Shown here in pieces: positions 1-39,253 of a DNA stretch of 39,253 nucleotides. The stretch spans positions 1 to 39,253 of IMG/VR virus record IMGVR_UViG_2920817954_000001; one strand, 5' to 3'. The stretch's first letter is position 1; the number at the start of each line of letters is the position of its first letter. Position numbers and translations under genes: made by a program. The notes under the pieces are model-generated. The model was not told the origin of the DNA. It did no database searches and worked only from the letters and a program-made list of their open reading frames with translations. This stretch comes from a virus.

Positions 1-55
1 CTATGGCCGCAGAAACCTCAATCGGCGGACGGGTCGCGCCAGCGCCCACGCTCAC
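1..55. repeat. terminal overlap, identical to 39199..39253
   Basis: The same 55-nt string (CTATGGCCGCAGAAACC...CGCCCACGCTCAC) is at both window ends. Confidence 0.95.
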
Positions 56-83
56 CAGTCTGGACGACATTCTGGGAAGCTGA
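1..83 (+). CDS. scaffolding-like protein, C-terminal end (continues 38571..39253 across the junction)
   Basis: The frame of the ORF starting at 38571 continues through the repeat to a TGA at 81-83. Confidence 0.6.
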   Translation, partial: MAAETSIGGRVAPAPTLTSLDDILGS

Positions 84-109
84 CCGCCATTCTTCAAGGA
101 ATGTGACCA

Positions 110-1198
110 ATGGCACAAACTACAGCAGCAGCAGGCCTTACGCCACAGCAGTGGGACGACAAGTTCTTCCGTGAGTACCTGCGCAACAACCCCTTCAAGC
201 CGTACATGGGCAAGGGGACAAACTCCATCATCCAGGTCAAGGAAGATCTGACAAAGAAACGCGGCGACAGCCTGACTTTCGCACTGGTCAACAAGCTGAC
301 CGGCTCCGTCAATGACGGCACCAGCAAGCTTGAAGGCAACGAAGAAAGCCTTGGTTCCCGCTCGCACAAGCTGACAGTCGGCCTGCGCCGGAATGCTGTC
401 TCTGTTCTGGAATTTGAAGAACAGAAATCAGCCATCGGCCTGCGCAACGCTGCCAAGGACCAGCTTATGGACTGGGCAATGGAAAAAGACGTGGAGCGCG
501 TTGTTGAACAGCTCTATTCGATCAACGGCACCGCGTATGGTTCCGCCTCTGAGGCCAACAAAGACGCATGGCTGGTGGACAATGCCGACCGTGTTCTGTT
601 TGGCGCTGCAAAGGCCAACAACTCCAGCAATGACCATTCTGCGTCTCTGCTGAACGTTGACGCGACCAGCGACAAGCTGACACCTGAGGCGCTGTCACTC
701 ATGAAGCGCATGGCGCTTTCTGCCAGCCCGAAGGTGCGTCCGATCCGTCTGGAGGGCATGAACCGCCGGTACTTCGTGGTGTTTGCGCACCCGCTGGCGT
801 TCCGTGACCTGAAAAACAACGCAACGATTGTTCAGGCGCAGCGCGAGGTTACCCTGACCAAGCAGAATAACAAACTGTTCCAGGGCGGTGATCTGGAGTG
901 GGATGGCATGATCATCCACGAGGTGGACGACATGACCACGCTTTCTGGTGTTGGTGCTGCTGGCATCGACGTAGGCGGCGTGTTCCTCTGCGGTGCGCAG
1001 GCTCTTGGCCTTGGTATCTCCAAGCGCTGGAAGTCCACCACGAAGACAGAGAACGACTACGGCAACGAAAGCGGCTGTGGTATCCGCGCAATCGACGGTC
1101 TGGACAAGATGACCTTCGGTTCCGGCTCTGCTGACACTGACGACCTGAAGGACCACGGCATTGTGACCGGGTACTTCGCGGCAGTTGCGGACAGCTAA
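110..1198 (+). CDS. major capsid protein (N4-gp56 / DUF4043-like)
   Basis: 362 aa with an AAGGAA RBS. It follows portal and scaffold. Motifs such as FKPYMGKG and LEGNEESLG recall N4-type HK97-fold capsids. A hairpin follows the stop. Confidence 0.85.
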   Translation: MAQTTAAAGLTPQQWDDKFFREYLRNNPFKPYMGKGTNSIIQVKEDLTKKRGDSLTFALVNKLTGSVNDGTSKLEGNEESLGSRSHKLTVGLRRNAVSVLEFEEQKSAIGLRNAAKDQLMDWAMEKDVERVVEQLYSINGTAYGSASEANKDAWLVDNADRVLFGAAKANNSSNDHSASLLNVDATSDKLTPEALSLMKRMALSASPKVRPIRLEGMNRRYFVVFAHPLAFRDLKNNATIVQAQREVTLTKQNNKLFQGGDLEWDGMIIHEVDDMTTLSGVGAAGIDVGGVFLCGAQALGLGISKRWKSTTKTENDYGNESGCGIRAIDGLDKMTFGSGSADTDDLKDHGIVTGYFAAVADS

Positions 1199-1207
1199 GC
1201 ATCACGA

Positions 1208-1230
1208 GGGGCCGGGAGACTGGCCCCTTT
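1208..1230 (+). terminator. hairpin plus short T-run after the capsid gene
   Basis: GGGGCC (1208-1213) pairs with GGCCCC (1222-1227), followed by TTTCT. Weak intrinsic-terminator shape. Confidence 0.4.
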
Positions 1231-1250
1231 CTCATGCTTAGGGGGTTCTG

Positions 1251-1406
1251 ATGAAGATCAAAAACACAAACAGCACCACGACAATTCGCGGCGTGTCGTT
1301 CCCGAAGGGGAAGGCCGTGACGGTGACTGACCCGGACCTTGCGAAGAAAGCACTGGCCCGACCGGGTTTCACAGAGGTGAAGCGGAATGACAAAAACAAA
1401 AAATGA
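1251..1406 (+). CDS. hypothetical small protein (51 aa, below ORF-track cutoff)
   Basis: ATG preceded by a GGGGG RBS. Translation MKIKNTNSTTTIRGVSFPKGKAVTVTDPDLAKKALARPGFTEVKRNDKNKK fills the capsid-adaptor gap. Confidence 0.5.
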   Translation: MKIKNTNSTTTIRGVSFPKGKAVTVTDPDLAKKALARPGFTEVKRNDKNKK

Positions 1407-1776
1407 GGTCATTGCCCAGGCACACCGCGAGCTTGCAGTTCTGTCAGTTGATGAAGACCCGTCTGCTGACCAGATCACATATGCGGGCGCGGTTCTGGAC
1501 AGCCTTTTTGCGGAACTGAAAGAAGTTCACGAAATGCCGTTTACGTGGACCCTTGAGGAAACCCCGGACGCGGCCTTTATCCCTCTGGGCCTCTGTCTCG
1601 CGGCTGACATCCAGCGCCACTACACCCTCAATCTTGTGCGGCGCTCGCGGGCCATCGCCAGAATGCGAGCTTATGCTTTCCCGGATGACCGGGAGGAACT
1701 GCCAGCAGACTACGACGAGGACGGCACTGTGACAGAAGCCGAGCAAACCCAATATGACGAGGCGGCGTTTTACTGA
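1387..1776 (+). CDS. hypothetical virion protein (possible head-completion/adaptor, by position)
   Basis: 129 aa with a GAGGTG RBS. Stop overlaps the next start (TGATG). Confidence 0.6.
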   Translation: MTKTKNEVIAQAHRELAVLSVDEDPSADQITYAGAVLDSLFAELKEVHEMPFTWTLEETPDAAFIPLGLCLAADIQRHYTLNLVRRSRAIARMRAYAFPDDREELPADYDEDGTVTEAEQTQYDEAAFY

Positions 1777-3224
1777 TGCCCCTTGTTGAGTTTGTCGGAC
1801 AGTCCGTACAGGACAGCGGCAACATAGCCATTAACCCCGGCAGGCTGGTGAATTGCTACCGGGAGCTTGTTGTGGGGCAGGGGCGTAGCCAATACGTGCT
1901 GCAATCCGTTCTGGGCATGGATCTGCTGTCAGACCTTGGCGCGGCGACTGTTCGCGCAATGGGTATCGGCAACAGCAAGAACTGGGTTGCGGGCGACGGG
2001 AAACTGTTTGAAGCCGCCGGAGACGGTACGCTAACGCAGCGCGCTGTTGTGGCAGATGATGCAGTCACGACCATTGAGGGCAATGAAGGCGATGTGACGG
2101 TCGTTTCCGGGACTGCCTATTACCTGTGGAACGGCTCCACACTTTCTCAGCCCACAACAAAGACATTCACAGACGTTCTCAGCCATTTCTACATCGGCGG
2201 ATATACCGTCATTCTGGAGGATGGCGGCAAACGATTTCAGTGGTCTGCGATTGGTGATGCAAGCTCGCTGGATGCTCTGGATTTTGCTTCTGCAGATCAG
2301 GTTGACGGCAATCTGGTCCGTGGTTTTGAAGTCCAGGGGCAGGCTGTCCTGATGAGTGAGCGCCACAGCGAACTGTGGGCGGTTACCGCAGCAACTGACA
2401 GCGCAGAGGTGTTTCAGTTTACCACAAGCTGGAACCGTGGGCTTAAGGCGCACAACCTGGCAGTGAAGTTTGATGACAGCCTGTTCTGGGTGGGGGACGA
2501 CAACAACGTTTACGTAGGGTTTGGGCCGGGTGCGGTTGATGTCACAACCCCGGCAGTAAACACATCGCTTGAACAAAATACCGCAACACATTGTTTTTAC
2601 TATGAAGATCGCGGTCACAAGTTCTGCGTGCTGCGATTCAGTGACCGCGCTGCATGGGTCTATGACGTTAAGATGCAGGAATGGCACGAGCGCGCAGAAG
2701 GAGCAGGCGATGGTGCATGGCGGGCGGTTGCGTCGATCAAGGGCGATACCTGGCAGGTCGGCAACACTGTGGGCGAGATTTACAGCCTGTCCAACACGAA
2801 CAAGGATCTGAATGGCCTTCTGCGCAGGACCGCAACGTCCCGGCCTGTTTACACTGGCGACAAATTCCGGGTGGTCAAGCTCGAACTGAGCGCTCGCGTC
2901 GGGGAAAACACCCTGAGCGAGGCAACGGACTTTGGTCTGGACGCTGGCGAAGGGGATATTCTGGACGCAGGCGGCGGGGAAGGCCTGAAACTTGACGCTA
3001 TCCCGGCTGGGGAGCGCGCAGCAACGGTCAACCTGTTTGTTTCACGTGATGGCGGCAGAACATGGACAGATGCGAAGCCGCGCTCTCTGGGCCTTGCTGG
3101 CGATTATGACCAGCGCACGGTGTGGCGCGCGTTGGGGCAGGCACACCAGTTTGCGGTGAGAGTGCAGGTTTCTGAGCCCGCTGATTACCAGATCAACACA
3201 ACAGCCGTTCTGGAGGTCGCATGA
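1776..3224 (+). CDS. virion protein, possibly P22 gp10-like DNA-stabilisation/tail hub protein
   Basis: 482 aa, translationally coupled. Size and position after capsid and adaptor resemble the P22 gp4/gp10 order. No motif-level proof. Confidence 0.6.
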   Translation: MPLVEFVGQSVQDSGNIAINPGRLVNCYRELVVGQGRSQYVLQSVLGMDLLSDLGAATVRAMGIGNSKNWVAGDGKLFEAAGDGTLTQRAVVADDAVTTIEGNEGDVTVVSGTAYYLWNGSTLSQPTTKTFTDVLSHFYIGGYTVILEDGGKRFQWSAIGDASSLDALDFASADQVDGNLVRGFEVQGQAVLMSERHSELWAVTAATDSAEVFQFTTSWNRGLKAHNLAVKFDDSLFWVGDDNNVYVGFGPGAVDVTTPAVNTSLEQNTATHCFYYEDRGHKFCVLRFSDRAAWVYDVKMQEWHERAEGAGDGAWRAVASIKGDTWQVGNTVGEIYSLSNTNKDLNGLLRRTATSRPVYTGDKFRVVKLELSARVGENTLSEATDFGLDAGEGDILDAGGGEGLKLDAIPAGERAATVNLFVSRDGGRTWTDAKPRSLGLAGDYDQRTVWRALGQAHQFAVRVQVSEPADYQINTTAVLEVA

Positions 3225-3361
3225 GTATTCCTCCCCTTTCCAGGTCTCTTCCGATTACGGACAGCGACGGCAAGCCCAGCATGGATCTGCTGCGGTATGC
3301 CCGCGAACTGGAGCGCAAACTAGCAGAATATGAAGCCCGTCTTGCGGCGGGTGGTCTTTGA
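3221..3361 (+). CDS. hypothetical small coiled-coil protein (46 aa)
   Basis: ATGA overlap with the upstream stop and a GGAGG RBS. Translation MSIPPLSRSLPITDSDGKPSMDLLRYARELERKLAEYEARLAAGGL. Confidence 0.5.
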   Translation: MSIPPLSRSLPITDSDGKPSMDLLRYARELERKLAEYEARLAAGGL

Positions 3362-3375
3362 GAAGCCTTCTGGCA

Positions 3376-3717
3376 ATGGCGCGGGCCTACCACGCCGAAA
3401 TGAATGCACCCTGGCCGTTTGACCCCGAAGCCTTCCTTGATGTGGTTGAGGCTATCAGGATTAACGGCTTTTTCCGGCTGACTGACAAAGGATTCATTGC
3501 CGGGGCAGTCAATCGAAACCCGCTCAACCCTGAGTGGCGGGTTGGCACTCAGATCATGTGGTACGGCGATGCTGACCTTATCCGGCAGTTTCGCAAGTGG
3601 GCGAAGGCGCAGGGCGTCAACGAAATTCATTGTTCATGCAAGCCTGAGACGCGCGTGGAGCGCTTCTACAGCAGCTTTGCGCAGCCGTGTGACGCGGTTT
3701 ATTCGGAGGTCATCTAA
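3376..3717 (+). CDS. hypothetical protein
   Basis: ORF 3358..3717. The first ATG is at 3376 and a TTG at 3358 is an alternative start. Confidence 0.6.
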   Translation: MARAYHAEMNAPWPFDPEAFLDVVEAIRINGFFRLTDKGFIAGAVNRNPLNPEWRVGTQIMWYGDADLIRQFRKWAKAQGVNEIHCSCKPETRVERFYSSFAQPCDAVYSEVI

Positions 3718-4343
3718 TGGGCTTTTCAGCGGTTATTGGTGGGGTCACAGGCCTACTCGGGGCAGCCGGGGCGAGAAGCGCCGGTAAGTCACAGGAGAAC
3801 GCTGCGCTGGCGCAGGCAGAGGTGGCGCGCGAGACACGCGACATCATGCGGCGCGACCTTGCGCCCTATCGTCAGGTGGGCACACCGGCAGTCAACGCCC
3901 TGTCTTTTGAGGCTGGTCTGACCGATATAGCCCCCGATGGCTATCAGGCGTTCGAGTTTGAGAAAACACCCGGTTATGACTTCCGGTTGAATGAAGGGCT
4001 GCGGGCCGTGGAAAGCGGTGTTGCGGCAAGGCAGGGGCTGAACTCTGGTGCCGCCATGAAGGCGCTGACACGGTACGGGCAGGACTATGGCGCCAACGCA
4101 TTCAATTCTGAGCGGGCTTTCCACTTCGGGCAACTGAACAATCTCGCGAACATCGGGCAAAGCGCTGCGGCAGGATCCGCGAATGCGGCGGCGACAGCGG
4201 GCCAGATGCAGACGAATGCTCTTGGCAATCTGGGGAACGCACAGGCGGCAACGTCAATCGGCGTGGGGAACGCACTGGCCAGCGGACTGAACAATGGACT
4301 AGGGGTCTGGGCCTATAATCAGAACAGGAACGCGCTGCAATGA
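3717..4343 (+). CDS. putative internal virion/ejection protein (Gly/Ala/Asn-rich)
   Basis: 208 aa with a GGAGG RBS. TAATG coupling to the upstream gene. Low-complexity G/A/N-rich C-terminus. Confidence 0.55.
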   Translation: MGFSAVIGGVTGLLGAAGARSAGKSQENAALAQAEVARETRDIMRRDLAPYRQVGTPAVNALSFEAGLTDIAPDGYQAFEFEKTPGYDFRLNEGLRAVESGVAARQGLNSGAAMKALTRYGQDYGANAFNSERAFHFGQLNNLANIGQSAAAGSANAAATAGQMQTNALGNLGNAQAATSIGVGNALASGLNNGLGVWAYNQNRNALQ

Positions 4344-5500
4344 AACTGAATTCAGGGATTATTCTGGCAGGCCGTCCGGTCAACGCGGTCAATGCCCTTT
4401 CTCAGGGTATGCAGCTTGCATCCAGTGAAAACGATATGCGGCACCGCAACGAACTGATGCCTTTTGAACTGCAGTCCGCAGAGCAGGGCATTCAGATGAA
4501 CGCACTGAATATGGACGCCACCCGTCAGCGTATGGAAATGGCACGTAGGGCTGACGCACGGGCGTCTGCTTCGGCGGGACGGGCAAGTGCAAACCACCAG
4601 CGCGCGCTTGAGGCGCAGGAGGCGCAACAGCGTGTCCGCAATGCCATCCAGATGATTGACAGCGCCCAGACCCCGGAGCAGTGGGACCAGTTGGCCTCAC
4701 AGCATGACCCTTCACTGGTGGGTCAGTTCGGCAACAAGCGGGCGCTTCTGGGCAGGCTGATGCCACTGGAGCAACGCCTGCAAATGGAAATTGAGGCTCA
4801 GCAGCCGCCAGAAATGACGACAGCGATGAACACGCTGACGCAGCGCGCCCAACAGGCAGGCCTGCAACCCGGAACCCCGGAGTTTCAGGCGTTCATGCTG
4901 AACGGTGGACCGCCCAAGGGTGGAGAGCGCATCAGCTTTGACGAAAACGGTAATCCTGTGATTGAACGGGGCGCGGCTGTCAACGCAACGCCCCCAAAGA
5001 TGACTGTTGATGCGGCAAAAAACACGGGCTTTCTGATCAGGACGCGCGATGCAAACGAGGTACTGAACGAACTGGAGGATGAAGGCACCCGGTTTGCTCA
5101 GCAGAACCTTGAGAGCGTGCCGCTGGGTATTGGCAACTATTTCCGTGATCAGGATTTCCAGAGGTTCGATCAGGCACGGCGTGACTTTGTGAATTCCATT
5201 CTTCGCAGAGAATCCGGCGCTGTCATTGCTGACTCTGAGTTTGACAACGCGAACAAGCAATACTTTCCGGTCCCGGGAGATGGGCCTGACGTGATCGCGC
5301 AAAAACGCCAGAACCGTGAGAACGCTATTCGCGGACTTGAGGTGGGATCCGGTGGGGGCGCTGCCTTCCTGGACAGCCAGCAATCTCAGTCAGAAAACCC
5401 GTTCGTGGGGATGACTGACGAGCAGTTCAACCAGATCAGAATTGATGAACTGACCAGCGAGCAAATCAACCAGCTTTATGAAGCGCGGGGCCTTGAGTGA
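4340..5500 (+). CDS. putative internal virion/ejection protein
   Basis: 386 aa, ATGA coupling, Q/A-rich coiled-coil N-terminal half. Position matches a podovirus ejection-protein block. Confidence 0.55.
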   Translation: MKLNSGIILAGRPVNAVNALSQGMQLASSENDMRHRNELMPFELQSAEQGIQMNALNMDATRQRMEMARRADARASASAGRASANHQRALEAQEAQQRVRNAIQMIDSAQTPEQWDQLASQHDPSLVGQFGNKRALLGRLMPLEQRLQMEIEAQQPPEMTTAMNTLTQRAQQAGLQPGTPEFQAFMLNGGPPKGGERISFDENGNPVIERGAAVNATPPKMTVDAAKNTGFLIRTRDANEVLNELEDEGTRFAQQNLESVPLGIGNYFRDQDFQRFDQARRDFVNSILRRESGAVIADSEFDNANKQYFPVPGDGPDVIAQKRQNRENAIRGLEVGSGGGAAFLDSQQSQSENPFVGMTDEQFNQIRIDELTSEQINQLYEARGLE

Positions 5501-6960
5501 TGGACGCCGAAACCAAACGTAAGCGGCTGCTCCTGCTGCAACAGCAAAACGCCGGTCCAGACCGCATGGCTGCCGGGCGGGAGATACAGCAGCGCAATGC
5601 GCTCAGGTTCCAGGCTGGAACAGGGCAAAAGCCTCCTGTCGCTGACGATTCCGAAGCAAACCGGATTGCTGAAAGGGATATGGCGCGCGCGCAGATGGGG
5701 CGTCTTGAGGCTGGTCTAACGGGTTTTGCGAGCGGTCAGACGCTCGGCTTTTCAGATGAAATCGCTGGTGCCATTGGCGGCGACGAAATGAATCAGGCTT
5801 TTGATAAGAATCTGGAGGTTGCCCGGACAGCATATCCGGGAATGACCACAGCGGCTGAGATTGGTGGTACAATCGCATCCCCAGTGGCGGCTGCGGCACC
5901 GGTAACCCGTTCTATTCGCGGCGCGGCTGCAGTGGGTGCCGGTGTGTCAGCAGTTGACGCAGCGGGCCGAGCAGAGGGAAGCGCCGTAGAGCGCGTGCCT
6001 GATGCAGTCACCGGCGCGGGCGTGGGCTTCCTGACCGCTGGTCTGGCTTCCGGCGCATTCAAGGGGCTGAATACGGGTGCGCGCAAGCTGTTTCAACGCG
6101 CCGAGGCCCGTCCCACAATTGAGAGCCTGAGAACCGCAAAAAATGCTGCTTACGCCGCTGTCAGAAAGGCTGGGGTGGAATTCACCCCCGATGAAATGCA
6201 AGCGGCCTTCCAGAGGCTAGGACGTAAGGCGAAAACGTCCCGGTTTGACCTTGACCCTGTTTCAGAGACAGACAAGGCGTCATTTGACGCTCTGCGGGTG
6301 CTCCAGCGCCGTGCGGACTTGGGCCGCCCGATCTCCCTCAACAATCTGGACAAAACACGCCAGAAACTGTGGGACATCTACAACAAGTCTGACCAGCCTT
6401 TTGTTCTTGAGGCCATTGGCGAGATTGATGGCCTTATCGCGGCAAAATCATCCGGGAATGACGTGATGACCGCAGCCCGTGCGGCAAACGCAGCTTACTC
6501 AAAAACTCAACTTCTGCAAAATGCCTTTGACAAGGCCGAACTGCAGACTGCGGGTTCAGGTTCAGGTGGAAACATCCTCAACAAGTACAGGCAGGCTGTA
6601 ACACGGATCATCACCACCCCTAGAGAGGCAAAATGGTTCAGTGAACAGGAACTGACAATTATGCGTGAGTTTGTCATGGGTGATATGACGGAGAACACGC
6701 TGCGACGTGCGGGCAAGCTTGCGCCGGGCGGGAATGGGCTGATGACCGCTCTGAACGTCTACGCGGCGTCCATTGATCCCTCACTGCTTGCCATTACAGG
6801 CGCGGCATCTGCTGCGAAGGGCATGGCGGACCGAAGCGCCATGAAGGGTTCTCAGGATCTTCTGGATACAGTGGCGACCGGGGCTATCAGAGCGCCCGCC
6901 GCCGCGCCCAATCTGACGCCTGCCGCTGTTACGGGTTCGGCTACAGGTAACCGCCTCTAG
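5500..6960 (+). CDS. putative internal virion/ejection protein (Gly/Ala-rich hydrophobic central segment)
   Basis: ORF 5497..6960. The ATG at 5500 overlaps the upstream TGA by 1 nt. Confidence 0.55.
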   Translation: MDAETKRKRLLLLQQQNAGPDRMAAGREIQQRNALRFQAGTGQKPPVADDSEANRIAERDMARAQMGRLEAGLTGFASGQTLGFSDEIAGAIGGDEMNQAFDKNLEVARTAYPGMTTAAEIGGTIASPVAAAAPVTRSIRGAAAVGAGVSAVDAAGRAEGSAVERVPDAVTGAGVGFLTAGLASGAFKGLNTGARKLFQRAEARPTIESLRTAKNAAYAAVRKAGVEFTPDEMQAAFQRLGRKAKTSRFDLDPVSETDKASFDALRVLQRRADLGRPISLNNLDKTRQKLWDIYNKSDQPFVLEAIGEIDGLIAAKSSGNDVMTAARAANAAYSKTQLLQNAFDKAELQTAGSGSGGNILNKYRQAVTRIITTPREAKWFSEQELTIMREFVMGDMTENTLRRAGKLAPGGNGLMTALNVYAASIDPSLLAITGAASAAKGMADRSAMKGSQDLLDTVATGAIRAPAAAPNLTPAAVTGSATGNRL

Positions 6961-7073
6961 TCTTTCTTATCAGGTCGGAAGAAGTCGTAAAGGTGTTTGC
7001 TGGAACGCCTCTCAGAGCGGACGCCCAGCCAGATACAGAACACAACCACAACAATAGCAAGCAATATCTCCAT
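6957..7073 (-). CDS. candidate small hydrophobic peptide (38 aa), antisense in an intergenic gap
   Basis: Translation MEILLAIVVVVFCIWLGVRSERRSSKHLYDFFRPDKKD has one TM segment and a basic tail. No clear RBS. AT-rich codons. Confidence 0.2.
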   Translation of the reverse strand: MEILLAIVVVVFCIWLGVRSERRSSKHLYDFFRPDKKD

Positions 7074-7108
7074 TCAGCAGAGATAAGCCCTGACGGGAGA
7101 AATAGCAA

Positions 7109-7750
7109 ATGGCAGACGTAAAAGCCCTCGTGGATTTCACAGTTGAGCAAACCAGCGTCGGGGTCGGTGACCTGCTGTACGTGGCGAGCGCAGGCACACC
7201 CGCGAAGGTCACTTTCGCCAACCTTGTAGACAATAACTACACCTACAGCGCGACAATGACAGTCACAGGAACAATTGATGTGACCGGCGGGGCGCTGGAT
7301 TTCGGCGGCACTCAGGACTTTGTGCCAAAGGCAGACGCAAACGGCAACCTGGTTGATGGGTTCGGCGTTGAAACCTCCCTCACAGACGACGACACCAAAC
7401 TGGCGACATCCGGCGGTGTATTCGATCACGTCAAGGGAGCGCTGAAGGACGCTGAGATGGTTGCATACGCGAAGATTTCAGGGTTTTCCGGCACACCAAC
7501 CTATGCCTTCCAGAGCGGCTTTGACGGCACCATTGTTGACATCGGAACCGGGCGCTACACACTGAATTTCGCCTCTGCTGAAGCCAGCGCGGATTACTTT
7601 GTGTTTGCCACTGCAACCGGCACCAACGCGCGTTTCTACACAATCGGGGTTGACGGAACGCCAGCAACTTCCGGCTTCAGTGTCGGGGTTACCAACCAGA
7701 ACGGCACAAACTCAGATGCGGATATGTTTGTCATGGTGTGGAGGCAGTAA
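7109..7750 (+). CDS. tail fibre/tail-associated protein
   Basis: 213 aa with a GGGAGA RBS. Thr/Gly/Val-rich beta-type composition. First gene after a 148-nt gap. Confidence 0.5.
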   Translation: MADVKALVDFTVEQTSVGVGDLLYVASAGTPAKVTFANLVDNNYTYSATMTVTGTIDVTGGALDFGGTQDFVPKADANGNLVDGFGVETSLTDDDTKLATSGGVFDHVKGALKDAEMVAYAKISGFSGTPTYAFQSGFDGTIVDIGTGRYTLNFASAEASADYFVFATATGTNARFYTIGVDGTPATSGFSVGVTNQNGTNSDADMFVMVWRQ

Positions 7751-8127
7751 TGACCAAAATTGTCACCCTGAATGGGGAGATTATGGCCGCTGATGTTGTG
7801 GGCGACCTTCCGTCGCGCGATGACCGGGAATTCTGGTCGCTCAGCGGCAGTTCCATTGTGGTTGATCAGACCGCGAAGCTGACTGCAGAGCGGGCCACTA
7901 TGGTTGTTTCAGCTTACCAGGCGAGGCAGGCGCTGGCTGCTGCAGGCCTGCTGACCGCGATTGAGGCCCTTGTGGGCAGTCAAAGCGACGATGTGCAGAG
8001 GGCGTGGCAGCACGCGGTGGAGTTTCGCCGTAACAGCACAACAATTGCTGCCCTTGCTTCCTCTGCATCCCTAACGGACACCCAGCTTGATGACCTGTTC
8101 CGGGCTGCGAAACTGATCGTCGCCTGA
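7750..8127 (+). CDS. hypothetical protein (possible fibre assembly factor, by position)
   Basis: The ATG at 7750 overlaps the upstream TAA. The track ORF starts at a GTG at 7738. Confidence 0.55.
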   Translation: MTKIVTLNGEIMAADVVGDLPSRDDREFWSLSGSSIVVDQTAKLTAERATMVVSAYQARQALAAAGLLTAIEALVGSQSDDVQRAWQHAVEFRRNSTTIAALASSASLTDTQLDDLFRAAKLIVA

Positions 8128-8198
8128 ATATTCATCTGAATACATAACTTGACCACCTCACCTTAACCTGAAACGCTCTCCGGCAGGAGGGCCGCGAT

Positions 8199-8507
8199 AT
8201 GAAAGACGCAGACGTGAGCAAAAAAATGGACGCCGACGAACAGGCGCTGATTGAAAGTGCGCAGGCTGATCTGGCCAAAGCAAAAGCCGCTATGAAGTCG
8301 GCAATTCACTCAGTGGACGGCATCAAAAAGATGATGGAAAAGCGCGGGCTTGGGTGTGAGGCCCTGGACGCCTACGCGGCCCGCACGGCCCTCAAGGCCG
8401 CTCTGGTGGGTATTGAGCAGGCCCACGTTGCGGCAAGTGACCGCATGATGAAATGTTATCCAGACGAAGGCCCCGGCATTGTCCTGCTGGGTGGCGGTGG
8501 CCGCTGA
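8199..8507 (+). CDS. hypothetical protein
   Basis: 102 aa with an AGGAGG RBS. Confidence 0.6.
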   Translation: MKDADVSKKMDADEQALIESAQADLAKAKAAMKSAIHSVDGIKKMMEKRGLGCEALDAYAARTALKAALVGIEQAHVAASDRMMKCYPDEGPGIVLLGGGGR

Positions 8508-8508
8508 A

Positions 8509-8955
8509 ATGTGGGGCATTGAACACACAATGATGGCGGCGGGGTTTATTCTTTTCGCCATTATTGAACTGACACGGTTTCGCGCAGGGGTTGCACACGC
8601 TATAATGGCAGGTGTAGCCAGTCAACTGCCGTTTTGGATCGGGTCAACCCTTTGGATTTTGCAGCAAATACGCCAGCCCATAGAGGTGAATATGGTTGCG
8701 GATCTGGCCATGTCGGTACTGTTTGTATTCCTGGCGCACAGAACCGGAAAAGCGTTTTACGCGTTCCTTTCACTGCTGTTTGTCTGTGCCGCCTGTATCA
8801 GTATCTGGGCCGTGTTTTTCGGCACCCCGTCGCTGTATATGATGGCGCACGAATTTATTCACTATGCCTGTCTCATCGTCATTCTGGGGCGCACCCGTGT
8901 TTCTCGCTATAGTGGGGATATCGGGCGTCGGCTGCGTGCTCTGGCTTCTGGATGA
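8509..8955 (+). CDS. multi-pass membrane protein
   Basis: The ATG lies 1 nt after the upstream stop. About four hydrophobic segments are present. Confidence 0.55.
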   Translation: MWGIEHTMMAAGFILFAIIELTRFRAGVAHAIMAGVASQLPFWIGSTLWILQQIRQPIEVNMVADLAMSVLFVFLAHRTGKAFYAFLSLLFVCAACISIWAVFFGTPSLYMMAHEFIHYACLIVILGRTRVSRYSGDIGRRLRALASG

Positions 8956-9200
8956 TTGGTGTAAGCGCGTCGCGCGCGGCGACTATGATAACCGCTCCTC
9001 CGGCGGTGATGGCCGCAGCGACAGAGATAGCGAAGACGACGGAAGCGGTCCCGTTTCTTGAGATTGTCGTGACGTATATCCCGCTGTTTGGCCAGATGGG
9101 TGAGGTCACAATCCAGACCCTGCTGATTATCCTTTCCACCCTTTCGGGGCTGCTGGCGGTTATGTTTTCAATCGTCAAATTCTTTCTTAAGCAAAAGTAA
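8952..9200 (+). CDS. membrane protein
   Basis: 82 aa, ATGA coupling, hydrophobic C-terminal segments. Confidence 0.55.
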   Translation: MIGVSASRAATMITAPPAVMAAATEIAKTTEAVPFLEIVVTYIPLFGQMGEVTIQTLLIILSTLSGLLAVMFSIVKFFLKQK

Positions 9201-9256
9201 ATCTACCAAAGCCGAAGTGATGCCCCGCCAGCGGGGTTTCAGGTGTTGGGGGGAAT

Positions 9257-9466
9257 ATGACGGATGAAGAACGCAAGATGCTTTCTGACCTTCACAGCTT
9301 TCTCATGAAGCCCACGGGGCCGGGAAAGCCCAGCAGGGCGGAACAACTGGACGATGCTCTGGGGTCGATCCGGGCCGGTAAACTGGTTGCAAGGTTCGCG
9401 CTTTGGGTATCGGGCGCGATTATCGCCATCACCGCAGCGTACAACTCTTTTTGGGACAGCAGATAA
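9257..9466 (+). CDS. small membrane protein (C-terminal TM)
   Basis: 69 aa with a GGGGGG RBS. TM segment FALWVSGAIIAITAAY. Confidence 0.55.
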   Translation: MTDEERKMLSDLHSFLMKPTGPGKPSRAEQLDDALGSIRAGKLVARFALWVSGAIIAITAAYNSFWDSR

Positions 9467-9467
9467 G

Positions 9468-9866
9468 ATGTTTCGCCTTCTGATGGATGTGGTGTCCGGG
9501 ATATTTGTCGCGGGTGCTATCGCATGGCTGTTTGTGCCTTCAACCTTGTTTGTGAACCCCATCAGCATGACGCTGAAGGGCGATCAGGTCCGCTTTGTCA
9601 GGGAAACGCCATATGGGACGGTGCAAGCCCGCTGGCGCTCAGAGATAACGCTGATCGGTGACGGTTTTGAATGCAACTCCGGGCGGTGGCAGGAGGCCAC
9701 GTATCAGGAAATCAAGGGCAATACGGTGACATACAGGATTGGCGATTGGGCCAATGACTGCCTTGAAGCAGGCCCGCCGTTTTTTCTCCGCACAACCCGC
9801 AAGGTGATTTTGTTCGGCTGGCTTCCTCTACGCCCTGATGTTTCCACAACAGAGGTTTCGGAATGA
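9468..9866 (+). CDS. N-terminally anchored membrane/periplasmic protein
   Basis: The ATG at 9468 lies inside track ORF 9354..9866. TM segment VVSGIFVAGAIAWLFV. ATGA coupling to the endolysin. Confidence 0.5.
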   Translation: MFRLLMDVVSGIFVAGAIAWLFVPSTLFVNPISMTLKGDQVRFVRETPYGTVQARWRSEITLIGDGFECNSGRWQEATYQEIKGNTVTYRIGDWANDCLEAGPPFFLRTTRKVILFGWLPLRPDVSTTEVSE

Positions 9867-10381
9867 CATACGCGCCAGACCATCAGGTAACGCACATTGT
9901 AATCCACTACTCCGCAACGCCTGTGGAGAAGGATTTCACTGTTGCCGACATTGACCGGATGCACCGTAACCGTGGCTTCCGCGAAGTCGGCTATCACTTC
10001 TTTGTCCGCAAGGATGGCACGATTGAAATGGGCCGCGACCTGTCCAAGCCGGGCCGCTTTGAAGTGGGTGCGCACAGCAAGGGTGAGAACCGGCAGAGCA
10101 TTGGGATCTGCTATGAGGGTGGCGTGACTGAGGCCAAGCCCAACGTGGGTTTTGACAGCCGCACACCAGCCCAGACCGCAGCCATGATTGGCCTTATTGA
10201 CAAGATGCAGGAGCGGTTCCCCGGAGCCATTGTTGAGGGGCACAGAGATATGCCTGGCGCTGCTACTCAGTGTCCGGGCTTCAACGCCCGTGCTTGGTGG
10301 GACGGGGTGCTGGCAAAGCGTAACAAACCCTCCCCATGGGCGGGGTTCTTCAAGGCCATTCTGGGGCTGTTTCGGAGGTAA
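9863..10381 (+). CDS. endolysin, N-acetylmuramoyl-L-alanine amidase (Amidase_2/PGRP, T7-lysozyme type)
   Basis: Motifs HYSAT, GYHFFV, GAHSKGEN..SIGICYEGG and GHRDMPGAATQCPGF. Confidence 0.9.
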   Translation: MTYAPDHQVTHIVIHYSATPVEKDFTVADIDRMHRNRGFREVGYHFFVRKDGTIEMGRDLSKPGRFEVGAHSKGENRQSIGICYEGGVTEAKPNVGFDSRTPAQTAAMIGLIDKMQERFPGAIVEGHRDMPGAATQCPGFNARAWWDGVLAKRNKPSPWAGFFKAILGLFRR

Positions 10382-10455
10382 TGGATGCCCGTTGAGGATT
10401 CGAACCTCAGTTTCTGGAGTCAAATTCCAGCGTCCTGCCGCTAGACGAACGGGCA
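10382..10455 (-). tRNA. tRNA-Gln(UUG)
   Basis: 74 nt with encoded CCA. Acceptor TGCCCGT/ACGGGCA, D-stem GTCT/GGAC, anticodon stem CTGGA/TCCAG with loop ATTTGAC, T-arm TGAGG-TTCGAAT-CCTCA. Confidence 0.9.
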
Positions 10456-10458
10456 TTA

Positions 10459-10534
10459 TGGAGATGCAGGCGGGGTTCGAACCCGCATTTTCTGGATTTG
10501 CAATCCAGCGCCATACCATTCGGGCCACTGCATC
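10459..10534 (-). tRNA. tRNA-Cys(GCA)
   Basis: 76 nt with CCA. Acceptor GATGCAG/CTGCATC, anticodon loop TTGCAAA, T-arm GCGGG-TTCGAAC-CCCGC, discriminator U. Confidence 0.88.
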
Positions 10535-10535
10535 G

Positions 10536-10611
10536 TGGCAGCCTAGGCAGGGCTCGAACCTGCGACATACGGATTAACAGTCCGCCGCTCTGCCAACTGA
10601 GCTACTAGGCT
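10536..10611 (-). tRNA. tRNA-Asn(GUU)
   Basis: 76 nt with CCA. Acceptor AGCCTAG/CTAGGCT, D-arm GCTC-AGTTGGCA-GAGC, anticodon loop CTGTTAA, T-arm GCAGG-TTCGAGC-CCTGC. Confidence 0.9.
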
Positions 10612-10612
10612 G

Positions 10613-10687
10613 TGGTGCTTTGGGATGGGATCGAACCACCGTCGCGCGGACCTTCAACCCGCCGCTCTACCTCTGAGCTACCAAAGC
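10613..10687 (-). tRNA. tRNA-Phe(GAA)
   Basis: 75 nt with CCA. Acceptor GCTTTGG/CCAAAGC, D-arm GCTC-AGAGGTA-GAGC, anticodon loop TTGAAGG, T-arm GGTGG-TTCGATC-CCATC, discriminator A. Confidence 0.9.
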
Positions 10688-10838
10688 TTGGTTATCCGGC
10701 GCTAATTTGGAAGTTCTGATGCTGATCAGCGCCACATGGGCGCAGCAACGCGCCCGGGTTACACGGGTTGTTGCGAAAACTGATTACAGATCATGCAGGT
10801 CATAACGCGAACATTAAGGCAAAAAGACAGGAAACGCA

Positions 10839-11048
10839 ATGACACTTGTTAATCAACCAACATCCGCACCGACGCGAAAAATGACCGCTGTTATCGTGGC
10901 GGGCGCTCTCACAGCCATCCTGCAAACCGTCATGGCCAAATACCTACCGGACTTCCCGGCCACTCAGTTCCTGGCTGATTTCGACGTATGGGCGCAGGCA
11001 GTGGTGATGATGGCCTTCGGGTACTTCACGAAAGAGCGCGATGTTTGA
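10839..11048 (+). CDS. putative holin (two TM segments)
   Basis: 69 aa with an AGGAAA RBS. Two hydrophobic helices. Lies immediately upstream of the spanin pair. Confidence 0.55.
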   Translation: MTLVNQPTSAPTRKMTAVIVAGALTAILQTVMAKYLPDFPATQFLADFDVWAQAVVMMAFGYFTKERDV

Positions 11049-11295
11049 CTGGGCTTTGCTGTACGCCGCAGGAGCGGGGCTTCTGGGGGTAATAGCGGCC
11101 TTTCTGGGGACATACCGCATGGGAAGGCGTGAAGGCGCGCTAGGGGCTGAGAAGGATGCCCTCGAAGAGAGCGACGAGAGACAAAAGGATGGCCGTGATG
11201 CTGTTGCGAAAGAACAGGCGGATACTGACGGGCTTTCTGGGGGCGATATTGTTGACCGCCTGCGCAGCCGGGACCGTGATTGGCGCGGGCTGTAA
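11041..11295 (+). CDS. i-spanin (Rz-like)
   Basis: N-terminal TM segment (ALLYAAGAGLLGVIAAFLG) followed by a charged periplasmic domain. Contains the start of the o-spanin gene in another frame. Confidence 0.7.
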   Translation: MFDWALLYAAGAGLLGVIAAFLGTYRMGRREGALGAEKDALEESDERQKDGRDAVAKEQADTDGLSGGDIVDRLRSRDRDWRGL

Positions 11296-11413
11296 CGCCT
11301 ACGCAGAAGAGAGACTTAAACTACCCTCAAATGAAGAACTGATACAAACACCGGAAAGCGTTCTGCGGTGGATAAACGTATTGGACGCACGGATGTTGGC
11401 CGTTTGCCAATAA
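11198..11413 (+). CDS. o-spanin (Rz1-like lipoprotein), overlapped architecture
   Basis: MLLRKNRRILTGFLGAILLTAC carries a lipobox (LLTAC). The gene starts inside the i-spanin gene in another frame and extends past it. Alternative starts at 11156 and 11189. Confidence 0.7.
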   Translation: MLLRKNRRILTGFLGAILLTACAAGTVIGAGCNAYAEERLKLPSNEELIQTPESVLRWINVLDARMLAVCQ

Positions 11414-11431
11414 CCCCGAAAGGGGGCCTCC

Positions 11432-11728
11432 ATGAAGAAGGTACTTTTGACCGCTGCGGCGGTTCTTTTCGCATGCCCGGTTGCGGCACAGAATGCCCGT
11501 AACTGCGGCCCGCGCATTGCGGTGATTGACCGCCTTGCGGACGGATACGGGGAAACCCGGCAGTCAATAGGTCTCGGCGCGAACAACGCCGTGATGGAGC
11601 TTTATGCCTCTCTCGAAACGGGCACCTGGACAATCACAGTCACAACACCGAACGACCTGACGTGCCTTGTCGCATCAGGGCAATCTTTCGAAGCGCTCGC
11701 AGAATCCCCAGCCGGGATAGACGGCTAA
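11432..11728 (+). CDS. secreted/periplasmic protein (signal peptide)
   Basis: Signal peptide MKKVLLTAAAVLFACPVAAQ. GGGGG RBS. 98 aa. Confidence 0.6.
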   Translation: MKKVLLTAAAVLFACPVAAQNARNCGPRIAVIDRLADGYGETRQSIGLGANNAVMELYASLETGTWTITVTTPNDLTCLVASGQSFEALAESPAGIDG

Positions 11729-11744
11729 CCAAGGACAAATAATC

Positions 11745-12800
11745 ATGGCTTTAACACTTGGTCTGGGGCTCGGCCTCCAGGGCGGCTCTATAGGTGTGTC
11801 CGTAGATCTGCCTGACTTTTCCGTGGACACGTCCACTGGCTCCCCTGTCATCACGGTTGAGGGCGGCACGATCACGGTGACAATCTCCGCGCCGTCAATC
11901 TACGCAGGCACCTACAACGTGCCGGTTGCGGATTTCGACTCTGCCGATGCGGTCAATCTGGTTCCGCCCGTATTGGCTGGCGTTGCCGCCGTGGGCGAGG
12001 ATCTGACGATCACACCGGGCCTCTGGCTGTTTGAGGGCACTGAGACCGCCACCACGTACCAGAACGCGCGTGACGGCACGCCTGTGGCTGCTGTGACCTT
12101 CCCGACGTACACGGTGGTTGCCGCCGACGCCGGGACCGATGTGACGGTGATCGAGACCTTCAAAGGTGTGGCTGCGGCAAGCAATGCGCTGAGCATCCCG
12201 TCCCTTGTGTCCGACACATTCACCGGCACCAACGGCACGTTGGCGACCGCGCACGTCGGCGAAAGCGGCGAGGCATGGCTGGAGCTCAACGGCTCCGGGG
12301 CCAGCAACCCGGACACGTCGTTCCTGCGCGATGGCTACATGGTGTCCAACACGACAGCCGGGCGGGCCAGAACGATCCGGGCCGATACCCCTGGCACAGG
12401 GAACCAGCGCGCCGTGGGCGTCGTTGATATGGTCAACCGCGATGTCGGCGTGAGCAACAGCAGTCTGATGATCTGCGTTCAGCCGGACGGTCAGGGATTT
12501 TACGTGCCGCAATACATTGTGGGTGCCAGTGAATGGCGGTTGCGGCGCGTTGAGAACAACTCCACAGCAGCGGAGCTAGGCAGCCACGCAGACACGTTCC
12601 CGGAAGGCGAAAACAGGCGGAAGGAACTGCGTAGGGAAGGCAATGACATTGTGTTCTATCTCGCCGATGTTGAGGTCATCCGTGCCACCGATACCACGTT
12701 CATGACCGGCGGGGCCGGGATCCGCCAGTACGGCGGCGACACCGGCAAGGAAAACATCGGCTTCTGGCTCACCACATTTGCGTGGGAGGCGCTGGCGTAA
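11745..12800 (+). CDS. tail fibre / host-recognition protein
   Basis: 351 aa. Beta-rich Thr/Val/Gly N-terminal half and a lectin-like C-terminal half. Coupled to the tailspike gene (TAATG). Confidence 0.5.
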   Translation: MALTLGLGLGLQGGSIGVSVDLPDFSVDTSTGSPVITVEGGTITVTISAPSIYAGTYNVPVADFDSADAVNLVPPVLAGVAAVGEDLTITPGLWLFEGTETATTYQNARDGTPVAAVTFPTYTVVAADAGTDVTVIETFKGVAAASNALSIPSLVSDTFTGTNGTLATAHVGESGEAWLELNGSGASNPDTSFLRDGYMVSNTTAGRARTIRADTPGTGNQRAVGVVDMVNRDVGVSNSSLMICVQPDGQGFYVPQYIVGASEWRLRRVENNSTAAELGSHADTFPEGENRRKELRREGNDIVFYLADVEVIRATDTTFMTGGAGIRQYGGDTGKENIGFWLTTFAWEALA

Positions 12801-14827
12801 TGGCTGTCAAATCACTCAAATTCGCGGGCCTTCTGTCTCAGGAGTTTTACTCGATGGACGTGTCGAACGGTGGACCCGTTCAGAAGGCCAGAGGCTACGA
12901 GGATGTGGCGCTTGACGCGCCGGGCCTGACAATCGACGTGCACCGCAACACTATCCAGATGGGACCAGAGGGCGTTGTATTTTTCGCGCGCCCGACAGGA
13001 TCACTGGCCGGGCCGGATGCTGCCTTTTTCAACTATGGAGACGGCGGGGTCTATGACCCGAAGTTTCACGGCACGCATATCACATGGAATTTCGGGGATA
13101 CTGTTCGCGGGTTCTATCACGCGCAAAAACTGCCGGACCAGAAGAACAACGCCAACTTCGCGCGCGGGCCACAGGTGGCTCACACCTTTATGCCCGGCAC
13201 CTATACGATCACCTGCACAGCGGTGAACTGGCGGCTTGGCGTTTTTGCCAGCACCACAACAGAAATTACTGTCGGAGATCCGCTCGATCTGCCCGCATCC
13301 AGCATCCATTTTGTCGATCAGGCGGGCGACAACACGAACGCGCCGCCGGGGGCAAACACCTATACCAATCTTGGTCTAGCATACGACGCGTGCGATGGAG
13401 CAACCGGCACGCAGTGGGTAATTCTGAATTGGGGAACAGACTTTAATCCCGGTTCTCGCAATATCCGCGAGGATGTCCCGAACCTGATGGTGACGGGTCC
13501 GCGCACCGGCTCGGGTCCAATGCCGATTTACAGGCTGCCAACAAACGGCACGACAACCAGTGTGGCATCCTTCAATATCGGTCGGCACGGCCAGAACGGG
13601 ATCAAAACGATTGTCCTTGCGGACATTGATTTTCGGGGCGAGTTCGACAGCGCGACCGAAACCGGAAACGAGTGGGGCGAGGTCTTTAAGAACAGCCACA
13701 CCGGCGGCGATTTCCAGGACGATACCCAGCACGTCCTGATGCACAATTGCAAGGTCAGCGGCGGCCATCAGGCTTACGAGGGCGTCACGTGTCAGGACGC
13801 TGGGCGCACCGTCCTGTTCACGGACTGCTTTTTCACCAATTGGGTTAACTTCGCCGTCAGTTGCTTCAATGGATCTGCCGACAAGATCCTGATGGCGGTG
13901 GGCTCCAGTTTTGTCCGCAAGATTGACGCGATTTCTGATGGTGCAAAGGCGGATGACAACGTTATCCACGGGCCTATCCGTACCGGCGGTGTCAAATACG
14001 CCGCATATCTCCAGTGCGAATTCTACACGCGTTCCGGTTGGTCTCTGAGCATCCCGGTAAAGGCAGTGCAACCATGGCTGCGCCACAACACCGGCCAAAT
14101 CGCCAACAGCTTCCTGTCTGTCCAGGACTGCTACTCAGAGGGCGGATACCTCGGTGTCCAGATTACGCCTGACACTAACGGTAAAGCGGTCGCAGCATCG
14201 AACAGCCTGTTTGATGGATGCGTTATGATTGGCGGCCACGGCTTGAAAAGCTTCGTCGGCTTTGCCGCTGGCGGGTTGACCATGAGAAACTGCCTCTTGG
14301 TGCGCTGCAACGCACGGTCTCTGAGCGACGGCGGCGACTTCCGCAGGTTCTGGGACGTGGATAATGAAAGCGGCTCAACCAGCACATCACGCGCCGCGCC
14401 GGTCGAGTTCTATGGCAATACGTGCGTCAACTTCATGGACCCGGCCAATGCATCGTCAGGCACCGCCGAACTGGCTGACCTTGCGCTGCGGGTGAATAAC
14501 TATCCACGGTATCGTCAGGAGGGTAATATTATCCTGCAGCCGAACCAGACAAACCCGAGCGTTGCGGATACGGCGGTTTGCGTTCTGGAAGCGCTCACTG
14601 CTGCTGATGGCGTCAGCGACATCGAGCCCTTTGGCACGCTTGGCTACAAGAACAATGACCTTTCGTATGAAGCCGGTACGGGCACGCCGCTGGACACTGT
14701 GCGCCTGCCGAAGCTCGTGACCGCACAGCGCTATTCCAGCGATCTCAGTTCCGCATGGGATCTGATGGGCAATCCGCGCCCCGACGGGCCTCAGATGATC
14801 GGCTGCTTTGAGGGTGTTGCTGCCTGA
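12800..14827 (+). CDS. tailspike with N-terminal PKD-like domain and right-handed beta-helix (polysaccharide depolymerase-like)
   Basis: PKD signature WNFGD...AHTFMPGTYTITCTAVN. Later segments are spaced Cys/Asn/Gly-rich repeats (NCKVSGG, TDCFFTN, DGCVMIGG, MRNCLLVRCN) typical of beta-helix coils. The ATG at 12800 lies inside track ORF 12782. Confidence 0.65.
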   Translation: MAVKSLKFAGLLSQEFYSMDVSNGGPVQKARGYEDVALDAPGLTIDVHRNTIQMGPEGVVFFARPTGSLAGPDAAFFNYGDGGVYDPKFHGTHITWNFGDTVRGFYHAQKLPDQKNNANFARGPQVAHTFMPGTYTITCTAVNWRLGVFASTTTEITVGDPLDLPASSIHFVDQAGDNTNAPPGANTYTNLGLAYDACDGATGTQWVILNWGTDFNPGSRNIREDVPNLMVTGPRTGSGPMPIYRLPTNGTTTSVASFNIGRHGQNGIKTIVLADIDFRGEFDSATETGNEWGEVFKNSHTGGDFQDDTQHVLMHNCKVSGGHQAYEGVTCQDAGRTVLFTDCFFTNWVNFAVSCFNGSADKILMAVGSSFVRKIDAISDGAKADDNVIHGPIRTGGVKYAAYLQCEFYTRSGWSLSIPVKAVQPWLRHNTGQIANSFLSVQDCYSEGGYLGVQITPDTNGKAVAASNSLFDGCVMIGGHGLKSFVGFAAGGLTMRNCLLVRCNARSLSDGGDFRRFWDVDNESGSTSTSRAAPVEFYGNTCVNFMDPANASSGTAELADLALRVNNYPRYRQEGNIILQPNQTNPSVADTAVCVLEALTAADGVSDIEPFGTLGYKNNDLSYEAGTGTPLDTVRLPKLVTAQRYSSDLSSAWDLMGNPRPDGPQMIGCFEGVAA

Positions 14828-14833
14828 TCAGAC

Positions 14834-15085
14834 TCAGTCATCGACTATGATTGTCCATGGATCACCGGACGCTACCTGACCGACATTGCTGCGTGTAATA
14901 GCACAGCGAACCCCATAGGTTCCGGGCTTTGTAAAGACATGGGCGTTCAGCCGGATCGGAGGCTGCGTGAGGAAAGTATCCGGGGATACACCAAAGTTTC
15001 GCCACCCATGACCATCCGATGCTATGGCCTCTTTCGGCACAACAGCCAGGGTTGCCAGCCCTGCCATAAACTCTCTGCGGTTCAT
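14834..15085 (-). CDS. Tat-exported small PKD-like protein
   Basis: Twin-arginine signal MNRREFMAGLATLAVVPKEAIA. Mature part has WRNFG...NAHVFTKPGTYGVRCAI. GAGGTGG RBS. Confidence 0.7.
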   Translation of the reverse strand: MNRREFMAGLATLAVVPKEAIASDGHGWRNFGVSPDTFLTQPPIRLNAHVFTKPGTYGVRCAITRSNVGQVASGDPWTIIVDD

Positions 15086-15300
15086 TCTGCCACCTCAAGT
15101 GCCGCTGCAATTTCCTTTGCGATAGTGGACCGGACGCATTGGCAGCGCCTGGTAGGAATGCGCCCGTCCGTTTCCCTCACCGGGATTGGCCCCATGCACG
15201 CGCACATGCCGTAGTCCGGGTTTTCTGAAAGCTTGCGGCTCTCCTCGCGCCGGTGTTCCAGAACGGCGTCAATCATCGCATCTGTGACTTTCATGCTCAT
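15082..15300 (-). CDS. hypothetical Cys-containing protein
   Basis: 72 aa, ATGA-coupled at both ends. Confidence 0.55.
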   Translation of the reverse strand: MSMKVTDAMIDAVLEHRREESRKLSENPDYGMCACMGPIPVRETDGRIPTRRCQCVRSTIAKEIAAALEVAE

Positions 15301-15482
15301 TCCCCTTTCCTCATATCCCTGATCATCCTTCGTACATCTTCCACGTCGGAATGGATTTTGTCCAATTTGTCAGCCGCTCTGCGCCGTCTCACCTGATGCA
15401 CAATGAATGCCATAAAACCAGCCGCTGCTGCACCGATAACAACCCCGAAACTGATGCCCAGCACCGTGTTCCAATCGGTCAT
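15297..15482 (-). CDS. small membrane protein
   Basis: 61 aa with one TM segment (LGISFGVVIGAAAAGFMAFIV) and a basic/acidic tail. Confidence 0.55.
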   Translation of the reverse strand: MTDWNTVLGISFGVVIGAAAAGFMAFIVHQVRRRRAADKLDKIHSDVEDVRRMIRDMRKGE

Positions 15483-15658
15483 GCCTTGTAATCCCGCGTG
15501 CGCGCCAGCCGGTTCCGGGCCAGATATGTGCGCCCCCGCCGGTCCATGAACTCATGCAGGACAATGCCTGCACTGTAGCGGTTGACGACATGGCCCGTTG
15601 GTTCGTCGGTAAAGAGAGACAGTATCCGCGTGAGCAAACTATGGTGTTCAGTAGCCAT
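15479..15658 (-). CDS. hypothetical protein (59 aa, below ORF-track cutoff)
   Basis: Translation begins MATEHHSLLTRILSLFTDEPTGHVV. AAGGAA RBS. Stop is ATGA-coupled to the 15482 start. Confidence 0.5.
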   Translation of the reverse strand: MATEHHSLLTRILSLFTDEPTGHVVNRYSAGIVLHEFMDRRGRTYLARNRLARTRDYKA

Positions 15659-15734
15659 CTTGATTCCTTTGCTTTTGAGGTGGTCAGGGCCAGCGCGGAA
15701 GGTCAGATAGTCGCGCTGGTCCGGTGGGGGTTAT

Positions 15735-15953
15735 TCAGGCCGCTTTCGCAGCGGCTAGCGCAGCTTCCAAAAGGGGGCACCAATCGGGTGTCGTAGAGGA
15801 ATAGCTGTTGATGTATTTTCCACTGTGCACAGGGTGATCGCAGTAATGCGTGAAGCCAGTGTCGCTTTGCACTGCGAAATACTCTGACCTGCAAAACTTG
15901 CAGCCATAGCAGTCAGCTGTGATCGTTATTCGTGGCCCGTGGCGGTCGCTCAT
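15735..15953 (-). CDS. Cys-rich (zinc-binding-like) small protein
   Basis: 72 aa with CYGCKFC...HYCDH...WC. Confidence 0.55.
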   Translation of the reverse strand: MSDRHGPRITITADCYGCKFCRSEYFAVQSDTGFTHYCDHPVHSGKYINSYSSTTPDWCPLLEAALAAAKAA

Positions 15954-15957
15954 CCTC

Positions 15958-16161
15958 TCAGTCCTTCTCTGCTATGGCTGCGCGGCCTTTGTCAGTGATG
16001 AAATACCGCATGGCCCCGTTTTCTATCGCGCGGTCAATGAAGCCCCCGTTTTTCAGAGGCTCCAGCGCCGCGCCTAAGCCAGCACCCCAGCCCTTGATCG
16101 TGTCCTGCGGTTCTCCCGCAAACATCCTCAGAACGTCTTTCTCAAAATTACAAAGCGCCAT
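15958..16161 (-). CDS. hypothetical protein (67 aa)
   Basis: Internal ATG of track ORF 15958..16347 with a GAGGAAAGAG RBS. The longer ORF would read through the tRNA gene. Confidence 0.5.
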   Translation of the reverse strand: MALCNFEKDVLRMFAGEPQDTIKGWGAGLGAALEPLKNGGFIDRAIENGAMRYFITDKGRAAIAEKD

Positions 16162-16204
16162 ATCTCTTTCCTCTATGCTGCGGCCCAAAGGAGCCGCTGT
16201 GTGT

Positions 16205-16281
16205 TGGCCCGCGCGGCAGGATTCGAACCTGCAACACCGGGGGTAGAAGCCCCGTGCTCTATCCAGTTGAGCTACGCGCGG
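16205..16281 (-). tRNA. tRNA-Arg(UCU)
   Basis: 77 nt with CCA. Acceptor CCGCGCG/CGCGCGG, D-arm GCTC-AACTGGATA-GAGC, anticodon stem CGGGG/CCCCG with loop CTTCTAC, T-arm GCAGG-TTCGAAT-CCTGC. Confidence 0.88.
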
Positions 16282-16568
16282 TGGGGGGTGGTGGTCTGCG
16301 AAATCGAGTTTATCCGGGACAGCTTCTCCCGAAGCCTTTCGATGCAAAAGCGCGCATCCGTAATGTGCTGCAGCGTCGGCTCCTTATCTCCGACCTCAAC
16401 AAGGCGCAGCAGAGCGACCAGTTCATCCTCATCTGTGCAGCTTTCCGGTAGGGGTTCAGCCAGCACGTAACGGCAAAAGGACCGTCTGCCGCGTGTTCGT
16501 GTAGGCGGATTTTCAAACACATGGTACGGCCCAGCGAACAGTTGTTTGGGCGCGCTATCGTGAAGCAT
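16272..16568 (-). CDS. hypothetical protein (98 aa)
   Basis: The ATG at 16568 has an AAGGAAAGACAG RBS context. The 3' end overlaps the tRNA-Arg 5' end by 10 nt. Confidence 0.5.
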   Translation of the reverse strand: MLHDSAPKQLFAGPYHVFENPPTRTRGRRSFCRYVLAEPLPESCTDEDELVALLRLVEVGDKEPTLQHITDARFCIERLREKLSRINSISQTTTPHRA

Positions 16569-16602
16569 CTGTCTTTCCTTCTGTGTGTTGGCTCGCGTGG
16601 GG

Positions 16603-16854
16603 TTAAACGGCCTCGTAGGTCTCAGCGAAAATATCGGCTTTGCAGGGATAGAACTCGCCAGCCACACCCTTGATGATGAAGTCGCCAATATCGGCGCGCA
16701 TATCGCCTTCACGGGTCGGTATCAGCAGGCTGACAACTTCCCGGCCATCCTTGATCGGTGTCGCGCCGCACCACTCGCACAGGTCTTTGTGACCTTTCCC
16801 GCCAGTGAACAGCCGGGCCTCAATCACAACGGGTTTCTTTCTGTACTTAGCCAT
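16603..16854 (-). CDS. hypothetical phage protein (83 aa, MAKYRKKPVVIEA...)
   Basis: The ATG at 16854 has an AAGGAGAGACAG RBS context. Confidence 0.55.
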   Translation of the reverse strand: MAKYRKKPVVIEARLFTGGKGHKDLCEWCGATPIKDGREVVSLLIPTREGDMRADIGDFIIKGVAGEFYPCKADIFAETYEAV

Positions 16855-17080
16855 CTGTCTCTCCTTTCGGCTTGGTGGGGGTGGCGATCCGCATTCTTCC
16901 GCGCCCCTTGCCCGACGAGCTGTAAAACTCGACATGCCCCTGATCTCGCAATGTGTTCCATGTACTTCTGACGTGCGGGGCTGTTTCACCCATCGCCAGA
17001 GCAATGCCGTTTTTGTCAAAGCAGGCATCGCCGCCGTGGTCGTTCAGCCATTTGAGCGCCTGTTTCTGTGCGTCCGTCAC
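16847..17080 (-). CDS. hypothetical protein, possible winged-helix (77 aa)
   Basis: GTG at 17080 is preceded by GGAG and coupled (GTGA) to the upstream stop. Alternative GTG at 17116. Confidence 0.45.
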   Translation of the reverse strand: MTDAQKQALKWLNDHGGDACFDKNGIALAMGETAPHVRSTWNTLRDQGHVEFYSSSGKGRGRMRIATPTKPKGETDG

Positions 17081-17277
17081 TGGTCGGCTCCTGTGTCTGT
17101 GGACAGAGGGAACCACCAGTGCGTTATCACCGCCTGCGGGTTCGCAAAGGTGCCCTGAACGCCCTCGTTACCAAGCAAGTCGCGCCATGCCCGCCCAGCG
17201 ACATTTGTTTCCTGGGCGATGCGGCACACAGGAACCCATTCCCCGTTTGGGTGTGTTTTCGGCGTGCACTCCGTCAT
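17077..17277 (-). CDS. hypothetical protein (66 aa)
   Basis: The ATG at 17277 is ATGA-coupled with a GGAG RBS. It lies inside track ORF 17077..17454. Confidence 0.5.
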   Translation of the reverse strand: MTECTPKTHPNGEWVPVCRIAQETNVAGRAWRDLLGNEGVQGTFANPQAVITHWWFPLSTDTGADQ

Positions 17278-17462
17278 GTCTCCGACCTCTCTGTGTCTGT
17301 GGGTGGTTCGGCGCACCGCTCGCAGGTTCCTTTCCAAAACTGGACCGGCGAGGGCAGCGGCATACCATCCGACTTTTCGTGCAAGGTGGCCCGCTCGTAT
17401 GGGATGAACCGGGCGCACTTTTCGCACTGCGGTTGAGGGTTGTAGTATCGCCAATGCCGCAT
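17274..17462 (-). CDS. zinc-ribbon small protein (62 aa)
   Basis: The ATG at 17462 has an AAGGAGCGGAG RBS. CEKC...CERC motif. Confidence 0.5.
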   Translation of the reverse strand: MRHWRYYNPQPQCEKCARFIPYERATLHEKSDGMPLPSPVQFWKGTCERCAEPPTDTERSET

Positions 17463-17499
17463 TACTCCGCTCCTTCTGTGTCTGTGGGGGATAGGGCGG

Positions 17500-17925
17500 T
17501 CATGAGTTGGACCCGTCCGCGCATTCATCCCAATACGTCATCTCCTCGTCTGCGATGTCGATTGCAGAGGCGCGCGACCAGTCGTAGTCGGGGTGACCGA
17601 AGGGCACGCCCATGCCCTTCACAGCATCCAAAGCAAGCTTGTAGCTTTCATGCTTCGACAGGCTTAGGTCACGGTGACCAAACCGTCGCGCAATTGCTGT
17701 CAGGAAGGTTGAGAGGTTTGTGCCTTCGGGGGATTTCAGAACCTCGGCCTGCCATGAAATCTCCTGCCTCGGCCCAACCTTTTTCGCGTCCCATTCAGCG
17801 GGAGTTGGCAGACGATTCATTCGATACTTGCGTGGTCGGCTCTCCAGTATCTCAAAGCACTGACCGCACACCCACCCACCAAGGTGACGCACATTGTCTC
17901 CGTGGAGGTGCTTGCAGGCCGTCAC
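17500..17925 (-). CDS. hypothetical protein adjacent to attP (141 aa)
   Basis: GTG start with a GGGAGGG RBS. First gene of the cargo operon beyond attP. Confidence 0.55.
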   Translation of the reverse strand: MTACKHLHGDNVRHLGGWVCGQCFEILESRPRKYRMNRLPTPAEWDAKKVGPRQEISWQAEVLKSPEGTNLSTFLTAIARRFGHRDLSLSKHESYKLALDAVKGMGVPFGHPDYDWSRASAIDIADEEMTYWDECADGSNS

Positions 17926-17952
17926 ACCGCCCTCCCGAAACCGGAGAGGTAT

Positions 17953-17983
17953 CTGTTACGCGTAACGGTTTGAAACTTTTCAA
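17953..17983. promoter_or_regulatory. palindromes CTGTTAC-GC-GTAACGG (17953-17968) and TTGAAA-CT-TTTCAA (17970-17983) flanking attP
   Basis: Read directly from the sequence. The first shares CTGTTAC-N2-GTAAC with the site at 18116-18131. Confidence 0.5.
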
Positions 17984-18048
17984 CCCGCTTTGAGCGCGAA
18001 CAAAACAAGGGGAATTTGCGGAACAGAGGGTGAAACAGCACCCTGTGA

Positions 18049-18098
18049 CTGCCCTCCGAAGGCAGAGGCCAGAGGTTCGAATCCTCTAGGGTCCGCCA
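18049..18098 (+). other. attP core candidate: 3' portion of a tRNA-Arg(CCG) gene
   Basis: Anticodon arm CTGCC-CTCCGAA-GGCAG, variable AGGCC, T-arm AGAGG-TTCGAAT-CCTCT, acceptor 3' strand AGGGTCC, G, CCA. No D-arm or proper 5' acceptor. Lies 295 nt from the integrase stop. Confidence 0.7.
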
Positions 18099-18115
18099 CT
18101 TTTTCGCGTTAATAG

Positions 18116-18131
18116 CTGTTACACGTAACAG
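18116..18131. promoter_or_regulatory. palindrome CTGTTAC-AC-GTAACAG on the other side of attP
   Basis: Same half-sites as 17953-17968, 163 bp apart. Candidate Int/Xis/host-factor arm site. Confidence 0.45.
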
Positions 18132-18139
18132 AAACCCCA

Positions 18140-18379
18140 TTATTTACTCCCTTTTTGGTCTGCTGAACGCGGAACTGTTTGCGACTTTAAAGCGTCTTGA
18201 AGCGCCCGTGCGCAGCCCCTTGAAACGTCTAACGTAAAACCGTCTGAATACGTGATGCGCCCGCTCTCAGCACGGGGTGCGCCGCCACAAGGGTTAGTGC
18301 CCACCTCCTTGACGAACCGAATACCTTCAATATCAATCAGCACGTCGCCAAATTTTTCTTTGTACCGGAAGTACGACAT
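18140..18379 (-). CDS. hypothetical protein between int and attP (79 aa)
   Basis: The ATG at 18379 has an AAGGAGGG RBS. It lies inside track ORF 18140..18487. Confidence 0.5.
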   Translation of the reverse strand: MSYFRYKEKFGDVLIDIEGIRFVKEVGTNPCGGAPRAESGRITYSDGFTLDVSRGCARALQDALKSQTVPRSADQKGSK

Positions 18380-18392
18380 TGGACCCTCCTTT

Positions 18393-19424
18393 TCACCGCT
18401 TTCTCTCCACTGCATCCAGCGCCGACGCCATGTAATCGGTCGCGTGGTGTCCATAGGTCTTTTCAATCGTCTGCTGGCTGGTCGCAAAGAACCCGGCCAC
18501 GTCCCATGTTTTCGCGCCGTTCTGCAACGCCCATGTAATGGCCGTGTGTTTCAGCGTGTGGGGTGTCACGCCTTCCAGGCCAGCATCCCCCACGATCCGC
18601 GCGAAAGAGCGCTTCACGTCGCCTATGCGCAGTCCCTCGTACTCAACTGCCCAGCGTGCCCCGGAGGCTTTCCAGCGGCGCAGGTGGCCCAGTAGCTGGC
18701 GCGGTATCGGGGCAGGGGTTCTGCGCTTCTTTGTCTCGCGCTCACCATCTCCCATGCGGAACATGATACCGCGCTCAAGGTCAAACCACCCACCCACGGT
18801 GGAGGGCTCAAATCCCATTCGCAGAATCGCGTCCTTCCGGGTGCCGGTATAAAGCCCGATCAGTACAAACCGCGCTAGGTGCTTCGTCTTGTGTCCCCTG
18901 TAGGCTGTCCAGACAAGCCGCGCGGCCTCCTCACGGGTCAGCCAGCGCTCACGGGACTTGGGGGCCTCTGGCAGCGTCACCAGCGGCGCGGAGGTCACGT
19001 ATCCCTCGCGGTTCGCATAGTTCATAGCGGCTTGCAGTGTGCCCAGTTCGCGCCGAACCGTGCCGGGCGACTTGTCGCGCCACTTCGCATAACGGCGGCA
19101 TGTCTCACCTTTGACGTGGGTCAGCTTCAGATCCGCCCAGAACGGCAGCAGCGCATCAATGGCGTAACCGATACGTTCCGGCGCTGCGACTGTTGGGGCG
19201 TATTCCTCGGCGTACACGGTCAATGCTTCTCCGCAGGTGTAGTTTTCCGGCTCAGTGGCAGCACCTGACCGCCCTTTGGTTGCGATGTAGGCCCCGAGCG
19301 CTTTTTCAGCTTCTGCGCGGCTTGTGCAGCCCGTGCTGCGGTCGGGTTTGCCTGTGTCCCGGATGTAGAAGTGCGGTCGGTGTTTGAATTTGTGGAGCCG
19401 GGCTCCTTTGGCTGGTCTCGGCAT
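18393..19424 (-). CDS. int: tyrosine integrase
   Basis: 343 aa. C-terminal catalytic region has HTLKHTAITW and TYGHH (Tyr). Adjacent to the tRNA-derived attP. Confidence 0.93.
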   Translation of the reverse strand: MPRPAKGARLHKFKHRPHFYIRDTGKPDRSTGCTSRAEAEKALGAYIATKGRSGAATEPENYTCGEALTVYAEEYAPTVAAPERIGYAIDALLPFWADLKLTHVKGETCRRYAKWRDKSPGTVRRELGTLQAAMNYANREGYVTSAPLVTLPEAPKSRERWLTREEAARLVWTAYRGHKTKHLARFVLIGLYTGTRKDAILRMGFEPSTVGGWFDLERGIMFRMGDGERETKKRRTPAPIPRQLLGHLRRWKASGARWAVEYEGLRIGDVKRSFARIVGDAGLEGVTPHTLKHTAITWALQNGAKTWDVAGFFATSQQTIEKTYGHHATDYMASALDAVERKR

Positions 19425-19576
19425 TTTTTCAATAACTCCGGTATGCGGTCACGTTCCAGGCGGATAGCGCGACCCATGCGAACAAGGAAGCCGTGCTTTT
19501 CTGCTGCGGTTCTCAGGCTGGACTTTGGTATGCCAAGCTCTTTTGCAATAACTTCGATACGGCAAAGCTGCGTCAT
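19220..19576 (-). CDS. xis: excisionase/AlpA-like HTH protein
   Basis: N-terminal segment IEVIAKELGIPKSSLRTAAEKHGFLVRMGRAIRLERDRIPELL. GGGAGA RBS. The low-complexity tail overlaps int by 205 nt in another frame. Confidence 0.55.
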   Translation of the reverse strand: MTQLCRIEVIAKELGIPKSSLRTAAEKHGFLVRMGRAIRLERDRIPELLKKCRDQPKEPGSTNSNTDRTSTSGTQANPTAARAAQAAQKLKKRSGPTSQPKGGQVLPLSRKTTPAEKH

Positions 19577-19579
19577 TAC

Positions 19580-19894
19580 TCAGTCTCCCTCTGGGGCGAT
19601 CACAAGGCCAAGCTCGCGCATTTCTGCTATAGCCTCTCTGGCCCAATACTTTGCATGCCTGCCTTGCGGCGCGCGTTCGGTCGAATGAAAGTCCAGCGGG
19701 TCAGGGTCCATTATCCACTCAAGGGAAATATCCAACAGCCCGCACAGTTTCAGGAGCTTACGACTGTCAGGCATTGCGCGGTCGTGTTCCCACTTCATGA
19801 CAGCCTGAGCCGTGCACCCGCACTCTTTAGCAACGTCAGCCATGCTCAGTTGCGCTCGGGCCCTTGCTACTCTTAATCGTTCGCCCAGCATCAT
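19580..19894 (-). CDS. XRE-family HTH regulator
   Basis: LGERLRVARARAQLSMADVAKECGCTAQAVMKWE matches the Cro/CI-type HTH pattern. Confidence 0.8.
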   Translation of the reverse strand: MMLGERLRVARARAQLSMADVAKECGCTAQAVMKWEHDRAMPDSRKLLKLCGLLDISLEWIMDPDPLDFHSTERAPQGRHAKYWAREAIAEMRELGLVIAPEGD

Positions 19895-20256
19895 AAATCC
19901 CCCGATTGAAATTCGCGGATACGCTCAATGACATCGTTGAAATAAGACACGCGCCCGATTGCCATAGGCGCGATGCCTCCTACTGCTCTGTGTTTCTCGA
20001 CATCAAAGCCGAGCTCACAGGCCGTAACGAGCGCCTTTTCAGCATCCTTGAGCAGTTCAGCGGCTCGGCCCTCGGTGGCGCGGGTGTTCCAAGCCTCAGC
20101 GAGGCGTTCATGCGCCTCAGGCATGCCACCCTTACCGTGGTAGCGAACAAACCCGACGCCGCAAGATCCGCAGCACAAGCTGGCACCGTCGCGCGCATAT
20201 CCATAGCCGATACCGTCATGCGCACCACAGAACGGGCAGGGTTTCAGATCAGCCAT
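19891..20256 (-). CDS. lar: Lar-family restriction-alleviation-like protein with C-terminal extension
   Basis: KPCPFCG...CCGSCG...AEAWNTRA matches the remembered Lar family pattern. The ATG at 20256 has a GGGGGA RBS. Confidence 0.65.
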   Translation of the reverse strand: MADLKPCPFCGAHDGIGYGYARDGASLCCGSCGVGFVRYHGKGGMPEAHERLAEAWNTRATEGRAAELLKDAEKALVTACELGFDVEKHRAVGGIAPMAIGRVSYFNDVIERIREFQSGDL

Positions 20257-20614
20257 CTGCATCCCCCTTTGCAATCAGGGCTTTCAGGATGGCGACCAAC
20301 CAAGCGCGGGCCTCGTCTTCCAAGTCGCCTTCGAATTGCGGGAACCCACCTTTGTGCAGCGATACTGTCACTCCCCACTCAGGCACAGTCGCGTCAACGC
20401 TGCGGGTGTAGTCTGGCAGTAGCGCCTCATGCAGTGCCTTGGCCGCGTCGAGAGAGCCGTTAAAGGCATCTAGGGCGCGCGCATGGTACAGGCTCCAGAC
20501 GCCCCCCTCAAAGGCGTCGTGGAACTTAAGCCACATATCGTCGCCATCTCCAGATGCAAGCCATTCACCCGCCTCTACGCACTGCAAAATTGCTTTCATA
20601 TGCTCTGTGCTCAT
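20249..20614 (-). CDS. hypothetical protein (121 aa)
   Basis: AGGGGGA RBS. Ends in ...IAKGDADG. Confidence 0.6.
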   Translation of the reverse strand: MSTEHMKAILQCVEAGEWLASGDGDDMWLKFHDAFEGGVWSLYHARALDAFNGSLDAAKALHEALLPDYTRSVDATVPEWGVTVSLHKGGFPQFEGDLEDEARAWLVAILKALIAKGDADG

Positions 20615-21054
20615 AAGGCATCCCCCTTTGCGAGTGCGGCTTCACGGGAAAGCCAAGCGTCGTATGACCAATTATCGTTCAGCGTGTTGGTTATAAAGTC
20701 GACCGTGGTCTCCGCCGGGGTTTCCTGATGCCAGAGAATGTCGTTCACAGGCCCGCGACATATCTCTTCCCGAACTTCTCTCAGCGCCTGCTCCAGTTCC
20801 TTCACGCGGGCGGTGAGGATTTCGACGGGGTCAGGCCCTGAGAAAGCGTATTCATACCAAGGGTCGCCACGCTCCGGTGCAATCCCCTCTGCGTCAATGT
20901 GCTGGTCGGGATCGTATCCGCCGGGGATTTCCCAGATAAGGCCGTGTTTCAGCGCTGCGTCAAACAGGTCAGCCCCGTCAATATCGCCAACAGGCCAATC
21001 CTCCAAAAGATGACGCCCGAAGCCTTCCCAATCCGGTCCTTTGCGATCACCCAT
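20611..21054 (-). CDS. hypothetical protein (147 aa)
   Basis: The ATG at 21054 has a GGAGG RBS and lies inside track ORF 20611..21174. Ends in ...LAKGDAL. Confidence 0.55.
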   Translation of the reverse strand: MGDRKGPDWEGFGRHLLEDWPVGDIDGADLFDAALKHGLIWEIPGGYDPDQHIDAEGIAPERGDPWYEYAFSGPDPVEILTARVKELEQALREVREEICRGPVNDILWHQETPAETTVDFITNTLNDNWSYDAWLSREAALAKGDAL

Positions 21055-21220
21055 TGTCGGCCTCCAGTTCTGCCAGCTTGGTGCGGCATTCATCGATAAC
21101 GCACCTGAAACATAGGCATGGTTGGTTGTGAAAGTCCGCCGTTCGCATGGGGTTTGCTGCGTCGTATGCGGCAATCACCTTCTCCAGCAGATCCCGCAGC
21201 GCCTGTGTCTGGTCAGTCAT
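21047..21220 (-). CDS. hypothetical small protein (57 aa)
   Basis: The ATG at 21220 has a GGAGACGACA context and lies inside track ORF 21047..21334. Confidence 0.45.
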   Translation of the reverse strand: MTDQTQALRDLLEKVIAAYDAANPMRTADFHNQPCLCFRCVIDECRTKLAELEADNG

Positions 21221-21530
21221 TGTCGTCTCCCTTGCGGATGGCGGTTTCCAGCGCTCGCACCACGTCATTAACGCCACTGCAGTAATCGCTCCCAGCTTCG
21301 CGCACTTCGTAGTGGTCTCTGGGCTTGAGTTCACGGGCCTCTCTGATCAGCCTCTCACGCTCTGCCAGTACAGCGGCTTCCTTCTCGGCCTCGGCTATGT
21401 CGGTGCGGATGTATTGGGCGTTGGAAAACTCATTCTCTGAACCGCGCACATCCAAAAAGGCGGTGTAGTAGCTGGTGCCGATCCATTGTGCGGAGGCACT
21501 GATCCGCTCCGGCGCGCTATCGGTGGTCAT
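21213..21530 (-). CDS. hypothetical protein (105 aa)
   Basis: ATGA-coupled to the upstream gene. Confidence 0.6.
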   Translation of the reverse strand: MTTDSAPERISASAQWIGTSYYTAFLDVRGSENEFSNAQYIRTDIAEAEKEAAVLAERERLIREARELKPRDHYEVREAGSDYCSGVNDVVRALETAIRKGDDND

Positions 21531-21688
21531 GGCTGGTCCTCCGAAAGCATCCTTTTGACGTGCTCATGGACGCTGCCAACGCTGTCTTCCCATGCGTACT
21601 TAAGGGCGAGCGGCTGCTCTCTCAGCCATGAGTAGGGGAATACGAAACCCGCAAGTGCGTACATCGCTGCAATCTTTATCCAGATCAT
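21527..21688 (-). CDS. small membrane protein (53 aa)
   Basis: The ATG at 21688 is ATGA-coupled with a GGGGAGGA RBS. Hydrophobic segment IKIAAMYALAGFVF. Confidence 0.45.
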   Translation of the reverse strand: MIWIKIAAMYALAGFVFPYSWLREQPLALKYAWEDSVGSVHEHVKRMLSEDQP

Positions 21689-22101
21689 CCCCGGTCCTCC
21701 CCTTTGGTGAGGGCGCGGAGGGCGGCCTCGTTCGGTCCGGAAATCTCGTAACTCGCCTGCAAACTTTTGCCATGACGGTTGATCCACACCTGAAAGAAGT
21801 CGCCACCTCTGGTCAGCCCCAGAAAGAAACCGTCCTTAGACATCTGCTCTAGGTGCGCGGTGCAGTTTGAGAATACGATTTCGTCAAGAATGCCGTGGCT
21901 CTCGGCGATGTCAGGTGGGTTCAGTTGAATCCTGTCCGCCGCCTCTGCCACGGTGTGCGGTTGCAGGGATGCGAGGGCAGCACGGGCTTGATCCATGTAG
22001 CGCAGCCTTTGAAACTCCATGAGGTAATCCCAAGGCTCAGCGATGCACGAAGCGCCGTGTATCGCACGCGCCACCCGCTCTACTGTCTCTGCGTCTGTCA
22101 T
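21685..22101 (-). CDS. hypothetical protein (138 aa)
   Basis: ATGA-coupled at both ends. Confidence 0.6.
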   Translation of the reverse strand: MTDAETVERVARAIHGASCIAEPWDYLMEFQRLRYMDQARAALASLQPHTVAEAADRIQLNPPDIAESHGILDEIVFSNCTAHLEQMSKDGFFLGLTRGGDFFQVWINRHGKSLQASYEISGPNEAALRALTKGEDRG

Positions 22102-22322
22102 TGGGTGGTCTCCGATGACGCGATTCCCACGAAGTCCTTTTCAACCGTGTTCACACAATCACGTAGCGCATTCAAAACTTCAGAGAGGTCATTGTCCCAA
22201 TGGTCCTGAATGTCCTCTTTCACCGCGTCCCGCACGCGAATGAGTGTTTTGACGCTGGCGGTTATTTCCAATGTGACCTTTACGGACTCCGGGTCTTTCA
22301 CTCTGATTATTGCTTTGTGCAT
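22098..22322 (-). CDS. hypothetical protein (74 aa)
   Basis: The ATG at 22322 has a GGAGAG RBS and lies inside track ORF 22098..22340. Confidence 0.55.
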   Translation of the reverse strand: MHKAIIRVKDPESVKVTLEITASVKTLIRVRDAVKEDIQDHWDNDLSEVLNALRDCVNTVEKDFVGIASSETTQ

Positions 22323-22365
22323 ATCGCTCTCTCCAAACACTCAGGGCACCCCGCCCACTCGTTAC

Positions 22366-22539
22366 TCATTGCCTTGGGTTATCCGCAGCTTCTTTAACCG
22401 GCGGGGTGGCCAGAAGGTTTACTATTTCGTCTTCGTCGTAGAACTGCAGGCAATCCAATTCAGTACATTGGAAAGTAACGCCTAATTCGTCTTCGCGCCG
22501 GTCCAGCTCAGACCCACATGCTGGGCACTCTTCCGGCAT
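22366..22539 (-). CDS. zinc-ribbon small protein (57 aa, below ORF-track cutoff)
   Basis: Translation begins MPEECPACGSELDRREDELGVTFQCTELDC. TGATG coupling to the Ref-like gene. Confidence 0.5.
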   Translation of the reverse strand: MPEECPACGSELDRREDELGVTFQCTELDCLQFYDEDEIVNLLATPPVKEAADNPRQ

Positions 22540-22874
22540 CAAAAGTCCACCTCTCCAATTTGCGCCGCGACCTGCGGCAGATATTCGTAATCAAACCCGT
22601 GCTTTTCGGCCCACTTTTTCTTGCCGTTGTGGATAGCCTCCGGGCCGTCCTGATGATGCGCCTTGCACAAGGGTATGGTTTGCTTGTCAGGAGCCCTGCG
22701 ATGCCCGTAGCGCCCGTGTATGACGTGGTGAGCGTCTGAGGGGGCAGGAGCGCCACAGATCACGCAGGGAAGCTGCTTGACCCGTTTCATCCAGTCTTTA
22801 CCGGCGCGCTTTTCCGCAGCGGTCAGCTTTTCAGGCTTCTCGAACGGCGGGCGCATGGGGGCTATGCGGCTCAT
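22539..22874 (-). CDS. ref: Ref-like (DUF968/HNH-type) recombination-enhancement nuclease
   Basis: LPCVICG...DAHHV...IPLCKAHH...AIH pattern, as in P1 Ref-family nucleases (from memory). Confidence 0.55.
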   Translation of the reverse strand: MSRIAPMRPPFEKPEKLTAAEKRAGKDWMKRVKQLPCVICGAPAPSDAHHVIHGRYGHRRAPDKQTIPLCKAHHQDGPEAIHNGKKKWAEKHGFDYEYLPQVAAQIGEVDF

Positions 22875-23386
22875 GCTGCGCCTCTTTTGTAAAAATCCGT
22901 TGCACTCTCTGAGGCGAAGGCAGGAGCATCCTTGCCGCGCTTACAGAGCCGGTCATAAAGAACCACGTTCACAGTGGCGGCCAAATTCATGCACGTCCGC
23001 GTCGGCACATAAACAACGTGCTGTGCGCGTTCAGTCACTGACTTGCCAAGAGTCCCATCTTCAGGGCCGAATACATAGACAGCCTTTTCGGGGTGCTGGA
23101 AAGCAGGCAGGGGCTTTGCCCCATCAATCAAATCCACCGCCACAACAGGGCAATCAAACGGCAGGTATTCCAGCGGATCAGAGACCCTGAAAACAGGAGT
23201 GTGTCGGTGCGCGCGCGGTGTATTCGTGGCGTGGTTTATGGCCTTACCCATCCAATTCCAGCACGTTCTGCGTCCTGCAATATTGACCTGCGACACGCCA
23301 TAGGCATAGGAGGCGCGCAACACGCCGCCCACGTTCTCAGGTGTCTTTGGGTTAAACAGTGATATGCAGGAAAACCCTCTGCTCAT
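22871..23386 (-). CDS. SPOUT (SpoU/TrmH/TrmL-type) RNA 2'-O-methyltransferase
   Basis: Three SpoU motifs: NPKTPENVGGVLRASYAYGV, VYVFGPEDGTLG and VYVPTRTCMNLAATVNVVLYD. The ATG at 23386 has a GGAGGGAAG RBS. Confidence 0.8.
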   Translation of the reverse strand: MSRGFSCISLFNPKTPENVGGVLRASYAYGVSQVNIAGRRTCWNWMGKAINHATNTPRAHRHTPVFRVSDPLEYLPFDCPVVAVDLIDGAKPLPAFQHPEKAVYVFGPEDGTLGKSVTERAQHVVYVPTRTCMNLAATVNVVLYDRLCKRGKDAPAFASESATDFYKRGAA

Positions 23387-23414
23387 TTGCTTCCCTCCGG
23401 GACAGTTAAACGGC

Positions 23415-23801
23415 TCATGCTTTTGCCTCATCTGACCAAACCACGCCTTGCTCATCACCCCACTGGATAATGAACGTGATCAGGTCAGCCATCTGAGAAA
23501 CACTGAGGCGGCTGGACCTGAAACCCATCGGGAAGGGGTCGCCATCAAGGCCGATTGCAAAAGTGACTTCGTGTTCACAGGCTTTCATGAAAACCGCCTT
23601 CCAGTATTCTCTGTCTCGCTTCTGTCCGCCCAGCTCCTTTTGCTTGGAAACGTCATTCAGCATCGCCCACAGCTTAGAATTCTGCTGGTTCGTCCTTGTG
23701 GGCTTTGTGAAAATCACGCTCACGCCATCTTCAGCGACACCTATCCAGTGCTTGGCGCGAGCGCGCGTTTCCGGGTTTATGAGGCGGACGGTGGCGGCCA
23801 T
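23415..23801 (-). CDS. ninB: NinB/Orf recombination mediator
   Basis: QQNSKLWAMLNDVSKQ and SSRLSVSQMADLITFIIQWGDEQGVVWSDEA align with lambda NinB (DQNRKLWACLGDVSRQ; TSRMRVGEFAELLELIQAFGTERGVKWSDEA). Confidence 0.88.
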   Translation of the reverse strand: MAATVRLINPETRARAKHWIGVAEDGVSVIFTKPTRTNQQNSKLWAMLNDVSKQKELGGQKRDREYWKAVFMKACEHEVTFAIGLDGDPFPMGFRSSRLSVSQMADLITFIIQWGDEQGVVWSDEAKA

Positions 23802-24286
23802 TATTTCCGCCCCTTAGCGCGGGCGCTGTTTTCGCCGGTCTTGCTTCGGCAGTACTCCAGATAGCCGGGCGCGTTCATATTTTCTTTTTGTGTGCCCCAG
23901 CGAAGGTTTTCAGGTCTGTTGTTTAGTGCATTTTCGTCCTTGTGGATCACCACCGCGCCTTCAAACGGTTTCGGGCCGTGGAAAGCCTCGCAGACCAGTT
24001 GGTGTACCTTTCTTGGGGCCTGCCTGTTGCCCTCACCGTAGCGCCGCAACATGATGTTGTAATACTGATGCCTGGCTTGTTTGTGAGATTTGCAAACAGA
24101 CCCTACGCGCGGTTTGGTCTTGTAGCTCCTGAAGCCGCCGTTTTCTAACGGGGCATTACACGGGGCTTGCAGTATTCTCCCGTGAGAGCTCGCCAAAACG
24201 CCCGGCTCACTCGGGACGTGACGCCAAATTTCTCTTTCTGGATATTGAAGATAGTCCGCCAAAGCGGTTACATGATTTTCAGCCAT
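23801..24286 (-). CDS. HNH homing-type endonuclease (NUMOD4 + HNH_3-like)
   Basis: VHQLVCEAFHG...VVIHKDENALNNRPENLRWGTQKEN. The ATG at 24286 has a GGAGGG RBS. The track ORF extends to 24376. Confidence 0.8.
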   Translation of the reverse strand: MAENHVTALADYLQYPEREIWRHVPSEPGVLASSHGRILQAPCNAPLENGGFRSYKTKPRVGSVCKSHKQARHQYYNIMLRRYGEGNRQAPRKVHQLVCEAFHGPKPFEGAVVIHKDENALNNRPENLRWGTQKENMNAPGYLEYCRSKTGENSARAKGRK

Positions 24287-24407
24287 TTTCGCCCTCCAAC
24301 GGCGCATTTGGTTAGGCAGGTGACGAGTGCGGGAACACCCGATGCCTGCCGCTTTATTGTATTGAAAATCATGCATTTACGCAACCTTTACGGGGTATCT
24401 CATCGCC

Positions 24408-24776
24408 CTAAAACGGGATCGAATCCGAGTCAAAGTCATCTTGCACAGGTGCCTGCCGTGCGGGGTCAGCGTGGCCGGTCTGCTGGCGCTCACCCATTGG
24501 CGTAAAGTCCTGCGCATTCACTTGCAGGTACGTCTTGCCGTTGTATTCACGGGTGGACAGGTCACCGGAAACAGCCAGCTTCGCGCCCTTCCTTGCAAAC
24601 TGAGCAAGGGTTTCCCCGCGCTTGCCCCACATGGACACGTCAAACCAGATTGTGCTGCGCTCGCGCCCGTCATAGTGGCTGACACCGATTGATACGCTGG
24701 TGACCTTCTGGCCGCTCTGAGTGGTGCGGGTCTCTGCGTCTTTGCCGCAGTTTCCTGCAATGGTGATGGTTTTCAT
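24408..24776 (-). CDS. ssb: single-stranded DNA-binding protein
   Basis: OB-fold pattern (IAGNCGKDAETRTTQSGQKVTSVSIGV...WFDVSMWGKRGE) and an acidic tip DDFDSDSIPF. Confidence 0.85.
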   Translation of the reverse strand: MKTITIAGNCGKDAETRTTQSGQKVTSVSIGVSHYDGRERSTIWFDVSMWGKRGETLAQFARKGAKLAVSGDLSTREYNGKTYLQVNAQDFTPMGERQQTGHADPARQAPVQDDFDSDSIPF

Positions 24777-25408
24777 GCCGCTTCCTTCCGCGTCAGTTGA
24801 TCTTTGCGTTCGTCTTTTGCTGAGATAACGTCGGGTTCGTCCGCGACGTACCGCAGGTTTTTGTAGAGGCTGGCCCACACCTTCTGCAGCGCCTCAAGAT
24901 CAGCGCAATTGCTCAGCCCTTTTACCGCCTCGTCAATCTCGCCCTGCGTGGCTGTGTACCCAACCTCTCTGGCATTCTTGTCCTTCTCATAGAGGGCCAG
25001 CCCAAAGGTGTTGCCGAAGGTGCGGAACGCGCGCTTCAGGGCGTCCGTCTCGGCCTCTTTGGTGGCCGCTTCGTGGTGGTCTGCTTCGCTGTCAGGGTTG
25101 CCCATGCCAGAACCCACTGCGGTGCCTTCACGGGTCACGCCGTCAATCGTAAGCCTGACGTTGGCGAGGTAGCCCACGCGCAGTTGTTCGTATGTCCCGT
25201 CACGACCTTCCTTCTGCACCACCTGCCGGGAAACCATTTCCATACGGGTGACCACATAAGACCAGCCATCAAACCCAAAGATGCGGTTGGCCTCACGGAT
25301 CACATGCAGCGCGTCTACGTACTCGCCAAACTTCCCTTGCGGGGGTGGCTTGATAGCGTCGGGGCTGAGAGGCTTCTTCAGTTCCTCTGATACAGTTTGC
25401 CAGTCCAT
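24773..25408 (-). CDS. Rad52/Rad22-family single-strand annealing protein
   Basis: YVDALHVIREANRIFGFDGWSY motif. Lies between the Gp157-like gene and SSB. Confidence 0.72.
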   Translation of the reverse strand: MDWQTVSEELKKPLSPDAIKPPPQGKFGEYVDALHVIREANRIFGFDGWSYVVTRMEMVSRQVVQKEGRDGTYEQLRVGYLANVRLTIDGVTREGTAVGSGMGNPDSEADHHEAATKEAETDALKRAFRTFGNTFGLALYEKDKNAREVGYTATQGEIDEAVKGLSNCADLEALQKVWASLYKNLRYVADEPDVISAKDERKDQLTRKEAA

Positions 25409-25905
25409 CACTTGACCCTCACCATTACGCCGGGCTCACCAGCCACCAGTTCCGCGCCGGGCACTTCTTCGCCAGCGTCAAGCTGTGCTTTGATTGCCTT
25501 AAGGTCCGGCTTAACCGTGGTGACAGTAAGCTGAGAGGGAATATCTTCCTCGCAAGTCACGTTGGCCGACACGCGCGGCTTCGTGCGTGAGACAGTCGCC
25601 AGAGCGTGGGTCACCTTTTGCTGGCCTGTGGCGTCCAGAATGGCGCCCAGAGCCTTTGTCAGCGCAGCCTGCTTGTCTGAGAACCTTTTCGCGCGGGCGC
25701 TGAGCATGGACGCCGCGTTTTTGGTGGCTTCCTCAAGTGTCTTTGCCTCCATTCTCTGTTCCAGGATGCGACCGATCAGATCCATTGCATCGGTTTCGCC
25801 GTCCAGCGTGTTCCAGAAGGTATCGGGATCAAAGTCGTCGCCCATCATATCTGTGAGCATCGTGGATACGTGCGAAATCAGCGGTATGTCCGCATAAACG
25901 TTCAT
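25408..25905 (-). CDS. Gp157-family protein (Sipho_Gp157-like)
   Basis: N-terminal NTLDGETD plus coiled coil. C-terminal PDLKAIKAQLDAGEEVPGAELV pattern. Confidence 0.6.
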   Translation of the reverse strand: MNVYADIPLISHVSTMLTDMMGDDFDPDTFWNTLDGETDAMDLIGRILEQRMEAKTLEEATKNAASMLSARAKRFSDKQAALTKALGAILDATGQQKVTHALATVSRTKPRVSANVTCEEDIPSQLTVTTVKPDLKAIKAQLDAGEEVPGAELVAGEPGVMVRVK

Positions 25906-26081
25906 TGCAGGTACTCCCTTTCAATCTCTTCTGCTGTGGCCTCTTCTTTCTCAGCCAGAGCAATTGCGCGCGGGTTGTCGGGGTATTTACGGCGGTATAT
26001 TTCAGCCATGCTCCGCGCCGTGTGAGCCTCTGCCCACAGTTCATTGCGAGTACGGTAGCCACCTGATTTAATGATAGGCAT
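25902..26081 (-). CDS. hypothetical protein (59 aa, below ORF-track cutoff)
   Basis: Translation begins MPIIKSGGYRTRNELWAEAHTARSMAEIYRRKYPDNPRAIA. GGAGGG RBS. ATGA-coupled to the 25905 start. Confidence 0.5.
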   Translation of the reverse strand: MPIIKSGGYRTRNELWAEAHTARSMAEIYRRKYPDNPRAIALAEKEEATAEEIEREYLQ

Positions 26082-26102
26082 ATCGCCCTCCTATGTTAGA
26101 AA

Positions 26103-26165
26103 CCGCGCGCCTGGACTTCCGACAGTCAACCAGTTGCGGCGCGCGGGCGACCTCACCGTGAGGTC
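26103..26165 (-). terminator. two GC-rich hairpins inside the early-left operon (terminator/attenuator candidate)
   Basis: On the minus strand, GACCTCA-CGG-TGAGGTC (26149-26165) is followed by CCGCGCGCC...GGCGCGCGG (26103-26146) and then TTTCT. Confidence 0.4.
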
Positions 26166-26179
26166 TGAAACTGTTCATG

Positions 26180-26407
26180 TTAATCCTGCTCAACCAAATC
26201 GCTGGCGGCGATGTATGGGTTCAGTTTGAAAGTGAAATCCTGCACTCTGACGGTAGGGGGCGACAGCCTTTCCACGTCCGTTTTTGTGACAGAATATGTC
26301 CCGTCGTTGTGTCGCCTTACTCTCGCGCCTACAGACACCTGTATTGTTACACCTACCGGCTTTTCGCATTTTGCCAGGAATGGTCTGATTGCAGTTAGAC
26401 GGGTCAT
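26180..26407 (-). CDS. hypothetical protein (75 aa)
   Basis: The ATG at 26407 lies 2 nt after the upstream stop. Confidence 0.55.
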   Translation of the reverse strand: MTRLTAIRPFLAKCEKPVGVTIQVSVGARVRRHNDGTYSVTKTDVERLSPPTVRVQDFTFKLNPYIAASDLVEQD

Positions 26408-26409
26408 TA

Positions 26410-26601
26410 TCAGCACCCATCAACAAAGCAGGCATTCACCCGCACGTTGTTGATTTCTGTAACCGTATCCATCACCAGAAAGCCGAGGATCATTGCGACC
26501 GCCAAAGTCGCCAGCCCGATGATGGCCAGAAGATCCAGACGCAGGCGGTTCTCTGCCTTGCGGTGCTGTACGGGGTATTTGAAGCCGGGGATGTGGGTCA
26601 T
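26410..26601 (-). CDS. small membrane protein (63 aa)
   Basis: TM segment LDLLAIIGLATLAVAMILGFLVM. Confidence 0.55.
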   Translation of the reverse strand: MTHIPGFKYPVQHRKAENRLRLDLLAIIGLATLAVAMILGFLVMDTVTEINNVRVNACFVDGC

Positions 26602-26777
26602 TGGCCTTCGCCTTTCCTGAGAATTTCATCCTTGCGGGCGGTGTGTTCGTAAATCTCAAAGCTTCCCCACTGCTCGATGGGCACCGGAGACGAGGGGGGG
26701 ACATCCCCAGTGCCCTTTCCACCGAGCGGCAGAATGCGGGTGTGTACGAATGCGGTTATGGTGTCGCGGAGGGTCAT
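26598..26777 (-). CDS. hypothetical protein (59 aa, below ORF-track cutoff)
   Basis: Translation begins MTLRDTITAFVHTRILPLGGKGTGDV. ATGA-coupled at both ends. Confidence 0.5.
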   Translation of the reverse strand: MTLRDTITAFVHTRILPLGGKGTGDVPPSSPVPIEQWGSFEIYEHTARKDEILRKGEGQ

Positions 26778-27337
26778 TCAGAGGCCTCCCAGACAATGCG
26801 GGTGATGTCTCCGTCCACAACTTCCGCTGTGTATTTGCCCGGTTGCCCCTGCGTTCCTTCGTCAGTCAGGGTCGGGCAGCGTCTCTGAAAAACCATGGCG
26901 CGGCACTCCCCTGTGAACGTCTCACGCTTGGGTTCAGGCTTGGCGCGGTAGGTTTTCCCTTTATCCCAAATCGGAAAACCTAAGACGATCCAGGTGCCGT
27001 CAGAACAATAATACTCAATCCCACCCTCATGAGCCTTCAGCGCCTTCTGTGTTTCTTCATCAAGAAGGCCGAAAGATGTGGTGATCTGGGTGAGGTCTTG
27101 CCACTCCGCTATGAGAGCGCCGTGTGGGTTGGGGTAACGGTCATTCACAGACCCGTCCCTGTTCCAGCCGGGTTCCTTAGGGCCTGTTTGGCCCTTTTCC
27201 CAGAACAAATCCAAATCCCAGCGGCTATCCATCGGCCCCCGCTTGGTGCCATCCTCGGCGCGGTAGTGTCTCCCCATCTCCAGTCTCACAGCCTCACCTC
27301 CACAGCAGGAGCGCCAGACGATCCGGTAGGGGTCCAC
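26774..27337 (-). CDS. hypothetical protein (187 aa, or 167 aa from ATG 27277)
   Basis: Long ORF with an uncertain start. The internal ATG at 27277 follows GAGGTGAGG. Confidence 0.6.
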   Translation of the reverse strand: MDPYRIVWRSCCGGEAVRLEMGRHYRAEDGTKRGPMDSRWDLDLFWEKGQTGPKEPGWNRDGSVNDRYPNPHGALIAEWQDLTQITTSFGLLDEETQKALKAHEGGIEYYCSDGTWIVLGFPIWDKGKTYRAKPEPKRETFTGECRAMVFQRRCPTLTDEGTQGQPGKYTAEVVDGDITRIVWEASE

Positions 27338-27447
27338 TTGCGCGGGGGAAGGGGCAGAGAAACCTGCTTGCTTTCAAAGCGGGCCATCATACCAGCCCGA
27401 TAGCGACAGCCGGTAATCCGCCCGTGGCGTGTGACGTAGAGGGTCAT
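27286..27447 (-). CDS. candidate small ORF (53 aa)
   Basis: The ATG at 27447 has a GAGGAAAGAAG RBS, 10 nt after the upstream stop. Overlaps the 5' end of track ORF 26774..27337. Confidence 0.3.
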   Translation of the reverse strand: MTLYVTRHGRITGCRYRAGMMARFESKQVSLPLPPRKWTPTGSSGAPAVEVRL

Positions 27448-27457
27448 ACTTCTTTCC

Positions 27458-27778
27458 TCAAAATCCGTTGATCTGGTTTGTGTGAATTTCTTCGATGTGA
27501 CTCACGACATCCGCACCACCCAGCATCACAAGCGCGTTGTGGCGGGCGTAATAGCGTGTCTCGTCATCCTCAGAGATTGCGATGGCTGTAAGCTCTGCGC
27601 GGTCGCCCCAGAACACGTCGAGGCCAGCGCCTTCAAACTCTTCCCGGCGGTGGTCAAAGAACGCTGTAACCTGCGCATCTTCGTCACCAGACGCCTCGCA
27701 CCAGTTTTCTGTGACATCACATTCACTGTCAGACAGCGGCTTGCTGATCTGCAGCGTGGTTTGTGTCAGTGCGTTCAT
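27458..27778 (-). CDS. strongly acidic first gene of the early-left operon (106 aa)
   Basis: GGAGA RBS. About 23 Asp/Glu against 6 Lys/Arg. Immediately downstream of the divergent promoter region. Confidence 0.65.
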   Translation of the reverse strand: MNALTQTTLQISKPLSDSECDVTENWCEASGDEDAQVTAFFDHRREEFEGAGLDVFWGDRAELTAIAISEDDETRYYARHNALVMLGGADVVSHIEEIHTNQINGF

Positions 27779-27828
27779 TGTTCGTCTCCATCAGCGTCGT
27801 GCTGTTGGAGATGAAAGTAGTACACAAA

Positions 27829-27857
27829 ATTATACTTTGCAAGCTAAAAAGTATACA
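27829..27857 (-). promoter_or_regulatory. early-left promoter candidate (TGTATA-N17-TATAAT on the minus strand)
   Basis: A perfect -10 TATAAT is the reverse complement of 27829-27834, and the -35-like TGTATA of 27852-27857. AT-rich 125-nt divergent region. Confidence 0.55.
27831..27855. promoter_or_regulatory. operator-like inverted repeat TATACTTT-N9-AAAGTATA
   Basis: 8-bp arms at 27831-27838 and 27848-27855 overlap the promoter elements. Confidence 0.55.
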
Positions 27858-27903
27858 AAAATAGCTTTGAGGATTCTGATCCCTAGCTGGTAACGTCTAC
27901 TTT

Positions 27904-28341
27904 ATGAGACTTGATGCCGATGAAATCGAATATTTCCGCGCACAGCTTGTATATGAGAGGCTGTGCAAATTTATGCTGTGGAACACAGAATACCGCGAAA
28001 TCGGCTTCCTGTTTCTGGTGTCTGACGACCGATATTCTGCTGTAGAAATATCTAAGACTCTCAACATTCCGCGCGGCACAGTGGCGCGCCGTCTAAAGGT
28101 CATGAGAGAGAATGGATTGCTTTCTGAAACCAGCGAAGGGATTCAGCACAGCAGGAAGGGTCGGATAATGCATGTAACCTTGCATCGCGAGATTTCGCGC
28201 ATTGCAAGAGAGGGCGGCGGCGCATTCACGGATCTGACCATGACTGCACTGGAGCGCCTTCCGGTTGCGCCGGATTTATTTCTGGACAACCTAAGGGATA
28301 TTGATCTGCCCGAACCTTTTAAATCCAAGCGCGAACAATAG
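27904..28341 (+). CDS. winged-helix (MarR/ArsR-like) DNA-binding protein in a lower-GC island
   Basis: SAVEISKTLNIPRGTVARRLKVMRENGLL HTH. Visibly AT-richer than its flanks. No SD sequence. Confidence 0.6.
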   Translation: MRLDADEIEYFRAQLVYERLCKFMLWNTEYREIGFLFLVSDDRYSAVEISKTLNIPRGTVARRLKVMRENGLLSETSEGIQHSRKGRIMHVTLHREISRIAREGGGAFTDLTMTALERLPVAPDLFLDNLRDIDLPEPFKSKREQ

Positions 28342-28484
28342 GTTATTAAATCTACGACGGGTTGTTCTGCCCATTTTGGGCACCCCCTTGCGACGTCCGC
28401 GAGAAAAGTCCATGTATTCATAGTGTTCAGGCATTAGCACAGAGCGCAGTTAGGATTTTTCAAGAATGGACGATGATTTAAGAC

Positions 28485-28501
28485 GGCTGACCAATCGTCA
28501 G
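28485..28501. terminator. short hairpin between convergent genes
   Basis: GCTGAC-CAATC-GTCAGC. Weak, with no clear T-run. Confidence 0.25.
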
Positions 28502-28508
28502 CTAAAAG

Positions 28509-28850
28509 CTATATTGCTGCTGTTGGCAGCATACGTACAAAACCAGCAATCATATCGCGAATCCGAGGGCGGTCTTTCTCGGGGATCGCCGCGATAAGAG
28601 CGTTTATCTCTGCGATAAGCTCCTCATCTGTCATGTCCGCCATCAACTCATAAATGGTCACGCCGAGCGCATCAGCGATGCGCTCCAGCGTGTCAACGCG
28701 CGGGCTGGCGATGCGGCCTTTGAGGATTGCGTGGACTGCTGTGCGGCTTAAACCAGCCTTCTCAGCAAGGCTCACGCCATTGTATCCCTGCCTCTCCATG
28801 AGGGACTCAATATTCTCAGAAATCACTAACGACAGGGCTCTACTCTCCAT
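28509..28850 (-). CDS. CI-like XRE-family repressor (113 aa)
   Basis: The ATG at 28850 lies inside track ORF 28509..29126. HTH NGVSLAEKAGLSRTAVHAILKG. Divergent from the early-right operon. Confidence 0.75.
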   Translation of the reverse strand: MESRALSLVISENIESLMERQGYNGVSLAEKAGLSRTAVHAILKGRIASPRVDTLERIADALGVTIYELMADMTDEELIAEINALIAAIPEKDRPRIRDMIAGFVRMLPTAAI

Positions 28851-28861
28851 GCGTGTAACGT

Positions 28862-28867
28862 ATTGTA
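28862..28867 (-). promoter_or_regulatory. candidate -10 (TACAAT) for the repressor gene, giving a near-leaderless transcript
   Basis: TACAAT lies 11 nt upstream of the ATG. There is no SD sequence and the -35 is poor. Confidence 0.35.
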
Positions 28868-28909
28868 CTGCAATGTAAGTATGAAGGATATTATTCCAAC
28901 CCTTCGTTG

Positions 28910-28946
28910 TTGACAGAAGGTAAACAAAAGTATACCAATTCGGTAT
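28910..28946 (+). promoter_or_regulatory. early-right promoter/operator candidate
   Basis: TTGACA at 28910-28915 and TATACC at 28931-28936. The ATG at 28945 has no SD (leaderless-like). ATACC-N5-GGTAT dyad at 28932-28946. Confidence 0.5.
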
Positions 28947-29166
28947 GCAGGAAGAGTTTATTGATACAGAGTTGCTGGATGCGGTTGAGCTGTATCTGGC
29001 TGTGAGCGGCCTATCGGGCACAAGGTTTGGTGTCCTGGCGCTGAATGACCGCACCTTTGTCGGTCGGCTCCGGCGTGGCGGAAACTTCGGGCAAAAAAAG
29101 CGCCAAAAAGCCTTCAAGTACATCAAGGCAAACCCGGTGAAGTTGAAGCGGGTTGCTGCAGAATGA
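28945..29166 (+). CDS. first early-right gene (Cro-position small basic protein)
   Basis: 73 aa, divergent from the repressor gene. Confidence 0.55.
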   Translation: MQEEFIDTELLDAVELYLAVSGLSGTRFGVLALNDRTFVGRLRRGGNFGQKKRQKAFKYIKANPVKLKRVAAE

Positions 29167-29516
29167 GCCCGCGTGACCTGGACAAGCCGGTGAGCATTTA
29201 CCGCGTGTTTGATGCGGAAGGCGTGCTTTTGTACGTGGGCCAGTCATCCTCGCCTCTCAGCAGGCTTGATGAACACAAGAGATTGCAGGTCTGGCAGATG
29301 CAAATCGCGAGCGTGACCGTTGAGTGGCACGCTACGCGAGAGGATGCGCTGGCGGCTGAAAAAGAGGCAATCCGGGAAGAGGGGCCGGTATGGAATTATC
29401 ACCATCTTCTATCCGGCAGACTGAAGAAGCTTGGTATTTTCTGTCCGGAAGTTGACGTCAGAGACCCCGACACATGGGGCGCATCATGCGTCACAGCACA
29501 AGGGGGCAGGGGATGA
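29163..29516 (+). CDS. GIY-YIG nuclease-domain protein
   Basis: SIYRVFDAEGVLLYVGQS...RLDEH...AEKEAIREEGPVWNY fits the GIY-YIG/R/E/N pattern. Confidence 0.65.
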   Translation: MSPRDLDKPVSIYRVFDAEGVLLYVGQSSSPLSRLDEHKRLQVWQMQIASVTVEWHATREDALAAEKEAIREEGPVWNYHHLLSGRLKKLGIFCPEVDVRDPDTWGASCVTAQGGRG

Positions 29517-29701
29517 GGCCGCTTCGGCTCCAGGTAAGGGACCGGCTCCGCAAGCTGGAGGAAGTGCGCGAGGCAGACGCAGCGCACACAGAGGTCATGG
29601 AGCGGGTTGCGGCGCGCGGCGGGATCACCCTTGAGGAATTGCGACACATGTCGATGCCCCAGAAGGACGCATTCATTTCTAAGCATCGGGATCGCTCATG
29701 A
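29513..29701 (+). CDS. hypothetical protein (62 aa)
   Basis: The ATG at 29513 is ATGA-coupled with a GGGGG RBS. Alternative starts at 29474 and 29486. Confidence 0.5.
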   Translation: MRPLRLQVRDRLRKLEEVREADAAHTEVMERVAARGGITLEELRHMSMPQKDAFISKHRDRS

Positions 29702-29916
29702 CCACCAGAACCCCATACGGGGCCAGCCGAGCGCGGGCATTGCCTTCGGGGACTCCTCTCTGCCTGCGCACATCACATCCTTTGCCAGGTACGGGGTCGG
29801 CGCAGACCTGGCATCCATTCTGCCCATCGCTGGTCATTGACAGCGACGCCTCCCACGCAGCGCACCGGGCAACCCCGGCAGCGTTGTGTGGGGATTTTTC
29901 GGGGGGGGGTGTGTGA
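29698..29916 (+). CDS. doubtful ORF (72 aa, Pro/Ser/Ala/His-rich), ends just after a G9 run
   Basis: ATGA-coupled, but the composition is not protein-like. Confidence 0.3.
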   Translation: MTTRTPYGASRARALPSGTPLCLRTSHPLPGTGSAQTWHPFCPSLVIDSDASHAAHRATPAALCGDFSGGGV

Positions 29917-30081
29917 ATGAATCCTGAAATCGCAGTTTGGAAAATCAAGACCATCACCAGCCTGCCAGAGCTTGACGGATACGAGGCCCATGCCAAAGCG
30001 CGCGGCCTTCTCCCGGAGGAATTGATGGCGCTGCACCAGAAGCGGAAAGAACTGACCCCGAAAAAACGGAGAAAGAGATGA
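29917..30081 (+). CDS. hypothetical small basic protein (54 aa)
   Basis: Translation MNPEIAVWKIKTITSLPELDGYEAHAKARGLLPEELMALHQKRKELTPKKRRKR. ATGA-coupled to the next gene. Confidence 0.45.
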   Translation: MNPEIAVWKIKTITSLPELDGYEAHAKARGLLPEELMALHQKRKELTPKKRRKR

Positions 30082-30287
30082 AAGTCATGGATGTACTCGA
30101 GCGCATTAAGCACGGCGAAAAGATCATGGTCACACTGTCTCAGCGGGCCAGCAAACCTCTCTACAATCTGACGGACGGGACGGAGGTCTCAGAGGCCCAG
30201 TTTCTCACTATCAAGCCTTTCATCGCAGCGGGTGACAAGAGCCTCCTGGAGGGTGCGGAACCCCTTTCTTACGTGTGGGCCGGATGA
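30078..30287 (+). CDS. hypothetical protein (69 aa)
   Basis: Coupled at both ends. Confidence 0.55.
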   Translation: MKVMDVLERIKHGEKIMVTLSQRASKPLYNLTDGTEVSEAQFLTIKPFIAAGDKSLLEGAEPLSYVWAG

Positions 30288-30901
30288 CCCTCCAGCGAGA
30301 GATAGACAGCCTCCAGCCAGATATGAGAGCGGATTTGCAATTTTTTGCTTTCATCGGGCTGACCTCTACCGAAGCAGCAATTCTGCTCGGTTACTCTGGG
30401 GTTTATGGTTCGACGTTGGCAAAAAAGTACGGTGTCAAATTTGCGAGCAAGATGCCACCGGAGCGCAGGTTTCACCGGCTCTATGACAAAGATGATCAGA
30501 CTGGTTGCTGGGTCTGGAGACGCCCGAGGTCTAAGCGTGGCTATGGGGCTATTTCTGTCAACGGCAAGGCGCAGACCGCTCACAGATTTGCCTTTGAGAT
30601 GTACAAAAGAAAGCTGCTTGACACAGAATTAGTATGCCACACCTGCGACAATCCGAGTTGTGTAAACCCTGAGCACCTGTTCGCCGGTACGCAGCGTGAA
30701 AACATGATGGATATGCGCGCTAAGGGCCGCGAAAACCCTTTACTTGGAACAGACCATCCGCACGCAAAACTCAACCCGCAGAAGGTTCGAGAGATCAGAT
30801 CATCCCCGTTGAGCGCATACAGGCTGGCGAAAATTTATCACGTTTCAAGTGTGACCGTGCGGCGTATTCAGCAGCGGAGGCTCTGGAAGCATGTACAGTG
30901 A
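30284..30901 (+). CDS. HNH endonuclease
   Basis: GCWVWRR...RGYGAISVNGKAQTAHRFAFE...CHTCDNPSCVNPEHLFAGTQRENMMD. Confidence 0.8.
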   Translation: MTLQREIDSLQPDMRADLQFFAFIGLTSTEAAILLGYSGVYGSTLAKKYGVKFASKMPPERRFHRLYDKDDQTGCWVWRRPRSKRGYGAISVNGKAQTAHRFAFEMYKRKLLDTELVCHTCDNPSCVNPEHLFAGTQRENMMDMRAKGRENPLLGTDHPHAKLNPQKVREIRSSPLSAYRLAKIYHVSSVTVRRIQQRRLWKHVQ

Positions 30902-30966
30902 ACGTCTGGCCCTCTTGGAGCGCCTTAAGGACGCACGCCTGCGCCAGCTAGAGCAAGAGGTGCGGG

Positions 30967-31350
30967 GTGGGTAAAAGGATCGACAGAGAGGGGCCAATAC
31001 ACCGCTCAGTGCTTCACTGGCTGCGTCTGGTCCTGCCGCCTGAAAACATCATTCACGCGTGCGCCAATGAAAGCCACTTGCCGGGCAAGCACGCTATGCG
31101 CGCGACTGTGAAAAAGAAAGCCGCGGGACAGGTAACCGGTTTCCCGGATCTACTGATACTGCCGCAGGCAAAAGTGGGCGCGTTTTTCTTTGAGATCAAG
31201 GCCGAGGGCGGGAGGCTGTCTCAGGCTCAGAAAGCGGTCCATGAGGGGCTCAGAGAGCTCGGATACCCCGTAGCCGTTGTGCGGTCCATAGAGGACGCCA
31301 GAGAGGCGCTTATTGAGTTTGGCGTGGGCTTCCGGGAGGCCGGGAAATGA
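30967..31350 (+). CDS. VRR-NUC domain nuclease
   Basis: GFPDLLIL...FFFEIKAEGGRLSQAQ fits the PD-(D/E)xK pattern. GTG start with an AGAGGTG RBS. Confidence 0.7.
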   Translation: MGKRIDREGPIHRSVLHWLRLVLPPENIIHACANESHLPGKHAMRATVKKKAAGQVTGFPDLLILPQAKVGAFFFEIKAEGGRLSQAQKAVHEGLRELGYPVAVVRSIEDAREALIEFGVGFREAGK

Positions 31351-32180
31351 GCGGCACCGTCAACATATCCCGCAAGATATGGCGGCACTCAGCGTTTAAG
31401 CCGGAGCCTTTCACTGAGAGAGAGGCCTGGATGTGGATGGTCATGGAGGCCTCGTACAAGCCCAGACAGAAACCAGTGGGTGACATCTGGGTTGATCTGG
31501 AGCGCGGTCAACTCGCCTCATCCGTGCGTTTTATGTGCGATGCATGGGGCTGGTCAAAATCCAGAGTCGATAGGTTTTTAAAACGTCTCGAAAAGCGGGA
31601 CATGATCGGGACAGATACCGGGACAGGCGTAAACGTCATAACCATCTGTAAATACGACGAATATCAGAACGGCTCAGCATCAAGCGGGACACCGGAAAAC
31701 GAAAATCGGGACAGCAGCGGGACAGCAGCGGGACAGCAGCGGGACAAACCTAATAAGGGTTTATTACAAGATGAAAGAAGGGTGAAAGAAAAGACAGAGC
31801 GCGCAGCGTCGTCTCAAGCCCTTTCTCAGCACTTTGAAGACTTCTGGGAAGCCTACCCACACCGCAATGGCAAGAAGACCCAGAAGGGCCTGGCGAAGTC
31901 GCTTTTCGTCAAGGCAGTTCAGTCCGGCGCGTCGGTCGCAGAGATAGCCCAAGGCGTCGAGGCCATGCGGCGAGACCCTGACGTTCAGCGCGGATACGGA
32001 CGCGGCCCCGTGCCTTGGCTCAGGCAGCAAGGCTGGACTGACGAGATACCGGACGAAGCACCACAATTCACAGCAATCAACGGAGGCGCAAATGCAAAAT
32101 CTCCCCAGTCTGACCCCGAAATTGACCGATACTTTGCAGCCGCAGGAATGCGCCGCTCACCGGGTTCAAATAGCCATTGA
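31347..32180 (+). CDS. replication initiator / replisome organiser (wHTH N-terminal domain)
   Basis: 277 aa. The N-terminus resembles phage O/DnaD-type organisers. The gene contains the iteron array. Confidence 0.55.
   Translation: MSGTVNISRKIWRHSAFKPEPFTEREAWMWMVMEASYKPRQKPVGDIWVDLERGQLASSVRFMCDAWGWSKSRVDRFLKRLEKRDMIGTDTGTGVNVITICKYDEYQNGSASSGTPENENRDSSGTAAGQQRDKPNKGLLQDERRVKEKTERAASSQALSQHFEDFWEAYPHRNGKKTQKGLAKSLFVKAVQSGASVAEIAQGVEAMRRDPDVQRGYGRGPVPWLRQQGWTDEIPDEAPQFTAINGGANAKSPQSDPEIDRYFAAAGMRRSPGSNSH
31596..31746 (+). repeat. iteron array (8 x CGGGACA), candidate ori
   Basis: Copies start at 31596, 31607, 31619, 31685, 31707, 31718, 31729 and 31740. Spacing within clusters is 11-12 bp. 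The last four lie in an 11-bp tandem repeat CGGGACAGCAG. Confidence 0.7.
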
Positions 32181-32469
32181 GGTTGAAATCGTGCTGGACG
32201 GTTACTGGCAAAACCGGCCCGGTGAAGCGATGAAAACGGCCATCCTCGCAGACTGGATGGACGAGCTGGAGGACTGGCATGTTGACCAGATCCGCCACGC
32301 TCTGCGCAAGTGGCGCTCGCTGAACCCGTCGAAGAAACCGAACCCCGCGCACATCTCAGGCATTCTCAAGGGCAACCGTGGCAAGGCCTTTGTGGCCCAG
32401 CGTGACGGGGGGCAGCCTGACCCGATGTTTGCGATTGATCGCCCACTGCTTCTGGAGGCCGCAGAATGA
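32092..32469 (+). CDS. hypothetical replication-module protein (125 aa)
   Basis: GGAGG RBS. Overlaps the initiator gene by 89 nt. Confidence 0.5.
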   Translation: MQNLPSLTPKLTDTLQPQECAAHRVQIAIEVEIVLDGYWQNRPGEAMKTAILADWMDELEDWHVDQIRHALRKWRSLNPSKKPNPAHISGILKGNRGKAFVAQRDGGQPDPMFAIDRPLLLEAAE

Positions 32470-32738
32470 CCGAGGAATGGACAGATTGGATTGAGCACAC
32501 CCCCGGCCCGTGCCCTGTGCAGGACGGCACACTTACTGAAGTTGATGGCTTTGAACTAAGACCCTCAGACGTTGATTGGGTTCGCAGGAGGACCGCTGGA
32601 GTGGCGATGCATAACCAGCATATGTGGGCTTGCCTAAGACACCCGCAGCAGGTCATCCGCTACCGCATACGCAAACCCCGCGCTCTGCAGACACTGATCA
32701 AGCTGGCGGAGAGCCTCCCCGAAGAGGTGGACGCATGA
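32466..32738 (+). CDS. hypothetical protein (90 aa)
   Basis: ATGA-coupled. Confidence 0.55.
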   Translation: MTEEWTDWIEHTPGPCPVQDGTLTEVDGFELRPSDVDWVRRRTAGVAMHNQHMWACLRHPQQVIRYRIRKPRALQTLIKLAESLPEEVDA

Positions 32739-33097
32739 CCCGCCGTTTCGACACATGGGAGCAGATGGAGGCCTGCCACGCAGAGGAACGCATGGCGCTG
32801 GCCAACAGGCTTTCCGTGCAGGCTTACCGCAATGGCGTGGCTGGAAACGAATTTGAGTCAGTGGGCAAGACGAAGCTGGACCTGATTGTTGAAAGCACAT
32901 GCAAATCTCACGGCATCAATTACACGGATTTGGTCGGCAACTGCCGTTTTCGCCGGTTCACCGTAGCCCGAAATGAGGCGTACTACATCGCTCAAAAAGC
33001 TGGGTTTTCACTCGCAGAAATCGGGAGTGCGTTTGGTGGACGGGATCACGCAACCATCAGGAGCGGCATCCGCAGGCATGAGGAGACAGTCCAGTGA
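32735..33097 (+). CDS. DnaA domain IV-like HTH protein
   Basis: RFTVARNEAYYIAQKAGFSLAEIGSAFGGRDHATIRSGI resembles the DnaA C-terminal DNA-binding domain. The ATG at 32735 is ATGA-coupled. Confidence 0.6.
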   Translation: MTRRFDTWEQMEACHAEERMALANRLSVQAYRNGVAGNEFESVGKTKLDLIVESTCKSHGINYTDLVGNCRFRRFTVARNEAYYIAQKAGFSLAEIGSAFGGRDHATIRSGIRRHEETVQ

Positions 33098-33390
33098 CCC
33101 CACAACAGGAAGCGGAAATGGGCCGCCAGATGCTGGAGATGGTAAGGCAGGAGCGGCATTACAGGAAAGCGTTTCGTCAAAACATCCAGACGGGGCTGAA
33201 GCAAGAATATGTTGCTGATCGTCGCCAGAGGATGCTGGAATTTCTCGGAGAAAACGGCCCGACTGATATTGCTGTACTGCACGAACTTAACGCTCCTGAA
33301 AAAGCACATGACGACGTGAGAAACCTTCAGGCCATGGGCCTCATTCGTCGGGTTTCTCTGGGCGTCTATGCGCTGAGTGAGGCGGAATGA
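33094..33390 (+). CDS. winged-helix protein (98 aa)
   Basis: GTG start (GTGA coupling) with a GAGGAG RBS. LEFLGENGPTDIAVLHELN...MGLIRRV. Confidence 0.5.
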   Translation: MTPQQEAEMGRQMLEMVRQERHYRKAFRQNIQTGLKQEYVADRRQRMLEFLGENGPTDIAVLHELNAPEKAHDDVRNLQAMGLIRRVSLGVYALSEAE

Positions 33391-33950
33391 CCTGGTATCT
33401 GGCATACGTTCAGGGCGGCAAGACCACCAAAGCCGAAGGCGGCGGGGAAAAGATCCGCAAAGAGTTCTACGTTCAGCAGGAACTGGATGACATGGGCGTG
33501 ACCAATTACCTGCCCCGGCACATCGAGTTTAAGCGGGTCGGCAAGAAGCGCTACGCAGAGCCGTTCGAGAACCCCCTGCTGCCGAATTACATATTCGTGG
33601 AGACGCCCGCAGAGCGCTTTCTGGAAGTTTTGGGCGTCAAGTACCTTCCGGGGCCTCTGATGGCACTCAGCAGGGCGGACGTTGCCGCTCTGGGCACATT
33701 CCGGGCCGAAGTGAACGAGCAATACGCCAAGGCGAGGCGCGCGGCGGAAAACAGGGAGGCAATCGCGGAGTATATCCGGGGGCAGAAGCTGGAGGTCATG
33801 GACAGCCGGTTTGCGGGCAGTGTTCTGAGGTTCCGGCGCATGGTACAGCGCGCCCATGACATGTATCCGAAGGTAGAGGCGTCCATAGAAATGATGGGGC
33901 GTGAGGTTATTGCGGAACTGGACCCGCTGGATGTGAGGGCTGCGGAGTAG
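33387..33950 (+). CDS. NusG/RfaH-like transcription antitermination factor
   Basis: NGN-like WYLAYV...PLLPNYIFVE and a KOW-like GQKLEVMDSRFAGSVLRF. Last early-right gene, directly before the late promoter. Confidence 0.6.
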   Translation: MTWYLAYVQGGKTTKAEGGGEKIRKEFYVQQELDDMGVTNYLPRHIEFKRVGKKRYAEPFENPLLPNYIFVETPAERFLEVLGVKYLPGPLMALSRADVAALGTFRAEVNEQYAKARRAAENREAIAEYIRGQKLEVMDSRFAGSVLRFRRMVQRAHDMYPKVEASIEMMGREVIAELDPLDVRAAE

Positions 33951-33955
33951 GGGTG

Positions 33956-33984
33956 TTGACTTTTGAACTTTGTTCATTTAGATT
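33956..33984 (+). promoter_or_regulatory. late promoter candidate TTGACT-N17-TAGATT
   Basis: TTGACT at 33956-33961 and TAGATT at 33979-33984, with a 17-nt spacer, starting 6 nt after the NusG-like stop. Confidence 0.6.
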
Positions 33985-34334
33985 CAGGCAAAGCCTGATC
34001 CAGCCCTGCGGCGGTTTGTGGCGGCCACACCCGATAACCATCGGGTGCTACTGCATTTTAGGAGTCTGACATGACCAAAGGTGATGGCGGCACAGCCACG
34101 ATAGAAGGCTACGGCGGATGAGCAAAGAGGGTTACAGAGGCCAACCGCTTTCATGTGGTGTGTCAGGCTAAAGAGAAAATCCTGATGAAGTCAGGAGAAC
34201 GGCACAGACCGTAGGCTTCGGCCCTATCTTTAGTCGGCACCCTTCATGAGCGCGGTGGCGTGGAAATCGGAACTGGTTAAATTCCAGAGCGGACGAGACC
34301 AGCCGCTGTCAAACGACAGGTAGCCGGAGTGCCG

Positions 34335-34481
34335 CCCGGCCCGCGTTCAAGTTATTAAGGCCTAGGGTTGCGGGTTCGAATCCCGTCTGGCAGCGGTGAC
34401 TAAAGGGGCAGACAACTCCTCACCGCTTATCCTGCAGGAAGCCAGTAGCTCAATTGGACAGAGCATAGAGCGCGGACCGGG
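34335..34481 (+). ncRNA. permuted tRNA-like structured RNA element within the late leader
   Basis: Closing helix 34335-48/34468-81 (13 of 14 positions pair). T-arm GCGGG-TTCGAAT-CCCGT at 34370-86. Acceptor-like helix CTGGC/GCCAG at 34387-91/34441-45 with an inserted 8-bp hairpin. D-arm GCTC-AATTGGACA-GAGC at 34448-64. Confidence 0.5.
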
Positions 34482-34638
34482 ACGTGCAGTCAAACCCGGA
34501 GAAATTACAGGGCCGCAAGGTTCCACGTTGTTTCGGCAACACCCCTCAGATCACGGTCTGGGGGCCATCAATTAAACGGGGCTGCCACCCTTCAGTTTGC
34601 GGATCTGGCCAAAACCGCACCCTTTCTCAGGAGTATCT

Positions 34639-34815
34639 ATGCTGACAGCACAGGACGTTGCCTTTTTTGACGACGAACTAACGGCAGCAGAGCTTCACGT
34701 TGTTAATTGCATGGATTCATGGCTGGCAGACGACGCCAACAGCCCCGCAGAACTACTGGAGGCAATGGCTGATTTCATTCAGCGCGTTGTCATAGAAACA
34801 CACACAACACACTAG
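34639..34815 (+). CDS. hypothetical acidic protein, first late gene (58 aa)
   Basis: The ATG at 34639 has an AGGAG RBS and lies inside track ORF 34597..34815. Confidence 0.55.
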   Translation: MLTAQDVAFFDDELTAAELHVVNCMDSWLADDANSPAELLEAMADFIQRVVIETHTTH

Positions 34816-34825
34816 GAGGCAGCAT

Positions 34826-35107
34826 ATGCCTGCACACGTAGCATTCGCAAAGCCGATGGACGGGATCGCGCCGGTCATCTCTGCCATCCCTTCGTCCAGT
34901 GAGCTGGTCGCAGACGGCGGCACGAGCACCGCAACAGCAAAGGCGACAGACGTCGCTGTGGTTGTGGCCACATCAGATGTATACGTGGCTTTCGGCACAA
35001 CTCCCGGCACACCTTCAGCAACAAACGGCCATCGCATCCCGTCAGGCGCTGTTCAGACGTTCGGCAGCCTTGACGCCGGGTTCAAGATGGCAGTCGCGGC
35101 TGTTTAA
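34826..35107 (+). CDS. hypothetical protein (93 aa, Ala/Thr/Val-rich)
   Basis: Strong RBS TAGGAGG. Confidence 0.6.
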   Translation: MPAHVAFAKPMDGIAPVISAIPSSSELVADGGTSTATAKATDVAVVVATSDVYVAFGTTPGTPSATNGHRIPSGAVQTFGSLDAGFKMAVAAV

Positions 35108-35130
35108 AAACAAAACGTTAGGCGGCATTA

Positions 35131-35412
35131 ATGGCAGGTAGAAAAGGCGAGAAATTCTGGGCTGATGCTGTAAAGCGCGCAGTGCACCGCAGGCTTGACG
35201 GTGATGACGACAACCCGCAAAAGCTTGAGCTTATCGCGGACGCTCTCGTCGACGCTGCAATGGATGGAGATATTCAAGCAGTAAAGGAAATCGGGGACAG
35301 GCTGGACGGCAAGGCGGTCTCCAGAAATGAGCACTCCGGCCCTGGTGGCGGGGACATTCCCCACAAGCTGACTGTGGAAACAACGCTTGTTGCACCAAAA
35401 GGTAAGGCGTGA
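35131..35412 (+). CDS. terS: small terminase subunit candidate
   Basis: 93 aa, immediately upstream of and overlapping the large terminase. The AMDGDIQAVKEIGDRLDGK motif is recalled from small-terminase-like proteins. Confidence 0.5.
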   Translation: MAGRKGEKFWADAVKRAVHRRLDGDDDNPQKLELIADALVDAAMDGDIQAVKEIGDRLDGKAVSRNEHSGPGGGDIPHKLTVETTLVAPKGKA

Positions 35413-36661
35413 GGTAGCAGAGGCTTTCCGGCCTCTCACATTACCAGCAAGGTACAAGGGCGCTCACGGCGGCAGGGGTTCCGGCAAATCATGGTTTCTT
35501 GCGGATGAAGCGGTTTTTGCGCTGTTGAACGGGAAGGACGTTGTTTGTGTCCGTGAGGTTCAGAACTCGATTGCTGACAGCGTTAAGCGCCTCATGGAGA
35601 ACCGCATAGCGCATTATGGACTACAGGCTCTTTTCGACATCACGGAAAAGGAAATCAGGTGCCCGACAGCGGGCAGTTACGCAATCTTCCGGGGGATGCA
35701 GAACCACACAGCCGCAAGCGTCAAGTCCCTTGAGGATTTCGACGTTGCCTGGTGGGAAGAAGCGCAAACAGCCAGCCAGAAGTCTCTGGACCTGCTGATA
35801 CCGACAATCCGTGCGCCTGGATCGGAGCTCTGGTTTGGCTGGAACCCTGAAAACGAAGATGACCCGATAGATGTATTCCTTCGTAAGAACCCGCCGGAGA
35901 GCGCGGTAGTTGTAGAGGTTAACTGGGACGATAACCCGTGGTTCCCCGACGAACTGCGGGAGGATCTGGAGCGCGACAGGCGTCGTGACCCGGATAAATA
36001 CGAGCACATCTGGAACGGGGCATACAGAGAGGCATCTGAGGCCCGCGTATTCCGGAACTGGCGTATTGGTGAGATTGAGCCGCCTGAAAACGTTGTGTGG
36101 TTCTATGGCGTGGACTGGGGTTTTTCAAACGACCCGGCGGCAGGGGTGAGGTTTTGTTTCCCCGACCCGGAAACGCTGTACGTCAGGAACGAAGTTTACG
36201 AGCTGGGCCTGCCGATGGAAGCGCACCCCGCTTTCCTCGCTGAATTGCCTGGCTCTACGCAATGGCCCATGCGCGCAGACAATGCCCGGCCAGAGATAAT
36301 TGACTACTGCAGACGCCACGGGTTCCCGAAGATACGTGCGGCGAAGAAGGGCAAGGGTTCGGTAGAGGACGGGGTGAGCTTCATTCAGTCCTTTGACGTT
36401 GTTGTCCACCCGGAGTGTGGAAACACGCAGAGAGAATTTCAGCGCTACGCATACAAGACCGATGCGCGTACCGGGGAAATCCTGCCGGTTATCGAAGACA
36501 AGAACAATCACGCCATAGACGCCCTGCGTTACGGCTGTGAAGGCCTGCACCGCAAAGGCAAGCTCATTGAGGCAATCACAACCCCGTCAAAGCGCCCACC
36601 ACAGGGCCATGACTATGGGTTTGACGAGGATGACGAGGAAGATTCATGGAAAGTGGCCTAG
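35387..36661 (+). CDS. terL: large terminase subunit
   Basis: Walker A GGRGSGKS near the N-terminus and a nuclease-like C-terminal half. Only TTG 35387 or CTG 35372 can serve as the start. Confidence 0.85.
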   Translation: MLHQKVRREVAEAFRPLTLPARYKGAHGGRGSGKSWFLADEAVFALLNGKDVVCVREVQNSIADSVKRLMENRIAHYGLQALFDITEKEIRCPTAGSYAIFRGMQNHTAASVKSLEDFDVAWWEEAQTASQKSLDLLIPTIRAPGSELWFGWNPENEDDPIDVFLRKNPPESAVVVEVNWDDNPWFPDELREDLERDRRRDPDKYEHIWNGAYREASEARVFRNWRIGEIEPPENVVWFYGVDWGFSNDPAAGVRFCFPDPETLYVRNEVYELGLPMEAHPAFLAELPGSTQWPMRADNARPEIIDYCRRHGFPKIRAAKKGKGSVEDGVSFIQSFDVVVHPECGNTQREFQRYAYKTDARTGEILPVIEDKNNHAIDALRYGCEGLHRKGKLIEAITTPSKRPPQGHDYGFDEDDEEDSWKVA

Positions 36662-38466
36662 ACCGCACATCCTTGTCGTTTGTCGATATGTTCGAGGCGG
36701 CAGAACAGGCGACACAGAACGCCCGTGAAACGTCAGAGAAATGCCGGGATTACTACGACAGCAAGCAGTGGACCGAAAACGAGGTTCAGGAGCTGCGCCG
36801 TCGTAAGCAGCCAATCATCACTGACAACGTGATTGCTGGAAAGATTAACTGGCTTCTGGGTCAGGAAATGAACCGCCGGACAGACCCCAAGGCGTTCCCC
36901 CGCACTCCCCAGCACGAGGAAGGGGCAGACGCGGCGACAGATGCCATCCGGTTTGTGTGCGACAACGTGAACTTTGACGAAAAGCGCTCTGCTGTCTGGG
37001 AAAACATGCTCATCGAGGGCTATGGCGGTGTGGAAGTCATTCACCGCATGAAACGCAATCAGCCTGAGATTGAAATTAACCACTACCAGTGGGACCGGTT
37101 GTTTTACGACCCTCACAGCAGAAAAGCGGATTTCTCAGACGCCCGGTATGTGGGCTCTGTTATCTGGGCCGACCGGAAGCAGGTAGAGCGCCAGTACAAG
37201 GGGAAAGATCTTTCGGGCGCGATGCAGCGCCAGACCAGCCTTTCAGATACGTATGAGGATCGCCCGGCCTATCAGGTATGGGGTGACAAGGAGCGTGACC
37301 GTGTGCGCGTCTGCCTCATGCACTACAAGGAGGGCGAAAAGTGGAAGTGGGTTAAGTTTTCCTATGGCGTGGTCCTGGAGGAAGGTGAAAGCCCGTATGT
37401 CGACGAGGACGGCGAGAGCGTTTGCCAGCTTCTTATGCAATCGGCTTACGTGGACCGGGATAACAACCGTTATTCAGAGGTTCTGAAACTTCTGGACCAG
37501 CAGGACGAAATCAATAAGCGTCGGTCCAAACTGCTGCACATGGCCAATTCACGGCAGACAATCGGTATCAAGGGCGCTGTAAAAAGCGTGGCGGACATGA
37601 AGCGCGAGCTCGCCCGCCCCGACGGACATGTTGAGGTCGAGGCAGAGGCGGTGGAGGACGCTGCCCGCGTTGGCATGAAACCTTTTGAAATCCAGCAAAC
37701 AGCGGATATGGCAACAAGCCAATTTGCCCTGCTACAGGAAAGCAAGCAGTCCATTGAGGACAAGGGGGCCACAGAGGCTCTGCAGGGCGCAGGAAACGGG
37801 GAAAGCGGTCGCGCGGTACTGGCACGCCAACAGGGCGCCATGCAGTCCCTGACGCCTCTTAATGACAAGCTGAGCCAGTTTACCAGAAGGGTTTACGAGG
37901 CCATCTGGCAGCGTGTCCGCCAGTTCTGGACGCAGGAGCGCTGGGTCCGGGTGACGGATGATGAGCGCAACGTTCGCTTTGTGGGACTGAACCGGCCTGT
38001 AACGCTGCGTGAGAAGCTCTCTGAGTACCCACAGGAGCAGGTCCAGCAGTTTGCCTACCAGAACGCTCTGGGGCCGCAGGATCCGCGCCTTGATCAGGTT
38101 GTGGGCATCGCAAACCCGATTGAGGGCCTGGAGGTTGACATCATCCTTGAGGAAGTGCCGGACATGGTGACCCTTGAGGCCGAGACATTTGAGCAGATTG
38201 TCAACATTGACTCTGCGCGAGGCGGGGTTCTCCCGATCCAGATGATTATCAAGGCCGCTCCCCTGCGGTCGAAGATCAAAAACGAAATTCTTGAGTTCTT
38301 TGAGCAGCAGCAGGAAGCGCAACAGCAGGGCCAGCAGCCTATGCAGGAAGCGCAGCAAGCCATGTTCAACGCAGAGCTTCAGGAAAAGAACAGCAAGGCC
38401 ATGCAGAACGTTGCCGACGCCAATAAAACGGCGGTTGAGACGCAGCGTTTGGCTATGGGCTACTGA
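36646..38466 (+). CDS. portal protein
   Basis: 606 aa, directly after and overlapping terL. Gln-rich C-terminal tail. Confidence 0.8.
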   Translation: MESGLDRTSLSFVDMFEAAEQATQNARETSEKCRDYYDSKQWTENEVQELRRRKQPIITDNVIAGKINWLLGQEMNRRTDPKAFPRTPQHEEGADAATDAIRFVCDNVNFDEKRSAVWENMLIEGYGGVEVIHRMKRNQPEIEINHYQWDRLFYDPHSRKADFSDARYVGSVIWADRKQVERQYKGKDLSGAMQRQTSLSDTYEDRPAYQVWGDKERDRVRVCLMHYKEGEKWKWVKFSYGVVLEEGESPYVDEDGESVCQLLMQSAYVDRDNNRYSEVLKLLDQQDEINKRRSKLLHMANSRQTIGIKGAVKSVADMKRELARPDGHVEVEAEAVEDAARVGMKPFEIQQTADMATSQFALLQESKQSIEDKGATEALQGAGNGESGRAVLARQQGAMQSLTPLNDKLSQFTRRVYEAIWQRVRQFWTQERWVRVTDDERNVRFVGLNRPVTLREKLSEYPQEQVQQFAYQNALGPQDPRLDQVVGIANPIEGLEVDIILEEVPDMVTLEAETFEQIVNIDSARGGVLPIQMIIKAAPLRSKIKNEILEFFEQQQEAQQQGQQPMQEAQQAMFNAELQEKNSKAMQNVADANKTAVETQRLAMGY

Positions 38467-38570
38467 ACCCGCCGCCGGGGTTAACGGGCGTATCGCGCCG
38501 CCAGCGATAAGGGCGAAATCGTGCCGCCGACGAAACGGGCGTTCCGCAAATTCACAGCGATAGGTGACCC

Positions 38571-39253
38571 ATGTCCGATACGGATGATCTCAACGATATT
38601 ATTGACGAAACTCCAGCAGAAGAAACTCCGGTAGAGCCGGAGCAGCCCGAAGAGCCACAGCCGGAAGAGCCGGTTGTCCAGGCGGAACCTGCCGAACCTG
38701 CGCAACCCGCAGAGCCTGCAGCCCCGCCGATGGTGCCGCAGGCCGTCATTGGCGAGGTGAGAGCGGAAAACCGCGCCCTCAAAAAGCAGCTTGAGCAACT
38801 CGGGCAGATGGTTCAGAGCCAGCAACCCGAACCGCAGGCCCCGGATTTCTACGAAAACCCGGAAGCAGCGGTTCAGCACCATATCCAGCCCGTTCACAAG
38901 GCGCTGGAGGCCCAGAAAATGCAGATGTCCCGCTTTACGGCGGAACAGCAGTTCGGGCCGGAACTGGTGCAGCAGGCTTACGACTATTTCGAGGCAAACC
39001 CACAGGCGTCACAGGCGCTTATGGGGCATCCGTCGCCATTCCACGCAGCGGTGCAGGAGTATCAGAAGGCGCAGATTGCGAATGAGGTCGGGAACGATCC
39101 GGCAGCATACCGCGAGAAGATCCGCGCAGAAGTTGAGCAGGAAATCCGGAGGGAAATGGAGGCCAAGCAAACGGCTGCAGCGGTCGCGCAAGCGCCCTCT
39201 ATGGCCGCAGAAACCTCAATCGGCGGACGGGTCGCGCCAGCGCCCACGCTCAC
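38571..39253 (+). CDS. scaffolding-like protein (runs off the window end; completes at 83 after circular closure, 236 aa)
   Basis: ATG at 38571 with no stop before the window end. Pro/Glu-rich N-terminus then a coiled coil. Lies between portal and capsid. Confidence 0.6.
   Translation, partial: MSDTDDLNDIIDETPAEETPVEPEQPEEPQPEEPVVQAEPAEPAQPAEPAAPPMVPQAVIGEVRAENRALKKQLEQLGQMVQSQQPEPQAPDFYENPEAAVQHHIQPVHKALEAQKMQMSRFTAEQQFGPELVQQAYDYFEANPQASQALMGHPSPFHAAVQEYQKAQIANEVGNDPAAYREKIRAEVEQEIRREMEAKQTAAAVAQAPSMAAETSIGGRVAPAPTL

Follow-up and report, generated by a model that had tools for sequence, protein, structure and literature searches.

Organization of the locus

The window analyzed here is the whole stretch of 39,253 nucleotides in IMG/VR virus record IMGVR_UViG_2920817954_000001, and the region of interest within it is a gene-free stretch of about 690 bases (33951-34638), which forms the 5' leader of the late operon (packaging, virion) in a temperate marine Rhodobacteraceae phage. 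All features described below lie on the plus strand. The original prediction singled out this region for its lack of ORFs, and the longest gap in the whole window without an ORF of at least 60 amino acids on either strand is indeed 33978-34596 (619 nt); the second-longest, at the tRNA array, is 261 nt. None of the small ORFs inside 33978-34596 matched a Pfam or PHROG family, so that hidden protein genes were not found. Direct checking of the letters located every feature that had been listed for the region. The description of the leader as hairpin-dense stood for the individual hairpins and not for their overall density, which on its own is not beyond chance (fold z-scores of -2.4 on the plus strand and -3.0 on the minus strand, 20 shuffles).

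The gene at 33387-33950 encodes a phage NusG paralog comprised of an NGN domain, a long helix and a KOW barrel, as judged from Pfam, PHROG, profile and AlphaFold2/Foldseek comparisons. The NusG/RfaH-like character predicted for it is borne out by a Pfam NusG score of 24.1 bits (cut-off 22.2), by a match to PHROG family phrog_6386, 'transcription antiterminator' (3.7e-7), and by a profile match to PDB NusG 2lq8_A (residues 23-179, E = 7.8e-6) that spans both NGN and KOW. Foldseek returned NusG and RfaH as the best matches of the AlphaFold2 model (pLDDT 86), with E = 4e-7 against RfaH at ops (8phk_P). The KOW is a beta-barrel in this model, which represents one predicted state and is silent on fold switching. 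The paralog is the final gene of the co-directional early-right (replication) operon, the same position, last early gene, that Q holds in lambda. Its profile is present in only 2 of 401 host-family genomes. A second lineage of NusG paralogs (L221/L223; Pfam NusG 31.2 bits, phrog_6386 1.2e-8) is likewise followed by a promoter, by an end resembling module A and by module B; both conserved modules are described below.

At its other end, the distal leader (34476-34638) contains three local hairpins, as seen in local folds, and the predicted ribosome binding site AGGAG (34629-34633), which was confirmed together with an ATG at 34639. The first late ORF (58 aa, 34639-34815, from the ORF list) is conserved in L004, the locus whose NusG paralog is 94% identical to ours. 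In a blastn comparison the distal leader and L004 have a common 35-nt block (100% identity over 34584-34618) and are 95% identical from 34611 onward. The first late ORF is followed by small ORFs and then by the large terminase (35387-36661; Terminase_3, 1.1e-29).

Relatives were gathered through protein homologues, and the comparison covers about 40 phage and prophage loci of Rhodobacteraceae, among which modules A and B of the leader are conserved. A blastn search of the leader against GenBank phages gave no match, and neither scanning viral contigs with a single protein nor scanning them for exact 30-mers uncovered any relatives. The predicted order of factor gene, promoter, structured leader and late genes is real, being conserved across phages whose NusG paralogs are 30-57% identical, and the suggestion that the leader RNA lacks a described counterpart also holds, as Rfam 15 has no match for modules A and B in the window and 28 related loci.

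The interval from paralog to terminase is highly mosaic among the relatives: in L004 there are an additional ORF and an insert of 90 nt, L008 carries 2.6 kb of small genes and L012 a toxin-antitoxin pair. The 16-codon uORF behind AGGAG (34071-34121) belongs to this pattern. It lies where the original prediction placed it; it is not a conserved gene, since L004 has an ORF of about 54 codons at the same site, of which the window retains the Shine-Dalgarno sequence, the start region and the final codons (MTK..EGY), and L006 and L008 have unrelated short ORFs there. It is thus a remnant of a longer ORF and, together with the tRNA-like domain, one of the window-specific parts of the leader. Such mosaicism (which extends to a tRNA in L154) and the remnant uORF would fit a leader that, promoter aside, is a functionless recombination junkyard, an insertion hot spot of decayed moron ORFs and tRNA genes. 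We give this explanation little credence, because compensatory changes accompany the conservation of modules A and B in phages that are distant from one another.

Promoter and module A

The late promoter, TTGACT-N17-TAGATT (33956-33984), begins 6 nt past the stop codon of the NusG paralog, as predicted. It agrees with the consensus at 9 of 12 positions, its start is inferred to lie near 33991, and it is the sole promoter-like site that the consensus scan found between 33000 and 35500, where about one is expected by chance. About 20 related loci have a -35/-10 pair in the same place, mostly CTTGAY with an extended -10 of TGnTATnnT, and in nearly all of them the distance from the end of the -10 hexamer to the first conserved hairpin is 12-13 nt. 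The promoter, the bulged hairpin at this fixed spacing, a second hairpin and then UGCUACUGCAUU make up module A (33956-34058).

Hairpin 1 (33999-34015) consists of UCC, a bulged A and GCC, a loop CUGC, and GGC-GGU on the 3' side; the family consensus is GC-ACC-[A/U]-GSN...NSC-GGU-C. In alignment A3 (17 loci), 97% of the cells are paired, vs 11-55% in slid controls, and two pairs covary (CG/GC 10:7 and CG/AU 11:6), with few independent events behind them. The window carries a divergent subtype of module A, with UCCAG in place of CACCWG and without the UGRAAYAGN loop of hairpin 2 that is found in many related loci. A hairpin predicted at 33984-33998 is also present, but the likely start site falls within it, and L006 does not preserve it in hairpin form.

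Module A is linked one-to-one with the NusG paralog. The covariance model built for it, R1, gives exactly one match per NusG-paralog locus, including L145 and L178, which were not used in training; in the window its single match is 33985-34062 (49.4 bits), with none elsewhere, and controls that have only the 16-mer CCAGCCCWGCGGCGGT reach at most 20 bits. This 16-mer occurs in more than 115 viral contigs and has the paralog upstream only in the three with promoter context. Among some 33 distinct loci (proteins 30-57% identical), about two-thirds have module A directly 3' of the paralog, whereas in about one third it is unrecognisable or variant. Module A and the paralog are neighbors, and linkage instead of interaction could account for their joint occurrence.

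The conserved elements could also be RNA regulators independent of the NusG paralog, which would then act elsewhere or generally; the stem-loop pair of module A would serve for 5' stabilisation or attenuation. We regard this as unlikely, though as an alternative to be weighed seriously, and for module A the evidence speaks against it, as no copy without a NusG paralog was found in the 590 kb searched and its distance from the promoter is fixed.

Hairpin 2 and the sequence behind it (34028-34058), which comparison delimits as CACCCGAU-AACC-AUCGGGUG with the conserved tail UGCUACUGCAUUU behind it, are a candidate pause or termination barrier. The hairpin predicted at 34028-34047 and the palindrome at 34018-34028 are both in place. 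At the position of hairpin 2 all related loci have a stable, GC-rich hairpin of differing sequence, and most have the tail UGCURCUGCAWU. A U-tract directly follows the stem only in L008 and L147, and L218 has an intrinsic terminator just past the promoter; since hairpin 2 of the window has no immediate U-tract, the leader of this phage contains no clear terminator. A 17-bit minus-strand match of the Rfam family D12-methyl over module A was discarded as chance, being absent from seven other module-A loci.

Two 12-mers in the leader were originally likened to the RfaH ops element. Both are present at the positions given for them; neither resemblance is beyond chance on its own. The 12-nt ops consensus GGCGGTAGCGTG is not present in the leader, where the best match, the favoured CGCGGTGGCGTG at 34251-34262, agrees at 10 of 12 positions. 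This is chance level (the window has 51 matches with at most three mismatches vs 45 expected, and three with at most two), the 12-mer lies inside strand Y of the conserved module B helix, and relatives have not retained its ops-like bases. The match at 34010-34021, considered the weaker, does overlap the conserved 3' half of hairpin 1, with only CGGU in common with ops; GGCGGT (34010-34015), which forms a hairpin strand, is the only conserved ops-like part.

Module B and the tRNA-like domain

Module B (34130-34351) is a conserved structured leader RNA, defined by pairing and compensatory changes in 11 sequences. It opens with a small hairpin, P1 (34130-34146), and continues with strand X (34144-34164), which pairs with strand Y (34236-34256) in a long irregular hairpin whose apical region is variable. 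Strand Y contains GAGCGCGG at 34248-34255 and is followed by a variable insert and then by element Z, CCGCGUUC (34341-34348). The hairpins predicted at 34306-34319 and 34323-34340 are present, but fall in the variable insert. With both strands cut as 21-mers without gaps and positioned by the invariant sequences CCGC and GAGCGCGG, 95.5% of the X:Y cells paired (slid controls 37-53%), with compensatory changes at 10 of 18 pairs (36 cells), and an invariant U.G pair points to RNA of the plus strand. Y can pair with Z as well (89% of cells); this pairing has no covariation, and stability prediction for the window favors X:Y over Y:Z by 15.5 kcal/mol.

In L218/L224 module B follows a regulator that is not a NusG and that has a terminator of its own, and in L245 it follows a lysis cassette. 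Because module B also occurs behind other regulators, its role probably lies with the late mRNA itself, in stability, processing or translation, rather than in serving as the site of the factor. The same placements favor the explanation that does without the paralog, under which module B would be a bistable cis leader (X:Y/Y:Z), or the leader would yield a small RNA controlling late-mRNA stability or translation. The ability of Y to pair with X or Z agrees with the former, and the latter has a precedent in lambdoid phages, where short transcripts of the constitutive late promoter act as small RNAs (lambda 6S RNA, StxS). The lack of covariation in Y:Z and its lower predicted stability count against the bistable form.

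Since module B always lies shortly upstream of packaging genes, it could be a DNA-level packaging signal (pac/cos or a terminase-binding site), and the P1 hairpin of relatives contains GGCGGGGAAAG, which we take to resemble a P2-type cos sequence. A packaging signal is nevertheless very unlikely: the terminases downstream are unrelated (Terminase_3 in the window, Terminase_2 with Terminase_6N in L015, Terminase_6C in L012), the compensatory changes and strand-specific G.U pairs, of which one is the invariant U.G, indicate RNA and not duplex DNA, and GGCGGGGAAAG is absent from the window.

Three further candidates concerning module B were set aside. The pattern CCGCTTTCN{58,88}GAGCGCGG was unspecific in 401 genomes, with matches about as frequent as for a reversed control, although one match, L245, is a real copy of module B. 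As a repeated site, GAGCGCGG is only mildly enriched (8 copies vs 3 expected, a count that 3 of 100 shuffles reach). A degenerate second copy, X-like at 34421-34437 and Y-like at 34465-34475, has no X':Y' helix.

In this phage module B runs into module C (34341-34475), a circularly permuted tRNA-like domain recognized from a partial match to YrlA and from its predicted fold. A clamp pairs CCGCGUUC (34341-34348) with GAGCGCGG (34468-34475) and encloses a T-arm (34370-34386), a closed acceptor stem CUGGC/GCCAG (34387-34391 with 34441-34445) that bears an inserted hairpin (34393-34426), U8-A9 (34446-34447) and a D-arm (34448-34464). Read from the sequence, the elbow nucleotides are all there (G18 G19, and UUCGAAU in the T-loop), and the cloverleaf belongs to the predicted minimum-energy fold of 34126-34486. 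Viral and metagenome scans found no relatives of module C (one unrelated match in the viral pattern scan; 37 in the metagenome scan, all tandem tRNA genes), so that its fold is without covariation support. ARAGORN found no gene in 33951-34638, and Rfam no tRNA or tmRNA at gathering; tRNA, tmRNA and permuted tmRNA were thereby excluded, tRNA-Sec scoring only 18 bits (E = 1.4).

Assignment to the YrlA family was likewise rejected, at 35 bits vs a gathering threshold of 69 and over only positions 23-89 of the 114 in the model. That module C is a bacterial Y RNA partnering Rsr, the orthologue of Ro60, is accordingly extremely unlikely. YrlA is its best Rfam match (E = 1.1e-5) and arranges T-arm, closed acceptor stem and D-arm in the order seen here, and true YrlA arrays lie beside TROVE genes in 14 of 301 host-family genomes; against this, the Ro-binding stem falls outside the matched positions, and a TROVE gene is absent from the phage and from all five Leisingera hosts of related prophages and is found in only 2-3 of 151 family genomes. 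Tandem tRNA genes give partial YrlA scores of 28-37 bits, and module C scores no higher.

Such scores, and the absence of relatives, are what decayed tRNA genes would give and thus agree with the junkyard explanation. On the other side, the T- and D-arms of module C are still perfect, its closed acceptor stem of 5 bp is flush and its clamp has 8-14 bp, and intact parts beside a wholly missing anticodon arm form a pattern unlike uniform decay. Three of the module-B leaders carry a tRNA or an element resembling one: the permuted domain of the window, an anticodon-less element in L245 (Rfam tRNA 50.1 bits, none by ARAGORN) and a true tRNA-Met in L154. It is conceivable, if improbable, that module B and the embedded tRNA mimics constitute a new late-leader riboregulator, coupled to antitermination by the NusG paralog at the promoter-locked hairpin. 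The partner-switching helix (Y with X or Z; Z with Y or Y') would then gate folding of the tRNA mimic, and the mimic, anticodon-less or permuted, would recruit RNase P or another factor that binds the tRNA elbow, by which the late mRNA would be cut or activated.

A proposed late-gene antitermination cassette

The reading that we favor, and hold to be moderately probable, is that the locus is a late-gene antitermination cassette, comparable to lambda Q/PR' or RfaH/ops, in which a phage NusG paralog works with new RNA elements. We infer loading at module A, antitermination and anti-Rho action as its activities. The NusG paralog would be made from the last early gene, and the sigma-70-type late promoter would fire from six bases past the paralog stop. 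The transcript would open with the bulged hairpin, from about +8 to +25 and rigidly spaced from the -10, followed by hairpin 2 and UGCUACUGCAUU. Module A would be the site that the paralog recognises and at which it loads onto RNA polymerase, by reading either the non-template strand of the DNA or the hairpin in the nascent RNA, and may also be the first barrier, whether by pausing or termination. So modified, the polymerase would traverse the untranslated leader of about 650 nt, an obvious target for Rho, and continue into the late genes. The processing role that the original prediction gave to the leader is retained as a hypothesis: element Z of module B would clamp the permuted tRNA-like domain in this phage, and the T-arm/acceptor stack of module C could make a substrate for RNase P or another tRNA enzyme, cutting the leader from the late mRNA.

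The proposed cassette resembles RfaH/ops and LoaP (which has a leader RNA hairpin) in pairing a specialised NGN+KOW NusG paralog with a conserved leader element and in its target, a single long, horizontally mobile operon with a long untranslated leader, and it resembles RfaH/ops also in the small CGGU-containing hairpin near the transcript start. It differs from both in that the factor is phage-encoded, immediately upstream of its target promoter, and from RfaH/ops in that the 12-nt consensus is replaced by a bulged hairpin of 17-25 nt at a fixed promoter distance, which is too long for an ops-type hairpin within the transcription bubble. Lambda Q/PR'/qut/tR' likewise has a last-early-gene regulator, a late promoter directly after it, a rigidly spaced promoter-proximal cis element and a non-coding leader before the late genes, where some lambdoid phages have tRNA genes; terminators comparable to tR' are found in the leaders of some relatives (L008, L147, L218) and not clearly in the window. 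Unlike in lambda, the protein has the NusG fold, unrelated to Q, and there is an additional conserved structured RNA of 220 nt. HK022 put, EAR and lambdoid nut boxB are, like the hairpins here with their conserved loops (UGRAAYAGN in many relatives), start-proximal stem-loops in phage operon leaders, but there is no sequence or Rfam match to them and a dedicated factor is encoded beside the site; the position of module B downstream of the terminator in L218 is also a misfit with a put-type element. YrlA shares with module C the permuted arrangement of T-arm, closed acceptor stem and D-arm, with a long clamp helix replacing the 'anticodon stem', but module C is embedded in an mRNA leader and not in a separate small gene, its Ro-binding helix is unmatched and rsr is absent from the phage and most of the host family.

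Late switching in temperate phages is known mainly through lambda Q, and specialised NusG paralogs through RfaH/ops and LoaP. No paper on late switches that use phage NusG paralogs was found in the literature searched. The proposed cassette would unite both, with a phage-borne NusG paralog and a promoter-locked hairpin in marine Rhodobacteraceae phages (Leisingera, with prophages at L152 and L154; Phaeobacter, with a prophage at L015; and metagenomic), and module A offers a defined, compact candidate for the cis site of a NusG paralog that is not from Enterobacteria. Module B adds a covariation-supported leader RNA family that is new to Rfam and that repeatedly hosts inserts of tRNAs or tRNA mimics, in three topologies, which may bear on the processing or protection of the late transcript.

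The gene-free stretch and the NusG paralog upstream

With 39,253 bp and direct terminal repeats, the window makes up a complete IMG/VR virus record. Its leader lies between a co-directional early block, in which a replication initiator, a DnaA-C-like protein and small ORFs accompany the gene at 33387-33950, and the packaging side, which has a 58-aa ORF from 34639 on, two more of 93 aa each, and the large terminase (35387-36661). All the elements named in the original prediction were found where it had placed them, and the gap it described, with no ORF of at least 60 aa on either strand (33978-34596, 619 nt), is the longest in the genome, the runner-up being 261 nt. The short ORFs within this gap matched no Pfam or PHROG family, and searches of the leader region with ARAGORN and with Rfam at gathering thresholds returned no match. 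Predicted folding is only modestly beyond that of shuffled sequences (z-scores: + strand -2.4, - strand -3.0), so the density of hairpins is by itself little proof.

The label "NusG/RfaH-like" for the gene at 33387-33950 was correct. Its product matches Pfam NusG with 24.1 bits (cut-off 22.2) and PHROG 6386, "transcription antiterminator" (3.7e-7); a profile built from 17 homologues aligns with solved NusG proteins through the NGN as well as the KOW domain (2lq8_A, E=7.8e-6, residues 23-179). The AlphaFold2 model (pLDDT 86) combines an NGN domain with a long helix (96-121) and a KOW domain shaped as a beta-barrel; NusG and ops-bound RfaH head its PDB matches. The paralog has a NusG fold. Homologues with identities from 94% down to 30% occur in marine metagenomes, IMG/VR contigs and prophages of Leisingera, Phaeobacter and Pseudophaeobacter, and the phage group is rare, with the gene present in 2 of the 401 host-family genomes sampled.

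Hairpins locked to the promoter

The DNA 3' of the paralog gene was compared across about 33 distinct loci (related phages, prophages and genomes, numbered with L), and about two thirds of them carry after the paralog stop codon an ordered, four-part module A (33956-34058 in the window). The first part is a promoter, usually CTTGAY-N17 plus an extended -10 TGnTATnnT; 12-13 nt on follows the hairpin GC-ACC-[A/U bulge]-GSN...NSC-GGU-C (33999-34015), then a second GC-rich hairpin of variable sequence with the loop UGRAAYAGN in many copies (34028-34047), and finally UGCURCUGCAWU (34046-34058). In the window the predicted promoter, TTGACT-17-TAGATT at 33956-33984, was recovered by a consensus scan (9/12) as the sole promoter-like site in 33000-35500. 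Transcription likely starts near 33991, about 7 nt past the -10, which would fall inside the hairpin proposed at 33984-98; that hairpin is present but is not kept in the relative L006, and is therefore probably no RNA element.

Among 17 sequences, 97% of the hairpin 1 cells are paired and two of its pairs covary (few events); slid controls reach 11-55%. More than 115 viral contigs contain the 16-mer CCAGCCCWGCGGCGGT, for the most part within genes; in only three (L021, L051, L067) does a promoter context go with it, and each of these has a NusG paralog immediately 5' of it. Run over 590 kb, a module A covariance model gave exactly one match per paralog locus (26-75 bits), including the non-training loci L145 and L178 and a single window match at 33985-34062 (49.4 bits); no control locus with the 16-mer only exceeded 20 bits. 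The analysis shows the gene order, and conserved, promoter-locked hairpins that are linked one-to-one to the NusG paralog.

Module B and the mosaic leader

Module B (34130-34351) comprises three pieces common to relatives, strand X (RCCGCUUUC..GYGG), its partner strand Y, which ends in GAGCGCGG, and element Z (CCGCGYUCA); seven loci at first and twelve finally were found to share them. Hand-trimmed to gap-free 21-mers, with the invariant CCGC and GAGCGCGG as anchors, X and Y form one long irregular helix (34144-34164 with 34236-34256). Among 11 sequences 95.5% of cells pair, against 37-53% in slid controls, and 10 of 18 pairs are compensatory (36 cells) with one U.G invariant, so the leader contains an RNA supported by covariation. 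Strand-specific G.U pairs and these compensatory changes point to an RNA made from the + strand. Such RNA-type pairing, together with the unrelated terminase types that module B precedes, disfavours a packaging (pac or cos) site, which we consider very unlikely. The helix Y:Z, a possible alternative, pairs in 89% of cells and has no covariation.

Module B is not bound to one regulator. In L221 and L223 it stands behind a NusG paralog of a second, distant lineage (Pfam NusG 31.2 bits), in L218 and L224 behind a non-NusG protein, promoter and intrinsic terminator. Regulation by the RNA independently of any factor is a possible but rather doubtful explanation of the leader. Neither module A nor module B matched an Rfam family, whether in the window or in 28 related loci.

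In L218 and L224 the promoter, TTGACT-17-TATGAT, lies about 90 nt 5' of module B, with a canonical intrinsic terminator immediately behind it (GGCAUGGCUGCGAA...UUCGCACCAUGUC + U6); the product of the upstream gene, about 200 aa and not NusG-like, is possibly a late regulator of a different type. L217 (1330-1800, IMG/VR contig 3300038701_001073) has module B twice in tandem, 3' of an HNH-type ORF inserted behind the NusG paralog. Past element Z, L015, L135, L142, L217 and L221-L223 share a further conserved stretch of about 100 nt, CACCGG..CCGGYCAGARCC..CAUGCGC..AACAGCA.GUG..GGGG, which is absent from the window and may be a third leader module.

The relative L004 (94% identical) has the promoter and hairpin 1 exactly as in the window and diverges beyond. 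The predicted 16-codon uORF is present in the window, but as a remnant of an ORF of about 54 codons at the same site in L004, of which the window retains the SD/start region and the last codons. L004 has no tRNA-like domain, and 90 nt are inserted ahead of its RBS; in other relatives this space is taken up by small genes, by a toxin-antitoxin pair or by a tRNA. The leader is thus an insertion hot spot between conserved modules. That the whole is a functionless mosaic we regard as improbable.

A tRNA-like domain and the proposed late switch

Module C (34341-34475) runs from a T-arm (GCGGG-UUCGAAU-CCCGU) directly into CUGGC, a 49-nt insert holding a 7-bp hairpin, GCCAG, UA and a D-arm (GCUC-AAUUGGACA-GAGC), and is closed by the clamp CCGCGUUC / GAGCGCGG. 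The predicted minimum-energy fold of the 361-nt context contains the X:Y hairpin, the clamp and the cloverleaf together, and forcing Y:Z would cost 15.5 kcal/mol. What suggests a real permuted tRNA-like fold is the geometry of this single sequence (a closed acceptor stem flush with both the T and the D stem, a full set of intact elbow nucleotides, a long clamp, no trace of an anticodon arm); viral and metagenome scans returned no homologue.

The best sub-threshold Rfam match was YrlA, the bacterial Y RNA (35 bits, gathering 69; E=1.1e-5; model positions 23-89). This score is weak by itself, because tandem tRNA genes in the host family give partial YrlA matches of 28-37 bits. The match leaves out the Ro-binding stem, neither the phage nor any of five Leisingera hosts has a gene for the TROVE partner protein, and such genes occur in only 2-3 of 151 host-family genomes; YrlA was rejected, and a Y RNA is scarcely credible. 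Bona fide YrlA arrays (74-83 bits) adjoin TROVE/Rsr genes in a minority of Rhodobacteraceae genomes (14 of 301; for example G118:C5:22887-24330 and G089:C12:44422-45616).

Elements of tRNA type recur in module-B leaders, in the window, L154 and L245. The late leader of the Leisingera sp. SS27 prophage (L154, 3186-3261) has a true tRNA-Met(CAT) between modules A and B. In a Rhodobacteraceae genome (L245, 2510-2690; G073:C101), a module B copy 3' of a lysis cassette holds an anticodon-less tRNA-like element, which scores 50.1 bits with Rfam tRNA, has an anticodon loop of about 1-2 nt and draws no ARAGORN call. It is nested exactly between GAGCGCGG of Y and CCGCGCUC of Z, so that Y:Z prolongs its acceptor stem. 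Three tRNA topologies in one leader family, a small sample, hint at function.

Since 34421-34437 (ACCGCTTATCCTGCAGG) is similar to the consensus of strand X (RCCGCTTTCCTGCGG), and 34465-34475 (CATAGAGCGCGG) to strand Y, the domain in the window may sit inside a degenerate second copy of module B; the corresponding X':Y' helix does not form. L171 (1501-1567; G042:C7:145440-145506) has an apparent permuted tRNA-like element, without an ARAGORN call, in the order T-arm, closed acceptor stem, D-arm and UUU anticodon-like arm.

The resemblances to ops, the 12-nt RfaH recruitment element, are at chance level: the window has 51 12-mers with at most three mismatches against 45 expected, and three with at most two. 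The favoured match (34251-62) lies inside strand Y, where relatives retain GAGCGCGG but not the ops-like bases; the one ranked as weaker (34010-21) does overlap the 3' strand of conserved hairpin 1, but shares only CGGU with ops. PHROGs already labels such proteins "antiterminator", our literature search turned up no article about a late switch run by a phage NusG paralog, and the RNA elements of the cassette are not in Rfam. Module A resembles lambda Q at PR' in its fixed promoter distance and RfaH/ops in its small CGGU-containing hairpin; the likeness would be to LoaP if the paralog's target is a nascent-RNA hairpin.

We favour, with reasonable but limited confidence, the reading of the whole as an antitermination-type cassette, and hold each mechanistic step less firmly. 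The paralog made from the early operon would load onto polymerase at module A; the modified polymerase would pass the barrier of hairpin 2 and, shielded from Rho across the long untranslated leader, would transcribe the late genes. Module B would act on the RNA itself, and the tRNA mimic is a candidate processing site.

What the first reader, a model, noticed from the sequence alone, without database searches (positions are those of the whole stretch)
34335..34481. Circularly permuted tRNA-like domain (T-arm, closed acceptor helix, D-arm) clamped by a 14-bp helix
On the + strand a canonical T-arm (GCGGG-TTCGAAT-CCCGT, 34370-34386) lies upstream of a canonical tRNA 5' half (TA-GCTC-AATTGGACA-GAGC, 34446-34464).

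The 5 nt after the T-stem (CTGGC, 34387-91) pair with the 5 nt before the D-arm (GCCAG, 34441-45). This gives an acceptor-type helix whose ends are joined rather than free. The joining segment carries an 8-bp hairpin (AGCGGTGA/TCACCGCT, 34392-99/34420-27). There is no CCA and no anticodon arm.

Where an anticodon stem would emerge, CCCGGCCCGCGTTC (34335-48) pairs with GAGCGCGGACCGGG (34468-81) at 13 of 14 positions, one of them G.U.

As I recall it, this is the topology of the tRNA-like module of bacterial Y RNAs (YrlA), which normally sit next to rsr/Ro. No Ro/TROVE gene is present in this genome.

Possible roles, all inferred:
- a tRNA mimic or decoy
- a substrate for the phage SPOUT methyltransferase
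- an RNase P processing signal in the late transcript
Basis: partly seen in the sequence, partly recalled or inferred. Interest (0 to 1): 0.8.

Follow-up and report, generated by a model that had tools for sequence, protein, structure and literature searches.

The report
Orphan permuted tRNA-like RNA in phage leader
A Ruegeria phage carries, in the untranslated leader of its late genes, a well-formed tRNA body with rearranged strand order, no anticodon and no free end; it has the shape of bacterial Y RNAs but is not a member of that family, has no Ro protein partner in the phage, and is so far found only in this one genome.

Summary
A canonical T-arm, a 5-bp closed acceptor-like helix carrying a 36-nt hairpin, a canonical D-arm and a 14-bp clamp (extendable to about 25 bp) fold together as the minimum-energy structure. 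Every standard tRNA tertiary pair can form, and the clamp is far stronger than chance.

The topology is that of the tRNA-like domain of YrlA (bacterial Y RNA). Membership fails:
- The Rfam YrlA hit scores 35 bits against a threshold of 69 and covers only the tRNA core.
- Junctions between ordinary adjacent tRNA genes score the same.
- A model I built from 13 Ro60-adjacent phage YrlA RNAs gives true YrlAs 53-91 bits and tRNA junctions 38-48. It gives this element 33.5, core only.
- There is no Ro-binding motif, and no TROVE gene in the complete circular 39-kb genome.

The element sits in a mosaic late-operon leader, after a NusG/UpxY-like antiterminator gene and a promoter. The closest relatives, 93-99% identical in the flanks, carry unrelated sequence there. 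One relative carries an intact tRNA-Trp in the same leader. No homologue was found anywhere. The two halves resemble a roseophage tRNA-Arg.

Best reading (about 0.4): a Ro-independent tRNA-body mimic carried as leader cargo. A neutral recombination by-product remains a serious rival.

The parts
33387..33950 (+). Context: gene for a NusG-like (UpxY/RfaH-type) transcription antiterminator immediately upstream of the leader
   Evidence: Pfam NusG, phrog_6386 antiterminator; NCBIfam UpxY/NusG/RfaH, weak and below the curated cut-offs
33956..33984 (+). Sigma-70-like promoter (TTGACT-17-TAGATT), the presumed late promoter that would transcribe the leader
   Evidence: Consensus scan; sequence conserved in the closest relatives L001/L003. 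Function is inferred.
34324..34348 (+). Clamp, 5' strand. The core 14 nt are 34335-34348; weaker extension runs 34324-34334. It stands where a tRNA anticodon stem would emerge.
   Evidence: Folds; duplex energy versus shuffles and genomic controls
34349..34364 (+). Unpaired 16-nt junction or bulge (AAGUUAUUAAGGCCUA) on the 5' side. It has no anticodon-arm or YrlA V-arm equivalent.
   Evidence: Folds; no match to model R2 outside the core
34365..34369 (+). Variable-loop equivalent GGGUU (G44-U48). U48 can pair with A15 (Levitt pair).
   Evidence: Sequence inspection in tRNA numbering
34370..34386 (+). Canonical T-arm: GCGGG / UUCGAAU / CCCGU
34387..34391 (+). Acceptor-like helix, 3'-strand equivalent (CUGGC)
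   Evidence: Pairs with 34441-34445
34392..34427 (+). Hairpin (36 nt) inside the 49-nt segment (34392-34440) that closes the acceptor-like helix: 8 bp AGCGGUGA/UCACCGCU, a CUAAA internal loop, 4 bp GGGG/CUCC and a 7-nt loop
   Evidence: inverted repeat I6
34428..34440 (+). Linker containing a possible 3-bp mini-hairpin (UCC-UGCA-GGA)
   Evidence: MFE fold; weak
34441..34445 (+). Acceptor-like helix, 5'-strand equivalent (GCCAG)
34446..34465 (+). U8-A9, canonical D-arm (GCUC / AAUUGGACA / GAGC, with A20) and A26. The D-arm is of the type seen in tRNA-Arg genes.
34468..34499 (+). Clamp, 3' strand. The core is 34468-34481; weaker extension runs to about 34499.
34639..34815 (+). Context: first ORF of the late operon (58 aa, NOD65800.1). 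Its RBS and start region are conserved in relatives whose leaders differ.

Best explanation
The element is a tRNA-derived structural RNA module, most similar to a tRNA-Arg body. It is carried as cargo in the 5' leader of the phage late operon.

It would be transcribed from the promoter at 33956-33984, under the NusG/UpxY-like antiterminator encoded just upstream. The RNA folds into a tRNA-like L-shape with an intact D-loop/T-loop elbow. It has no anticodon arm, which is replaced by a 14-25-bp rod. It has no free acceptor end, because the acceptor-like helix is closed by a 49-nt hairpin-bearing segment. It therefore cannot decode or be charged.

It most likely acts as a Ro-independent tRNA mimic. 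It would present the tRNA elbow and body to a host or phage protein that recognises tRNA shape, such as a processing or modification enzyme or a tRNA-directed nuclease. It may act after release from the leader by cleavage in the long double-stranded clamp or at the acceptor-like helix.

**Shown:** the sequence anatomy, its statistical non-randomness, its position in a non-coding leader, and the absence of Ro. **Inferred:** transcription, processing, the L-shaped fold, and any binding partner.
For: - The structure is complete and error-free. T, D, acceptor-like and hairpin helices contain no mismatches. All tRNA tertiary pairs are possible.
- The clamp abuts the core exactly where the anticodon stem would leave. 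It is stronger than 2000 of 2000 shuffles and 2998 of 3000 genomic controls.
- No trace of the missing tRNA halves is detectable in the flanks (Rfam at E<=10). This argues against in-situ decay of two whole tRNAs.
- The topology equals that of YrlA. The literature reports that YrlA folds like tRNA and is modified by TruB and DusA (PMC4201824; 10.1101/312249).
- The region is non-coding. PGAP protein accessions are consecutive across the gap, and the ORFs there have no homologues.
- The leader is a cargo slot for tRNA-type RNAs: a relative carries an intact tRNA-Trp 20 nt upstream of the same first late gene's ribosome-binding site.
Against: - It is a singleton. The closest relatives (93-99% identical flanks) have unrelated sequence in its place.
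- More than 30 leaders next to homologous antiterminator genes have no match.
- No homologue was found in IMG/VR, JGI metagenomes or GTDB representatives (pattern scans).
- Nor was one found in GenBank phages or PLSDB plasmids, or among proteins via antisense-ORF searches.
- Hence there is no conservation or covariation evidence at all.
- There are no expression data.
- No partner protein is identifiable in the genome.
Confidence: 0.4

Rival explanations
1. Neutral by-product of recombination. A fragment spanning the junction of two adjacent (Arg-type) tRNA genes, or a tRNA piece inserted into a pre-existing leader hairpin, was captured recently in a highly mosaic leader. It has no function of its own. 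It looks perfect only because it is young.
For: - It is absent from the nearest relatives and from all other relatives.
- The leader is demonstrably mosaic, with different inserts in L003, L103 and L104.
- Junctions of adjacent tRNA genes automatically give the T-arm / closed acceptor / D-arm order. They score the same or better with both YrlA models.
- Tandem identical tRNA-Arg genes with the same CTGGC/GCCAG closure exist in metagenomes (L112, L114, L118).
- Both halves resemble one roseophage tRNA-Arg.
Against: - A tRNA-gene junction does not explain a 14-25-bp clamp placed exactly at the anticodon-stem exit.
- It does not explain the perfect 12-bp hairpin in the closing segment.
- It does not explain the complete absence of the outer tRNA halves.
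- All four core helices and all tertiary positions are intact.
Confidence: 0.3
2. Cis-acting processing or stability element of the late transcript. The tRNA-like fold recruits RNase P (and/or the long clamp recruits RNase III) to cut the leader. This would remodel the 5' end of the late mRNA, much as genuine tRNAs embedded in operon leaders are excised.
For: - It lies in the leader 158 nt upstream of the first late start codon.
- A relative has a real tRNA, which must be excised, in the same leader.
- M. smegmatis YrlA is cleaved by RNase P (PMC4201824).
- A clamp of about 25 bp with small bulges is in the size range of RNase III substrates (established knowledge).
Against: - The acceptor-like helix has only 5 bp before a junction. 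The YrlA structure paper states that most closed acceptor stems are poor RNase P substrates (10.1101/312249).
- Close relatives manage without it.
- No cleavage data exist.
Confidence: 0.2
3. A genuine Y RNA that works with a host-encoded Ro60 (Rsr), for example to redirect the host Rsr/PNPase machinery during infection.
For: - YrlA-type topology with a long stem formed by the flanks.
- GCCGGAG at 34323-34329, on the 5' strand of the extended stem, is one mismatch from GNCGAAG. The same heptamer occupies the motif position in a viral YrlA-like RNA with weak adjacent TROVE similarity (L171).
Against: - No exact Rsr motif is present. A one-mismatch match is expected by chance in a stretch of this length.
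- The Ro60-adjacent YrlA model matches only the tRNA core, at 33.5 bits, below negative controls.
- There is no TROVE gene in the phage, whereas true YrlAs lie next to Ro60 (PMC4201824).
- The host genome could not be examined.
Confidence: 0.07
4. A fragment of a permuted (two-piece) alphaproteobacterial tmRNA gene, or the tRNA-derived core of the phage attachment site.
For: - Two-piece ssrA precursors have the same order: T-arm, acceptor 3' strand, intervening loop, acceptor 5' strand (established knowledge).
- Phages often carry tRNA or tmRNA 3' fragments at attP.
Against: - ARAGORN finds no tmRNA.
- Rfam gives no alpha_tmRNA/tmRNA hit even at E<=10.
- A canonical D-stem is present, which I recall is absent from the tmRNA tRNA-like domain (my own knowledge). 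There is no CCA, no G3:U70, and no tag ORF or pseudoknot.
- The integrase (18393-19424, minus strand) and a tRNA fragment (18038-18095) lie 16 kb away.
Confidence: 0.02

Closest known systems
YrlA (Y RNA-like A; Rfam RF02553), the tRNA-like Y RNA of bacteria and mycobacteriophages
   Same: The strand order is identical: long stem from the flanks, T-arm, closed acceptor-like stem-loop, D-arm. T- and D-loop sequences are conserved and an A15-U48 Levitt pair is possible. A long closed acceptor stem is known in some YrlAs (PMC4201824). It is the only Rfam family hit.
   Different: - It lacks the 5' Rsr motif, the GUUACUUC box and the V hairpin that are conserved in Ro60-adjacent YrlAs.
- The clamp is about twice as long.
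- No Ro60 gene is nearby or anywhere in the phage.
- It scores below negative controls with a family model.
Junction of tandem tRNA genes / dimeric pre-tRNA (the origin proposed for YrlA in 10.1101/312249)
   Same: T-arm, acceptor 3' strand, spacer, acceptor 5' strand, D-arm. The closure CTGGC/GCCAG and the D-arm type match tandem tRNA-Arg genes. Scores are similar with the YrlA models.
   Different: No complete tRNA lies on either side and no remnants of the outer halves are detectable. It has a strong clamp and a structured closing hairpin that tRNA junctions lack.
Circularly permuted tRNA genes of red algae and archaea
   Same: Closed acceptor stem, with the anticodon-side stem formed by the 5' and 3' ends of the transcript (10.1101/312249, discussion).
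   Different: Those encode a full anticodon arm and mature into real tRNAs through a splicing endonuclease and ligase. Here there is no anticodon loop and no bulge-helix-bulge motif.
tRNA genes carried downstream of the late antiterminator in lambdoid phages
   Same: Same genomic niche: between the antiterminator gene plus late promoter and the late genes. A relative (L104) carries tRNA-Trp in this leader.
   Different: This element cannot be charged or decode.
tRNA-like modules in large ornate phage RNAs (GOLLD)
   Same: A T-arm / closed acceptor / D-arm module overlaps the 5' end of a GOLLD-like RNA in a metagenomic contig (L119).
   Different: No GOLLD, ROOL or other Rfam family matches the window leader, even at E<=10.

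Membership tests
YrlA / bacterial Y RNA (RF02553) | tRNA-like domain with T-arm, closed acceptor-like stem-loop and D-arm in permuted order, with the tRNA tertiary nucleotides | tested here: met
   The Rfam alignment covers model positions 23-89.
YrlA / bacterial Y RNA (RF02553) | Score at or above the Rfam gathering threshold (69 bits) | tested here: not met
   The score is 35.0 bits. Junctions of ordinary adjacent tRNA genes score 31.7-35.1 bits. Real long-stem YrlAs next to TROVE also score only 33-40 bits, so this test discriminates poorly.
YrlA / bacterial Y RNA (RF02553) | Family-specific flanks (5' motif region, GUUACUUC box, V hairpin, 3' stem) as in Ro60-adjacent YrlAs | tested here: not met
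   Model R2 was built from 13 TROVE-adjacent viral YrlAs. Independent true YrlAs score 53-91 bits, nearly all over the full model length. tRNA-junction controls score 38-48 bits. The window scores 33.5 bits, local only, positions 60-113.
YrlA / bacterial Y RNA (RF02553) | GNCGAAN0-1G motif near the 5' end (proposed Rsr/Ro60 contact; PMC4201824) | tested here: not met
   There is no match in 33951-34640. The nearest is GCCGGAG at 34323-34329, with one mismatch, which is not above chance.
YrlA / bacterial Y RNA (RF02553) | Encoded within about 4 kb of a Ro60/TROVE gene on the same strand | tested here: not met
   No TROVE domain occurs among 58 ORFs of 100 aa or more in the complete circular genome. 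The host chromosome was not available.
YrlA / bacterial Y RNA (RF02553) | Physical binding to Ro60/Rsr | not testable with these tools
   Needs immunoprecipitation or in-vitro binding.
tRNA (RF00005) | Cloverleaf in normal order with an anticodon arm and a free acceptor end | tested here: not met
   ARAGORN finds none. Rfam tRNA finds none at E<=10; the only weak hit is tRNA-Sec at 18 bits over the T-arm.
Two-piece (permuted) tmRNA | tRNA-like domain with encoded CCA and G3:U70, pseudoknots and a tag reading frame; recognised by ARAGORN or Rfam alpha_tmRNA | tested here: not met
   The closure pairs are all Watson-Crick, there is no CCA after CUGGC, and a canonical D-stem is present.
attP tRNA fragment | Partial tRNA next to the integrase gene | tested here: not met
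   The integrase is at 18393-19424 (minus strand), with a tRNA fragment at 18038-18095. The finding is 16 kb away, in the late leader.
GOLLD / ROOL ornate phage RNAs | Match to the conserved domain of the family | tested here: not met
   No hit at E<=10 in 33800-34900.

The most novel reading that the evidence does not exclude
This would be the first example of a Ro-independent, phage-borne tRNA-body mimic. It is a minimal tRNA-Arg-derived elbow on two long rods, expressed with the late genes. It would titrate or recruit a factor that reads tRNA shape, such as RNase P, a modification enzyme or a tRNA-directed defence nuclease. That would mean the permuted-tRNA design of Y RNAs has been reinvented or repurposed outside the Ro system.
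Probability: 0.2. Interest if true: 0.7.

Novelty: new variant of a known kind. Interest (0 to 1): 0.4.

Why it matters
If functional, it would show that the circularly permuted tRNA design, known so far only as the effector domain of Ro60-bound Y RNAs, can work without Ro. It would also show that temperate phages of marine Roseobacter-group bacteria carry non-decoding tRNA mimics in the slot where relatives carry real tRNAs. That would give a simple, testable system for asking what a bare tRNA elbow does in a cell: one RNA, one phage, a culturable host.

If it is only a recombination by-product, it is still a snapshot of how YrlA-like RNAs could arise from tRNA-gene junctions.

There is also a practical point. 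Sub-threshold Rfam YrlA hits cannot be trusted either way. Junctions of adjacent tRNA genes and genuine long-stem YrlAs score alike.

Tried and rejected
1. **Homologues by DNA pattern.**
   - Generic T-loop...D-arm patterns in IMG/VR and GTDB genomes returned only tandem tRNA genes.
   - Patterns fixing the closure helix gave 0 hits in IMG/VR.
   - In JGI metagenomes they returned tRNA-Arg tandems, att-like repeats, a GOLLD-linked module and soil YrlAs. None was homologous outside the core.
2. **Homologues by synteny.** I examined 16 contigs from Logan, ENA, JGI and NCBI, plus 19 IMG/VR loci, all carrying the homologous antiterminator gene. I also examined contigs carrying the downstream genes. 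None carries the element.
3. **BLAST.** Searches of the leader or module against GenBank phages and PLSDB plasmids gave nothing beyond tRNA arms.
4. **Spurious-ORF trick.** The antisense 54-aa ORF was searched against 5.8 billion and 1.84 billion proteins. No hits.
5. **Conserved leader box** searched in IMG/VR: 0 hits.
6. **Decay-remnant test.** Local alignment of the flanks against the module halves and against the MD18 tRNA-Arg was not significant (p = 0.24-0.90).
7. **Flanking direct repeats** GC(T/A)GTCAAAC as a target-site duplication: not above chance.
8. **tmRNA, attP and GOLLD/ROOL readings:** rejected.
9. **Supplementary tables of Chen et al. 2014**, to see whether Roseobacter-group bacteria have Ro60: not held.

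Full report
**What the window is.** The window is the whole 39,253-bp contig of the Ruegeria sp. HKCCD6109 assembly (proteins NOD65799-NOD65802). It has a 55-bp exact terminal overlap, so it is a closed circular phage genome. It encodes a P22-type portal, a large terminase and a capsid protein. It also encodes a cI/Cro-type switch, replication and recombination genes, a SpoU methylase, an integrase and five tRNAs.

**The observation.** Every coordinate in the finding is correct.
- a 14-bp clamp (12 Watson-Crick pairs, 1 G.U, 1 C.A);
- the T-arm;
- a 5-bp closing helix that continues into an 8+4-bp hairpin;
- the D-arm.

The same helices survive when the entire 656-nt leader is folded. In context the clamp extends to about 34324/34499.

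The duplex formed by the two clamp flanks is -38.8 kcal/mol. It is unmatched in 2000 shuffles and matched by only 2 of 3000 equally spaced segment pairs from the same genome.

In tRNA numbering the core keeps U8, A14, A15, G18, G19, A20, A21 and A26. It also keeps a 5-nt variable loop ending in U48, and U54-U55-C56...A58 with G53-C61. All the classical tertiary contacts are therefore available. There is no anticodon arm and no free acceptor end. ARAGORN and Rfam see no tRNA or tmRNA here.

**Genomic setting.**
- The element lies on the coding strand in a 690-nt gap that holds no annotated protein. The PGAP accessions are consecutive across it.
- Upstream is a 187-aa NusG-like protein (Pfam NusG; phrog 'transcription antiterminator'; nearest NCBIfam models UpxY, NusG and RfaH).
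- A sigma-70-like promoter follows, TTGACT-17-TAGATT at 33956-33984.
- Downstream, from 34639, come three small ORFs, the terminase and the portal.
- This is the layout of a late-operon leader under a dedicated antiterminator. Transcription of the element as part of that leader is inferred, not shown.
- The integrase (18393-19424, minus strand) and a partial tRNA (18038-18095) lie 16 kb away. The element is therefore not the attachment site.

**Is it a YrlA?** The only Rfam family that touches the region is YrlA, at 35.0 bits (E = 1.2e-5). That is half the gathering score. The match is confined to model positions 23-89, the tRNA-like domain, with a 49-nt insertion in the acceptor loop. I calibrated this hit in both directions.

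- *Genuine YrlAs can score this low.* A metagenome pattern scan recovered a soil family of RNAs with long closed acceptor stems. They sit directly upstream of a TROVE/Ro60 gene, yet score only 33-40 bits. The threshold therefore misses real family members.
- *Non-YrlAs can score this high.* Junctions between ordinary adjacent tRNA genes (tRNA-Arg/tRNA-Arg, tRNA-Arg/tRNA-Lys) score 31.7-35.1 bits over the same model positions.

The Rfam hit therefore reports only the order T-arm / closed acceptor / D-arm.

For a sharper test I collected YrlA-like RNAs from IMG/VR. I kept the 13 that lie next to a TROVE ORF, aligned them (T-stem and acceptor-stem pairs covary) and built a covariance model. Results:

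| Sequence set | Score (bits) | Extent of match |
|---|---|---|
| Independent Ro60-adjacent soil YrlAs (main copy per locus; second copies 48-77) | 61-86 | full length |
| Other viral YrlA-like RNAs | 53-91 | mostly full length |
| tRNA-junction controls | 38-48 | full or partial |
| The window element | 33.5 | local, T-arm to D-arm only |

Three further points count against membership:
- The conserved 5' region of true YrlAs has no counterpart here. That region comprises the Rsr-motif area, a GUUACUUC box and a V hairpin.
- The motif GNCGAAN0-1G (PMC4201824) is absent from the leader. The nearest string is GCCGGAG at 34323-34329, one mismatch away and not above chance. The same heptamer does occupy the motif position in one viral YrlA-like RNA with weak adjacent TROVE similarity (L171).
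- No TROVE domain exists among the 58 ORFs of 100 aa or more.

The element therefore has the YrlA topology but fails the family's defining features.

**Relatives.**
- The nearest contigs (L001-L003) are 99% identical upstream of the antiterminator gene, 93% across it and 95% at the first late gene. They carry unrelated sequence in place of 34016-34625.
- Only short leader boxes are shared. One is the promoter/start region. The other is CACCCTTCAGTTTGCGGATCTGGCCAAAACCGC.
- Two other variants of the same leader differ again. L103 has another unrelated insert. L104 has an intact tRNA-Trp(CCA) 20 nt upstream of the ribosome-binding site of the same first late gene.
- More distant loci with a homologous antiterminator gene contain no tRNA and no match to Rfam YrlA or to my model of the element. 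These are 16 contigs and 19 IMG/VR loci.

The leader is thus a mosaic cargo site, and this cargo is unique to this genome.

**Searches for homologues elsewhere.** All were negative:
- closure-specific patterns in IMG/VR, GTDB representative genomes and JGI metagenomes;
- BLAST against GenBank phages and PLSDB plasmids;
- searches with the antisense ORF against two protein collections.

These searches are limited. Pattern scans need exact matches, and Logan and ENA cannot be searched at the DNA level. Absence is therefore provisional.

**Origin.**
- The best nucleotide match to both halves at once is the tRNA-Arg(UCU) of Phaeobacter phage MD18, another Roseobacter-group phage. The T-arm plus three acceptor bases differ at 1 position, and the D-arm region at 2.
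- The D-arm type (with A20) and the CTGGC/GCCAG closure also occur in tandem tRNA-Arg genes.
- A tRNA-Arg ancestry, probably through a junction of two gene copies, is therefore likely. This is the route proposed for YrlA itself (10.1101/312249).
- The flanks keep no detectable remnant of the missing halves.
- A gene junction explains neither the clamp nor the structured closing hairpin.

**Mechanism.**
- *Best-supported reading (about 0.4).* It is a Ro-independent tRNA-body mimic expressed with the late genes. It would present an intact tRNA elbow on two long helical arms to some factor that recognises tRNA shape, possibly after excision from the leader. Only the anatomy and context are shown. 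Everything downstream is inference by analogy with YrlA, which is modified by TruB and DusA and in one species cut by RNase P (PMC4201824).
- *Main rival (about 0.3).* It is a young, neutral recombination product in a promiscuous slot. The total lack of conservation fits this reading.
- *Genuine Y RNA using a host Ro60.* Unlikely (about 0.07).
- *tmRNA or attP readings.* Effectively excluded.

That protein (22871-23458, minus strand) shows only weak, far sub-threshold similarity to TrmJ/TrmL-type enzymes, which modify the anticodon loop. This RNA lacks an anticodon loop.

**Verdict.** The structure is real, striking and correctly described. It is a new variant of a known design (permuted tRNA mimic, YrlA-like), not a member of the YrlA family. 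At present it is a singleton with no comparative or expression evidence. Interest is moderate.

Noticed in passing
L104:112-186 (ENA ERZ23498655), equivalent to just upstream of window 34620-34638: A related phage variant carries an intact tRNA-Trp(CCA) in the same late leader, 20 nt upstream of the ribosome-binding site of the same first late gene. The leader therefore acts as a slot for tRNA-type cargo.
   Followed up: partly
window 34238-34246, 34540-34548, 34586-34594: A CACCC(T/C)TCA box occurs three times in the leader. The third copy lies in a 33-nt block (CACCCTTCAGTTTGCGGATCTGGCCAAAACCGC) conserved in relatives whose leaders otherwise differ. The blocks are candidate recognition sites for the NusG/UpxY-like antiterminator.
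   Followed up: no
window 34462-34469 and 34636-34643: AGCATAGA (D-stem 3' strand plus junction) is perfectly complementary to TCTATGCT, which covers the start codon (34639) of the first late gene. An 8-mer match is within chance expectation for this region, but it could couple the fold to translation.
   Followed up: no
window 18038-18095 (+) and 18393-19424 (-): A partial tRNA (Rfam tRNA 30.1 bits, just above threshold; not called by ARAGORN) lies next to the integrase gene. It is probably the attP core, pointing to integration into a host tRNA gene.
   Followed up: no
window 1-55 and 39199-39253: A 55-bp exact terminal overlap shows that the contig is a closed circle. It is a complete phage genome assembled separately from the Ruegeria chromosome.
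   Followed up: yes
L107, L108, L111, L115, L117, L120-L123 (e.g. L115:2174-2327 and 2837-2947, minus strand): A soil-metagenome family of YrlA-like RNAs with long closed acceptor stems, in some loci with a second or third copy, lies directly upstream of a TROVE/Ro60 gene where that was checked. They score only 33-40 bits with Rfam YrlA (threshold 69). Junctions of ordinary adjacent tRNA genes score 32-35 bits, so the Rfam model cannot separate the two classes below threshold.
   Followed up: partly
L119:589-1090 (-) (Ga0069001_10001837): A GOLLD-like RNA (70 bits, E = 4e-16, below the 150-bit threshold) has at its 5' end a T-arm / long closed acceptor / D-arm module (YrlA model 40 bits), within a phage tRNA cluster.
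   Followed up: no
L261:4532-4679 (+), L229:6414-6563 (-), L179:4023-4166 (-): These IMG/VR contigs carry clear YrlA-family RNAs (91, 72 and 53 bits with the Ro60-adjacent model). No TROVE ORF was detectable within the several kb of flank held. YrlA RNAs may exist in phages away from, or without, Ro60.
   Followed up: partly
window 34305-34314 and 34486-34495: Imperfect 10-nt direct repeats GC(T/A)GTCAAAC bracket the clamped module and resemble a target-site duplication. They are not statistically above chance.
   Followed up: yes
window 22871-23458 (-): A phage SpoU-family RNA 2'-O-methyltransferase is present (Pfam E = 3e-18). It cannot be assigned to a subfamily; it has weak TrmJ/TrmL similarity. 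The phage has five tRNAs of its own that could be its substrates.
   Followed up: partly
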